A stretch of DNA of 41,646 nucleotides, taken from the IMG/VR virus record IMGVR_UViG_2737471837_000010, positions 1-41,646 of that record. One strand, written 5' to 3'. Position numbers and translations under genes: made by a program. A model generated the notes under the pieces. The model saw nothing but the letters and a program-made list of their open reading frames with translations, was not told where the DNA came from and ran no database searches. The stretch is from a virus. Lineage: Duplodnaviria; Heunggongvirae; Uroviricota; Caudoviricetes. Positions within the stretch are counted from its first letter, which is position 1. Each line of letters starts with the position of its first letter. Below, in pieces: positions 1 through 41,646 of this stretch.

Positions 1-3096
<3,096 letters not shown>

Positions 3097-3153
3097 TCAC
3101 GCTCCATAAACGACAAAACCGCCCGCAGGCGGTTTCACATAAAATGTTTTGCA

Positions 3154-3825
3154 TCAGCGACCAATCACCACAACCTGACCACCGTCCCCTTCGTCTGCCG
3201 TGCTGATTTCCTGAGATACCACCCGCGACCCCACGCGCATTTCACCGTACAGAACGGGCAGAACATTGCCCTGGGCAACCATGTTATCCAGTGAGGAGAA
3301 ATACGTGTTTTGTTTGCCGTTATCCGTTGTCTGTGTACGGGGAGTTCTGGCTTTCGGTGCCAGCATCTGCGCCACACCACCAAGTACCATACTGGCACCG
3401 AGAGAAAACAGGATGCCGGTCATACCACCGGCCCCAATGGCTGCCCCCCATGCTGCAAGGGTGGCTCCGGCGGTAAAGAATGATCCGGCAATGGCGACTG
3501 CTCCCAGGACAATCTGGAATACGCCCCCTGACTTGGCCCCGGCGACTCTGGGAACAATATGAATCACAGCGCCGTCAGGCAGAACCTCATGTAACTGCGC
3601 CGTCAATCCGGACGTGCTGACGTCCCGCCCGGAAATCCGTACCTGATACCAGCCGTCGCTCAGTTTCTGACGAAACGCCGGGATCTGCATGGCCAGCGCC
3701 CGAATGGCTTCAGCCCCCGTTTTCACACGAAGGTCGATGCGGCGGCCAAATCGTTGTAAATCCCCGTAAAGGCAGATGCGCGCCATGCCCGGTGACGCCA
3801 GAGGGAGTGTGTGCGTCGCTGCCAT
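3154..3825 (-). CDS. I: Tail assembly protein I
   Basis: 223-aa ORF with the length and position of lambda gpI, between K and J, with a hydrophobic C-terminal segment. Confidence 0.85.
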   Translation of the reverse strand: MAATHTLPLASPGMARICLYGDLQRFGRRIDLRVKTGAEAIRALAMQIPAFRQKLSDGWYQVRISGRDVSTSGLTAQLHEVLPDGAVIHIVPRVAGAKSGGVFQIVLGAVAIAGSFFTAGATLAAWGAAIGAGGMTGILFSLGASMVLGGVAQMLAPKARTPRTQTTDNGKQNTYFSSLDNMVAQGNVLPVLYGEMRVGSRVVSQEISTADEGDGGQVVVIGR

Positions 3826-4466
3826 TTGTCGGTATACCTCTCTCGTTTGCTCAGTTGTTCAGGAATATGGTGCAGCAGCTCGCCGTCACCACAGTAAATG
3901 GCGGCATGATTCGGCACCGATGAACCAAAACAGCACAGCAGCACATCGCCCGGTTGTGCTGATGACAACGGCACCTGATACAGCCCTGTGGCCTCCAGAT
4001 TATCCAGATAGAGATTCTGACCGTGACGCCACCAGTCATCCCCGCGATGAAAATTCGGCATCTCAATCCCCGCCAGATGATAAGCATCCCGGAACAGCGT
4101 GTAACAGTCCGTCACCCCGTGCTCAAAGCGCCGCCCGGTGAGATGCGGCACACAGCGGAACTTATGAATCGCCCCCCGGCAGACCAGCAACCACGGCAAA
4201 TCACTCTGCACCTGCAGCCGCCGGTCAGCCTCACTCAGCCAGGGCAGACCACCGGGGTGGCTGTGGACCAGCGCCACAATCTCACCCTGCATTTCTGCCT
4301 GCAGCCAGTCCTCCGGAGCCATCCGGAAATAATCCTCCGGCTCACCGGAAATATTCACGCAGGGAAAATATCTTTCCCCCTCCGGCGTTCTCACCACGAA
4401 GCCGCACGACTCCGCTGGCGCACATCGCCGGGCGTGCGCCAGAATCGCTGATTCTGTCTCTGTCAT
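3723..4466 (-). CDS. K: Tail assembly protein K (NlpC/P60-like); start chosen at MTETES, the ORF track extends it to 4541
   Basis: Translation MTETESAILAHARRCAPAESCGFV... with HSHPGG motif; lies between L and I as in lambda. The upstream extension overlaps L and is probably not translated. Confidence 0.8.
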   Translation of the reverse strand: MTETESAILAHARRCAPAESCGFVVRTPEGERYFPCVNISGEPEDYFRMAPEDWLQAEMQGEIVALVHSHPGGLPWLSEADRRLQVQSDLPWLLVCRGAIHKFRCVPHLTGRRFEHGVTDCYTLFRDAYHLAGIEMPNFHRGDDWWRHGQNLYLDNLEATGLYQVPLSSAQPGDVLLCCFGSSVPNHAAIYCGDGELLHHIPEQLSKRERYTDKWQRRTHSLWRHRAWRASAFTGIYNDLAAASTFV

Positions 4467-4470
4467 GGGA

Positions 4471-5169
4471 TTACTGCGAAAGTTTGTTAATGGAAAGGAA
4501 GCCGCCAAAGTTGCCGACGTTATTGCGAAACTTACAGCCACTCAGGCATTTGCTGCATTTATCCTTCGTGATATCGGACGTTGGCTGGTCATATTCATCC
4601 GCGACCGCCGGACCGTGATAACCGCACTCATCGCCGCGATAGGTCCAGGTGCAGGTGTTGGCCAGCATGATACGTCCCGGAAAAACAGCGCCGTCCGTTT
4701 CCGTCGGCGTGGACAGTACAAAAGAGGCACTCACCGCGCTCAGTTCGCTGCACTGCTCAATGCGCCAGCGGCTGATCACCTCCTGCTCCGGATCGGCGTC
4801 ACTGTTTCCGTTGACGAAGTTCACCGCATCCAGAAAACGGGCGTAAACCTTACGCCGGACCACCGTTCCGCCGACCAGACTCTGCAGATCTTCCGCCATT
4901 CCGGTGACCATACCGTACAGGTTAGAAACCGTCAGCGTGGGGCGCGTACTGGTGCCTTTGCCATTCAGTTCAAAACCACTCCCCTGAATGGGATACGGCT
5001 GATACTGTCGCCCCTGCCAGGTGACCGGCTCACCTTTTTCGTTCTGCTCATTACAGAAAAAATAACGTTCTCCACCGACCTCTGTCAGGTCGATTTCCCA
5101 GAGCACCACGCTGGCCGACTGCTCCGCACGGGTGCATTCATTCAGTGTTTCCTGCCGGATATCCTGCAT
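4471..5169 (-). CDS. L: Minor tail protein L
   Basis: 232-aa ORF, same length and gene order as lambda gpL, with a C-terminal Cys cluster. Confidence 0.9.
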   Translation of the reverse strand: MQDIRQETLNECTRAEQSASVVLWEIDLTEVGGERYFFCNEQNEKGEPVTWQGRQYQPYPIQGSGFELNGKGTSTRPTLTVSNLYGMVTGMAEDLQSLVGGTVVRRKVYARFLDAVNFVNGNSDADPEQEVISRWRIEQCSELSAVSASFVLSTPTETDGAVFPGRIMLANTCTWTYRGDECGYHGPAVADEYDQPTSDITKDKCSKCLSGCKFRNNVGNFGGFLSINKLSQ

Positions 5170-5498
5170 CAGTTCACCACCTGTTCAAACTCTGCGCTGA
5201 ACTCAACACGCAGCATACTGACCCGCGACGACCATTTTGCGCAGGTCACCTTTATCTGCCGCCACTCATAAGGCGGCGTCCACAGAAAGGCTTTCCAGCC
5301 CCCGTGCTCTTCCAGAAACGACTCCAGTACCGTGGCCTCCTCACGGGGGACAGAAAGCGTCACGCTGTACGTTTTCAGGTTGGCATTCAGCCCGGCAGGC
5401 GCTCGCTGGGAATAGCCATCACCAAAGCGCACCTTTCTTACAGAAGGGGCCGAAGCCACATCCATACCGGGTTTCACTTTCCAGCGGAAGGTTTTCAT
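5169..5498 (-). CDS. M: Minor tail protein M
   Basis: 109-aa ORF matching lambda gpM in size and position; stop/start overlap with L and H. Confidence 0.9.
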   Translation of the reverse strand: MKTFRWKVKPGMDVASAPSVRKVRFGDGYSQRAPAGLNANLKTYSVTLSVPREEATVLESFLEEHGGWKAFLWTPPYEWRQIKVTCAKWSSRVSMLRVEFSAEFEQVVN

Positions 5499-8056
5499 CG
5501 TCCACCTCCGGAGAACAGGCCACCATCACGCATCTGTGTCTGAATTTCATCACGGGCACCCTTGCGGGCCATGTCATACACCGCCTTCAGAGCAGCCGGA
5601 CCTATCTGCCCGTTCGTGCCGTCGTTGTTAATCACCACATGGTTATTCTGCTCAAACGTCCCGGACACCTGCGACCGGCTGTCAGCCAGACTGCCCGGTG
5701 TACCGACATAACCACCGGTGGCATAGCCGCGCATCAGCCGGTAGAGATTCCCCACGCCAATCCGGCTGGTTGCCTCCTTCGTGAAGACAAATTCACCACG
5801 GTGAACAATCCCCGCTGGCTCATATTTGCCGCCGGTTCCCGTAAATCCTCCGGTTGCAAAATGGAATTTCGCCGCAGCGGCCTGAATGGCTGTACCGCCT
5901 GATGCGGATGCGCCGCCACCAACAGCCCCGCCAATGGCGCTGCCGATACTCCCGACAATCCCCACCATTGCCTGCTTAAGCAGAATTTCTGTCATCATGG
6001 ACAGCACGGAACGGGTGAAGCTGCGCCAGTTCTGCTCACTGCCGGTCAGCATCGCTGCCATATTCTGTGCAATACCATCAAAGGTCTGCGTGGCTGCACT
6101 TTTTACCTGCGACATACTGTCCGTGGCGCTCTCTTCCCACTCACTCCAGCCGGACTTCAGGCCTGCCATCCAGCTCCCGCGAAGCTGGTCTTCAGCCGCC
6201 CAGGTCTTTTTCTGCTCTGACATGACGTTATTCAGCGCCAGCGGATTATCGCCATACTGTTCCTTCAGGCGCTGTTCCGTGGCTTCCCGTTCTGCCTGCC
6301 GGTCAGTCAGCCCCCGGCTTTTCGCATCAATGGCGGCCCGTTTTGCCCGTTGCTGCTGTGCGAATTTATCCGCCTGCTGCGCCAGCGCGTTCAGGCGCTC
6401 CTGATACGTAACCTTGTCGCCAAGTGCAGCCAGCTGGCGTTTGTACTCCAGCGTCTCATCTTTATGCGCCAGCAGGGATTTCTCCTGTGCGGACAGCTGG
6501 CGACGTTGTGCCGCCTCCTCCAGTACCGCGAACTGACTTTCTGCCTTCCACAAATCCCGGCGCTGCTGGCTGATTTTCTCATTCGCTCCGGCATGCTTCT
6601 CCAGCGTCCGGAGTTCTGCCTGAAGCGTCAGCAGGGCAGCATGAGCACTGTCTTCCTGACGATCGCCCGCAGACACCTTCACGCCGGACTGTTTCGGCTT
6701 TTTCAGCGTCGCTTCATAATCCTTTTTCGCCGCCGCCATCAGTGTGTTGTAATCCGCCTGCAGGATTTTCCCGTCTTTCAGTGCCTTGTTCAGTTCTTCC
6801 TGACGGGCGGTATATTTCTCCAGCGGCGTCTGCAGCCGTTCGTAAGCCTTCTGCGCCTCTTCGGTATATTTCAGCCGTGACGCTTCGGTATCGCTCTGCT
6901 GCTGCGCATTTTTGTCCTGTTGAGTCTGCTGCTCAGCCTTCTTTCGGGCGGCTTCAAGCGCAAGACGGGCCTTTTCACGATCATCCCAGTAACGCGCCCG
7001 CGCTTCATCGTTAACAAAATAATCATCCTTGCGCAGATTCCAGATGTCGTCTGCTTTCTTAAACGCAGCCTCTGCCTTAATCAGCATCTCCTGCGCGGTA
7101 TCAGGACGACCAATATCCAGCACCGCATCCCACATGGATTTGAAGGCCCGCGCAGTCCTGTTTGCCCAGGTCTCCAGCGTGCCCATGTTCTCTTTCAGGC
7201 GGCGGGTCTGGTCATCAAACCCTTTCGTTGCGGCCTCGTTCGCCGCCTGCAATGCCCCGGCTTCATCGCCGGAACGCTGCAACTGAGCAACATACGCAAT
7301 CTGCTCCGCCGTCACGTTATGGAACTGGCGTGCCATCGCCGTCAGCCCCGACGTCGGGTCTGTGGTCAGCTTCCCGAAGGCTTCAGCGACCTTGTCCACC
7401 TCCACGCCGGATGCAGAGGAGAAACGCGCCACACTCTGGCTGATGGACGCAATCTGAGCCTCACCGCTTACCCCCGCCTTAACCAGTGCGCTGAGTGACT
7501 CGCTGGTCTGGTTAAACGTCAGCCCTGCCGCCTGCCCGGCTCTGGACAGGACCAGCATACGATCTGCCGTCAGTCCCGCCTGATTGCCGGAAAGGACCAG
7601 CGTTTTGTTGAAATCGGACAGGGTTGAGTTGCCCTGATACCAGGCATACGCCAGCGCACCGGTCGCCACCGCCAGCGAGGTGGCCCCCACCATCGGCAGG
7701 GTGATCGCACCGGCAAGCCCCCTGAACATGGGGATCATCCCGCCGAAGGAGTCCTTCACCTGCCCCCCCTGTTGCAGCAGGATCAGCCACGGACTTTGCC
7801 CGCCTGCAAGCTGCGTGGCCACGTCGGTGAACTGTGCAGGCAGCATACGCATGGCGGCTTTATACTGCCCGACGGAAATCCCCGCTTTCTGTGCAGCCAG
7901 TGCCTGTCGGCTCAGCGACTGTTCAACGACTGCCGCTGTTTTTTTCGCATCACTTTCCGTACCGGAAAAATGACGCCTGACTCTGGCCATCTGCTCGTCA
8001 AATCTGGCCGCATCCAGACTTAAATCAACGACCAGATCGCCTACCGGTTCAGCCAT
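5495..8056 (-). CDS. H: Tail tape measure protein H
   Basis: 853-aa ORF, the same length as lambda gpH; Ala/Gln-rich coiled-coil centre and Gly-rich C-terminus typical of tape measure proteins. Confidence 0.95.
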   Translation of the reverse strand: MAEPVGDLVVDLSLDAARFDEQMARVRRHFSGTESDAKKTAAVVEQSLSRQALAAQKAGISVGQYKAAMRMLPAQFTDVATQLAGGQSPWLILLQQGGQVKDSFGGMIPMFRGLAGAITLPMVGATSLAVATGALAYAWYQGNSTLSDFNKTLVLSGNQAGLTADRMLVLSRAGQAAGLTFNQTSESLSALVKAGVSGEAQIASISQSVARFSSASGVEVDKVAEAFGKLTTDPTSGLTAMARQFHNVTAEQIAYVAQLQRSGDEAGALQAANEAATKGFDDQTRRLKENMGTLETWANRTARAFKSMWDAVLDIGRPDTAQEMLIKAEAAFKKADDIWNLRKDDYFVNDEARARYWDDREKARLALEAARKKAEQQTQQDKNAQQQSDTEASRLKYTEEAQKAYERLQTPLEKYTARQEELNKALKDGKILQADYNTLMAAAKKDYEATLKKPKQSGVKVSAGDRQEDSAHAALLTLQAELRTLEKHAGANEKISQQRRDLWKAESQFAVLEEAAQRRQLSAQEKSLLAHKDETLEYKRQLAALGDKVTYQERLNALAQQADKFAQQQRAKRAAIDAKSRGLTDRQAEREATEQRLKEQYGDNPLALNNVMSEQKKTWAAEDQLRGSWMAGLKSGWSEWEESATDSMSQVKSAATQTFDGIAQNMAAMLTGSEQNWRSFTRSVLSMMTEILLKQAMVGIVGSIGSAIGGAVGGGASASGGTAIQAAAAKFHFATGGFTGTGGKYEPAGIVHRGEFVFTKEATSRIGVGNLYRLMRGYATGGYVGTPGSLADSRSQVSGTFEQNNHVVINNDGTNGQIGPAALKAVYDMARKGARDEIQTQMRDGGLFSGGGR

Positions 8057-8483
8057 ACCGGACTCCTCCTGCGATCCCTTCTGATACTGTCATCAGCATT
8101 ACGTCATCCTCCGTCATGTCCGCCACATCCGGGGAAGCGGGGATAACTTCTTTCCCGTCCGGGCCAAAACGAACGCCTCCGGCAAGCCCTGCCGCTTTCT
8201 GCATCAGCACATCATCTTCAGGCTCTTCGTCAGCCTCACGCCGGTTAAGCAGACTGAAATCCAGCGGATGCATATCCGGATCGCTGAAAAACAGGCTGAG
8301 CACGGTATATGTCAGCCCGGAAAAGTGCATATCCAGCAGAACATCATGAAAATAATGGGTACTGTAAAAGCGGTGCCAGTCGGCATACTCCGTGGATGAC
8401 ATCCCGGCAAGCATGGCACGCCAGTCGGGTCGCCCCATCTCGCGCGCCAGTTTCAGGGCAAAACTCAGCTCACCGTCGAACAC
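8049..8483 (-). CDS. T: Tail assembly chaperone T frame, expressed as a G-T fusion by -1 frameshift
   Basis: 144-codon frame overlapping the 3' end of G. The slippery heptamer GGGAAAG is present on the minus strand (plus-strand CTTTCCC at 8483..8489). Confidence 0.8.
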   Translation of the reverse strand: MFDGELSFALKLAREMGRPDWRAMLAGMSSTEYADWHRFYSTHYFHDVLLDMHFSGLTYTVLSLFFSDPDMHPLDFSLLNRREADEEPEDDVLMQKAAGLAGGVRFGPDGKEVIPASPDVADMTEDDVMLMTVSEGIAGGVRYG

Positions 8484-8887
8484 TTTCCCGCAGAAACAGG
8501 CTCTGCAGGCCCGGCGTCCTCTGTCTGTTCAGGAGCATCATTCACCACAAACTCATACATACCGGACAGCCGGTACACCACGTTTTCAGCATGAGAAATT
8601 GCCTCCGTGGGCCAGGTGGTAAGCACTTCCTGCTCAATCTGTTTAACGGCTTCATTCATGGAAGGCATCTGCGTCTTCTGCGGATGGTTATGCCACAGGG
8701 ACATCGCCACCAGAAACGCGCCGGTTCTGATGGCGTCTTCCACAGTAAACTTCCGGTTGCTGTCTGACTCCGCCTGTTCTGCCTGCCGTTTCATCAGGGC
8801 GAGATGCTCAATACGCTGCAGGGCTGACAGTTCAGAAAGCGTGACGGTCACACCGTTATGTTCAAATGATTCGGTTTTCAGGAACAT
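8465..8887 (-). CDS. G: Tail assembly chaperone G
   Basis: 140-aa ORF MFLKTESFEHNGVTVTLSELSALQRIEHL..., recognised as lambda gpG. Confidence 0.9.
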   Translation of the reverse strand: MFLKTESFEHNGVTVTLSELSALQRIEHLALMKRQAEQAESDSNRKFTVEDAIRTGAFLVAMSLWHNHPQKTQMPSMNEAVKQIEQEVLTTWPTEAISHAENVVYRLSGMYEFVVNDAPEQTEDAGPAEPVSAGKCSTVS

Positions 8888-8902
8888 CGCTGACTCTCCG
8901 GA

Positions 8903-9643
8903 TTAACTGGCGGTGACGTTGATTTCTGCAACCGCAGCAAGTTCACCATTACCGGATACGACCGGAATGTTGACCTTGCCTGCAGCAACACCTTTCACGG
9001 TGATGGTCATACCACTGACCGACACGGTGGCTTTTGTTTTATCCGCTGACACCGCACGGAAGCTCTTGTCAGTTGCGCCCTCCGGCTGGAATGCCACGGT
9101 CAGCGTGGTGCTCTTCCCTTTCACTACGGAAGCGCTGGCTGGCGTCACGGTCATACCGGTTGCCGCTGTTACCGTGCTGCGATCTTCTGCCATCGACGGA
9201 CGTCCTACGTTGGTGACTTTCACCGTGCGGGTGATCACGTCCTTCGCCGTCACCGCCTTACCGATACTGCTGACCCAGCCGCGGAACACATCGACCGTGC
9301 CGTTCGGGAAGCGGATTTTATAGGCACGGGTATCACCTTCATTAAACCACGCCAGCAGCGCCTGCTGCCCCTGCTCTCCGGGCATCCACGCCAGCGTGAA
9401 GCTGGTATCTCCGGCAGATTTCTGCCCCTGTCCGGTCGCGGTCCAGTCCGCATCTTCATCATCGAGATAACTGTCGTCATAGGACTCAGCGGTCAGTTCG
9501 CCGGGCGTCAGGTCTTTAACCTTTGCCAGACGCGACCAGTCATTGTCTGAAAGCGGGTTTGCATAAGGGTCGCCGCTCCCGTTATAAACCCACAGTGTGG
9601 TCCCGGCCCCTTTCACCGGTGCCAGAGGATTTGGTGTTGGCAT
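8903..9643 (-). CDS. V: Major tail tube protein V; start at the internal Met, the ORF track extends it to 9673
   Basis: [20 protein letters not shown]... matches the lambda gpV N-terminus; about 246 aa from this start. Confidence 0.9.
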
Positions 9644-9650
9644 ATCGTCC

Positions 9651-10046
9651 TCACATTTCATAGGTAATGACATAAGTCAGATCGGCTGAACTCCACAGGC
9701 CCGCATCATCGTCGCGCCGGTAGTCATAGCCACTGGCCACCATACTGGTGATCAAATCTGACAGTGCCGGGATATCACTCATCACCGGATAAATCCGGGA
9801 CTCCATCCACGCATCCAGCTCTGAATCCGGCACCTGAGCAGGCAGGAAAACTTCGATATGCAGCTCCGCCTGCCATGTATCGCTGTCCAGCTCTTCGCCC
9901 GTGTATTCAGCGCCGGTGAGATAAACGGCAACTGCCGGAAAATCCGCCTCATCAAAAACAGCGGGGCGACCATCAAAAAACGTCGCCCCGGTGTCATGCT
10001 TCTCCAGTGCATCCAGTACGGCTGCACGGAGTTCAGTATGTTTCAT
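9651..10046 (-). CDS. U: Tail terminator protein U
   Basis: 131-aa ORF with lambda gpU length and position. Confidence 0.9.
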
Positions 10047-10621
10047 CGCTTTATTACCATTCTCAGTTGATGCTGCAGCGCATAGCCCAGCTCTTTCGGA
10101 AGACGTTCACGCCGTATCCGCTCAATATTTTGTTTAAACGCCGTGCTCAGCGGCACCGCCATCGGGATTTTCACCACATCAATGGGGTAACGGTTTTTCC
10201 CGGCCACACGCTGCATGACATGCCAGCGGCCATTTTTCAGTTGCTGAATAAACGCGCCGGGAATACGATGGTTTCCCACCACAAGCACGCTGCCGCCACC
10301 TTTCAGGGCTGAACGCTGCCCCTTTTTACGACGCCTGCGTCGGGACAGGACAATCCGCGCGTTACCCAGCTTTATTACGGGCAAATCCCCCCGGTTAACC
10401 CTGATTCTGGCCTGCGGATTTTTGACCGTGGCCCTTTTCAGCCTGGCCCTTTCCTTTACCAGTTTCCGGCGTACCTTTGTCTCACGGGCAACCTGTGACG
10501 CCGACTGCGATATCGCGGATGAAGCAACGCGGTTAATGGCCATTGCGGCGGCACCAGGCACCGCCGTTCTGCTGATACGGCTGAGGTTTTCAACGGCCTG
10601 CTCAAGACCTTTTATGGCCAT
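10043..10621 (-). CDS. Z: Tail completion protein Z
   Basis: 192-aa ORF with lambda gpZ length and position. Confidence 0.9.
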   Translation of the reverse strand: MAIKGLEQAVENLSRISRTAVPGAAAMAINRVASSAISQSASQVARETKVRRKLVKERARLKRATVKNPQARIRVNRGDLPVIKLGNARIVLSRRRRRKKGQRSALKGGGSVLVVGNHRIPGAFIQQLKNGRWHVMQRVAGKNRYPIDVVKIPMAVPLSTAFKQNIERIRRERLPKELGYALQHQLRMVIKR

Positions 10622-10632
10622 ACATCCCCCTT

Positions 10633-10986
10633 TCAGCGGCGACGGTTAACGGCAGGCGGTACGCCCCGCCCAAGCCAGAGATGACAGCTTCCGCCATCAT
10701 CCGGCGAAATCCGGTCTATCCAGAAGTTTTCCTCACCGATGGTCAGCGTGTCGCCGCGCCGCAGCTGCCGCACATCATCAGTCCGGACAAACAGGGACGG
10801 GCTGGAGCCTTCAACGCGTACGCCCTGTCCGGCATAGCTGATATTTTCAGGGTCATCAAAAACACCACGTATTACTGCGCCGGACTGCTCACCGGATGTC
10901 ATGGTGGCTGACGTTCCCATGTACCCGCGTATCGTTTCATCGGCGCGGGCAATGGCGGCATCGAACAGGTTATCGAAATCAGCCAC
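10633..10986 (-). CDS. FII: Head-tail joining protein FII
   Basis: 117-aa ORF MADFDNLFDAAIARADETIRGYMG..., recognised as lambda gpFII. Confidence 0.9.
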   Translation of the reverse strand: MADFDNLFDAAIARADETIRGYMGTSATMTSGEQSGAVIRGVFDDPENISYAGQGVRVEGSSPSLFVRTDDVRQLRRGDTLTIGEENFWIDRISPDDGGSCHLWLGRGVPPAVNRRR

Positions 10987-10997
10987 AGCGCCTCCCG

Positions 10998-11393
10998 TTA
11001 TTGCATTCTGGCCAGGCCACGTTCTGTCATTTCGGCTGCCACACCGGCAGAGACACGAAACGCCGTTCCCGGCAGCACAAATGCCACAGGTTCATCCCGC
11101 GTGGCGTGAAGTGCATCGGTATGCAGCGTCACCAGTGCCACAACCGTGACCAGAGCAGCCGTATCAGTCACGGTATCCGTCTGTGCTGATACCACCTCAT
11201 TTTCATGTCCGGTCAGCGCATTTTCCGGGCTGACAGACGTGTCCTGACCGGCTGCGTTATCCGTGTCATCAAGCTCCTCTTCCAGCTCTGCCACACGGAG
11301 CGCCAGTTCTTCTTTCGTTCCCGTCAAACTGACATCGCGGTTCAGTTGCTCACCCAGCTCCTGAAGACGGGCAATCAGTTCATCTTTCGTCAT
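10998..11393 (-). CDS. FI: DNA packaging protein FI; start at MTKDELIARL
   Basis: N- and C-terminal segments match my recollection of lambda gpFI; the middle is divergent, as is usual for this protein. Confidence 0.85.
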   Translation of the reverse strand: MTKDELIARLQELGEQLNRDVSLTGTKEELALRVAELEEELDDTDNAAGQDTSVSPENALTGHENEVVSAQTDTVTDTAALVTVVALVTLHTDALHATRDEPVAFVLPGTAFRVSAGVAAEMTERGLARMQ

Positions 11394-11434
11394 GGACTCC
11401 TCCACAGAGAGAAAATGGCCCCGAAGGGCCATGA

Positions 11435-12460
11435 TTACGCCAGTTGAACGGACACGAACTCATCAGGATCAGCCAGCAGCATCAGCGGTGCTGACTGAAT
11501 CATGGTGAACTCACGCGCCGGATCGCCGGTGGTCACCCAGTTTTTCGGGTAACGGGCAGAGGCGTTAATGCCTTCGCGCTGTGCGTCCGCATCCTGAATG
11601 CAGCCATAGGTGCGCAGACCGCGAGCCTGAGTGTTCCCCAGCACCATCGTGTTGTCCGGCAGGAAGTTCTTTTTGACGCCGTTCTCCACGTACTGTCCGG
11701 AATACACGACGATGGCCACATCGCCATACATTCCCTTATAGGACACCGCTTTGCCCAGGTCTTTTACCGCTGTCTCCAGCTCGGAATGAGAGCCGCGACG
11801 GGTATCCAGCTTCTCCCTGACGGCTTTGAAGGAACGGAACAGCGCCCAGCCTTTCGGGTCAAACACGATGATATTCACCACACCGCTGGCGTTCAGCGCG
11901 TAGGCTTCGATATCGTCGGTCGGGTCATACGTGGACTTGTCACGCTTGCTCCACTCCGTGACGCCGGACTGTGTGATGTTGTTCGCCGCACTGCGGCCCA
12001 TATCCACCTCAACCGGATCGAAGGCTTCACCGGTCATGGTGTATTTGCCCTTGAGCACGGCAGAAACTGCCTGCATCTCTTCGACCTGAGCAATGGCCAG
12101 CTCTTCGTCACGCATGTTCTGCATGATGATGCGACGGCGGCGGTAAGCCGGGTCCGCCAGATTCTGCGGATCTTCATCCGGCAGGCGACGCAGGGTCATC
12201 TGCGGATTCACCTCATGCTTGGGTTTGACATATCCCGGCGTAAATTCAGAGGTGGAGCCGCCACGGGAACGGATAACCTCACCGGAAACAATCGGCGAAA
12301 CGTACAGCGCCATGTTTACCAGTCCCGGAATTTGTGAGAGATAGACTTTCTCCGTAGTGAAGGGATAGCTCTCACGGAAAAAGAGACGCAGAAACAGCGG
12401 ATCAAACTTAAATTTCTGCTCATTTGCCGCCAGCAGCTGGGCGGTTGTGTACATCGACAT
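11435..12460 (-). CDS. E: Major capsid protein E; start at MSMYTTAQLL
   Basis: MSMYTTAQLLAANEQKFKFDPLFLRLFFRESYPF... recognised as lambda gpE; about 341 aa from this start. Confidence 0.95.
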   Translation of the reverse strand: MSMYTTAQLLAANEQKFKFDPLFLRLFFRESYPFTTEKVYLSQIPGLVNMALYVSPIVSGEVIRSRGGSTSEFTPGYVKPKHEVNPQMTLRRLPDEDPQNLADPAYRRRRIIMQNMRDEELAIAQVEEMQAVSAVLKGKYTMTGEAFDPVEVDMGRSAANNITQSGVTEWSKRDKSTYDPTDDIEAYALNASGVVNIIVFDPKGWALFRSFKAVREKLDTRRGSHSELETAVKDLGKAVSYKGMYGDVAIVVYSGQYVENGVKKNFLPDNTMVLGNTQARGLRTYGCIQDADAQREGINASARYPKNWVTTGDPAREFTMIQSAPLMLLADPDEFVSVQLA

Positions 12461-12515
12461 AAAAAAATCCCGTAAAAAAAGCCGCACAGGCGGCCTTTAG
12501 TGATGAAGGGTAAAG

Positions 12516-12848
12516 TTAAACGATGCTGATTGCCGTTCCGGCAAACGCGGTCCGTTTTTTCGTCTCGTCGCTGGCAGCCTCCGGCCAGAGCACATCCTCA
12601 TAACGGAACGTGCCGGACTTGTAGAACGTCAGTGTGGTGCTGGTCTGGTCAGCAGCAACTGCAAGAATGCCAACGGCAGCACCGTCGGTGGTGCCATCCC
12701 ACGCAACCAGCTTACGGGTGGAGGTGTCCAGCATCAGCGGGGTCATTGCAGGCGCTTTCGCACTCAATCCGCCGGGCGCGGTTGCGGTATGAGCCGGGTC
12801 ACTGTTGCCCAGCGGCTGGTAATGGGTAAAGGTTTCTTTGCTCGTCAT
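12516..12848 (-). CDS. D: Head decoration protein D
   Basis: [12 protein letters not shown]...[10 protein letters not shown] recognised as lambda gpD. Confidence 0.9.
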
Positions 12849-12857
12849 AAACATCCC

Positions 12858-14157
12858 TTACACTGGTGTGTTCAGCAAATCGTTAACGGCATCAGATGCC
12901 GGGTTACCTGCAGCCAGCGGTGCCGGTGCCCCCTGCATCAGACGATCCAGCGCAGTGTCACTGCGCGCCTGTGCACTCTGTGGTGCTGCGGCCAGAATGC
13001 GGCGGGCCGTTTCCACGGTCATACCGGGGGTTTCTGCCAGCACGCGGGCCTGTTCTTCGCGTCCGTGAGCCTCCTCACAGTTGAGGATCCCCATAATGCG
13101 GCTGTTTTCTGCCGCAACCGCAGCGGTGATCTGCGCGTTCACGTCCGGCTGCGCCGCGCTGGCGTTTTCGCCCTCCGTCGCTGGCACCACGTCAGTAACG
13201 TCAGCCTGCGAAGCAGTGGCTGAAACAGTTGTTGATTGAGTCTCTTTGGTCATTCGCCCTCCTGAGAGACGGGATTTACGTGCATCCAGTGCATCACGCA
13301 TAACGGTGATCGCATCGGTGCTGTTGACAAGTTCATCAGCCAGTCCGGCATCAATGGCCTCCTGACCGCTGTACACTGCAGCCTCGGTATCCAGCACAGC
13401 CTGCACGGACAGGCCGGTATATGCCGACACCTTCTGCGCAAACATCCGGCGGGTTGCATCCATCCGGGACTGCAGTGTCTCCCGGACGTCATCCGGAAGA
13501 TGGCTGTAGGGGTTGCCATCCACCTTATGGCTGCCGCTGTAAATCAGCGTGATTTCCACGCCCTGTTTCTCCAGCGCAGCACCGTAATTACTGTGAGCCA
13601 TCATGACGCCGATGGAGCCTGTCCGGGCGGTCTGCGTGACCAGACGCCGGGAGGCGGCGCTGGCAAGCAGCTGACCTGCACTGCAGTTCATGTCGTTGGC
13701 CAGCGCCCATACCGGTTTTATGTCTCGCACACGGGCGATGATGTCAGCACAGTCAAATGCTCCCGCCACCATCCCGCCCGGTGTGTCCATATCGAGCAGA
13801 ATGCCGTCCACCATCGGATCGCTGGCAGCCTGTTGCAGACGGGCGATAATGCCGTTGTAACCGGTCATTCCCGAATACGGCTGCAGCGCCCGCGTCCGGC
13901 TGACCAGCGTGCCGGACACCGGCAGCACGGCGATGCCGTTCATGACCTGATAACTGCGGGCCTGTCGTGGTCCGTCATCATCACCGGATAATGCCAGCGT
14001 CGCGAGTGCCTCCTGGGCAGTCAGGCTGTCGCCGGACACCGCATCCGTCAGGCGGCTGATCCCAAGCTGGCCTGCAAGCGCACAAAAGAAAACCCGCGCA
14101 TAGGCGGGTTCAAGCATCAGCGGCTCATTAAAGGCCATGCTGGCAATATGCGGGAGA

Positions 14158-14177
<20 letters not shown>
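12858..14177 (-). CDS. C: Prohead protease/scaffold C, with the Nu3 scaffold frame nested in its 3' part; likely GTG start at VTAELRNLP
   Basis: Translation VTAELRNLPHIASMAFNEPLMLEPAYARVFF... recognised as lambda gpC; 439 aa from the GTG. The ORF track's upstream extension overlaps B. Confidence 0.9.
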
Positions 14178-17858
<3,681 letters not shown>

Positions 17859-17884
<26 letters not shown>

Positions 17885-18404
17885 TCAGCAACCCCGGTAT
17901 CAGTTCATCCAGCGCGGCTGCTTTGTTCATGGCTTTGATGATATCCCGTTTCAGGAAATCAACATGTCGGTTTTCCAGTTCCGGAAAACGCCGCTGCACC
18001 GACAGGGGGAGCCCGTCGAGAATACTGGCAATTTCACCTGCGATCCGCGACAACACGAAAGTACAGAATGCGGTTTCCACCACTTCAGCGGAGTCTCTGG
18101 CATTCTTCAGTTCCTGTGCGTCGGCCTGCGCACGCGTAAGTCGATGGCGTTCGTACTCAATAGTTCCTGGCTGGAGATCTGCCTCGCTGGCCTGCCGCAG
18201 TTCTTCAACCTCCCGGCGCAGCTTTTCGTTCTCAATTTCAGCATCCCTTTCGGCATACCATTTTATGACGGCGGCAGAGTCATAAAGCACCTCATTACCC
18301 TTGCCACCGCCTCGCAGAACGGGCATTCCCTGTTCCTGCCAGTTCTGAATGGTACGGATACTCGCACCGAAAATGTCAGCCAGCTGCTTTTTGTTGACTT
18401 CCAT
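17859..18404 (-). CDS. nu1: Terminase small subunit Nu1
   Basis: 181-aa ORF MEVNKKQLADIFGASIRTIQNWQEQGMPVLRGGGKGNEVLYD..., recognised as lambda gpNu1 with its winged-helix N-terminus. Confidence 0.95.
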
Positions 18405-18600
18405 TGTTCATTCCACGGACAAAAACAGAGAAAGGAAACGACAGAGGCCAAAAAGCTCGCTTTCAGCACCTGTCGTTTCCTTTCTTTTCAGAGGGTATTT
18501 TAAATAAAAACATTAAGTTATGACGAAGAAGAACGGAAACGCCTTAAACCGGAAAATTTTCATAAATAGCGAAAACCCGCGAGGTCGCCGCCCCGCAACC
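18405..18600. other. cos: cos region: cosN 12-nt cohesive-end sequence at 18582..18593, cosB R-elements between cosN and Nu1
   Basis: Plus-strand AGGTCGCCGCCC is the reverse complement of the lambda cohesive end GGGCGGCGACCT. Inverted copies of the CGTTTCC R-element motif are at ~18433..18444 and ~18471..18482, with a further ACGGAAACG at ~18533. Confidence 0.8.
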
Positions 18601-18792
18601 TGTCGGATCGCCGGAAAGGACCCGCAAAATGATAATAATTATCATCTACATGTCACAACGTGCATCTACGCCATCAAACCACGTCAAATAATCAATTATG
18701 ACGCAGGTATCGTATTAATTGATCTGCATCAACTTAACGTAAAAACAACTTCAGACAATACAAATCAGCGACACTGAATACAGGGCAACCTC

Positions 18793-19026
18793 ATGTCAAC
18801 GAAGAACAGAACCCGCAGAACAACAACCCGCAACATCCGCTTTCCTAACCAAATGATTGAACAAATTAACATCGCTCTTGTTCAAAAAGGGTCCGGGAAT
18901 TTCTCAGCCTGGGTCATTGAAGCCTGCCGCCGGAGACTGTGCTCAGAAAAAAGAGTTTCGCCTGAAGCAAACAAAGAAAAGAGTGACATTACTGAATTGC
19001 TCAGAAAACAGGTTAGACCAGATTGA
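18793..19026 (+). CDS. Hypothetical small protein, possibly ribbon-helix-helix like (YlcI/YnfO family by recollection)
   Basis: 77-aa ORF in the AT-rich accessory slot between cos and the lysis genes; basic N-terminus followed by a short strand-helix pattern. Family assignment is uncertain. Confidence 0.5.
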   Translation: MSTKNRTRRTTTRNIRFPNQMIEQINIALVQKGSGNFSAWVIEACRRRLCSEKRVSPEANKEKSDITELLRKQVRPD

Positions 19027-19068
19027 AGCAATTTAGATAATCGTGCAGACTACGCCCCCTCATATCAC

Positions 19069-19494
19069 ATGGAAGGTACTACAATGGCTCAGGTTGCCAT
19101 TTTTAAACAAATATTCGATAAAGTGCGAAATAATTTAAACTATCACTGGTTTTATTCTGAACTAAAACGTCACAATGTCTCACATTACATTTACTATTTA
19201 GCCACAGAGAATATTCATCTTGTTCTTGAAAACGATAATACGGTTTTAATAAAAGGACAGGGTAAGGTTGTAAATGTAAGATTTTCAAAAAATAAATGCC
19301 TTATAGAAGCCACCTTAAAAGGATTCAAATCAGGAGAGTTATCATTTTACGAATACAGGAAAAATCTTGCTACAGCAGGGGTTTTCAGATGGATTACAAA
19401 TATCCACGAAAACAAAAGGTATTACTATACCTTTGATAATTCATTACTCTTTACTGAGAACATTCAGAACACTACACAAATATTTCCGCACTAA
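19069..19494 (+). CDS. Hypothetical accessory protein, possibly DUF1398/YbcV-like
   Basis: 141-aa ORF in a very AT-rich segment on the strand opposite to the late genes. Named only from vague recollection. Confidence 0.5.
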
Positions 19495-20082
19495 ATCATA
19501 ACGTCCGGTTTCTTCCGTGCCAGAACCGGACTCGCTGGCATGATGAAATATGTGTACCCGGTAACCCCGGTGTGCATCGTTTTTGATTATTCCCGCACAC
19601 TCGCGCAGAAGGAGTTCCCCGTCGGGCTACGGTCTCTGTTAATACGGGAATACGGCGACGATACAGCGCATGATGTGTCAGGCTTGAATACCTTTATCCT
19701 TTAAAAGGGATATCAGTTAAGTTATCCCGTGTAGGGTATAAGCCATTATCAAAGCCACTCTGTAGGGAATGGCTTTTGTGATGGCATCACTTACTCTTTA
19801 CGCTGCTATCCCACTCATCCCGGAATTTTGATGGGTTATTGAAACCTTCTGCTGACATAACAACTCCTTCAATGTTTGGCTGAAATTAGGATGTCTTTCC
19901 ATCAGTCCGCCACCACAAAGAATCTTTTTTGCCATAAGGCAGGAGGTTCATCTTTCAGTGGCTGCCGGTGTTATTTCCCCACTTACTGGCTTGGGTTGTT
20001 TCGTGGTACTGCCGTTAACTGGTGGCCCAGAATAAATTCCGGTTTCATTATCAAGCCCACCCGTAAATGGGCTTTGTAATGG

Positions 20083-20352
20083 CTACTTCACTTTTGCTTT
20101 TGCTTTTGCTTCCGCTCGCTTACGCCGGCGCTCTTCTTTCCTCTCGGCTTTTGCCATGTCCATGAATGCCTGCATGATCGAGTTCCGCATCATGTAGCTA
20201 ACAAAGTGATGATTGACACAGCCGTTGAGGCGCAGCTGCTCGCCAAACTCATCCACCGAGGCCAATGCTTCCATCATGCCCTTCTCGCCTTTCATGAACT
20301 CTGAGAAGTCGCGCCCCGCTCTGGAGGCGCATTCAATAACACGATCACTCAT
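20083..20352 (-). CDS. Hypothetical protein with a highly basic Lys/Arg/Ala-rich C-terminal tail
   Basis: 89-aa ORF whose start overlaps the stop of the upstream gene; no recognisable motif. Confidence 0.45.
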   Translation of the reverse strand: MSDRVIECASRAGRDFSEFMKGEKGMMEALASVDEFGEQLRLNGCVNHHFVSYMMRNSIMQAFMDMAKAERKEERRRKRAEAKAKAKVK

Positions 20353-20846
20353 CCCGGAAGCCCGGGGATCGTAATCTGCAGCTGGTTAGCCAGGGAGTTA
20401 ATCTCAGCGACCAACACTGGCTTCGTATAGCGCCATGCTGCCAGCCCTTGTCCGCAGAAGCTCGCCATGTCTTTCTTCTGGTCAAACTCATGACATTTCA
20501 TGTTGAGCTGCGCACTTAAGCTGTTGCGATGCTGAAGTTCTCCGGTGAAGTAGTCATCGAGGACTTTATAGGCCGCGTACTTGAACCCGGGGTTTAACCA
20601 AGCCGCATAATCGTAAGCAACAAACTTCCCGCCATATGTTCCACCGTGTACACCGCGCTCAGTAAAAACCACAGATTCGTGGTTTTTCTCCAGCTCGGCT
20701 AAGAACTCTTTGGTCTGCTTGTTTCGCAGGTAGTGGTAAGGCGATTCAGATTCACTTTTACCACTGGCTTTCCACATATCAGTGAGGCAGATCATGCCAT
20801 CTTCACCGATACGAATTGGTTGATTGAAGAGGGTTAATGATTTCAT
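20349..20846 (-). CDS. Hypothetical protein, possible KilA-N-like DNA-binding domain
   Basis: 165-aa ORF in the lambda bor position between Rz and cos, with good coding character. The domain call is a weak resemblance only. Confidence 0.4.
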   Translation of the reverse strand: MKSLTLFNQPIRIGEDGMICLTDMWKASGKSESESPYHYLRNKQTKEFLAELEKNHESVVFTERGVHGGTYGGKFVAYDYAAWLNPGFKYAAYKVLDDYFTGELQHRNSLSAQLNMKCHEFDQKKDMASFCGQGLAAWRYTKPVLVAEINSLANQLQITIPGLPG

Positions 20847-21047
20847 AGCGTGTACCTACTCTTTGAAATGAACCTTTGCCGCACAGGAAACCAGCCCACC
20901 GAGGCTCGCCAGCACTAACTGGTATCCTCAAAGGCCCATTCCAAAGGGGCAGGTTCGGTGTAAAAAACATGCGTTGCGGTACGCATTTATTGCAAAAAAC
21001 CCCGCATCGCGAGGCTCATTAAATGGACTTTGTGATTTGCAAAAAAA

Positions 21048-21518
21048 TTATTTCAGGCATTGCGTCCTGATGTATTCCTGCAGGTAGTTAACCTGCGCGG
21101 TTATCTTGTCGATTCCACTTCGGAGACGGTAATAATTGAGTTCAGCATCTGCTGTAAGTCCAGGGCTTTCTCCATCGCCCATGCCGCTGGCTCCGGTCGT
21201 TGACTTTGCACAGGTGGCGGCGACTTGCAGGCGCTTACGCCCAGCAGAAACATCAGCACGGAGACTTTCGATAGTCGCGTTAGCATCAGCAAGCTCCTTT
21301 GTGTATCTTGCATCGAGCGCAGCAACATCACGCTGACGCATCTGCATGTCAGTAATTGCCGCGTTCGCCAGCTTCAGTTCTCTGGCATTTTTGTCGCGCT
21401 GGGCTTTGTAGGTAATGGCGTTATCACGGTAATGATTAACAGCCCATGACAGGCCGACGATGATGCAGATAACCAGAGCGGAGATAATCGCGGTTACTCT
21501 GTTCATTGCTGACCCCAC
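21048..21518 (-). CDS. Rz: Spanin inner-membrane subunit Rz
   Basis: About 153 aa with an N-terminal transmembrane segment followed by coiled-coil sequence, immediately downstream of the endolysin gene. Confidence 0.85.
21101..21286 (-). CDS. Rz1: Spanin outer-membrane lipoprotein Rz1, embedded in the +1 frame of Rz
   Basis: Embedded ORF reading [20 protein letters not shown] followed by a Pro-rich segment; the lipobox-like sequence ends in Cys. Confidence 0.6.
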
Positions 21519-22000
21519 AAACAGACTTCACGCTCAATCTCACGGCGAGTCATCAGTCCTTTCCATTGATTACCGCCAGCGTATGTCCAGCGCCGTAGCT
21601 GATCACATGCGCCTTTGATATCACCGTGGTTTATTTTGCGAAGAAGCGTCGATGTTCTGAAATTGCCAGCACCCACGTTGTAGACGAACGAGTAAAGAGC
21701 GCCGCGCGTTGTTTCCGGTATATCGACTTTGATGTACGGGTTAATTTGTCTGGCGACAGTGGCAAGGTCTTTATTCAGGAGGGCTTTGCACTCTGCTTCG
21801 GTATACGTTTTACCGGGAATGATGTCTTTTCCTGTATGCCCGTAACATACAGTCCATACACCAACTATGTCTTTGTAAGGATTATGTCTCACACCTTCCA
21901 GACCATCGTTACCACTTGGGCCAGTGATTAACACAGATGCTATAGCAATAGCCCCGCCACCAATAGCAGCAGCAACAGCTTTTCGTAATGATGGAGGCAT
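21503..22000 (-). CDS. R: SAR endolysin (phage 21 R-type lysozyme)
   Basis: 165-aa [39 protein letters not shown]... with an N-terminal signal-anchor-release segment; recalled as near-identical to R21/RrrD. Confidence 0.9.
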
Positions 22001-22215
22001 TATCCACCTCTCGCAGCCTTGCGCTTATCTTCTTTAATCTTGAAATAAAGGTTTGTCAGGTACGTCAGCAGGCCAAATACCAGGCTACCCAGCACTCCAA
22101 TTGCCGCCCACTGTGAGGGCGTGACTTTATCTAGCAGCTGTAAAAACCAGTACCCGGCACTACCTGCTGAGGTGCCATAGGCGACACCCGTTGTTAACTT
22201 ATCCATGGATTTCAT
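22000..22215 (-). CDS. S: Pinholin (phage 21 S-type holin)
   Basis: 71-aa [31 protein letters not shown]... with two transmembrane segments and a charged C-terminus; matches my recollection of S21/EssD. Confidence 0.9.
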
Positions 22216-22326
22216 AACCCCACCTCGCAGACAAAGCGGGTGTAAATTGAGGGAATACTACGAAACGTAACAGACTCGGAGTCAGTGAATAACTCAGGTA
22301 TTGGGTTATCAGCTAATATCGAGACT

Positions 22327-22358
22327 CAAAAAATGGAAAAACCCGCTCGACGGCGGGT
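22327..22358 (-). terminator. Rho-independent terminator on the minus strand upstream of S (candidate tR')
   Basis: Hairpin ACCCGC-TCGACG-GCGGGT followed on the minus strand by a T-rich run (plus-strand AAAAAATGGAAAAA). Confidence 0.5.
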
Positions 22359-22788
22359 TTAAGCTGTGTGACGAAGTAACCACTCTTAACAGCATAACCA
22401 ATTTTTTACGTACGTAAACCACTAAATGATATTTGCGAGAATGCTACCGAGTATTGAAAACACCACTACAAATACATAAGCAAATCTCAACAAATAACCA
22501 ACAAATAATTTCCAGTGTTATTTTTAGCCGATTTAAATTGAACCTTCAAATTATAGAGCCCTTATAAATAACAGCCGTTAATATAAATTGGCTAATAGAT
22601 TTATTTTTATTCAGCCAAGAGCTATGAATAGGATTCGATAGAAAAAAGTTCAGATAAAAATAGAGATCTACTTCACAAATCAAACGAGAAACCAAAACTT
22701 ACATCTTGAAATAATCACATTGATTAGATGAATATTTATCGCGCAGTGACATCATTTTTTAATAATAGTTCAAAAAAAAGGGCTCACG

Positions 22789-23871
22789 ATGAAAAAATTA
22801 ACAGTGGCAATTTCTGCTGTAGCTGCATCAGTACTGATGGCGATGTCTGCTCAGGCAGCTGAAATTTATAATAAAGACAGTAACAAGCTGGATCTGTACG
22901 GGAAAGTTAATGCTAAGCACTACTTCTCCTCTAATGATGCAGATGATGGTGATACTACTTATGCCCGTCTTGGCTTCAAAGGTGAAACCCAAATCAACGA
23001 TCAACTGACTGGTTTCGGTCAGTGGGAATATGAATTCAAAGGCAACCGCGCTGAATCTCAAGGTTCCTCCAAAGACAAAACCCGTCTTGCATTTGCAGGC
23101 CTGAAATTCGGTGACTACGGCTCAATCGATTACGGCCGTAACTACGGTGTAGCATACGACATCGGTGCGTGGACTGACGTTCTGCCAGAATTCGGTGGCG
23201 ATACCTGGACCCAAACAGATGTGTTCATGACTGGTCGCACCACTGGTGTTGCAACTTATCGTAACAACGACTTCTTTGGTCTGGTTGATGGTCTGAACTT
23301 TGCTGCTCAGTATCAGGGTAAAAATGACCGCACTGACGTAACTGAAGCTAATGGTGATGGTTTCGGTTTCTCCACTACTTATGAGTATGAAGGATTCGGT
23401 GTAGGTGCAACCTATGCTAAATCTGACCGCACTAATAATCAGGTTATCTACGGTAACAACAGCCTGAATGCATCTGGTCAAAATGCTGAAGTATGGGCAG
23501 CTGGTCTGAAATATGATGCGAACAACATCTATCTGGCTACCACCTATTCTGAAACCCAGAACATGACTGTTTTTGGTAATAACCATATTGCCAACAAAGC
23601 ACAAAACTTCGAAGTAGTTGCACAATATCAGTTCGACTTCGGTCTGCGTCCGTCCGTTGCTTACCTGCAATCTAAAGGAAAAGACTTGGGTGCGTGGGGT
23701 GATCAGGACCTGGTTGAATATATTGATGTAGGTGCAACCTATTACTTCAACAAAAATATGTCCACTTTTGTTGATTACAAAATCAACCTGATTGATAAGA
23801 GCGATTTCACGAAAGCATCTGGCGTTGCTACCGATGATATCGTTGCTGTAGGTATGGTTTACCAGTTCTAA
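22789..23871 (+). CDS. Phage-borne general porin (OmpC/OmpF/NmpC family)
   Basis: 360-aa ORF with a signal peptide ([23 protein letters not shown]), alternating beta-strand pattern and a C-terminal aromatic residue (YQF). It is oriented opposite to the flanking Q and S genes. Confidence 0.9.
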
Positions 23872-24002
23872 TTTGATTACTAAAAGATATGTTGCGGGAG
23901 GCTTTGCCTCCCCAACATATAAGTGGCTCCCTCAAGCCACTTCCTTTAGGAGCACAACCTTGCTTCTAACTATATAAACCTTCTGTTATATATTACCCTT
24001 TA

Positions 24003-24032
24003 TTTTTGGGGGCGTTGCAACGCCCCATTTTT
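24003..24032. terminator. Bidirectional rho-independent terminator between the porin and Q
   Basis: Perfect palindrome GGGGCGTTGCAACGCCCC flanked by T-runs on both sides (TTTTT...ATTTTT). Confidence 0.6.
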
Positions 24033-24059
24033 AATAATTTTTAGTAAACAATTGGCATA

Positions 24060-24458
24060 TTAATTAGAGTTATTAACAACGATATCCATCTCTAACCGAA
24101 TATCTAATGCCATTAACATCCCTTCAATTATGCCCTCAGCCTTCTGTAACCTTTTCCCGATATAACCATCAGAGCAGCAATGCTTACCTGCCAGTGACAT
24201 GAATGTCATACCGACTACATAATAATCTACTAATAAATCGTGCAAATCGCTGTTGTTCTTTTTCAGACGGGCCATGCACCCGCAAATAATCATCGCGTCA
24301 TCGTCACAACATTGCGGGCGAGATTTTACTTTTGAAGTAATTAATCCCTTAAAACCGGCGGCAATGGACGACCAGGTCACATCTTCATGATTATTAGCCG
24401 CCCACGCTCCCCAACGCTCAAGAACCATCTGAATATCACGCATCAACTTACTCCACAA
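24060..24458 (-). CDS. Q: Late antiterminator Q (phage 21/DLP12 quuD type); the true start may be the internal MRDIQ
   Basis: [24 protein letters not shown]... with a Cys-rich zinc-binding region; sits immediately downstream of rusA/ylcG as in DLP12. Confidence 0.85.
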
Positions 24459-24528
24459 AAATCAGACCAGAACGCCAATTACAAGCAAAAATCAACGAAA
24501 CAGTATTAGTTGATTGTTATCTCTGACT

Positions 24529-24669
24529 TCATACTCCTGCTCCTGTCAGGGTTTTGGCGTAATTCTTCAGTATTCGGTAATCGGTCAAAACAGAACCGGG
24601 GAAACGATATAAGCGCAGACGCCCCCAGCGGTGGCGAAGACGTTCTGCCATATAAAACTCAAACATCAT
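24529..24669 (-). CDS. ylcG: YlcG-like small protein
   Basis: 46-codon frame [46 protein letters not shown], translated by hand; its start overlaps the rusA stop. Below the ORF track's size cutoff. Confidence 0.6.
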
Positions 24670-25028
24670 TCATTCCCCATTTCGGTGATGGTCAGTTCCA
24701 GCCTCCCACCTTTGGTAACAGGCATCTTCACAACGCGGTAATCAACGACCTGAGCATCATCCAGCCAGAAACCTGCTTTAGTGAGTGCGTCAAAAGCGGC
24801 TTTTTGCAGATTATCCAGGTCACGGCGACGGCGATCCGGCATGTGGCACTCAATGCGGATTTTCACAGGCATAGCCAAGCCGATATCCAGCATTGCGTTT
24901 TTAATGATTCGGGCGACGTTATCGCGGTATGCCTGCCCCTCTGCGCTGACGTGCGTGCGCCCGCGATTATGGCGGTAATAGCGATTATTGCTCGGAGGCC
25001 AGGGTAATGTGATGCTGTAGGTATTCAC
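24666..25028 (-). CDS. rusA: Holliday junction resolvase RusA
   Basis: 120-aa [41 protein letters not shown]..., recognised as RusA. Confidence 0.9.
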
Positions 25029-25315
25029 GCCTTAATAACCCCCTCTTTCAGCCAGATAACCTGTGTTCTCGCCATACCTTCCAGCGCGCATTCTTTTGCA
25101 TATGCAGCATCGACAAAATGTGTGCGGCGGTCGATTTCGTCGTGGCAGGCAGAACATGCAATGGTGGCAATCAGGTCTGGCGGTTTGGTACCGGTGCCGC
25201 ACAATCCAGTCAGCCGGATATGTGCCAGTACAGACGTTTCAGGGTTGCCATTACATACGCCAGGGATTCTTACCTGGCATTCCCGACTACGCGCTGCTTT
25301 TCTCAAATCAGCCAT
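25025..25315 (-). CDS. ybcO: YbcO-like (DUF1364) putative nuclease; start at [11 protein letters not shown], preceded by AGGAGG
   Basis: 96 aa from this start; Cys/His-rich. The ORF track's N-terminal extension overlaps ninE. Confidence 0.7.
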
Positions 25316-25479
25316 GATTCCTCCTTGCTGCCAGTCGCAACCATTTTTTATCAACCAGGCTGGCGGTATATCCGAGCAGTGTTGGTATTTCGGAAGGCTT
25401 CAGCTCCGGTTTACGCTTACGACGATTTGGTACTCTGTAGATGTGTCCGTTCATGACACGAATAAGCGGTGTAGCCATT
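25309..25479 (-). CDS. ninE: NinE-like small protein
   Basis: Hand-translated 56-codon frame [56 protein letters not shown]; the C-terminal half resembles lambda NinE. Coordinates are approximate to about 1 nt. Confidence 0.6.
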
Positions 25480-25933
25480 ACGCCTCCTGCTTGTCACGGA
25501 GCTGCTGGAACTCGCAGCTCTGCGGAATAGTCAGATGGCAGCCAATATTCACCGCCCAGGCTTCAACCTTACACAGGAAGACATACATCTCTCCGGTATC
25601 AAGATCGGAGGTATGGCGTAACGACTGGATAGTGGTGATATCACCGGTTACGACATCAACCAGGTCTTTGGTTTCATAACCGAGATATGTGTGTTTGAGA
25701 GCATCTTTTACCCAAGCTGGAGTGGCGAACGTTTTACCCCTGCTGATGAGGTATTCACTGATTTCGCTGTACCACATGTGGCTGAGTGCATTCTGGGAAA
25801 GACTGCGTTTCTCACGCCACGGTTTAAGCACCATGCGAAAGCATTTGCCCTCCTCCAGATAAGGCTGGATCTGCCGACCGATAGCGGTGAAGTTACCGCG
25901 ATGCAGTTTGATGCCATCTTGTGGTAGGTTCAC
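25478..25933 (-). CDS. YbcN-like nin-region protein
   Basis: 151-aa ORF at the head of the nin cluster, with the size and position of DLP12 ybcN. The name is from recollection only. Confidence 0.6.
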
Positions 25934-26469
25934 GCTTCACCTCCACAGAGGTCAGACGCTGGATGCAAAAAAACGCAGGTGCATTTCTGCATCTGTGAAT
26001 GGAGAAGAGAGTTTGGATTGTATGTGCGCATAAACGTCCCCGTTTAGCGCAGAAGTCACCGGAGTTGTTCAGGCTCCGATGACATTATTATGGCATTTTG
26101 ATTATTGGATCTCAATTTTGTATTGTTAAATTAGATGATTAGTTTCACAAATTAATAATTTCAGTCTAACATCATGTTAGCAAACAGTAAAAATGATGAA
26201 TGTTGTAACAAAGGGTGTTAAAACATTTAACAAACGTTCATCTCAACCATAAAAACTCAAAAAGAAAACAACCCCAATATAATAAACAGCCCATCAAAAT
26301 AGCAGTTCATAATTTAATCTTGACCATAAGCTTATTCTAAATAGCATGCCCCCTACAAGAAAATGCAGGGAGCTTGCATTGTGATATTATTATTTCATTA
26401 ACATCAAATACGTTAAATATAACTCACGAGTTCAACAACATCTCAATATTGGGAAAAATCACCAAATTA

Positions 26470-26513
26470 AAAAATAACCCCATAAAGAACTCCAAATCAT
26501 TAAAAATTTGGAG
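26470..26513 (-). terminator. Rho-independent terminator on the minus strand just after the HAD gene
   Basis: Hairpin CTCCAAAT-loop-ATTTGGAG followed on the minus strand by a T-rich tract (GGGGTTATTTTTTAATTT). Confidence 0.55.
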
Positions 26514-26524
26514 CCTGCACATGC

Positions 26525-27361
26525 TCATTTCAAATTCAGCAGCTCTGAAAAACTATTAACAACATAATCAGGTCTAACATTGGAGAATGCTTTTCTAAGT
26601 TGTTCCTCCCTCTCCACATCTGCATCTTTCCAGTGTGTGATTTTCACTAAAACTTTCCACAATTCAGGTGAAAACTGTCGCCCATAATTAGCCCAAACAG
26701 CAGTAACCCCCACAGCTTTAGCCATGGACATATCTTTAGTTATAGAATCGCCAATGTATACCGCATCTTCAACACTAACTCCTTCAAAAGAACATATGTG
26801 CTCAAGCAATTTAGGGTTTGGCTTTGACTCAGCGCAGGACAATCTAATTACAAAGTCATCCTTCACAGGTATTTTTTTTGCATTTTTGGGATTCGGGTGG
26901 ATATTATGAATATCTTCTAATGTATAAAGATGATCAAAAAAATCAATTATACCAAGCTTATTCAGACGATATAAAGAATTAAACTCCAAAGCTTCAGTAT
27001 GCCCTACAATTTTTACCCCCCGTTTCTTCAATAATTCCAGCGTTTCTTTTACAGTAGGATACAACATTAATGTCTGGTTACGTTTTGTGCTAAACGCCTG
27101 AAAAACATTAGTAAGTTTTTCCTGCAAAATCGTTTTATCATTAGTTCCAAAGTAAGATATCACAGATGGTAGCTCTAAAGTAGCAAATGGTTTTTCTGAG
27201 TTACCAAACTTCTGATGAATTGTTTTATATTCTGACAGGAGCGTATCCAAAGGCACATCAATATCCTTAGATAATTGCTCTGCCATGGCACTAAATGACT
27301 GGGAGTAAAAACTCACCCAATCGTACAGTGTATTATCCAAATCAGTAATAAGTAATTTCAT
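26525..27361 (-). CDS. HAD-superfamily hydrolase (phosphatase-like)
   Basis: 278-aa ORF with HAD motif I (ITDLDNTLYDW, DxDxT) and a C-terminal YIGDSITKD motif. AT-rich. Its start overlaps the upstream stop (ATGA). Confidence 0.85.
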   Translation of the reverse strand: MKLLITDLDNTLYDWVSFYSQSFSAMAEQLSKDIDVPLDTLLSEYKTIHQKFGNSEKPFATLELPSVISYFGTNDKTILQEKLTNVFQAFSTKRNQTLMLYPTVKETLELLKKRGVKIVGHTEALEFNSLYRLNKLGIIDFFDHLYTLEDIHNIHPNPKNAKKIPVKDDFVIRLSCAESKPNPKLLEHICSFEGVSVEDAVYIGDSITKDMSMAKAVGVTAVWANYGRQFSPELWKVLVKITHWKDADVEREEQLRKAFSNVRPDYVVNSFSELLNLK

Positions 27362-29004
27362 AATAAACCTTCAACAATATAAGTAGCCGCCACTTTTTCT
27401 CCGCTCTGTTTATCAAGCTTGAAAAAATTAAAAGTTAGCTTTTCGCCAGAAAAATCCAGTACGCATGCATAGTTAGCACAATCCTGACTTGGCAATTCCG
27501 AACTAACAACTCCTGAACTTCCCAAAGAAACAATTTGGAATGTATGTTCAGGATTTGAATCCGTCACTGGTTCTAACGGAGATAGTTTTTTTGTTATTGT
27601 AATAAAACTACTTCTGTGCATATGACCATGCAGAATATAATCAACTTTATGCCTTACTACCCAACGTAATAATCGCTCTGCATCTAATGTTACACTATAT
27701 CTTGAATCAAGATAGGCATCTTCAACTTCATTAATAGAAGTTAGGTGATGGTGAAGCATAGCAATTCTTATAACACCTTTCTTTTTGAGTATATCTCCTC
27801 CGCTATCATTCATCCATCCCATAGATTTTGCAACATCACTGAGTTGTTGCTCACCGACAAATCCCATGCCCAAAAATGAATCTTTTACTTGTTGTAATAC
27901 GCATGAGTTCAATGCGGCTATTTCAACAACTTTATGGCCACCTAGTAAAAATTTCCTTCCTTGTGATAAATTTTCTTCAGGTTCCCTTTGAAAAAAATCT
28001 CGATAAAATTTTATATAATTAAGTTTACTTTCGCTATGGTAGTTTTCCGCCAGAATTTTCCATGGTTTATCCGTTACAGGCTTACCAACGATTTTAAAGT
28101 ACTCATCTTTAGAAACCAGACCTACATCGTGATTCCCAGGACAAATAATTATATCATCCGTTGTCAGACTAAGAGAAGAACTAACATCTTTGATAAAATT
28201 CAAAGCTTGCTCGAATCCCTCTTTCTGTGACTGCCACGTCAAATCACCTGAAATAGCCAACCCAGCACATTTACTCCCATTATTATATTTTCCAGCCAAC
28301 TCCACCACTCGAGAGGATAAACATTTTAGCTGATCATTATCTTGTGTCGGAAATGCATGTTTCCCATTTCCGCCATCAAAATGAATATCCGAAAGCCAAA
28401 TTATAAACTCCCCTTTTTTTTGGCTATACTTCCGACTGAAATTATAAGGAACATAATGAGATGCTAATGACTCATGCTGTAAATCTTTATCATTTGCAGG
28501 TCTAATCTTCCAAATAGTTCTATCTTGTTTTTTTAATTCAGCTGAAGAAAAGACAATTTTGTTGAAAAGTTGCTCATCTAAATCTTTATTACCTGCAAAC
28601 AATGCATCCAATGGAATATATGTGAATTTTTTGAGGATATCACAAGCATCAATTTCTATAATCTCAGAAACATTTAACCATCCCAGCAACTCATTCTCAT
28701 TATAATATGCTGGGGTTCTGCAACCATCCTTAGGAGATTGCTTTTTTATATCCCCTAAAGCTGACGAGCAAGTATCCTTTAATACAGCGGTATAAAATTT
28801 AAGCCGCCCTGAATCAAAAAAATATATTTGTTTATTTTTTTCTGCCGCATTTTTTAGTTCCAGTGATGGGAAACGCTCACCAGATTTAGCCCACCACCCC
28901 CACCAAACATTCCCTTCTTGGCGAGCAATGTTATTGTGTTGCTCGATGGTAAATCCTTCACTTTTTCCTAGGTCACGGAACCTAAAAATATAGGTTTCAC
29001 ACAT
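27358..29004 (-). CDS. Two-domain protein: unknown Trp-rich N-terminal domain (~190 aa) plus calcineurin-like metallophosphoesterase domain
   Basis: 548-aa ORF carrying metallophosphoesterase signature motifs in the expected order: LSDIHFD, ISGDLTW, CPGNHD, LHHH and HGHMHR. The N-terminal region (VWWGWWAKSG) has no motif I recognise. AT-rich. Confidence 0.8.
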   Translation of the reverse strand: MCETYIFRFRDLGKSEGFTIEQHNNIARQEGNVWWGWWAKSGERFPSLELKNAAEKNKQIYFFDSGRLKFYTAVLKDTCSSALGDIKKQSPKDGCRTPAYYNENELLGWLNVSEIIEIDACDILKKFTYIPLDALFAGNKDLDEQLFNKIVFSSAELKKQDRTIWKIRPANDKDLQHESLASHYVPYNFSRKYSQKKGEFIIWLSDIHFDGGNGKHAFPTQDNDQLKCLSSRVVELAGKYNNGSKCAGLAISGDLTWQSQKEGFEQALNFIKDVSSSLSLTTDDIIICPGNHDVGLVSKDEYFKIVGKPVTDKPWKILAENYHSESKLNYIKFYRDFFQREPEENLSQGRKFLLGGHKVVEIAALNSCVLQQVKDSFLGMGFVGEQQLSDVAKSMGWMNDSGGDILKKKGVIRIAMLHHHLTSINEVEDAYLDSRYSVTLDAERLLRWVVRHKVDYILHGHMHRSSFITITKKLSPLEPVTDSNPEHTFQIVSLGSSGVVSSELPSQDCANYACVLDFSGEKLTFNFFKLDKQSGEKVAATYIVEGLL

Positions 29005-29039
29005 TTACTTCATCCTCAAATGAAAATTGCTCTACAATT

Positions 29040-29070
29040 CTTTTGTTTTATCAGTAAATTATAGTAAATT
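29040..29070 (-). promoter_or_regulatory. Candidate promoter for the metallophosphoesterase/HAD cassette
   Basis: Perfect TATAAT on the minus strand (plus-strand ATTATA at ~29050..29055) about 45 nt upstream of the ORF start; the -35 is weak. Confidence 0.35.
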
Positions 29071-29127
29071 CAAATAATAAACTCTATCTTTTGAAGTGTG
29101 GGAGAGAAGGAAATCACCTCATTACTT

Positions 29128-29838
29128 TCATCCACTAAACCTTTTCCCTCTACATAATCCATGTTTAGCACGCAATTGTTTAATTTTTTCCAAGCTCTGA
29201 ACACGATTAAGCGGCCTGCCGCCCATGACAGGAAGTTGTTTCACCGGTTCAGGGATCGCTTCACCACGGTTAATTCGCGCGGTCATACAGGACAGTTCAT
29301 CGGCAGCCATGCGCCGTAATTCCGCGTCAGTCAACGCATTGGCCCGCATGTTCTGGTACAGGTTGGTAACCAGCCAGTAGTGCGCGTTTGATTTCCATGG
29401 ATAAGACTCTGCATCTGGATACAGGCCACGCTTCCGACAATACTCATAGACCATATCAACCAGCTCGCTGACGTTTGGCAGCCCGGCGTTAACGGATGCT
29501 TCTTCCCGGCACCAGGCGACAAACTGCCCGGGTGATGGCAGGAATGGTCGATTCTGCCGACGGGCTACGCGCATTCCAGCGTTAACCTGTTCCATCGTGG
29601 TGATCCCATTTTCCCGGAAAGCCAGAACCCACTGGCGGCGGATTTCGTTCAGTTCATTCTGGTCCCGGTTAGCCAGGCTCGCCGGGAAAGTTGCCAGTAA
29701 CTGGCTGAACACACCATTGATAATCTGCGCTACCTGCTGTACCTGCGGCTTTTCGTCGTACTGTTCCGGCATGTTATTGGCGATCCGGCGCATCTGCTCA
29801 CGGTCAAAATTAACCATCTGTGCGGCGATGTTTTTCAT
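29128..29838 (-). CDS. P: Replication protein P (DnaB helicase loader)
   Basis: 236-aa ORF MKNIAAQMVNFDREQMRRIANNMPEQYDEKPQVQQVAQIINGVF..., recognised as lambda P. Confidence 0.95.
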   Translation of the reverse strand: MKNIAAQMVNFDREQMRRIANNMPEQYDEKPQVQQVAQIINGVFSQLLATFPASLANRDQNELNEIRRQWVLAFRENGITTMEQVNAGMRVARRQNRPFLPSPGQFVAWCREEASVNAGLPNVSELVDMVYEYCRKRGLYPDAESYPWKSNAHYWLVTNLYQNMRANALTDAELRRMAADELSCMTARINRGEAIPEPVKQLPVMGGRPLNRVQSLEKIKQLRAKHGLCRGKRFSG

Positions 29839-30807
29839 AGCTCCACCCCGTAAATCCAGTCAGTGTTCGTCAGGTCGAGTTTTGGTTTTCCGGCTGTCAC
29901 GCCAGCCTGTTGCTTGTTACGGTTGATTTCGAGCTGGGTCCACTTGTCGCGTAGTTTGGCCGGACTCAGCACGTTACCGGACCAGAAGTTGTCCTGGCAG
30001 GCCCAGCGGAACAGCACGCACATGTCGCGGTGGTTACGTCCGTCACGTTCACGCATCAGGCGGATATCGTTAGCCCACCCTGCAAAATTCGGTTTTCTGG
30101 CTGATGGCGCGATGGTCTTCACCATGTCAAACATCCACTCTGCGGCAGTCAGGTCTTCTGCTGTCCCCCACTTGCTGCCGCTCTGAATCGCAGCATCCGG
30201 TTTCACCACAGAAAGGGCATTTTCTGGCTGGTCAGAGGATTCGTCAGAATTCTCGGACGAAAAAGGTTTTATATTGTCTTTTGTTAGTTTGTCTTTTGTG
30301 TTTACCTGATTCGGGTAAGTGCCTTTACCTGATTTGGGTAAACTTTTCTTACCTGATTCAGGTAAATTTACCTCTTTCAGGTAAACTTTTCTTACCTGAT
30401 TCAGGTAAATTTACCTCTTTCAGGTAAACTTTATTTTTCTTACCTGATTCGGGTAATGTTGACCATTCACTGACCACATTATTGATGCCGATATTCCGCC
30501 CGCTCTGAATAAGAATCCCACGCTTTACCAGAACACTTTTTGCAGCAGAACACTTGTGCGGCAATATCCCGGTTAATTCGGAAAGTTGCTCGTTGCTAAC
30601 CCAATCCAGTTTTTTATTAAAGCCATATGTTTTGCGCATGACAGCCAGAAAGACCAGAAGCTGGTGCTGTGTTAATCCGGCCAGCATCACAGCTTCCAGC
30701 AACTCATTTGCAATGCGCGTATAACCATCATCGAGATCTGCCACGCGCGGCTCCTTTTGTGCCGCATCCGGCACTGGAAAATTGAATATCTCAGCAGTGT
30801 TTGCCAT
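29835..30807 (-). pseudogene. O: Replication initiator O, split by a frameshift inside the iteron region
   Basis: The N-terminal frame (from MANTAEIFNF) stops at 30358. The C-terminal frame, open from ~30410 and ending ...TNTDWIYGVEL, is shifted by one nucleotide. Both frames translate the same LPESGKKSLP from repeated DNA. Confidence 0.7.
30302..30456. repeat. Replication origin iterons: seven ~17-bp TTACCTGATTC(G/A)GGTAA-type repeats, including a 43-bp tandem duplication
   Basis: Copies at ~30302, 30326, 30349, 30368, 30392, 30411 and 30440. Segment 30349..30391 is repeated almost exactly at 30392..30434. Each iteron is an inverted repeat TTACC...GGTAA. Confidence 0.85.
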
Positions 30808-30893
30808 AATTCCTCCCGCAATGAGTGTGTTACGATTTGCACCTGAAAGTCGGTTCTGTTCGCGCAGACCGGCTTTCGCCATTTCCGAACCTG

Positions 30894-31439
30894 TCATATT
30901 GCCCCCAGCATGGTGGTGACCATCGCCATCAGTGGACCAGCCAGATCCGGGTCCACACGAAACATCGACACAATGCCTTCACTCATCTCCTTCAGTTTCT
31001 GGTGGCGTGGTGCGTTGAGAATGACAGCCTGTTTTGCCTCACTGAGTTCCTTTTCCATTTCAGCCAGCCGAGCCATGAAGCTATCCTGCTCAACCAGGTG
31101 GCCGCGATATTCCAGCGGTAGTACCGCCAGAATTGCCGGGGTCAGTTCACGCACGTTATTTCGGTATTTTTCAGAATCGAATTTGTTATCGAGGAAGCGG
31201 AACAGCTTCTGGCGTGCACGGCTGACATCATCAGGGAAATCGATGGTGCCGCCGCCCTGCTCCCGATACTCATTCACAATGAGTGCGGCAACAACATCCT
31301 GATTATCTGCAGCCGACCAGGCGCGGACGGCATCACGGATTTTTTCGTGGCCTGGAGCTTGTTTTGTTTGAGAACGATTTATCACCGCAGTCGGGCTAAA
31401 TCCGCTAGTCTGTTGGTATGTAAGTGGTTGCATAGTCAT
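30894..31439 (-). CDS. YdaT-like protein in the cII position
   Basis: 181-aa ORF downstream of the cro-like gene; segments EYREQGGGT and LTPAILAVLPLEYRGHL resemble my recollection of Rac prophage YdaT. No clear helix-turn-helix. Confidence 0.55.
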   Translation of the reverse strand: MTMQPLTYQQTSGFSPTAVINRSQTKQAPGHEKIRDAVRAWSAADNQDVVAALIVNEYREQGGGTIDFPDDVSRARQKLFRFLDNKFDSEKYRNNVRELTPAILAVLPLEYRGHLVEQDSFMARLAEMEKELSEAKQAVILNAPRHQKLKEMSEGIVSMFRVDPDLAGPLMAMVTTMLGAI

Positions 31440-31463
31440 TGCCTTATCAGTTAACGCCGCAGA

Positions 31464-31691
31464 TTAGGCGGCAGAATTACTCGCGTTAAACAATGGTGCG
31501 AGGTCGGGACGAATATCTGCTGGTTTAATCTTTCCACCAGTGGCTGAGACAATTTTCATTACATAGCGGGCATCAATTCCGCCACCGTGTAGCCAACGCC
31601 AAACAGTGGGCTGGGCTACACCGCATAGATCTGCCAGTCGCTTTTGACTACCTGTAATACTGATTGCGAGTTGAATGGTTTGATTTGTCAT
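31464..31691 (-). CDS. Cro-like helix-turn-helix regulator (YdaS-like)
   Basis: About 75 aa with an HTH (QKRLADLCGVAQPTVWRWL); divergently transcribed from the repressor gene. Confidence 0.75.
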   Translation of the reverse strand: MTNQTIQLAISITGSQKRLADLCGVAQPTVWRWLHGGGIDARYVMKIVSATGGKIKPADIRPDLAPLFNASNSAA

Positions 31692-31697
31692 TATCAA

Positions 31698-31801
31698 TTC
31701 CTATTGGTATTGCAATGAATGAATAATAGCAATGCGTATTAATCCAAGCAATAGCCAAACGTGTTTTGACCATCAATACGCAAGCGTATAAATTAAAACT
31801 T
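31698..31801. promoter_or_regulatory. Immunity control region: divergent pR (minus) and pRM-like (plus) promoters with operator repeats
   Basis: Minus strand: -35 TTGCTT, 17-nt spacer, -10 TATTAT (plus coordinates ~31746..31751 and ~31723..31728). Plus strand: -35 TTGACC at 31766..31771 and -10 TATAAAT at ~31787..31793, placing the start near the cI ATG at 31802. AATAGCAAT-type motifs recur here and at pL. Confidence 0.6.
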
Positions 31802-32494
31802 ATGAAAAAAGAAACTCTTGCTGATCGCTTAAACCTAGCGATGGAACAATCTGGAATGTCTCAAGGCGCTCTTGCAAAGGCGTCTGGCGTAGCTCAACCC
31901 ACAATCTGGAGACTGACAAGCGGCAACGCGCGCGGCTCAACAAAAATTGTTGAAATAGCTAATGCATTGGGTGTTCGAACAGAATGGCTCTCATCAGGCA
32001 TAGGCCCGATGAGAAATGACGGTCAACAATCAGGGAAGCCTGCTGTCAGCCATTCCAAATACTTCAAAATTGACGTTCTTGATATAGAAGTCAGTGCCGG
32101 GCCGGGAGTCATCAACCGTGAGTTTGTAGAAGTTCTACGCTCGGTTGAGTACTCGTTTGACGATGCTCGTCACATGTTCGATGGCAGGAAGGCAGAAAAT
32201 ATCCGCATCATTAACGTGCGTGGTGACAGCATGTCAGGAACGATCGAACCAGGTGATCTGCTGTTCGTTGATATCACGGTTAAATCTTTCGACGGTGATG
32301 GTATCTATGCATTTCTGTACGACGACACCGCCCATGTAAAGCGCCTGCAAATGATGAAGGATAAACTGCTGGTTATCTCTGATAACAAGAGCTACTCACC
32401 GTGGGACCCTATCGAGAAAGACGAGATGAACCGGGTGTTTATCTTCGGGAAAGTTATTGGGAGCATGCCGCAGACCTACAGGAAGCATGGGTAG
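31802..32494 (+). CDS. cI: Prophage repressor cI (HTH plus S24 LexA-like autopeptidase domain); ATG at 31802 preferred over the ORF track's TTG at 31766
   Basis: N-terminal HTH (LADRLNLAMEQSGMSQGALAKASGVAQPTIWR), Ala-Gly cleavage site (EVSAGPG) and Ser/Lys dyad motifs (GDSMSG ... HVKRL). The TTG at 31766 coincides with the -35 hexamer. Confidence 0.85.
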   Translation: MKKETLADRLNLAMEQSGMSQGALAKASGVAQPTIWRLTSGNARGSTKIVEIANALGVRTEWLSSGIGPMRNDGQQSGKPAVSHSKYFKIDVLDIEVSAGPGVINREFVEVLRSVEYSFDDARHMFDGRKAENIRIINVRGDSMSGTIEPGDLLFVDITVKSFDGDGIYAFLYDDTAHVKRLQMMKDKLLVISDNKSYSPWDPIEKDEMNRVFIFGKVIGSMPQTYRKHG

Positions 32495-32530
32495 GTAGTA
32501 TGTAAAGAATTACCTTTGGTTGATTTGTAA

Positions 32531-32560
32531 TAGCTACCGATTACGTTATCGGTAGCTATA
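32531..32560 (+). terminator. 12-bp perfect inverted repeat with 6-nt loop after cI (terminator or protein-binding palindrome)
   Basis: ATAGCTACCGAT-TACGTT-ATCGGTAGCTAT followed by AAGAAATTTTTAT. Confidence 0.4.
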
Positions 32561-32616
32561 AGAAATTTTTATGTCTTTACTGTGTTTATTTATTCAATAC
32601 TAGTTGGACTATAGCA

Positions 32617-33639
32617 ATGAAAGATAACAGACAAAAAGTCGTTCATTATAAAAAAGCAGTAATCCCACACAGCAAATCATCATTACAAAACATACTACTT
32701 AGTATTATAGGTGAGGGCGGCGTTGCAGAAAAAGTACTTAGTAGACAAGAAAAAATAACACCTTCAGATGAAAATTCGGGGTATCGTTTCTTAAATAAAA
32801 GCGACACATACAAAACTATACTTTTTGGGCAACTGGTTTTATTTGAAAAAGACAAAAGCCAGTCTCTATTAGAGCTTAGTGATAATGTTAAATTTTATGA
32901 CATTAACTCCATCACGTCTAATGATATAATTATTGATGGAGATAAACGTAGTGACAAAAAAAGAGAGTTTGTAGATTCAATTTTATATTTTGGTGTACTA
33001 AACAACCATGTCATGATCGTTCAATCCACATCGCTTCGAGCAAGGGAGCTTGAGGCGCATTTGAATTGGCTAATTAATACATTCACAGATGAAAAAGAAT
33101 CTGTGTTAATGCTTCAAGATAAGCCATCCGAAGAAACGATGAAAAAAATGGAGAAAGCACCAGCCAAGAGCATAAAAATTGGTGGATTACCCATTACTTC
33201 AGAAGTTAAAAATTCAGAGAACCAAACACCCTCCTTTTCAAATGGTTCGGTGAAGACAATAAAATACCGCCCAATAGGGAAAGGAGGTGCGCTACTAAAA
33301 GCATTTTTTGGCGATAACTGGGCAAATGATATAAACATTAAAGATTCATTAGATGAGGCCAATTTACAAGTAAGCCTCGAGATTACATACTTCAGAAAAA
33401 CAAATGATAGCGGTCAAGCTGTTATAGACAGTATTGCTACCTCACTACGACATCTAGATGAGGATGATATTAGCATCAAACTTCAAGGCGGTGGGGAAAT
33501 AACGGGAAAAGAGATAAAATTATCCGGAAAAATTAGCGTTGAACATAACAATGGCATTATTGATGAAAATGATTTATTCTTAAAAATGCATAAGTGGCTG
33601 TTCTCAAAACTTGATGCCGGAGAATTGGTTGCAAAATAA
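32617..33639 (+). CDS. Unknown 340-aa soluble protein in the rexA position
   Basis: Long AT-rich ORF immediately downstream of cI on the same strand; Lys/Asp/Glu-rich with no catalytic motif I recognise. Confidence 0.75.
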   Translation: MKDNRQKVVHYKKAVIPHSKSSLQNILLSIIGEGGVAEKVLSRQEKITPSDENSGYRFLNKSDTYKTILFGQLVLFEKDKSQSLLELSDNVKFYDINSITSNDIIIDGDKRSDKKREFVDSILYFGVLNNHVMIVQSTSLRARELEAHLNWLINTFTDEKESVLMLQDKPSEETMKKMEKAPAKSIKIGGLPITSEVKNSENQTPSFSNGSVKTIKYRPIGKGGALLKAFFGDNWANDINIKDSLDEANLQVSLEITYFRKTNDSGQAVIDSIATSLRHLDEDDISIKLQGGGEITGKEIKLSGKISVEHNNGIIDENDLFLKMHKWLFSKLDAGELVAK

Positions 33640-33660
33640 CCTACCAAAAGGAGGGCGATA

Positions 33661-34167
33661 ATGAAATCGAACATCATCCACCTTATTGGTATGTTGGTCT
33701 TCTATGTTGCTGGTTACTTTTTGTTCAAGTCAGCATTGGGCTATATTACACCGGGTGTTGTCCTAACAGCTCCGTGGGCTGTGGTTGGACTCATGCAATT
33801 GCCATTATCATATTGTATACAAGCCATTTTTAAGGCAAATGAGGCCAATGACCACTCGTCTTTAACCCCTAGTGAGGTTAGGCGATTAGTGCCAATAGTC
33901 AAATCCAAGAGACTGAAATTGGTTTTATTATTAGCTTTCTATGTATTTTCAACTTTGTTTGTAATCTTGGGGTTAATAGCAAGCACAAATGATCAAGCCC
34001 TACTCTTCAGGGTCTTAAAAATTTCAGGTGGATTACTCTTTATTTCTCTCTATACCAGTGTATTCGTTCATAAAATAATGGTTGAGCTTCAAGAGTTTAA
34101 AGCGTTATTAAACCGAAGAGAATCAGAGAAGAAGGAAAGAGAGTCACTCCTTGATAGATTAAAATGA
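33661..34167 (+). CDS. Unknown 168-aa polytopic membrane protein (four predicted TM helices) in the rexB position
   Basis: Strong AGGAGGG ribosome-binding site. Four hydrophobic segments (IIHLIGMLVFYVAGYFLF, VVLTAPWAVVGLMQLPLSYCIQAIF, LKLVLLLAFYVFSTLFVILGLIAS, GGLLFISLYTSVFVHKIM) and a charged C-terminal tail. Confidence 0.8.
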   Translation: MKSNIIHLIGMLVFYVAGYFLFKSALGYITPGVVLTAPWAVVGLMQLPLSYCIQAIFKANEANDHSSLTPSEVRRLVPIVKSKRLKLVLLLAFYVFSTLFVILGLIASTNDQALLFRVLKISGGLLFISLYTSVFVHKIMVELQEFKALLNRRESEKKERESLLDRLK

Positions 34168-34174
34168 CCCCCCT

Positions 34175-34202
34175 CCCCGGCCGTCGTGCCGGGTTTTCTT
34201 TT
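34175..34202 (+). terminator. Rho-independent terminator closing the cI/rex-slot transcription unit
   Basis: Hairpin CCCCGGC-CGTCGT-GCCGGG followed by TTTTCTTTT, starting 8 nt after the stop of the membrane-protein gene. Confidence 0.7.
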
Positions 34203-34319
34203 GCCTCCCCTCATCACACACCGTTCAAAAAACCACCATGCCCCTGCTTCAGTTATCGCTATGCGATGCAAGTCACAAAATTAATTCTTTTTGCTATCAA
34301 ACATTTAATATCAAAACAC

Positions 34320-34380
34320 ATCAGCCAATAGCAATAAGTATTGATATCACCAATAGCAATAGCTATTATCATCATATCGC
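34320..34380 (+). promoter_or_regulatory. pL-like promoter with overlapping operator repeats
   Basis: -35 TTGATA (34341..34346), 17-nt spacer, -10 TATTAT (34364..34369). Operator-like repeats CCAATAGCAATAAGTATTG and CCAATAGCAATAGCTATT overlap the promoter. Confidence 0.6.
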
Positions 34381-34562
34381 AACAACACAACGATACGGCA
34401 ACCACCTGATTCACCGTTGCGATGACCGCTTAGATCCGTAGCTTGAATTTCAGCAGGCTCCGGGAAGTGCGAGGGGTGAAGCGGACGCGTGAACGTCGGT
34501 GTGACCAGCTGAAATTAACTCAACATTTCATACCTCAGTCGCTTCAACGAGGCGGCTTAGTT

Positions 34563-34853
34563 ATGACAACCGGCGGCCATCCACCGCCTGAATACGCGCA
34601 GAAGTCTTTATATGTTCAGCAGCCCAGCTTACGGGCAGGAGTTTTTATGGTTCATCAACATTACGGAACGCAGACCGTTAATCGCGGTGCGGTCATGCCA
34701 GGAATGCTGGTCAAACACAAAGATGGTACCTGGACAGCATCAGCTAATTTACGCGGACGGCTATATCTGCATCGCGGCATCGAGCGCACTTATACCCGTG
34801 ATTTGCTCGTGGAAGTTTTTCTCGACGGACGAGGCAACGGCCTGAATCACTAA
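34563..34853 (+). CDS. Hypothetical protein in the N / kil-cIII position; the ORF track extends the frame to a TTG at 34443
   Basis: 96 aa from the ATG preceded by GAGG; the extended frame contains an arginine-rich stretch (GVKRTRERR). No recognisable lambda N, kil or cIII sequence. Confidence 0.5.
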   Translation: MTTGGHPPPEYAQKSLYVQQPSLRAGVFMVHQHYGTQTVNRGAVMPGMLVKHKDGTWTASANLRGRLYLHRGIERTYTRDLLVEVFLDGRGNGLNH

Positions 34854-34928
34854 TCCCCTTTCCTGTTTTCCTAATCAGCCTGGCATTTCGCGGGCGATAT
34901 TTTCACAGCCATTTTCAGGAGTTCAGCC

Positions 34929-35225
34929 ATGAACGCTTATTACATTCAGGATCGTCTTGAGGCTCAGAGCTGGGCGCGTCACTACCAGCAGATTGCCCGT
35001 GAAGAGAAAGAGGCAGAACTGGCAGACGACATGGAAAAAGGTCTTCCACAGCACCTGTTTGAATCACTCTGCATCGATCATTTGCAACGCCACGGGGCCA
35101 GCAAAAAAGCCATTACCCGTGCATTTGATGACGATGTTGAGTTTCAGGAGCGCATGGCAGAACACATCCGGTACATGGTTGAAACCATTGCTCACCATCA
35201 GGTTGATATTGATTCAGAGGTATAA
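34929..35225 (+). CDS. gam: Gam (RecBCD inhibitor), short 98-aa form only
   Basis: [47 protein letters not shown]..., recognised as lambda Gam. The upstream in-frame extension is closed by a TAA 19 codons before the ATG. Confidence 0.9.
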
Positions 35226-35230
35226 AACGG

Positions 35231-36016
35231 ATGAGTACAGCACTCGCAACGCTGGCTGGGAAGCTGGCTGAACGTGTCGGCATGGATTCTGTCGACCCAC
35301 AGGAACTGATCACCACTCTTCGCCAGACGGCATTTAAAGGTGATGCCAGCGATGCGCAGTTCATCGCATTGTTGATCGTCGCCAACCAGTACGGCCTTAA
35401 TCCGTGGACGAAAGAAATTTACGCCTTCCCTGATAAGCAGAACGGCATCGTTCCGGTGGTGGGCGTTGATGGCTGGTCCCGCATCATCAATGAAAACCAG
35501 CAGTTTGATGGCATGGACTTTGAGCAGGACAATGAATCCTGTACATGCCGGATTTACCGCAAGGACCGTAATCATCCGATCTGCGTTACCGAGTGGATGG
35601 ATGAATGCCGCCGCGAACCATTCAAAACCCGCGAAGGCAGAGAAATCACGGGGCCGTGGCAGTCGCATCCCAAACGGATGTTACGGCATAAAGCCATGAT
35701 TCAGTGTGCCCGTCTCGCCTTCGGATTTGCGGGTATCTATGACAAGGATGAAGCCGAGCGCATTGTCGAAAATACCGCATACACTGCAGAACGTCAGCCG
35801 GAACGCGACATCACTCCGGTTAACGATGAAACCATGCAGGAGATTAACACTCTGCTGATCGCCCTGGATAAAACATGGGATGACGACTTATTGCCGCTCT
35901 GTTCCCAGATATTTCGCCGCGACATTCGCGCATCGTCAGAACTGACACAGGCCGAAGCAGTGAAAGCTCTTGGATTCCTGAAACAGAAAGCCACTGAGCA
36001 GAAGGTGGCATCATGA
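35231..36016 (+). CDS. bet: Bet (Red-beta single-strand annealing protein)
   Basis: 261-aa [47 protein letters not shown]..., recognised as lambda Bet. Confidence 0.95.
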
Positions 36017-36693
36017 CACCGGACATTATCCTGCAGCGTACCGGGATCGACGTGAGAGCTGTCGAACAGGGGGATGATGCATGGCACAAATTACGGCTCG
36101 GCGTCATCACCGCTTCAGAAGTTCACAACGTGATAGCAAAGCCCCGCTCAGGAAAGAAGTGGCCTGACATGAAAATGTCCTACTTCCACACCCTGCTGGC
36201 TGAGGTTTGCACCGGTGTGGCTCCGGAAGTTAATGCTAAGGCGCTGGCCTGGGGAAAACAGTACGAGAACGACGCCAGAGCCCTGTTTGAGTTTACTTCC
36301 GGCGTGAATGTTACTGAATCCCCGATCATCTATCGCGACGAAAGTATGCGTACCGCCTGCTCTCCGGATGGTTTATGCAGTGACGGCAACGGCCTTGAGC
36401 TGAAATGCCCGTTTACCTCCCGGGATTTCATGAAGTTCCGGCTCGGTGGTTTCGAGGCCATAAAGTCGGCTTACATGGCCCAGGTGCAGTACAGCATGTG
36501 GGTGACGCGAAAAGATGCCTGGTACTTTGCCAACTATGACCCGCGTATGAAGCGTGAAGGCCTGCATTATGTCGTGATTGAGCGGAATGAAAAGTACATG
36601 GCGAATTTTGACGAGATGGTGCCGGAGTTCATCGAAAAAATGGACGTGGCACTGGCTGAAATTGGTTTTGTATTTGGGGAGCAATGGCGATGA
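36013..36693 (+). CDS. exo: Exo (Red-alpha 5'-3' exonuclease)
   Basis: 226-aa [47 protein letters not shown]..., recognised as lambda Exo. Confidence 0.95.
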
Positions 36694-36872
36694 AGCATCC
36701 TCACGATAATATCCGGGTAGGCGCGATCACTTTCGTCTACTCCGTTACAAAGCGAGGCTGGGTATTTCCCGGCCTTCCTGTTATCCGAAATCCCCTGAAA
36801 GCACATCGGCTGGCTGAGGAGATAAATAATAAACGAGGGGCTGTATGCACAAAGCATCTCCTGTTGAGTTAA
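36684..36872 (+). CDS. Lambda exo-xis region small ORF (orf60a-like)
   Basis: 62-aa ORF whose start overlaps the exo stop; position and size match the first of the lambda exo-xis small ORFs. Confidence 0.6.
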
Positions 36873-37036
36873 GAACGAGCATTGAGATGGCACATAGCCT
36901 TGCTCAAATTGGAGTCAAGTTTGTGCCAATACCAGTAGAAACAGACGAAGAATTTCATACGTTAGCCGCATCCCTTTCACAAAAGCTGGAAATGATGGTG
37001 GCGAAAGCAGAAGCAGATGAGAGAGACCAGGTATGA
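36845..37036 (+). CDS. Lambda exo-xis region small ORF (orf63-like)
   Basis: 63-aa ORF overlapping its neighbours, in the expected position. Confidence 0.6.
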   Translation: MHKASPVELRTSIEMAHSLAQIGVKFVPIPVETDEEFHTLAASLSQKLEMMVAKAEADERDQV

Positions 37037-37112
37037 CAACCACGGAATGCATTTTTCTGGCAGCGGGCTTCATATTTTGTGTGCTTATGCTTGCCGACAT
37101 GGGACTTGTTCA

Positions 37113-37328
37113 ATGACACCTCAGCAAGAAAACGCCCTTCGCAGCATTGCCCGTCTGGCTAACTCTGAAATCAAAAAAGCCAGACAGCAGTTTCCGGATA
37201 AAAACGTCGATGACATTTGCCGTAGCGTACTGAAGAAGCACCGCGAAACGGTAACGCTGATGGGATTCACACCGACTCATTTAAGTCTGGCGATCGGCAT
37301 GTTAAACGGCGTCTTTAAGGAGCGATGA
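37113..37328 (+). CDS. Lambda exo-xis region small ORF (orf61-like); start at MTPQQENAL
   Basis: Open frame MTPQQENALRSIARLANSEIKKARQQFPDKNVDD...; the ORF track's longer upstream extension is probably not translated. Confidence 0.55.
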   Translation: MTPQQENALRSIARLANSEIKKARQQFPDKNVDDICRSVLKKHRETVTLMGFTPTHLSLAIGMLNGVFKER

Positions 37329-37426
37329 ACATGAAAAGCAAAATCATCAGGGAGCTACAGGCTCCTTTTTTATTGTTCGCATTCACCCTCAAGCGTATTA
37401 ACCAACAATTCAGGGATTAATGGAAG

Positions 37427-37648
37427 ATGGCAGACATCATTGATTCAGCATCAGAAATTGAAGAATTACAGCGCAACACAGCAATAAAAATGCGCCGCCT
37501 GAACCACCAGGCTATATCTGCCACTCATTGTTGTGAGTGTGGCGATCCGATAGATGAACGAAGACGCCTGGTCGTTCAGGGTTGTCGGACTTGTGCAAGT
37601 TGCCAGGAAGATCTGGAGCTTATCAGTAAACAGAGAGGTTCGAAGTGA
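37427..37648 (+). CDS. TraR/DksA-family C4 zinc-finger protein (lambda orf73-like)
   Basis: 73-aa ORF with CxxC(17)CxxC (CCECGDPIDERRRLVVQGCRTCASCQ). Confidence 0.75.
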   Translation: MADIIDSASEIEELQRNTAIKMRRLNHQAISATHCCECGDPIDERRRLVVQGCRTCASCQEDLELISKQRGSK

Positions 37649-38193
37649 GTGAAATTAACTCTCAGGCACTGCGTGAAGCGGCAGAGCAGGCAATGCATGA
37701 CGACTGGGGATTTGACGCAGACCTTTTCCATGAATTGGTAACACCATCGATTGTGCTGGAACTGCTGGATGAACGGGAAAGAAACCAGCAATACATCAAA
37801 CGCCGCGACCAGGAGAACGAGGATATTGCGCTAACAGTAGGGAAACTGCGTGTTGAGCTTGAAACAGCAAAATCAAAACTCAACGAGCAGCGTGAGTATT
37901 ACGAAGGTGTTATCTCGGATGGGAGTAAGCGTATTGCTAAACTGGAAAGCAACGAAGTCCGTGAAGACGGAAACCAGTTTCTTGTTGTTCGCCATCCTGG
38001 GAAGACTCCTGTTATCAAGCACTGCACTGGTGACCTGGAAGAGTTTCTGCGGCAGTTAATCGAACAAGACCCGTTAGTAACTATCGACATCATTACGCAT
38101 CGCTATTACGGGGTTGGAGGTCAATGGGTTCAGGATGCAGGTGAGTATCTGCATATGATGTCTGACGCTGGCATTCGCATCAAAGGAGAGTGA
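37645..38193 (+). CDS. ea22: Ea22-like protein
   Basis: 182-aa ORF with an acidic N-terminus and central coiled-coil; size and position match lambda ea22. Confidence 0.75.
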   Translation: MSEINSQALREAAEQAMHDDWGFDADLFHELVTPSIVLELLDERERNQQYIKRRDQENEDIALTVGKLRVELETAKSKLNEQREYYEGVISDGSKRIAKLESNEVREDGNQFLVVRHPGKTPVIKHCTGDLEEFLRQLIEQDPLVTIDIITHRYYGVGGQWVQDAGEYLHMMSDAGIRIKGE

Positions 38194-38384
38194 GATCGGT
38201 TTTGTAAAAGATAACGCTTGTGAAAATGCTGAATTTCGCGTCGTCTTCACAGCGATGCCAGAGTCTGTAGTGTCAGATGATGACCGTACTCAAACATCGG
38301 GTTGAGTATTATCTTACTGTTTCTTTACATAAACATTGCTGATACCGTTTAGCTGAAACGACATATATTGCAAGGAGTTTATAA

Positions 38385-38666
38385 ATGAGTATCAATGAGT
38401 TAGAGTCTGAGCAAAAAGATTGGGCGTTATCAATGTTGTGCAGATCCGGTGTCTTGTCTCCATGCAGACATCACGAAGGTGTTTATGTAGATGAAGGTAT
38501 AGATATAGAGTCGGCATACAAATATTCCATGAAGGTTTATAAGTCTAATGAAGACAAATCCCCATTCTGCAATGTGCGTGAAATGACTGATACCGTGCAA
38601 AATTATTATCACGAGTACGGTGGAAACGATACTTGCCCTCTCTGTACAAAACATATAGATGATTAA
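38385..38666 (+). CDS. ea8.5: Ea8.5-like Cys-rich protein
   Basis: 93-aa ORF with a Cys/His cluster (CRHHEG ... CPLCTKH); size and position match lambda ea8.5. Confidence 0.75.
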   Translation: MSINELESEQKDWALSMLCRSGVLSPCRHHEGVYVDEGIDIESAYKYSMKVYKSNEDKSPFCNVREMTDTVQNYYHEYGGNDTCPLCTKHIDD

Positions 38667-38754
38667 ACCCAATATTACATAACAATCCTCGCACTCGCGG
38701 GGATTTATTTTATCTGAACTCGCTACGGCGGGTTTTGTTTTATGGAGATGGTAA

Positions 38755-38922
38755 ATGCACTTCCGAGTCACAGGAGAATGGAATGGAGAGCCATTCAACA
38801 GAGTTATCGAAGCGGAGAACATCAACGACTGCTACGACCACTGGATGATATGGGCGCAGATAGCACATGCAGACGTAACCAATATTCGAATTGAAGAACT
38901 GAAAGAACACCAAGCCGCCTGA
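38755..38922 (+). CDS. Lambda orf55-like small protein
   Basis: Hand-translated 55-codon frame MHFRVTGEWNGEPFNRVIEAENINDCYDHWMIWAQIAHADVTNIRIEELKEHQAA; below the ORF track's size cutoff. Confidence 0.6.
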   Translation: MHFRVTGEWNGEPFNRVIEAENINDCYDHWMIWAQIAHADVTNIRIEELKEHQAA

Positions 38923-38934
38923 TGGCGGTTTTTT
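38913..38934 (+). terminator. Rho-independent terminator after the orf55-like gene
   Basis: Hairpin GCCGCC-TGAT-GGCGG followed by TTTTTTCTT. Confidence 0.6.
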
Positions 38935-38961
38935 CTTGCGTGTAATTGCGGAGACTTTGCG

Positions 38962-39180
38962 ATGTACTTGACACTTCAGGAGTGGAACGCACGCCAGCGA
39001 CGTCCAAGAAGCCTTGAAACAGTTCGTCGATGGGTTCGGGAATGCAGGATATTCCCACCTCCGGTTAAGGATGGAAGAGAGTATCTGTTCCACGAATCAG
39101 CGGTAAAGGTTGACTTAAATCGACCAGTAACAGGTAGCCTTTTGAAGAGGATCAGAAATGGGAAGAAGGCGAAGTCATGA
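38962..39180 (+). CDS. xis: Excisionase Xis
   Basis: 72-aa ORF MYLTLQEWNARQRRPRSLETVRRWVRECRIFPPPVKDGREYLFHESAVKV..., recognised as lambda Xis. Confidence 0.95.
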   Translation: MYLTLQEWNARQRRPRSLETVRRWVRECRIFPPPVKDGREYLFHESAVKVDLNRPVTGSLLKRIRNGKKAKS

Positions 39181-40228
39181 GCGCCGGGATTTACCCCCTA
39201 ACCTTTATATAAGAAACAATGGATATTACTGCTACAGGGACCCAAGGACGGGTAAAGAGTTTGGATTAGGCAGAGACAGGCGAATCGCAATCACTGAAGC
39301 TATACAGGCCAACATTGAGTTATTTTCAGGACACAAACACAAGCCTCTGACAGCGAGAATCAACAGTGATAATTCCGTTACGTTACATTCATGGCTTGAT
39401 CGCTACGAAAAAATCCTGGCCAGCAGAGGAATCAAGCAGAAGACACTCATAAATTACATGAGCAAAATTAAAGCAATAAGGAGGGGTCTGCCTGATGCTC
39501 CACTTGAAGACATCACCACAAAAGAAATTGCGGCAATGCTCAATGGATACATAGACGAGGGCAAGGCGGCGTCAGCCAAGTTAATCAGATCAACACTGAG
39601 CGATGCATTCCGAGAGGCAATAGCTGAAGGCCATATAACAACAAACCCTGTCGCTGCCACTCGCGCAGCAAAATCAGAGGTAAGGAGATCAAGACTTACG
39701 GCTGACGAATACCTGAAAATTTATCAAGCAGCAGAATCATCACCATGTTGGCTCAGACTTGCAATGGAACTGGCTGTTGTTACCGGGCAACGAGTTGGTG
39801 ATTTATGCGAAATGAAGTGGTCTGATATCGTAGATGGATATCTTTATGTCGAGCAAAGCAAAACAGGCGTAAAAATTGCCATCCCAACAGCATTGCATGT
39901 TGATGCTCTCGGAATATCAATGAAGGAAACACTTGATAAATGCAAAGAGATTCTTGGCGGAGAAACCATAATTGCATCTACTCGTCGCGAACCGCTTTCA
40001 TCCGGCACAGTATCAAGGTATTTTATGCGCGCACGAAAAGCATCAGGTCTTTCCTTCGAAGGGGATCCGCCTACCTTTCACGAGTTGCGCAGTTTGTCTG
40101 CAAGACTCTATGAGAAGCAGATAAGCGATAAGTTTGCTCAACATCTTCTCGGGCATAAGTCGGACACCATGGCATCACAGTATCGTGATGACAGAGGCAG
40201 GGAGTGGGACAAAATTGAAATCAAATAA
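39158..40228 (+). CDS. int: Tyrosine integrase Int
   Basis: 356-aa ORF MGRRRSHERRDLPPNLYIRNNGYYCYRDPRTGKEFGLGRDRRIAITEAIQANIELF..., recognised as lambda Int; its start overlaps the xis 3' end. Confidence 0.95.
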   Translation: MGRRRSHERRDLPPNLYIRNNGYYCYRDPRTGKEFGLGRDRRIAITEAIQANIELFSGHKHKPLTARINSDNSVTLHSWLDRYEKILASRGIKQKTLINYMSKIKAIRRGLPDAPLEDITTKEIAAMLNGYIDEGKAASAKLIRSTLSDAFREAIAEGHITTNPVAATRAAKSEVRRSRLTADEYLKIYQAAESSPCWLRLAMELAVVTGQRVGDLCEMKWSDIVDGYLYVEQSKTGVKIAIPTALHVDALGISMKETLDKCKEILGGETIIASTRREPLSSGTVSRYFMRARKASGLSFEGDPPTFHELRSLSARLYEKQISDKFAQHLLGHKSDTMASQYRDDRGREWDKIEIK

Positions 40229-40316
40229 TGATTTTATTTTGACTGATAGTGACCTGTTCGTTGCAACAAATTGATAAGCAATGCTTTTTTATAATGCCAA
40301 CTTAGTATAAAAAAGC
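40229..40316. other. attL: attL: lambda P' arm plus 15-bp core (TTAGTATAAAAAAGC at 40302..40316) joined to host attB sequence
   Basis: The reverse complement of the core is GCTTTTTTATACTAA. The phage-side sequence reads as the lambda P' arm (AAGTTGGCATTATAAAAAAGCATTGCTTATCAATTTGTTGCAACGAACAGG); the host side GAATCCGTTGAAGCCT matches the remembered attB flank. Confidence 0.85.
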
Positions 40317-40362
40317 AGGCTTCAACGGATTCATTTTTCTATTTCATAGCCCGGAGCAACCT

Positions 40363-41646
40363 GTGAACACATTTTCAGTTTCCCGTCTGGCGCTGGCATT
40401 GGCTTTTGGCGTGACGCTGACCGCCTGTAGCTCAACCCCGCCCGATCAACGTCCTTCTGATCAAACCGCGCCTGGTACCTCTTCTCGCCCGATTCTGTCG
40501 GCAAAAGAAGCGCAGAATTTCGATGCTCAACACTATTTTGCATCCCTGACACCAGGTGCTGCAGCGTGGAATCCTTCCCCGATTACCCTGCCTGCGCAAC
40601 CTGAATTTGTTGTCGGCCCGGCGGGCACTCAAGGTGTAACGCATACCACGATTCAGGCGGCGGTAGATGCGGCAATTATCAAGCGTACCAACAAGCGCCA
40701 GTATATTGCCGTGATGCCTGGTGAGTATCAGGGAACGGTATATGTCCCTGCCGCTCCGGGTGGAATTACTCTGTACGGTACAGGTGAAAAACCGATTGAT
40801 GTGAAGATTGGGCTTTCCCTTGATGGTGGCATGAGCCCTACCGACTGGCGTCACGACGTCAACCCGCGCGGCAAATATATGCCAGGTAAACCAGCGTGGT
40901 ATATGTACGATAGCTGCCAGAGCAAACGCAGCGACAGTATCGGTGTTCTCTGCTCTGCGGTCTTCTGGTCACAAAACAATGGCCTGCAACTGCAAAATCT
41001 GACCATCGAAAACACGCTGGGCGATAGCGTAGATGCAGGTAACCATCCGGCGGTGGCACTGCGTACTGATGGTGACCAGGTACAGATTAACAACGTTAAC
41101 ATTCTCGGTCGTCAGAACACCTTCTTTGTCACCAACAGCGGTGTGCAGAACCGTCTGGAAACCAACCGTCAGCCGCGTACGCTGGTGACCAACAGCTATA
41201 TTGAAGGGGATGTGGATATCGTTTCTGGTCGCGGCGCAGTGGTGTTCGATAACACCGAATTCCGCGTGGTGAACTCACGTACTCAGCAAGAAGCGTATGT
41301 GTTTGCACCGGCTACGCTGTCCAACATCTATTACGGTTTCCTCGCCGTAAACAGCCGTTTCAATGCTTCCGGTGATGGCGTGGCACAACTGGGCCGCTCG
41401 CTGGATGTTGATGCCAATACCAACGGTCAGGTGGTGATCCGTGATAGCGCCATCAACGAAGGTTTTAACACGGTTAAACCGTGGGGCGATGCGGTGATTT
41501 CCAATCGTCCATTTGCGGGTAATACCGGCAGCGTTGACGATAGCGACGAAATACAGCGCAATCTGAATGACACTAACTACAACCGCATGTGGGAATACAA
41601 TAATCGCGGCGTGGGTAGCAAAGTGGTTGCAGAGGCGAAGAAGTAA
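40363..41646 (+). CDS. ybhC: Host chromosomal gene ybhC: outer-membrane lipoprotein with pectinesterase-like / acyl-CoA thioesterase fold
   Basis: 427-aa ORF with a lipoprotein signal (LALAFGVTLTAC); recognised as YbhC, the gene next to attB-lambda on the gal side. GC content is host-like. Confidence 0.85.
   Translation: MNTFSVSRLALALAFGVTLTACSSTPPDQRPSDQTAPGTSSRPILSAKEAQNFDAQHYFASLTPGAAAWNPSPITLPAQPEFVVGPAGTQGVTHTTIQAAVDAAIIKRTNKRQYIAVMPGEYQGTVYVPAAPGGITLYGTGEKPIDVKIGLSLDGGMSPTDWRHDVNPRGKYMPGKPAWYMYDSCQSKRSDSIGVLCSAVFWSQNNGLQLQNLTIENTLGDSVDAGNHPAVALRTDGDQVQINNVNILGRQNTFFVTNSGVQNRLETNRQPRTLVTNSYIEGDVDIVSGRGAVVFDNTEFRVVNSRTQQEAYVFAPATLSNIYYGFLAVNSRFNASGDGVAQLGRSLDVDANTNGQVVIRDSAINEGFNTVKPWGDAVISNRPFAGNTGSVDDSDEIQRNLNDTNYNRMWEYNNRGVGSKVVAEAKK

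Follow-up and report, generated by a model that had tools for sequence, protein, structure and literature searches.

The two-gene cassette that directly follows the replication gene P in a lambda/DLP12-like prophage is, with high confidence, a type I Metis abortive-infection system (MisA-MisB, equivalent to DS-9) carried as a moron. The prophage was analysed in a stretch of 41,646 nucleotides, here called the window, which is IMG/VR record IMGVR_UViG_2737471837_000010. The system itself is already known. It has been published as Metis (Osterman et al., bioRxiv 10.1101/2025.11.05.686725) and as DS-9 (DefensePredictor, Science 2026), has been characterised biochemically, is represented in NCBIfam by an equivalog and carries gene names in RefSeq, so that the novelty of the pair implied by the preliminary description does not hold. 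The additions made here are the cargo slot of the prophage between P and ninB, the borders of the cassette, and its conserved leader and terminator hairpin.

The MisA and MisB proteins

The upstream gene of the pair encodes MisA, a protein of 548 amino acids that passes the NCBIfam equivalog NF053862, 'DS9_1 anti-phage phosphoesterase', with 529 bits against a cut-off of 420. The match joins residues 8-508 of MisA to positions 1-484 of the 486 positions of the profile. The N-terminal domain, which had been taken as unrecognised, is the Pua-like family of Pfam (PF24405), matched over the full profile length with an E-value of 7.1e-43. The calcineurin-like metallophosphoesterase core that had been assigned to this protein was found as Metallophos PF00149 (E 2.9e-12), and its metal-binding motifs are DIH (residues 206-208), GD (253-254), GNHD (290-293) and GHMH (460-463).

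The residues on which the activity of homologues depends are retained in the window protein. In MisA of Metis 401675, the PUA-like domain forms the pocket that binds N6-methyl-dAMP (m6dAMP), mutation of R9 and W39 abolished defence, and the metallophosphatase residues are D251, N288, H289 and H467 (bioRxiv 10.1101/2025.11.05.686725). R9 and W39 align with R8 and W38 of the window MisA, and D251, N288 and H289 correspond, by motif, to D254, N291 and H292. In DS-9A the substitutions D207A and N292A each abolished defence (DefensePredictor, Science 2026), and the two positions align with D206 and N291. All mutated residues that could be mapped are conserved, H467 of MisA 401675 lying outside that mapping.

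Structural comparison contributed little. A sequence search of the PDB with MisA gave only a weak metallophosphatase match (2xmo, E 2e-4), and residues 1-189 searched on their own gave chance matches only; no solved Metis structure was found in these searches. Structure prediction had been proposed for the N-terminal region, but the single-sequence AlphaFold2 model of MisA is unusable, with a mean pLDDT of 35.9 and a pTM of 0.30.

The partner, MisB, is a HAD hydrolase as previously described, and the Pfam families HAD_2 and Hydrolase extend across all of its 278 amino acids. The PADLOC model PDLC03008 'Hydrolase' matches it over the full length at 4.2e-57, and DefenseFinder labels the DS-9B homologue Rst_Hydrolase-Tm__Hydrolase. 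Motif I reads DLDNT, in which D7 and D9 match the catalytic D8 and D10 of MisB 401675; the two proteins are identical at 76 of 132 positions of the part compared. MisB has been shown to be an m6dAMP 5'-nucleotidase, which dephosphorylates basal m6dAMP and thereby prevents the autotoxicity of MisA (bioRxiv 10.1101/2025.11.05.686725).

Both genes are annotated as misA and misB in the RefSeq locus NZ_OZ547246.1, which is 99.9% identical to that of the window. The MisB proteins of the two loci are identical, and the MisA proteins differ by C95R and D143N, the window having C95 and D143.

Layout and borders of the cassette

In the open reading frame list of the window, both genes are found on the minus strand, at the place indicated by the preliminary description (Table 1). 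The reported overlap of the HAD gene with the upstream stop is borne out: the ATG of misB (27361..27359) and the TGA of misA (27360..27358) share four nucleotides, ATGA, and the junction reads ...TTATGAAA... on the minus strand.

Table 1. Features of the Metis cassette and its surroundings, in positions of the window
Feature	Position	Strand	Description or basis
misA	27358..29004	-	Predicted effector and sensor of type I Metis; PUA-like domain and calcineurin-like metallophosphatase
PUA-like sensor domain of MisA (residues 5-178)	28471..28992	-	Pfam PF24405
Calcineurin-like metallophosphatase domain of MisA (residues 201-464)	27613..28404	-	Pfam PF00149
misB, HAD phosphatase	26525..27361	-	Pfam HAD_2, Hydrolase; PADLOC PDLC03008
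Cassette leader	29005..29127	-	About 120 nt kept in DS-9-type loci elsewhere
Hairpin and U-rich run after misB stop	26486..26516	-	Fold energy; kept in DS-9-type loci
AT-rich non-coding tail between cassette and prophage backbone	26108..26485	-	Backbone homology ends at about 26107
Replication gene similar to lambda P, bounding the cargo slot upstream	29128..29838	-	RefSeq 'replication protein P' in identical loci; Pfam Phage_lambda_P in identical contexts
Gene similar to ybcN/ninB, bounding the cargo slot downstream after the 33-aa ORF	25478..25933	-	RefSeq

The cassette is a self-contained, AT-rich unit of 2.6 kb, whose point of insertion coincides with the stop codon of P. Downstream of it follow, in the RefSeq annotation of identical loci, a ylcH-like 33-aa open reading frame, ybcN/ninB, ninE, ybcO, rusA, ylcG and quuD. 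Between P and the 33-aa open reading frame, nothing beyond misA and misB is called or annotated, and ren is absent from the prophage both in the open reading frame list and in the RefSeq annotation of identical loci. The GC content is 0.348 in the block 26108..29127 and 0.515 in the rest of the window, which confirms that the pair is AT-rich. The backbone homology common to about 2,800 E. coli genomes ends near 26107, and the remainder is covered by 12 Metis prophages only. The GC content, the break of the backbone, and the conserved leader and hairpin support the earlier view of a horizontally acquired two-gene cassette in the ren slot of lambda. The O gene of the prophage contains a frameshifting duplication of 43 bp, and both mis reading frames are intact; the prophage of the window may be decaying.

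The leader is conserved back to the stop codon of P in an alignment of the window with E. coli H15, a Buttiauxella MAG and a second MAG. It contains a GAGGA ribosome-binding site at 29017..29013 and a perfect TATAAT at 29063..29058 on the minus strand, 53 nt upstream of the misA start codon; in the other three sequences the hexamer is TATGAT. Of the candidate promoter noted earlier, the perfect TATAAT is confirmed, but the best -35 element has three of six matches, as judged by eye, and in a consensus scan of 25900..29400 promoter- and terminator-like sites were no commoner than in shuffled sequence. The same scan missed both this TATAAT and the hairpin after misB.

The 61-nt stretch 26470..26530, which includes the hairpin and the U-rich run after the misB stop, has a folding energy of -17.6 kcal/mol (z = -3.2). 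DS-9-type loci retain this hairpin; by eye, one C-G pair is replaced there by T-A on both sides. The hairpin is probably an intrinsic terminator and the downstream border of the shared cassette. The non-coding tail of 377 nt beyond it contains a further strong hairpin at 26348..26373 that has no good U tract (51-nt stretch 26335..26385, -22.6 kcal/mol, z -5.0). The tail had no match in phage records and no Rfam family, the scan of 25900..29200 yielding one miRNA match at chance level.

Proposed mode of action and alternative readings

The mechanism is taken from published near-identical and homologous alleles and is carried to the window by homology. The activation by m6dAMP, the cleavage of NAD+ to NMN and AMP, and a Dam-dependent abortive defence against phages that break down host DNA are known for the 401675, 402837, E308 and DS-9 alleles. 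MisA of Metis 402837 has been purified and is an NAD+ diphosphatase that is switched on specifically by m6dAMP and cleaves NAD+ and not ATP (bioRxiv 10.1101/2025.11.05.686725), and DS-9A together with DS-9B defended MG1655 (DefensePredictor, Science 2026). A lysogen would make both MisA and MisB. Traces of m6dAMP would arise from Dam-methylated DNA during repair, and MisB, a Mg2+-dependent HAD phosphatase, would remove their phosphate and so keep MisA off. When a lytic phage such as T2, T4, T5, T6 or T7 breaks the host chromosome down to mononucleotides, m6dAMP would rise about 100-fold and outrun MisB. Its binding to the N-terminal PUA-like pocket of MisA would then activate the C-terminal calcineurin-like metallophosphatase, which would split NAD+ into NMN and AMP. 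The collapse of NAD+ would stop phage production and the infected cell would die.

The allele of the window, with C95 and D143, is presumably expressed and active. Since lambdoid phages leave host DNA undegraded, Metis would probably not harm the temperate carrier phage. One of the roles that had been suggested for the pair, defence by depletion of a nucleotide and removal of a nucleotide signal, agrees with the published near-identical and approximately 80% identical alleles, in which MisA depletes NAD+ in response to m6dAMP and MisB dephosphorylates m6dAMP.

A system of the same architecture could sense another modified nucleotide or attack a substrate other than NAD+. The authors of Metis expect variants for other modified bases and describe putative type III systems associated with methylases, and some NTPs and dNTPs were likewise depleted in Metis cells after infection (bioRxiv 10.1101/2025.11.05.686725). 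The PUA-like domain varies strongly among MisA alleles, and in this region the window protein is identical to MisA 401675 at 53 of 123 positions. However, its first 133 residues differ at one position from the m6dAMP-specific, NAD+-cleaving MisA of 402837, and no methylase gene accompanies the cassette in the RefSeq annotation of identical loci, which makes a different trigger or target unlikely.

The preliminary description had also envisaged counter-defence, in which the pair would serve the phage in lytic growth by degrading immune second messengers or by repairing cleaved tRNA or DNA ends. The position in the early-right operon would permit expression at that stage, and SMPDL3A-related metallophosphatases can cleave cyclic dinucleotides (DefensePredictor, Science 2026). 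Such a role is nevertheless very improbable: the homologues protect cells from phage and act as abortive infection, the approximately 80% identical allele belongs to a chromosomal defence island or is carried by plasmids rather than phages, and a search of 50,697 phage genomes turned up a single distant relative (30%). The kinase or ligase partner present in end-healing systems is missing as well. Action on phosphorylated nucleic-acid ends finds no support either. That the genes are a housekeeping nucleotidase or phosphoglycolate-phosphatase pair, carried passively and without a role in phage conflict, is scarcely credible. MisB does match phosphoglycolate phosphatase and pyrimidine nucleotidase models weakly, but all of these matches fall far short of the thresholds (62 bits where 225 are needed, for example); matches to the defence models, by contrast, run over the full length. 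The two genes are also AT-rich and rare, and they occur in mobile contexts only.

The preliminary description, made from sequence alone, had flagged a genuine defence system, and the result is a useful positive control. Metis senses a by-product of the destruction of the host genome, m6dAMP, rather than a molecule of the phage, and its effector splits NAD+ in an unusual manner, to NMN and AMP; both properties are already published. The window shows a 402837-type allele in a natural setting, the variable cargo slot of a lambdoid prophage, which is of modest value. Such a setting is in keeping with the notion that temperate phages equip their hosts to fight lytic rivals by means of a weapon harmless to the temperate phages themselves.

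Distribution and relation to known systems

The system is rare and was found in 35 of 5,426 complete E. coli genomes. The allele of the window occurs only as cargo between P and ninB/ybcN of lambda/DLP12-like prophages, in all 12 complete genomes that have it and in all eight other assembly contexts listed for it. In four sampled loci of related prophages, the same slot holds ren or other cargo (DUF4145, HEPN or an AAA ATPase pair). Related loci among GTDB genomes number two, both DS-9-type with 80% identity and both in MAGs, one of Buttiauxella and one labelled Collinsella. It may be proposed, tentatively and with the four sampled loci as the basis, that the P-ninB slot is a general, uncatalogued defence hotspot of lambdoid prophages, that temperate phages are favoured carriers of Metis and that the position in the pR operon may add expression by read-through at induction, although this combination is rather doubtful. 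Temperate phages would be favoured because, without degradation of host DNA, they would never trigger Metis.

Several systems resemble the cassette in part. Lambda ren occupies the same position directly after P but has no sequence relationship to it. DS-8, a single metallophosphatase-NACHT protein, shares a related calcineurin-like domain (NF053861, E 1.5e-14, MisA residues 204-472) but has neither the PUA-like sensor nor the HAD partner. Assignment to DS-8 was ruled out, as NF053861 reaches 52.7 bits against a cut-off of 790, in the phosphatase domain only, and Pfam finds no NACHT domain. Type II Metis (MisB-MisC) is related to the hydrolase-plus-transmembrane system Rst_Hydrolase-Tm of DefenseFinder and PADLOC, and its MisB from Phyllobacterium is identical to that of the window at 52 of 131 positions of the compared part. 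Its effector is the three-helix membrane protein MisC, whereas the effector of the window would be a soluble NAD+ diphosphatase, MisA. Type II was also ruled out: the partner of misB encodes MisA, whose 548 amino acids include PUA-like and metallophosphatase domains, and no gene for MisC is called or annotated between P and the 33-aa open reading frame.

The closest characterised system is Metis 402837, which has the same two genes in the same order, the same PUA-like and metallophosphatase architecture and the overlapping HAD partner. Over the first 399 nt of the synthesized 402837 misA, the part compared, which covers most of the PUA-like domain (133 residues), 397 of 399 nucleotides and 132 of 133 amino acids are identical to the window, the single substitution being R95 in place of C95. 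Identity of the window MisA to the purified 402837 protein presumably extends over the full length. The paper on Metis 402837 does not discuss a prophage location, and the word 'prophage' occurs in it zero times (bioRxiv 10.1101/2025.11.05.686725).

DS-9 (WP_000665639.1 and WP_000770925.1), which matches the E308 Metis allele over the first 132 residues compared, has amino acid identities of 79.7% (DS-9A) and 78.1% (DS-9B) to MisA and MisB of the window. The homology extends over the full length with one indel of a single residue, and D207 and N292 are kept as D206 and N291. DS-9-type copies are found outside the lambdoid P-ninB slot, beside Hachiman and a restriction enzyme in a chromosomal island of E. 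coli H15 and also on conjugative plasmids of Klebsiella, Enterobacter and E. coli. These loci carry the same conserved leader and terminator hairpin as the cassette of the window.

The misA-misB pair and its prophage

The pair lies in a lambda/DLP12-like prophage integrated beside ybhC. Identical loci are annotated in RefSeq with this transcription order on the minus strand: an HTH gene in the cro position, YdaT, O, P, misA, misB, a 33-aa ORF, ybcN (ninB), ninE, ybcO, rusA, ylcG and quuD. The repressor gene is on the opposite strand, upstream of this row; after the row come an OmpC-like porin gene, which shares the repressor's strand, and then lysis, head and tail genes. The prophage has no ren gene. 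A gap of 123 nt separates the P stop from the misA ORF, which overlaps misB by four bases, ATGA. The GC content of the block 26108..29127 is 34.8%, against 51.5% in the remaining window. ORFs, GC content and gene order confirm in all material respects the preliminary description of an AT-rich pair with overlapping ORFs, located after P in the ren slot.

The 548-aa protein scores 529 bits (cut-off 420), over nearly the full span, to the curated NCBIfam equivalog NF053862, "DS9_1_antiphage, anti-phage phosphoesterase". Its Trp-rich N-terminal domain, at first taken to be unrecognised, is a PUA-like domain catalogued in Pfam. Pfam places the 278-aa protein among the HAD-IA hydrolases, and the PADLOC defence model PDLC03008, "Hydrolase", matches it over its full length (4e-57). 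RefSeq NZ_OZ547246.1 contains a locus 99.9% identical to this one, in which the two genes already bear the names misA ("anti-phage phosphoesterase") and misB.

Features of the window, in window coordinates or protein residues
Feature	Position	Strand	Detail
564-aa ORF	469..2163	+	near prophage tail end
OmpC/NmpC-like porin gene	22789..23871	+	Porin_1, E 3e-153
AT-rich non-coding tail, 377 nt	26108..26484		between post-misB hairpin and prophage backbone
Strong hairpin in 377-nt tail	26348..26373		enclosing 51-nt stretch -22.6 kcal/mol, z -5.0
Post-misB hairpin and U-rich run	26486..26516		61-nt stretch around hairpin -17.6 kcal/mol, z = -3.2
misB, 278-aa ORF	26525..27361	minus	ORF call
misA, 548-aa ORF	27358..29004	minus	ORF call
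PF24405 "Pua-like"	MisA residues 5-178		Pfam, E 7e-43
PF00149 Metallophos	MisA residues 201-464		Pfam
-10-like hexamer in leader	29063..29058		TATAAT
Perfect 43-bp tandem duplication, 2.2 copies	30337..30432		within 29835..30897 (minus)
Gene of 340-aa protein	32617..33639	+	
Gene of 168-aa protein	33661..34167	+	

Several other features of the prophage were recorded. The tandem duplication affects the O-like replication gene in its iteron/ori segment. It shifts the frame and splits the gene into two ORFs (179 aa and 124 aa); related prophages have the gene intact, at 1020 nt. The set of complete E. coli genomes (5,426) contains no case of the duplication, which reflects either a replication-defective prophage or an assembly artefact. 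An AT-rich gene pair occupies the lambda rexA/rexB position, immediately downstream of the cI-like repressor; its smaller product is hydrophobic-looking by eye. Neither protein has a match in Pfam, PADLOC or NCBIfam; they fall in the PHROG families phrog_3482 and phrog_16807, of unknown function. The pair is a candidate for an uncharacterised exclusion or defence moron. In sister prophages a 353-aa protein and an ASCH-domain protein take this position instead. The 564-aa ORF is without a Pfam or PHROG match. The porin gene has the Q antiterminator on one side and the lysis genes on the other, a position shared with DLP12.

Borders, distribution and the cargo slot

Homology to DS-9-type loci (DS-9 being another name of the Metis system) from quite different contexts begins practically at the stop codon of P (about 29127) and stops at the hairpin just 3' of the misB stop. 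It includes a conserved leader of ~120 nt with a GAGGA ribosome-binding site and the -10-like hexamer, which is TATGAT in the other loci. The hairpin stem is kept in these loci, with one pair changed on both sides. Homology from leader to hairpin in such different contexts supports the cassette being a self-contained 2.6-kb unit, and the borders originally proposed come near to it. Of the promoter proposed there, the TATAAT hexamer exists and belongs to the conserved leader, but the -35 is poor, so that it is a candidate only; consensus scans gave no enrichment over shuffles. The 377-nt tail occurs, among complete E. coli genomes, only in the 12 Metis-carrying prophages, and searches of phage records and Rfam gave no match to it.

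The misA-misB pair is present in 35 of the 5,426 complete genomes of E. coli. The window-type allele (at least 99% identity) is found in 12 records, with all 12 matches extending into the adjoining P gene, and the DS-9 type, roughly 80% identical, in 25. The exact MisA protein is present in many other assemblies, and the arrangement P-misA-misB-ninB is found in all eight assembly contexts shown, even with a different immunity region. In E. coli H15 the DS-9 type adjoins Hachiman and a restriction endonuclease; it is also borne by Klebsiella, Enterobacter and E. coli plasmids, mostly conjugative. A search of 50,697 phage genomes yielded no DNA match and a lone protein relative, 30% identical.

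The cargo slot, which separates P from the 33-aa ORF preceding ybcN and corresponds to 26108..29127 of the window, varies in content among four related prophage loci. It holds ren, DUF4145 and a pol III theta pseudogene in one; a HEPN-domain protein and a P22AR-domain protein in another; ren and two hypothetical proteins in a third; and an AAA ATPase with a hypothetical protein in the last. The slot may be a defence hotspot.

Relation to the Metis system

DS-9, a metallophosphatase and HAD operon, was validated by DefensePredictor, and defence was lost with D207A and N292A of DS-9A (Science 2026, PMC13092281). The name Metis and the logic of the system come from Osterman et al. (bioRxiv 10.1101/2025.11.05.686725). 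In their work, the E. coli alleles 401675, 402837 and E308 act by abortive infection against T2, T4, T5, T6 and T7; T4 and T6 escapers carry denA mutations, and host Dam is needed. Purified 402837 MisA is an NAD+ diphosphatase, yielding NMN and AMP, and is activated specifically by N6-methyl-dAMP (m6dAMP), which modelling places in the PUA-like pocket. MisB removes the phosphate of m6dAMP to give m6dA; defence does not need MisB, yet it guards against MisA toxicity. Temperate phages are, according to the authors, not acted on.

Comparison with the three alleles used the opening 399 nt of their synthesized genes, as printed in the preprint supplement. Over this part, window misA agrees with 402837 in 397/399 nt and 132/133 aa, the sole difference being C95 in the window against R95. 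Agreement with E308 is 98/132 aa and with 401675 53/123 aa. Full-length identity is 79.7% to DS-9A (E. coli H15 locus, WP_000665639.1), which is of the E308 type judged by its N-terminus, and 78.1% between MisB and DS-9B (WP_000770925.1). All functionally tested residues that could be mapped are conserved, 401675 H467 lying outside exact mapping: in MisA, R8 and W38 match 401675 R9 and W39, and D206 and N291 match DS-9A D207 and N292; in MisB, D7 and D9 match the published D8 and D10. The GD, GNHD and GHMH motifs are kept.

The pair is very probably a functional type I Metis system working as published. Its identity, domain architecture, conserved residues and context are shown by the analysis; that the window allele is active we infer. 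The early guess of a defence role pointed in the right direction; its alternative, a counter-defence or end-healing pair, is unlikely, as is a housekeeping pair, and both proteins match models built for defence. It is likewise unlikely that the pair is a Metis variant whose ligand or substrate differs; the near-identity to 402837 speaks against this reading, the distance to 401675 for it. In a Metis system of the published kind, basal m6dAMP would be buffered by MisB. Phage-driven chromosome degradation would cause a surge of m6dAMP, switching on MisA via the PUA-like domain, and active MisA would convert NAD+ to NMN and AMP, resulting in abortion of the infection. The lambdoid carrier would be intrinsically safe from its own cargo, given the authors' statement on temperate phages. 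The residual interest of the window is small and lies in the prophage cargo-slot context; the system itself is already known, with a characterised mechanism, an NCBIfam model and RefSeq names.

Follow-up and report, generated by a model that had tools for sequence, protein, structure and literature searches.

A 43-bp Iteron Duplication Splits the Replication Initiator Gene O of a Lambda-Like Prophage in Escherichia coli

The window, i.e., the whole stretch of 41,646 nucleotides analyzed here, is a lambda-like prophage that occupies the lambda attachment site, beside ybhC, in a strain of Escherichia coli, and its gene O is split by a perfect 43-bp tandem duplication of two iterons of the replication origin. 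It is highly likely that the lesion arose recently and has inactivated the replication initiator of this lambdoid prophage and, as far as computational analysis can tell, the prophage is very probably replication-defective. A preliminary description of this DNA had left three readings side by side, namely, a prophage that has become replication-defective through iteron expansion, a repeat count created by an assembly or slippage artefact, and an O supplied as two polypeptides; the first of them appears to be by far the best supported. The duplication is ordinary and strain-specific: the allele is new, but both the kind of lesion and the module are well known. It leaves the current understanding unchanged and provides a small, clean example of the disarming of a prophage.

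The Prophage and Its Replication Module

According to the list of open reading frames (ORFs) and to Pfam, the genes of the replication module follow the same order as in lambda, i.e., cI, cro, a gene in the cII position, O, and P, and the early-right operon of the window, including both pieces of O, is read on the minus strand. The components of the module are as follows:

31766..32494, plus strand: CI-type repressor, helix-turn-helix plus S24 peptidase
31464..31697, minus strand: helix-turn-helix gene in the Cro position, YdaS/P22_Cro-like
30894..31439, minus strand: YdaT-domain gene in the cII position (Pfam YdaT_toxin, E = 8e-30)
30358..30807, minus strand: truncated O of 149 aa, 143 native residues plus ERGKFT, with the stop codon TGA at 30360-30358
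29835..30410, minus strand: C-terminal O frame, open and offset by +1, covering the linker plus the C-terminal domain
29128..29838, minus strand: gene P, helicase loader, intact (Pfam Phage_lambda_P, E = 2.5e-61)

The gene in the Cro position is the first one in the rightward operon that expresses O, and the YdaT-domain gene, which is annotated as cII-like in related phages, lies directly upstream of O. P is located immediately downstream, and its ATG start codon overlaps the stop codon of O (ATGA). The locus, therefore, displays most of the traits of a lambda-type O/P module, including a Phage_rep_O domain, a lambda-like C-terminal domain, an origin inside O, and P downstream, but it lacks one continuous O frame joining both domains. 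Because of this discontinuity, the O locus ranks as a pseudogene of this family rather than as a working member. Apart from the lesion in O, the prophage looks complete.

Directly after P, in the position of ren/nin in lambda, the segment 26525-29004 (minus strand) contains two genes that are common to strain FHI_NMBU_03 and to the OkiPb017xx strains described below. The first one encodes a protein of 548 aa that combines a PUA-like domain and a calcineurin-type metallophosphatase, and the second one a HAD-family hydrolase of 278 aa with a full-length match to the PADLOC defence-system model 'Hydrolase' PDLC03008 (E = 4e-57); the pair looks like a two-gene defence cargo. Directly downstream of CI, in the rexA/rexB position of lambda, two ORFs on the plus strand, 32617-33639 (340 aa) and 33661-34167 (168 aa), have no match in Pfam or PADLOC and are hypothetical in relatives; both are candidate lysogen-expressed genes of uncharacterised function. 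The late region carries DLP12-type genes (quuD, essD, rrrD, and nohD, following the annotation of sister strains), and amid them, between a Q-type antiterminator and the lysis genes, lies a gene for an OmpC-family porin of 360 aa (22789-23871, plus strand).

The Iteron Array and the 43-bp Tandem Duplication

The pattern TTACCNNNNNNNGGTAA (TTACC-N7-GGTAA) occurs seven times in the window, as compared with 0.02 occurrences expected by chance, and all of them fall within 30302..30456. Starting from the side of the O start codon, the iterons and the A+T-rich stretch that adjoins them are:

30440..30456: iteron I1, O-sense TTACCCGAATCAGGTAA, nearest to the O start
30411..30427: iteron I2, O-sense TTACCTGAAAGAGGTAA
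30392..30408: iteron I3, O-sense TTACCTGAATCAGGTAA
30368..30384: iteron I2', duplicate of I2, absent from relatives
30349..30365: iteron I3', duplicate of I3, containing the TGA (30360-30358) that ends the N-terminal frame
30325..30341: iteron I4, O-sense TTACCCAAATCAGGTAA
30302..30318: iteron I5, O-sense TTACCCGAATCAGGTAA, adjoining the A+T-rich region
30260..30301: A+T-rich stretch of 42 bp, 76% A+T versus 50% in the window

The A+T-rich stretch is presumed to be the unwinding element of the origin, and its placement relative to the iterons is that of the high-AT region of lambda, which lies beside ITN4 (PMC6022878). With dyad iterons beside an A+T-rich stretch inside O, the layout is of the lambda type and the array marks the origin, as had been proposed from the first inspection. 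This seven-iteron origin may still be working in cis.

Tandem Repeats Finder reports a repeat of period 43 at 30337..30432, with 2.2 copies, 100% matches, and no indels, and the identity at an offset of 43 is unbroken over 30337..30389. The duplicated segment can be divided as follows:

30337-30379: copy A, exactly equal to copy B
30380-30422: copy B, exactly equal to copy A, with the next 10 bp matching too
30423-30432: third copy of the 10-mer GGTAAACTTT, directly after copy B
Junction of the duplication: CCTCTTTCAGGTAAACTTTTCTTACCTGATTCAGG

The bases inserted with respect to all relatives are the 43 bp of copy B or, equivalently, those of copy A, and the choice of the unit boundary is immaterial, since either 43-bp deletion yields an identical sequence. 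The tandem 43-bp duplication announced in the preliminary description is, thus, real, but the boundaries given there (30349..30391 and 30392..30434) overrun it by two bases that differ between the copies. The duplicated unit does span two ori iterons, and the comparison with related prophages that had been called for gives five iterons in the relatives and seven in the window.

Consequences for Gene O

The start codon of O is most plausibly the ATG at 30807, whose product (MANTAEIF) aligns with the beginning of lambda O (MTNTAKIL) and which has a GGAGG just upstream. A longer start is annotated, ATG 30897, giving an ORF at 30358..30897 with 30 additional residues. Antisense to the start of O (30782-30877, plus strand), a promoter-like TTGAAT-17-CATAAT, with a TG upstream of it, precedes a strong hairpin at approximately 30844-30877 (94-nt fold, z = -3.0), an arrangement placed like the pO/oop antisense RNA of lambda; Rfam gave no match for this element, nor for any other part of the scanned region 28500-35000. 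Since the antisense element falls within the 30 extra codons of the long start, it can be argued that ATG 30807 is the true start of O.

Because the origin is located inside O and 43 is 3 × 14 + 1, i.e., not a multiple of three, the duplication shifts the O frame. The N-terminal frame stops at 30358 and the lambda-like C-terminal frame is open from 30410 with an offset of +1, just as had been read from the sequence earlier. The N-terminal fragment ends in six foreign residues because its stop codon sits inside a duplicated iteron, and it keeps the complete iteron-binding Phage_rep_O domain (PF04492; E = 3.3e-35, profile positions 1-95 of 95, residues 21-115). In the other half, the 124 residues from VVKPDAAIQ to the end show only two differences from lambda O in the alignment. 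The C-terminal frame (29835..30410) lacks an ATG; the earliest codon at which its translation could start is GTG 30209, upstream of which neither a Shine–Dalgarno nor a purine-rich sequence is found.

The expectation that removal of one copy would restore an O of lambda size is borne out: deletion of one copy fuses the two halves into a single ORF of 1020 nt, which corresponds to an O of 309 aa (339 aa as annotated), and the repaired 309-aa protein differs from the intact one of strain FHI_NMBU_03 in one residue (S185P). No entry of the PDB matches O by sequence. For annotation, 30358-30807 and 29835-30410 should be treated as one frameshifted pseudogene, and a probable inability to replicate should be recorded for the prophage.

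Relatives and Rarity of the Duplicated Allele

Among E. coli and phage records, 3,300 and 170, respectively, matched a 1151-bp query across O. In every full-length match, including the top E. coli matches and 15 isolated phages, the matched span is 1108 bp versus the 1151 bp of the query and O is annotated as an intact 'replication protein', and the alignment shows a clean gap of 43 columns in three relatives, including strain FHI_NMBU_03 and the isolated phage Lambda_4C10. The duplicated array had a full match in none of the 2,449 E. coli records with this origin, and the wild-type array length was exact in 56 of 60 records, evenly sampled from 2,452. A single copy of the unit and an intact O characterize the functional phages and approximately 2,400 complete E. 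coli genomes with this origin, which speaks for the replication-defective reading. Moreover, the junction, either exact or degenerate, is absent from species-representative genomes, viral contigs, and metagenome contigs; these junction searches yield rarity alone, with no second occurrence. At the protein level, none of the seven truncated O products that are possible with alternative starts appears among 15 billion proteins, and intact O protein was found on 489 + 95 contigs.

The window is 99.9% identical to the prophage of strain OkiPb01701, which carries a single copy of the 43-bp unit, and a near-identical prophage is found at the lambda attachment site, by ybhC, in eight OkiPb017xx strains from bovine faeces. 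The differences between the window and the Oki prophage amount to approximately 10 SNPs in 41.6 kb, one 1-bp indel, IS421, and the 43-bp duplication, and a distance of only about 10 SNPs from the sister prophage implies that the duplication is very young. In OkiPb01701 (locus L004, 34060-37970), IS421 lies in the tape-measure gene and O is intact; in the window, the tape-measure gene (5495-8056, minus strand) is intact, with 853 aa, and stands beside a broken O. One prophage lineage has suffered two independent knock-outs, namely, IS421 in the OkiPb017xx strains and the O duplication in the window. In addition, a 55-aa ORF upstream of xis (38755-38922, plus strand) is intact in the window, and its counterpart in OkiPb01701, with a 1-bp difference at window position 38906, is annotated as frameshifted.

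Origin of the Duplication and Expected Phenotype

In the wild-type origin, the spacings of iterons I1 to I5 are 29/19/24/23, and the duplicated unit corresponds to 19 + 24 = 43. The 10-mer GGTAAACTTT occurs twice there, at this same distance of 43 bp, and, on the plus strand, each copy comprises the final five bases of an iteron (I4 and I2, respectively) and the beginning of the next spacer. Such a 10-bp direct repeat with a period of 43 bp is an ideal substrate for slippage, and duplication between short direct repeats by slippage or unequal exchange is an established process. Strand slippage during replication, or unequal exchange between sister strands, would have taken place between the two 10-mers and duplicated the intervening 43 bp, thereby adding I2 and I3 again and extending the array from five to seven iterons. 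Exact loss of one 43-bp copy would restore O.

The two parts of lambda O have different binding partners, namely, the iterons for the N-terminal part and P, which brings in DnaB, for the C-terminal part; replication is lost upon small indels in O, and such indels are recovered as survivors of the induction of an excision-deficient prophage, a selection known as 'replicative killing' (PMC6022878). Since a fragment without the C-terminal half cannot recruit P–DnaB, the prophage of the window should not replicate after induction, i.e., P–DnaB would not be brought to the origin, theta replication would not be started, and no normal burst would be produced. Another prophage of this O type, if present in the source strain, could provide a complementing O; OkiPb01701 contains only one such locus, and the complementation of O in trans is poor and is blocked by co-expressed P (PMC6022878). 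The natural seven-iteron origin, together with the IS421 sister prophage, could be used in studies of iteron number or of prophage decay.

An Allelic Series at This Type of Origin

Public assemblies list the 124-aa C-terminal ORF as a gene of its own in at least 113 blocks. Ten places were read, plus two variants from the genome search, and they include the following alleles:

L016: four iterons (-23 bp), O annotated as frameshifted
L006: three iterons (-47 bp), O split
L017: two iterons (-72 bp), O ORF intact and 24 residues shorter
L007 and L009: one iteron (-95 bp), O split
L008: 1-bp deletion in a spacer, O split
L013: nonsense codon, O split
L011 (GCA_900195685.1, 2338-2503), lambda-type origin: perfect 83-bp tandem duplication, O split
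L014, lambda-type origin: 7-bp deletion, O split

Among the variants in iteron number, O is broken exactly where the deletion is not a multiple of three, as predicted by a mod-3 table of the distances between iterons, and the allelic series of 1, 2, 3, 4, 5, and 7 iterons obeys the multiple-of-three rule exactly. Thus, since the repeats of the origin are inside O, most changes in repeat number also destroy the initiator. Within this type of origin, the other variants in iteron number are all contractions, and the window is the only expansion seen. The 83-bp duplication of L011 covers the A+T-rich and linker part and constitutes an independent, second out-of-frame tandem duplication in an origin. 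Both this duplication and the variants in iteron number are rearrangements that took place between short repeats within the origin.

The eight split-O loci found through the 124-aa C-terminal ORF were considered as an argument for the origin being a mutational hotspot. This argument was dropped because the sample is biased, as lesions located upstream would give a different ORF call; the sample shows recurrence, not a hotspot. Phage D2 (OM475427.1, locus L002, 1536-2557) was likewise considered as a viable phage with a split O and was rejected, since its O, annotated as two genes, is an out-of-frame join instead, in which nucleotides 1-336 of this O type are joined to DNA 100% identical to lambda from O nucleotide 214. 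The O of this 'partial genome' is probably a chimeric assembly of two phages and, for that reason, D2 is uninformative on the function of a two-piece O.

Alternative Explanations

The duplicated array might be an artefact of sequencing or assembly, or a mutation that appeared in the sequenced culture, in which case the natural strain would have five iterons and an intact O. The uniqueness of the allele, which is absent from approximately 2,450 E. coli records with this origin and from all of the scanned collections, would agree with this explanation, and so would the single copy in the closest sister strains and the fact that repeat arrays are classic trouble spots for assemblers. Nevertheless, apart from a 10-mer, nothing in the wild type recurs with a 43-bp period and, hence, there is no loop in the assembly graph at the usual k. 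Moreover, the k-mers of the junction are novel with respect to the wild-type prophage (4, 10, and 20 of them at k = 15, 21, and 31, respectively), so wild-type reads cannot produce it. Assemblers collapse repeats rather than expand them, and the errors of long reads are short homopolymer indels and not exact 43-bp copies; a mutation born in culture would, in turn, remain a real allele. An artefact, as raised at the outset, seems therefore unlikely. It is scarcely credible, on the other hand, that O is functional, either because the separate halves assemble or because +1 frameshifting or transcript slippage gives full-length O, which would use the seven-iteron origin. The linker encoded by the iterons does tolerate a change in length, as the intact two-iteron allele is 24 residues shorter, and AAG AAA AGT is present within the 50-nt overlap of the two frames (30361-30410), where a +1 slip of the lysine tRNA on four A's could yield traces of full-length O with a 14-residue insertion. 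However, this overlap, in which a +1 shift is needed, contains no CUU-UGA-type site, no upstream Shine–Dalgarno stimulator, and no run of nine or more A's, so that a programmed recoding signal would be reduced to a four-A run in an arrangement present in no relative. The proposal that O is supplied as two polypeptides is not supported either, as the second half, devoid of ATG, would have to start at GTG 30209 without a Shine–Dalgarno sequence. In addition, according to the lambda model, an untethered C-terminal domain could not bring P–DnaB to the origin (PMC6022878), and the split arrangement is kept in no other genome searched, which gives no sign of its maintenance.

The lesion could also have been selected, as host protection or as a reversible switch, instead of being the result of neutral decay, although this is very unlikely. 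O-null alleles would spare cells from killing by the induced prophage, and indels in O are typical survivors of 'replicative killing' (PMC6022878). Furthermore, incoming phages with this origin type could be hindered by the N-terminal fragment and the enlarged array, since the iterons of oop-ori-lambda, when borne on plasmids, exclude phages that depend on the lambda replication system (PMC3349717). Different knock-outs are found in sister lineages, i.e., IS421 in the tape-measure gene and the duplication in O, and public assemblies contain repeated instances of a split O. Slipped misalignment also makes a perfect 43-bp tandem repeat inherently revertible. However, selection is not demonstrable from a single occurrence, the survey behind the recurring split O is biased because the queried ORF is precisely what such lesions create, and the published exclusion by iterons requires multicopy plasmids. 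Likewise, since the rightward promoter in front of O is repressed, a stable lysogen is not expected to produce the fragment. A 43-bp unit present twice does not constitute a typical contingency repeat and, in contrast to a phase-variable locus, 56 of the 60 sampled arrays have the wild-type length and the sister strains all have one copy. It is highly improbable that the iteron array in O acts as a reversible kill-switch of the prophage, whose off-state fragment and seven-iteron decoy would block phages of the same origin; if it did, slippage by a length indivisible by three would turn O off through the 43-bp gain and on again through the loss of a copy. The literature search returned nothing relevant on a dominant-negative N-terminal fragment of O or on O pseudogenes in cryptic prophages. 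A recent loss-of-function mutation is the preferred explanation.

Comparison with Known Systems

The origin of the window resembles that of lambda in that the central part of O contains hyphenated-dyad iterons and, next to them, an A+T-rich stretch, and the C-terminal domain of O is near-identical in both. However, lambda has four iterons of the type TCCCTC..GAGGGA, whereas the wild type of this origin has five of the type TTACC-N7-GGTAA, the N-terminal domain of O shares only about 44% identity with its lambda counterpart, and lambda cII is replaced in the window by a YdaT-domain protein. As in the RK- ilr mutants of lambda, the lesion is a small indel in O (PMC6022878). By contrast, the classical ori mutants of lambda (r95, r96, r98, and ti12) are in-frame deletions of 12-24 bp, and the window carries an out-of-frame duplication of 43 bp.

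The Stx phages 933W and P27 provide a close parallel, since their six-iteron origin has two extra iterons that fall in the linker of O (PMC7466680). In these phages, however, the two extra iterons are in frame and add 13 residues, O is intact, the phages replicate, and plasmid replication depends on the extra iterons (PMC7466680), whereas in the window 43 mod 3 = 1 and O is destroyed. Finally, the window shares with the cryptic prophages DLP12, Rac, and Qin the condition of a resident lambdoid prophage that has lost a function for lytic growth. Nevertheless, while DLP12, Rac, and Qin are old remnants with large deletions, the window displays a single, revertible 43-bp event that is about 10 SNPs old.

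Follow-up and report, generated by a model that had tools for sequence, protein, structure and literature searches.

Previously described Rex-like systems

RexAB of lambda was the first abortive-infection system to be described, and its membrane gene, rexB, is also transcribed alone from pLIT. In the field, the question of how infection is sensed by RexA and RexB is then switched on has yet to be settled. A recent count of Rex-like systems arrived at five only (PMC12894663). Among the two-gene Rex-like systems are gp30/gp31 of mycobacteriophage Sbash and gp44/gp43 of Gordonia phage CarolAnn, both from phages with actinobacterial hosts. Sbash gp30 is a 372 amino acid protein and gp31 a 165 amino acid protein with four transmembrane (TM) helices; gp31 is the effector of this validated system, and the substitutions R70A/D73A in its central cytoplasmic loop abolish defence (PMC6426596). 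The membrane protein is likewise the effector in lambda, CarolAnn and Pseudomonas putida RexABpp (PP_5643/PP_5644). Gp30/gp31 of mycobacteriophage Butters is also a prophage-expressed pair of a cytoplasmic and a four-TM protein and is counted as Rex-like; its roles are reversed compared to the lambda type, with an effector in the cytoplasm that is sequestered by its membrane partner (PMC12894663). The DNA-clamp fold of RdgC and IML3-CHL4 (CENP-L/N) is found in housekeeping recombination and kinetochore proteins that have neither a membrane partner nor a prophage context.

A two-gene cassette in the rexAB slot of a lambdoid prophage

The window, by which we mean the whole 41,646-nucleotide stretch of DNA that was analysed (IMG/VR record IMGVR_UViG_2737471837_000010), was found to be a lambdoid prophage with ~98% identity to prophage Perceval of E. 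coli LF82. Directly 3′ of its repressor gene and on the same strand, as the initial annotation had described, lie two ORFs which we have designated X and Y. The features of this region are as follows:

31766..32494, + strand: cI-type repressor, the left anchor of the slot (HTH_3 and Peptidase_S24; "CI repressor" in the Perceval annotation)
32495..34175, + strand: exchangeable cargo cassette comprising X, Y and a leader (from blastn breakpoints and composition; GC 0.358)
32530..32559, + strand: perfect inverted repeat (arms 12 bp, spacer 6 nt) with AAGAAATTTTTAT on its 3′ side (RNA fold)
32617..33639, + strand: X, a 340 amino acid cytoplasmic protein with a predicted RexA/RdgC-type fold, proposed sensor/activator
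32903..32930, + strand: consensus sigma-70-like site inside X, TTAACT-16-TATAAT with TG (pattern match only)
33649..33654, + strand: strong Shine-Dalgarno sequence AGGAGG, 6 nt 5′ of the Y start codon (from the sequence)
33661..34167, + strand: Y, proposed effector, a 168 amino acid protein of the inner membrane (four TM helices, C-terminal helix)
34176..34203, + strand: intrinsic terminator of the immunity transcript, CCCGGC-loop-GCCGGG and a T-run (backbone)
34325..34369, + strand: element containing a pL-like promoter, TTGATA-17-TATTAT (34341–34369), the right anchor of the slot (pattern match)

The limits of the cassette were located by blastn against sister phages with different cargo (4A7, PhiR30_1, PhiR5_1 and PhiR47_2). 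Homology to the window stopped at the cI stop codon, being lost at 32490–32494 and regained at 34173–34176; the exchanged cassette therefore corresponds to 32495–34175. The GC content of this section was 0.358, while cI had 0.472 and the window as a whole 0.503, in agreement with the greater AT-richness noted before. It had also been proposed that a terminator brackets the cassette. The terminator is real, with its stem at 34176–34193 followed by the T-run, but it does not form a moron boundary: because sister-phage homology resumes at 34173–34176, it belongs to the shared backbone and not to the cargo.

X and Y occupy the exact lambda rexAB slot, between cI and the pL/OL region, and the cassette is followed in order by the terminator, the pL-like promoter, kil, gam, bet and exo. 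The claimed rexA/rexB position and soluble-plus-four-TM architecture were thus both recovered. A survey of the cI-proximal cargo of related phages, which the initial annotation had suggested, showed that the same slot in sister phages with the same backbone holds other two-gene defence candidates. These matched the PADLOC candidates PDC-M11A, PDC-M66A or PDC-M63B, and two of the cargos were annotated GevT/GevA and HipA/HipD. An exchange slot for two-gene defence cargo beside cI is thereby pinned to 32494/34176 in Bievrevirus-type lambdoid phages. The PhiR phages and their cI-proximal cargos are probably those described by Brenes and Laub in 2025.

Conservation and distribution of the X-Y pair

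X and Y were found together in 114 of 116 loci across Gammaproteobacteria, the other two being on truncated contigs. In every case Y came directly 3′ of X, the distance between the two genes ranging from −41 to +52 nt. Representatives of X with only 25–29% identity still preceded a partner of 167–188 amino acids, and both of the partners that could be read were four-TM proteins. The family comprised ~790 clusters at 50% identity and is unannotated, its genes being "hypothetical" in RefSeq, Pfam, NCBIfam, PHROGs and PADLOC.

The upstream neighbour of the pair was an S24 repressor in 13 of 70 cases and the downstream neighbour a Q antiterminator in 18 of 73; further copies lay by holins and tail genes and within a satellite-like element. 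Repressor adjacency was absent in most family members, and the pair travels as a unit among the classic defence-cargo slots of unrelated prophages and the satellite-like element. This use of slots other than that beside cI sets the family apart from lambda rexAB. Carriers included AIEC LF82, O157 Stx2a-converting phages, Shigella SfIV and prophages of Acinetobacter (including A. baumannii).

Sequence comparisons with Rex proteins and other families

The cassette shares with lambda RexA/RexB its slot, strand and gene order, a soluble protein followed by a four-TM protein, expression in the lysogen and apparently a separate transcription of the membrane gene, whereas sequence similarity is undetectable. 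Neither protein had been thought to resemble the Rex sequences, and BLASTP of X and Y against lambda RexA and RexB returned no match. X and Y also had no match in Pfam, PADLOC, NCBIfam or PHROGs. The RexA models (Pfam PF15969, PADLOC PDLC02339) did not match X, and the Pfam model matched none of 37 family members and none of 147 representatives; the RexB models (Pfam PF15968, PADLOC PDLC02340) did not match Y. As a positive control, lambda RexA and RexB were each recovered by their own Pfam and PADLOC models. Searches of PDB sequences by phmmer and with the family profile gave no link to Rex either, and the profile did not recover the RexA structure 8TWQ. A RexA HMM found nothing in the X family, and a Y HMM found nothing in RexB. 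Shallow alignments gave no link to Rex in hhalign, and a comparison of a deep X alignment with RexA was collinear and non-significant (E 0.073, prob 0.8%), whereas PP_5643 is linked to RexA by HHpred with 98% probability; that of the Y family with the RexB family was also not significant (E 0.036, prob 1.4%).

Comparison of X and Y with Sbash gp30/gp31 by hhalign revealed no sequence similarity, and the Sbash genes, unlike X and Y in the window, lie away from the repressor. The Rex models of Pfam and PADLOC likewise fail to recover the Sbash pair, although it is validated as Rex-like, and the RexA profile failed to find gp30; the sequence negatives are for this reason not counted against a Rex-like nature of X and Y. 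The N- and C-termini of RexABpp, as deduced from published primers, were searched against X/Y family proteins, IMG/VR and metagenomes and matched no X/Y family sequence compared. Four metagenome matches to these terminal peptides were attributed to chance.

No defence model of PADLOC-DB v2.0.0 matched X, Y or eight other family members. Kiwa (KwaA/KwaB) was rejected, as there was no Pfam or PADLOC match (KwaB DUF4868) and the gene order is soluble then membrane, compared to membrane first in Kiwa. A transporter had no supporting domain, and a toxin-antitoxin pair was considered and kept only in the Butters-type form discussed below. One family member had been labelled "DefenseFinder protein" by its depositor.

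Predicted structures of X and Y

X had no hydrophobic segment (top 19-aa Kyte-Doolittle score 1.12), which agreed with its description as a 340 amino acid soluble protein. The structural comparison with RexA that had been recommended gave lambda RexA (PDB 8TWQ) as the best match and by far the closest structure. On this model X is predicted to be cytoplasmic and to have the split two-domain fold of RexA and RdgC; it would probably dimerise and bind DNA. It is 61 residues longer than RexA and contains an insert (190–254) that was poorly modelled. The computed pI of X was 6.4, with a mildly acidic family median of 6.0, compared to 8.6 for RexA. Sbash gp30 binds DNA despite a pI of 6.1.

Four hydrophobic peaks were found in Y, and its AF2 model (pLDDT 85.7) consisted of four long helices (2–26, 37–62, 70–107 and 112–167), in line with the four helices first noted. 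Y is thus an adjacent, co-oriented four-TM partner of X whose termini are cytoplasmic and whose central loop is conserved; it exceeds RexB in length by 24 residues, and the helix at its end is charged, cytoplasmic and conserved. Conservation in Y is highest in the central cytoplasmic loop (L68, E72, R74 and R75) and the cytoplasmic tail, and so on the cytoplasmic and not the periplasmic side. A structural search with Y had likewise been recommended, and the best non-self BFVD match of the model was a 165 amino acid Sbash protein, A0A0A7RXT6 (prob 0.99, TM 0.48), the length of which is shared by gp31 alone of the genes annotated near the Sbash defence locus. The critical residues of gp31 and the conserved residues of Y are both in the central cytoplasmic loop.

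Expression in the LF82 lysogen

The LF82 cassette is 99.8% identical to that of the window. In published LF82 RNA-seq data, transcripts of cI, X and Y were present and those of kil, gam, cro and cII did not rise above background, such that the cassette is expressed from a repressed prophage (PMC9928086). Y was 81-fold over the prophage background and, in overnight LB, ~21-fold over X (PMC9928086). The X transcript shifted strongly with growth condition: in 6-h cell-culture medium it neared that of Y (log2 9.6 vs 10.2–10.4) with no toxicity reported, and in macrophages at 6 h it was up relative to LB (log2FC 1.82) (PMC9928086). The expression pattern of the cassette differed from that of cI in LF82, which, together with its own leader hairpin, is unlike lambda rexAB.

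Proposed function and alternatives

We propose, with a probability of roughly 0.6, that X and Y form a Rex-like sensor and membrane-effector abortive-infection module carried as lysogen-expressed cargo. The initial annotation had predicted such a module, and the prediction gained support from the resemblance of Y to Sbash gp31, the strict pairing of X and Y, the defence candidates in the slot and the expression in LF82. Most likely the pair is a relative of RexAB that has diverged in sequence and has not been named, and not an altogether new type of system. We infer phage sensing, contact between X and Y, channel or pore activity and an exclusion phenotype; the literature examined reported no phage-resistance phenotype for the cassette. 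Y would be an N-in/C-in four-helix inner-membrane protein that is made in excess and is inactive in the membrane, and X a cytoplasmic protein of split two-domain RexA/RdgC fold, probably a DNA-binding dimer. On infection by a heterologous phage, X would sense a phage-specific cue, which may be a DNA-protein intermediate of replication or recombination or a phage protein. It would then contact the conserved face that Y turns to the cytoplasm, made up of the loop residues L68, E72, R74 and R75 and the C-terminal helix residues E142, F146 and K147. Y thus engaged would cause a loss of membrane integrity or potential, so that growth would stop and the infection would fail. The X:Y ratio may be set by separate promoters that keep Y in excess, like rexB in lambda.

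An arrangement of the kind seen in Butters, in which X is a growth-inhibiting effector that Y holds inactive until infection, is unlikely. Its precedent is a system that is itself counted as Rex-like (PMC12894663), the large excess of Y over X in overnight LB fits a sequestering partner, and other cargos of the same slot carry the toxin-antitoxin annotations GevT/GevA and HipA/HipD. However, in lambda, Sbash, CarolAnn and P. putida it is the membrane protein that acts as effector, that role belongs to gp31, the closest structure to Y, and X approached the level of Y in cell-culture medium with toxicity not reported. We would give similarly long odds to a moron unrelated to defence, for example one aiding the host in the gut or in macrophages through membrane or ion homeostasis, with the RexA-like fold as a general DNA-binding scaffold. 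No phenotype of the pair is known, the X transcript is condition-dependent and rises in macrophages, and RdgC, CHL4 and IML3 have the same fold and no defence role; against this stand the movement of the pair as a unit among defence-cargo slots of unrelated elements, the defence-candidate matches of the alternative occupants and the position of RexA as by far the closest structure to X.

It is very improbable that X mainly tunes the lysis-lysogeny switch of its own prophage, as RexA does in lambda without need of RexB, and is antagonised by Y, with exclusion absent or secondary. Lambda RexA binds DNA non-specifically and biases toward lytic growth, an effect that RexB antagonises (PMC11077077), and the cassette is immediately 3′ of cI and co-oriented with it. 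Most family members are away from repressors, however, with copies beside Q antiterminators, holins or tail genes or in the satellite-like element, and a switch-specific role is therefore hard to reconcile with this distribution. Just as little weight is given to Y acting alone in superinfection exclusion by blocking DNA entry at the inner membrane, with X accessory or unrelated. Y is indeed a small protein of the inner membrane with a very high level of expression in the lysogen, and its apparent transcription without X suggests an X-independent function, but the strict co-occurrence and kept gene order of X and Y over ~25–100% identity and the cytoplasmic orientation of the conserved Y residues argue for joint action.

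Returning to the Rex-like reading, we tentatively suggest that the pair represents a previously unrecognised, possibly the largest, Rex-like branch, a mobile two-gene unit combining a sensor whose expression varies with growth condition and a distinct effector that has a conserved cytoplasmic C-terminal helix. If so, an E. coli-native, diverse enterobacterial family in which X has a RexA-like fold and its partner a conserved cytoplasmic face could give comparative and genetic leverage on RexA-to-RexB activation, allowing it to be mapped by covariation and genetics. The assignment would also close the annotation gap for these genes. As carriers include clinically relevant strains (AIEC LF82, O157 Stx2a phages, Shigella and Acinetobacter baumannii), the pair may shape their susceptibility to phages, therapeutic ones included.

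Regulatory sequences of the cassette

The leader palindrome had been placed at 32531..32560; it is real and its arms are perfect, but it lies one base to the left, at 32530–32559. Folded as RNA it gave −21.2 kcal/mol (z = −6.1). It may attenuate or partly terminate transcripts that read through from cI, or serve as a regulator site. Only near-identical cassettes were seen to carry the hairpin, and a family-wide regulatory element was thus ruled out. Candidate promoter sites for a transcript of Y alone were recognised by their motifs at 32903–32930, 33237–33265 and 33363–33391. At the right end of the slot, two operator-like CCAATAGCAATA repeats, at 34325 and 34350, flank the pL-like promoter.

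Organisation of the immunity region and its cargo slot

The immunity region of the window was of the lambdoid prophage type, in an orientation opposite to that of the lambda map, and showed 98.3% identity to prophage Perceval (genus Bievrevirus) of E. coli LF82. Its features were as follows:

P, O, cII and cro: minus strand
31766–32494, plus strand: cI, encoding an HTH and a Peptidase_S24 domain
32617–33639, plus strand: X, a 340-aa ORF
33661–34167, plus strand: Y, a 168-aa ORF
34176–34203, plus strand: GC-rich hairpin with a T-run (terminator)
34341–34369, plus strand: pL-like promoter with two CCAATAGCAATA repeats
after the pL-like promoter, plus strand: kil, gam, bet and exo

X had no hydrophobic segment and Y had four; the ORFs and their layout thus confirmed the two-gene cassette of a soluble and a four-helix membrane protein that the initial annotation had placed after cI. 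It had also been described as more AT-rich than cI, which was correct (GC 0.358 vs 0.472, and 0.503 for the window). Perceval annotates X as 'Hypothetical protein' and Y as 'transmembrane protein', and the cassette was present at ≥99% identity in 43 of 5,426 complete E. coli genomes. The start of cI was ambiguous, as the mechanical ORF from TTG at 31766 encodes 242 aa and the gene in Perceval is annotated from an ATG further in (31802; 230 aa). One CAATAGC half-site lay at 31749, on the OR side of cI. The first ORF past pL (34443–34853, 136 aa) is a phi80-type Kil by the Perceval annotation, and the sister phages had a 68-aa Kil in its place. No N-like antiterminator gene was apparent from pL to gam in the window.

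The window and its Bievrevirus-type sister phages 4A7, PhiR30_1, PhiR5_1 and PhiR47_2 had cI and the kil-gam-bet backbone in common (94–98% identity). Homology to the window was lost at 32490–32494 and returned at 34173–34176; the exchangeable unit is therefore 32495–34175. Of the two elements said to bracket the cassette, the palindrome (32530–32559; 12-bp arms, RNA fold −21.2 kcal/mol, z = −6.1) was real, and the terminator was shown by these breakpoints to belong to the shared backbone. Positions 32494 and 34176 represent precise recombination joints for the exchange of cargo next to cI, the modules lying between the cI stop codon and the shared terminator (window and loci L170, L171, L172 and L002).

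A survey of this cI-proximal slot found other two-gene modules in the sister phages. 4A7 encoded a 353-aa protein and an ASCH-domain protein, the same pair being annotated GevT/GevA in PhiR47_2; PhiR5_1 carried HipA/HipD, by annotation, and PhiR30_1 a 141-aa plus 310-aa pair. The large subunits of these cargos matched the PADLOC candidate defence models PDC-M11A (E = 3e-133; GevT/GevA), PDC-M66A (HipA/HipD) and PDC-M63B (the third module), which suggests that this slot tends to hold defence cargo.

Distribution of the X-Y pair

A word-indexed search returned 129 X homologues, and an exhaustive profile search extended the X family to 790 representative clusters at E ≤1e-3 (582 at ≤1e-10), with members mostly of 315–360 aa. 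More than 110 loci were collected for comparison. X and Y occurred together in 114 of 116 loci, the two exceptions being contigs that ended just past X, and Y always followed X directly (gap of −41 to +52 nt). Three representatives at only 25–29% identity had X followed by a Pfam-less protein of 167–188 aa, which was a 4-TM protein in both of those with DNA.

The hosts were mainly Enterobacterales, Aeromonas, Pseudomonas, Halomonas, Marinobacter, Methylococcaceae and Acinetobacter. Of 70 distinct upstream neighbours, 13–14 were an S24 or HTH repressor directly preceding the pair, and 18 of 73 downstream neighbours were a convergent Q antiterminator; holins, hicAB and tail genes also flanked the pair. 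In Aeromonas a small satellite-like element with ogr/delta, a primase and capsid genes of the GpO/GpN type had the pair at its end. Named phages carrying the pair included SfIV, Stx2a_1447, Stx2a_WGPS2 and the Acinetobacter phages Ab105-2phi, Ab105-3phi and phi1_092021. In the O157:H7 Stx2a-converting phages (L178, Stx2a_WGPS2, NC_049941.1, 15083–16646; 34% identity), the pair lay between the convergent Q antiterminator gene and the methylase/tRNA/stx2A region, immediately upstream of the latter. Such hopping of a two-gene unit, from one cargo slot to another in unrelated mobile elements, usually marks a defence module.

Some copies were decaying. A transposase insertion had shortened the Y homologue of SfIV (L179:3501–4324) to 108 aa, E. 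coli T309.Ta3 (genome H36) had an IS3 element within the cassette, and X was broken into two ORFs at three IMG/VR loci (L098, L136 and L137). Two loci (L013 and L020) came from MAGs labelled Actinomycetes and Ureibacillus with proteins 46–51% identical to the enterobacterial ones; these are probably mis-binned short contigs. The X member of Acinetobacter phage phi1_092021 (L177:2983–3984; PQ859669.1 CDS0052), which lies two genes downstream of the repressor and precedes a 167-aa Y-like protein, was named 'DefenseFinder protein' by its depositor. The family may therefore already fall under a DefenseFinder model; PADLOC v2 does not cover it, and gave no match to this member.

Comparison with Rex systems

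X and Y had no match in Pfam, NCBIfam or PADLOC-DB v2; Pfam was also negative for 37 and for 147 family members, and PHROGs returned only families of unknown function. The earlier statement that the proteins do not resemble Rex sequences held, as BLASTP against lambda RexA/RexB was negative. Reciprocal HMM searches against Rex were also negative, the X family profile found no Rex match among all PDB sequences, and hhalign was non-significant; its best result aligned X 71–280 collinearly with RexA 51–216 over 163 columns (E = 0.073, probability 0.8%). Judged by sequence, the cassette falls outside the RexA and RexB families. As controls, lambda RexA/RexB were recognised by Pfam and PADLOC, and the experimentally validated Rex-like Sbash gp30/gp31 had no match in either; our RexA profile also missed Sbash gp30. 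Since the same methods miss a validated system, the negative searches are not informative, and it is already established that Rex-like systems diverge beyond the reach of sequence methods. The primer-deduced termini of P. putida PP_5643/PP_5644 matched no collected X or Y family sequence, a comparison by termini alone.

X was modelled with AlphaFold2 from a 37-sequence alignment (mean pLDDT 70.9), the N-terminal 180 and C-terminal 50 residues being good and 190–254 poor. On comparison of folds, lambda RexA (8TWQ) ranked first by Foldseek among 350,542 PDB chains (E = 3.3e-3, probability 0.89), and the runners-up were RexA's own structural relatives (PMC11077077). RexA has a split globular domain (1–139 plus 248–279) interrupted by a dimerisation domain at 143–234 (PMC11077077). 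The X model had the same order of secondary structure: a beta-sheet domain at the N-terminus, then an inserted domain of beta/alpha type, and finally a returning helix at the C-terminus.

The Y model (pLDDT 85.7) had four long helices, the last running into a charged cytoplasmic helix. Among predicted viral structures its top match was a 108-aa protein, whose matching length and ~32% identity pointed to the Y homologue of Shigella phage SfIV, truncated by an IS element. The second was a 165-aa Sbash protein (probability 0.99, TM 0.48, E = 0.06), a match weak alone; it is probably gp31, the only length fit among annotated Sbash genes around the defence locus.

The cassette shares every structural and contextual feature by which the Sbash, CarolAnn and P. 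putida systems were recognised as Rex-like. As it lies outside the sequence families, X-Y is therefore classed here among the Rex-like systems as a large family, so far unnamed, with a predicted function.

Expression in the LF82 lysogen

Transcript levels (log2 fpkm, five conditions) were taken from the S1 and S4 tables of PMC9928086, in which X is LF82_153. Levels were 6.2–8.1 for cI, 4.2–9.6 for X and 8.4–10.4 for Y, with kil, gam, cro and cII at the floor (2.3–3.4); Y was listed by the authors as a moron, 81-fold over the prophage background (PMC9928086). Y exceeded X ~21-fold in overnight LB, and X exceeded cI after 6 h in cell-culture medium (PMC9928086); the cassette is therefore not simply read-through from the cI promoter, and Y seems to have its own. 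Candidate consensus promoter-like sites were present inside X. X expression responds to growth condition, with a ~30-fold range from a minimum in overnight LB to a maximum at 6 h in cell-culture medium (PMC9928086). This variation points to a putative promoter, responsive to condition, in the cassette leader or close to it.

Predicted function

The candidate Rex-like reading of the initial annotation was supported by predicted structures, comparative data and published expression. We put at roughly 60% the probability that the cassette is a Rex-like sensor plus membrane-effector abortive-infection module. X, with a RexA fold and probably a DNA-binding dimer, would sense infection and activate Y, an effector held in excess in the inner membrane; the membrane would then fail and the infection abort. 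The closest experimental precedent, recognised by the same structural logic, is P. putida RexABpp, which depends on both of its genes and binds DNA, and which makes membranes permeable on RexApp overproduction (PMC12894663). Most of the remaining probability is shared by reversed roles of the two proteins as in Butters gp30/gp31, a moron without a defence role, a modulator of the switch, and entry exclusion by Y only. A Rex analogue beside cI would be no surprise to a specialist; what makes this unannotated family useful for a long-standing question is how large and widespread it is, and that it occurs in model and pathogenic enterobacteria.

For the sensor-effector module, the conservation of Y suggests where the two proteins could meet. 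Positions conserved in ≥85% of 80 non-redundant sequences were G18, P48, L68, E72, R74, R75, K83, G123, E142, F146, K147, R153 and K158. G18, P48 and G123 were within membrane helices, and the others were in the helix 2–3 loop, which runs on into the beginning of helix 3, or in the C-terminal helix; the two regions are predicted to be cytoplasmic by the positive-inside rule. Sbash gp31 has its invariant residues in the central cytoplasmic loop, where R70A or D73A abolishes defence (PMC6426596). The conserved cytoplasmic regions of Y may likewise be the docking place for a cytoplasmic activator.

Follow-up and report, generated by a model that had tools for sequence, protein, structure and literature searches.

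A compact early-left region lacking N, nutL and tL1, with a KilR-type kil gene, in a lambdoid prophage

Background

We begin with the lambdoid systems that are closest to the locus studied here. In lambda the early-left operon has the order pL-nutL-N-tL1-sieB-ral-ea10-cIII-kil-gam, with about 2.35 kb between pL and the start of gam, and its Kil is a protein of 47 residues. HK022 and HK639 are lambdoid phages without N that carry a non-coding RNA element, putL, directly downstream of pL, in the position taken by nutL in lambda and phi80. The put RNAs act in cis to further read-through of terminators, an effect that mutations in the zinc-binding domain of rpoC block. A different kil gene is known from the Rac prophage, whose product KilR inhibits FtsZ and also perturbs MreB, and whose expression is held down by NusG-dependent termination (PMC5793797, PMC12482147). 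When NusG is repressed by OxyS, transcription reads through into Rac and kilR expression goes up (PMC5793797).

The DNA that we consider is a prophage of the Caudoviricetes (IMG/VR record IMGVR_UViG_2737471837_000010), all 41,646 nucleotides of which were analysed and are called the window below; all coordinates refer to it. The window has the order of lambda, i.e., the terminator of the repressor operon, then OL/pL, then the leftward genes, but the stretch is about 1.8 kb shorter, and N, nutL, tL1, sieB, ral, ea10 and cIII are absent from it. A terminator, OL/pL, one ORF and then gam are packed into about 730 bp (34203-34928, + strand), and pL is separated from the start of gam by about 0.55 kb. 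The collapse of this region relative to lambda, which an earlier note on this DNA had described, is thus confirmed. The same note had pointed to a good pL-like promoter with operators and to a single unknown ORF, and had found no recognisable N, kil, cIII, ral or sieB.

Results and Discussion

Layout of the early-left interval

The features of the interval and of its immediate surroundings are as follows.

31766-32494, + strand: cI
32617-33639 and 33661-34167, + strand: two genes without an assigned function in the rexA/rexB position (340 aa and 168 aa)
34176-34203, + strand: intrinsic terminator CCCGGCCGTCGTGCCGGG with a T run (hairpin 34176-34193), ending the operon of cI and the 340-aa and 168-aa genes
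34325-34374, + strand: OL operators overlapping pL, a 25-nt direct repeat with the operator motif exact at 34327-34342 and 34352-34367
34341-34369, + strand: pL, a strong sigma-70 promoter (-35 TTGATA at 34341-34346, 17-nt spacer, -10 TATTAT at 34364-34369)
34377-34525, + strand: pL-proximal leader, untranslated and specific to this phage family
34443 (TTG) or 34563 (ATG) to 34853, + strand: the single long ORF of the interval
34526-34646, + strand: conserved kil-leader ("post-tL1") RNA module
34647-34853 including the stop codon, + strand: kil, 68 aa, KilR family
34854-34928, + strand: kil-gam intergenic region, derived from lambda, with a weakened lambda hairpin GCCCGGC..GCGGGC at 34878-34895
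34929-35225, + strand: gam, 98 aa (Pfam Gam, E 3e-65), followed by bet and exo

The terminator at 34176 is equivalent in position to the lambda terminator after rexB, and the homology block common to 79 related loci begins exactly there. The promoter behind it bears out the earlier description: TTGATA-17-TATTAT is overlapped by exact copies of the operator AATAGCAATNNNTATT at 34327 and 34352, and another exact copy lies at OR (31725). When up to two mismatches are allowed, the motif has 13 matches where 1.25 are expected by chance, and this number, together with the matches at both OL and OR, makes the pL/OL assignment sound. A sigma-70 promoter overlapped by operators that recur at OR places the locus among the lambdoid OL/pL control regions, and transcription from pL would start at about 34376-34377. 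OL/pL is the most variable segment among the relatives (pi 0.23), as expected of an immunity determinant. The immunity region also differs from that of lambda, with a repressor, a Cro and a YdaT-domain "cII-like" protein of its own.

We consider it rather probable that a lambdoid prophage without N has here the whole of its early-left control region in compact form, and that the prophage combines an early region of the Perceval/4A7 type (Bievrevirus-like) with the gam-to-int block of lambda. The order is cI-operon terminator, OL/pL, some 270 nt of untranslated leader, a kil gene of 68 codons (34647-34853) and gam.

The long ORF and its KilR-type product

What does the single long ORF encode? 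Its last 68 codons match phrog_294 ("Kil protein for bacterial septation inhibition") with E of about 1e-38 to 1.3e-37, residues 1-68 aligning with profile positions 13-80 of 83, i.e., over the full length, and both Rac KilR and phi80 Kil match the same profile. A BLASTP comparison with Rac KilR gives 36% identity over 61 residues (E 9e-13). The match to the NCBIfam model NF008465 ("FtsZ inhibitor protein", PRK11354) reaches 60.9 bits (E 8.7e-17) and misses the curated cutoff of 92, so the window Kil is to be regarded as a diverged homologue outside the narrow Rac KilR subfamily. With Rac KilR and phi80 Kil it shares the family, the approximate size (68 residues against 73), a series of conserved residues (H5, G7, T8, R13, V16, P18, G19, H24, T28, S32, A33 and Y40 among others) and a location in the early-left operon, before the genes for recombination. 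It differs from them in coming first after pL, and the region upstream of kilR in Rac (kilS sRNA, sieB, ydaF/G) is unrelated in sequence to the leader of the window. From the homology to Rac KilR, the window Kil would be expected to inhibit FtsZ and cell division. The protein itself is ordinary and is already annotated in relatives.

The ORF is thus a single long one, as the earlier note had it, but not an unknown one, and the statement that no kil can be recognised does not hold. The gene was missed because the 47-aa Kil of lambda (phrog_3924) is unrelated to the KilR type: no BLASTP alignment between the two is found at E <= 100, tblastn with lambda Kil gives chance matches only in the window, and a search with Pfam has no Kil match. 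The remaining absences stand. Searched with tblastn over the whole window, cIII, Ral, SieB, Ea10 and lambda Kil, with the N/Nun set included, give no match with E of 0.06 or below; the N-type queries used, lambda N, phi80 N and HK022 Nun, give nothing, with E above 1.9.

Where does the protein start? The earlier readings of 96 aa (from the ATG at 34563) and 136 aa (from the TTG at 34443) are both over-extensions into non-coding DNA, as the comparison of relatives makes plain, and we assign the ORF to a KilR-family protein that starts at the ATG at 34647. The Shine-Dalgarno sequence AGGAG (34637-34641) precedes this Met, which is also where the family match begins. In HK225 a separate stop codon and a Shine-Dalgarno sequence lie ahead of the equivalent Met, at which the homologue initiates, and the RefSeq protein WP_000233576.1 ("phage encoded cell division inhibitor protein") is the identical 68-aa product, from a genome whose leader is 100% identical. 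An identical Kil is encoded by 80 viral contigs, and 79 of the loci fetched share the whole of 34176-34928 at 88.7-99.9% identity. Among these relatives the variable columns between the TTG and the ATG (34443-34562) have no codon periodicity (10/6/6), the frame of the extension is broken by 1-nt and 5-nt indels (with frameshifts after 34472, after 34514 and at 34446), and a T at position 34536 puts a TAG into the frame of 19 of the 69 distinct sequences. The ATG at 34563 forms part of one strand of a covarying hairpin (H1, described below).

The same comparison bears on an idea suggested by the earlier note, which saw in the arginine-rich stretch a faint likeness to the RNA-binding motifs of N-type proteins: that a diverged antiterminator of the N type is encoded by the ORF or by its extension. 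The stretch KRTRERR (at about 34479-34499) does look superficially like the arginine-rich motifs of N proteins, and its position adjoining pL is that of N. It is, however, not conserved in frame among the relatives, no credible start codon or Shine-Dalgarno sequence precedes it in its frame, and the indels and the TAG place it in the untranslated leader. In the profile comparison with the N, Nun and Q families, which the note had suggested, the ORF has no match and belongs with KilR instead. Nor is there a nut site to serve such a protein: all that can be made out in the leader by eye is CGCTTAGA, weakly similar to boxA, and the hairpin GACG-CGUGAA-CGUC of 4 bp, the leader has no similarity to the nutL regions of phi80 and lambda, and no segment of it recurs elsewhere in the window as a nut repeat in the pR operon would. 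The note's own failure to find convincing boxA and boxB elements is therefore upheld, and an N-type antiterminator is hardly credible here; for the conserved protein, which is KilR, it is refuted. In the related genome of 4A7 a Q-type protein is the only antiterminator annotated.

The lambda-derived block and its terminators

The stretch 34847-40316 matches lambda 33193-27724 at 98.5% identity. This block comprises the stop codon of kil, gam, bet, exo, orf60a/63/61, ea22, ea8.5, orf55, xis, int and the attP core, the lambda identity setting in within kil, at its final 7 bases (34847-34853). Beyond the attP core comes a YbhC-like host gene, and the prophage is integrated at att-lambda.

The N-nutL segment and tL1 are absent from the window. 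We suppose that the loss or replacement of N-nutL was accompanied by the loss of tL1; with both gone together, kil and the Red genes would be transcribed directly from pL. According to this model, loss of the repressor would let RNA polymerase run from pL through kil-gam-bet-exo without an antitermination factor, and Kil would transiently block cell division as Rac KilR does. A terminator scan from pL to the end of exo gives weak candidates and no strong intrinsic terminator. One of these candidates, the hairpin in the kil-gam spacer, is that of lambda, with its stem weakened in 73 of the 79 N-less loci and perfect in the other six.

Farther downstream the block retains a series of terminator-like sites.

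36754-36786 (36754-36776), + strand: hairpin GAGGCTGGGTATTTCCCGGCCTT in the orf60a homologue, as in lambda at about 31.27 kb, with one T-to-C change in the tail
37349-37377 (37349-37367), + strand: GGAGCTACAGGCTCC TTTTTT, a terminator-like hairpin with its U tract that follows the orf61 homologue and is identical in lambda, 4A7 and Perceval
38684-38745 (38684-38735), + strand: two terminator-like hairpins in tandem behind the ea8.5 homologue, both also in lambda
38912-38941 (38912-38931), + strand: AAGCCGCCTGATGGCGGTTT TTTCTTG, a strong hairpin with its U tract that overlaps the orf55 homologue's stop codon and lies 20 nt before xis, as in lambda

The first of these we take to be the counterpart of lambda tL3. 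Genes that lie past the sites at 37349, 38684-38745 and 38912, xis and int included, would be reached by partial read-through or with the help of some further function. For the distal left operon there are three possibilities: at least four terminator-like sites of lambda are passed by leaky read-through, xis and int have a promoter to themselves, or an antitermination function is at work. That the lambda terminators are kept directly upstream of xis argues for antitermination or for an alternative promoter, neither of which was found. In the pR operon no convincing intrinsic terminator occurs before Q, so that, as far as a scan for intrinsic terminators goes, the right operon needs no N either.

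The earlier note had left open how transcription from pL reaches gam-bet-exo-xis-int. As far as exo, no strong intrinsic terminator has to be passed, and to that extent the route is clear. For xis and int the question is legitimate, and sharper than the note had it, now that the terminators are seen to lie in a block 98.5% identical to lambda. The untranslated leader of about 270 nt is C-rich at first (22 C and 13 G in the first 66 nt) and should invite Rho, so the statement that no antitermination is needed holds for intrinsic terminators only.

The kil-leader RNA module

Between the pL-proximal leader and kil lies an RNA module (34526-34646) that the window shares with phi80, HK639, HK225, Enterobacter phages BHUENT6 and CobraSix, Klebsiella phage KO-TP1 and the P22-like Salmonella phage S9-5. 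It has the following parts.

34529-34542 paired with 34552-34565, + strand: hairpin H1, which includes the ATG at 34563
34572-34588, + strand: hairpin H2, GGCGG-CCAUCCA-CCGCC, almost invariant
34596-34608, + strand: third motif, GCGCAGAAGTCTT / GCGCAGAAGUCUU, conserved across the phages
34637-34641, + strand: Shine-Dalgarno sequence AGGAG

In H1, 7 of the 12 pairs have compensatory changes. Taken jointly, H1 and H2 have 97% of their cells paired, and none of 500 shuffles reaches the observed covariation score; the folding energy of 34530-34595 has z = -2.6, and the nucleotide diversity of the module is low (pi 0.0186 among relatives of the window). From phage to phage the spacers separating the motifs change in length without keeping to steps of three, each of the three frames is used somewhere for the third motif, and in CobraSix the frame is shifted across H2 while H2 itself is kept. 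With such variable frames and spacers, the module must be conserved at the RNA level. It has no match in Rfam, which was searched over 33000-36000 at E <= 10 and over the whole window at the gathering threshold. The H2 motif is present in 2 of 22 Kil loci from other genera, hence it is no general requirement of Kil.

The junction in front of the module deserves attention, because here the window differs from the other phages. In the alignment, an intrinsic terminator hairpin with a U run stands directly 5' of CAUACC in all seven of them; it is tL1A in the phi80 record, and an annotated terminator in that of HK639. In the same alignment no such hairpin and U run precede the module in the window, where ACCAGC.G at the junction is the only remnant in common with the loop and 3' arm of the phi80 terminator. 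HK639 is thus like the window in having both the module and a KilR-type kil, and unlike it in keeping tL1-type terminators ahead of the module.

The junction therefore resembles a deletion of half of tL1, and one may ask whether the prophage is decaying and the whole region no more than a scar of the deletion, without function. In this copy a 43-nt iteron insertion indeed frameshifts O, and the prophage may for that reason be defective. The architecture, however, is also that of phage genome records, of 41% of complete E. coli genomes and of Perceval, which is reported to be an active prophage (PMC9928086), and the region is under purifying selection. Since Perceval, 4A7, PhiR30_1 and other phage genome records share the region, its architecture is functional in nature, and we judge a mere scar to be very unlikely.

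What might the module do? A structured leader, and H1 and H2 in particular, may tune the toxic kil through translation, RNA stability or Rho loading. In its stronger form this becomes an alternative to any role in read-through, namely that the leader, especially H1/H2 (34526-34646), is an attenuator that limits toxic kil and is unconnected with processive antitermination. The attenuator could be a Rho-dependent terminator or rut site, possibly working with an upstream ORF (MTTGGHPPP...), or else a translational or RNA-stability switch. The module stands ahead of kil, or of small ORFs and then kil, in eight phages; the phi80 record has a rho-dependent terminator, tL1B, annotated some 120 nt farther downstream; and Rac kilR goes up when OxyS represses NusG (PMC5793797). 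H1 buries an invariant AUG, and a GG(H/Y)PP reading frame is kept in 7 of the 8 phages. The upstream-ORF mechanism is nevertheless made doubtful by the third motif, which occurs in all three frames, and by the frame shift in CobraSix. The scarcity of H2 in the Kil loci of other genera (2 of 22) also weighs against an attenuator, and a strong one placed before gam-bet-exo would be costly for a phage without N. We regard this account as possible, though on balance doubtful. In any event, a covarying kil-leader module that lies outside Rfam may control a toxic gene.

The pL-proximal leader

We return to the favoured reading of a complete N-less control region and turn our attention to its pL-proximal leader (34377-34525). 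The leader is present in 2210 of 5426 complete E. coli genomes (41%), and no gene is annotated under it among the 40 matches listed. Its diversity is pi 0.0265 with 17% of sites variable, against 0.077 and 48% when the same sequences are compared at the four-fold degenerate positions of kil, gam and bet (Mann-Whitney p = 1e-9). Being about three times less diverse than synonymous sites, the leader is under purifying selection. Recent spread of one module could account for part of this conservation, yet the synonymous sites of the same sequences vary three times more.

No relative of the leader was found outside the family. Local alignments with the leaders of phi80, HK225, HK639, lambda and BHUENT6, and with the "M3-like RNA" of HK639, score no better than with shuffled sequence, and an nhmmer profile of the leader has no match in 22 Kil loci from other genera of the Enterobacteriaceae. 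The svsR sRNA of NC-SV-like prophages, which was considered as a candidate, is unrelated and is located at the 3' end of cI. The folding energy of the leader is not unusual (z = -0.6). Candidate helices inspected by eye in 36 distinct leaders have one-sided or disruptive changes and no compensatory pairs, in sequences that are too similar to one another for covariation.

As the leader is non-coding, constrained and placed directly after pL in an N-less lambdoid phage, its position is that of put in HK022 and HK639. Rfam has no put model and gives no match at the control loci of HK022 and HK639, and its null result in the window is therefore uninformative about put. A covariance model was built from seven put RNAs (HK022 putL and putR, HK639, CobraSix, S9-5, phiEt88 and UPF_BP1). 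The HK639 putL, as positive control, scores 90.5 bits with it, while the window, Perceval and 4A7 reach 10.2 bits at most (E 0.19), with the best site in coding sequence and none in the leader. Scores of no more than about 10 bits against 90 for the control exclude a put of the HK022 type. A second copy of the leader, as an analogue of nutR or putR, was sought in the window by a repeat search and blastn-short, which returned chance 9-12-mers only. The window is thus unlike HK022 and HK639 both in lacking a put sequence or structure and in lacking a second element in the right operon.

Could 34377-34525 still be a new cis-acting antiterminator RNA, an analogue of put without sequence relation to it, that allows read-through to xis and int? 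It occupies the place of nutL in lambda and phi80 and of putL in HK022 and HK639, and it is non-coding and yet three times less variable than synonymous sites. The operon downstream keeps terminators that lambda overcomes with N, there is no protein antiterminator besides Q, and since the pR operon has no good intrinsic terminator, a single element in the left operon would suffice. On the other side, the leader matches put neither in sequence nor in structure, it folds no better than shuffled sequence, its 36 distinct versions, very similar as they are, have no compensatory substitutions by inspection, and the right operon has no second copy. Its conservation could equally serve the regulation of kil. 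By position and conservation the leader is the only candidate for antitermination that we find, but control of the toxic kil, by way of Rho, translation or RNA stability, is no less likely a role for it, and we think the antiterminator role unlikely. Were it true, improbable as we hold it to be, the leader would add a third class, beside nut/N and put, to the processive antiterminators that act in cis in lambdoid phages, and would let an N-less prophage found in some 40% of complete E. coli genomes pass terminators of the lambda tL type and express xis and int.

Relatives and occurrence

With its leader in 2210 of 5426 complete genomes, this prophage type is among the commonest lambda-like ones in E. 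coli. We see in its early-left layout a variant on the lambdoid plan, in which N and tL1 are missing, the leader is constrained and the kil-leader module covaries. The operon would run without N, nut, put and tL1, and yet lambda terminators precede xis and int; this makes it a natural test case for how much of the lambda N circuitry can be dispensed with and whether another mechanism of read-through exists. We see its interest chiefly in the architecture, as a cheap test for a possible third route to terminator read-through. We found neither the missing N nor the leader discussed in the GenBank records inspected or in a narrow sample of the literature.

The nearest relatives are phages of Bievrevirus and their kin (Perceval, 4A7, Lambda_4C10, PhiR30_1, 1W/3W and IdasGreatGrand). 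They have the same block of terminator, pL, leader, kil and gam at 91-97% identity, whereas their operators, the genes in the rex position and the int/xis modules vary. Their kil is already annotated, with a length of 68, 96 or 139 aa depending on the annotator.

Hybrid organisation of the prophage

We begin with the distal left arm, the entire length of which (34847-40316) is 98.5% identical to lambda 33193-27724. The mosaic junction with this arm falls inside the final bases of kil, the gene for a 68-aa KilR-type cell-division inhibitor. The arm ends at the attP core, and the next gene past the core codes for a YbhC-like pectinesterase (window 40363-41646), so the window is a hybrid prophage integrated at att-lambda.

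The spacer between kil and gam contains one element that can be followed among relatives:

34878-34895, kil-gam spacer: the lambda hairpin GCCCGGC..GCGGGC, then a T-rich tail

In 73 of the 79 related loci that share block 34176-34928 and have no N, this hairpin carries substitutions that weaken the stem, at several independent positions. Such weakening is compatible with the decay of a terminator that would no longer be antiterminated.

At pL, the RNAs made in phi80 and in HK639 have the same first sequence, AUCGAAACGAAACAUCGA (compared phage segments L085, 1270-1320, and L086, 1770-1820). A small hairpin resembling it, AUCG-CAACAACACAA-CGAU (34376-34395), opens the pL transcript of the window. 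The three transcripts may share a 5'-terminal stem-loop, one that possibly serves RNA stability.

Immunity region and right operon

Following cro comes this gene:

30894-31439, - strand: gene called "CII-like" in relatives, with a Pfam YdaT_toxin domain

Because of this domain, the immunity region is laid out like racR-ydaS-ydaT of Rac, not like cI-cro-cII of lambda. The gap between cro and the YdaT_toxin gene is 24 bp, too small for nutR or tR1. In the HK639 record, an "M3-like RNA" is annotated in the right operon just 3' of the YdaT-type cII-like gene (segment L089, 2611-2670); the window is without intergenic space at the corresponding position.

Gene O is split in the window copy (29835-30897, - strand). 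Residues 1-177 and 156-339 of the O protein of 4A7, a phage with the same early-left region, do not align to the window in one and the same frame, since 43 nt are inserted within the iteron array (30297-30456). The prophage copy may be replication-defective, or else the O-gene repeats may contain an assembly error.

Putative accessory genes

Two pairs of genes may be accessory:

32617-34167, + strand: a gene pair at the place of rexA/rexB
26525-29004, - strand: two-gene insert between P and ninB

The products of the first pair, a 340-aa protein (phrog_3482) and a 168-aa protein with a hydrophobic, membrane-like sequence (phrog_16807), have no match in Pfam or PADLOC; the homologue of the latter in phage Perceval is annotated "transmembrane protein". 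The content of this position differs among relatives, with an ASCH-domain pair in 4A7, and it looks like a swappable slot for lysogen-expressed moron or exclusion genes.

The P-ninB insert is a candidate defence system. Its first gene codes for a 548-aa protein (PUA-like and metallophosphoesterase) and its second for a HAD-family hydrolase (PADLOC model PDLC03008, E 4e-57). An AT-rich gap of ~540 bp comes next, and several promoter-like sites lie in it.
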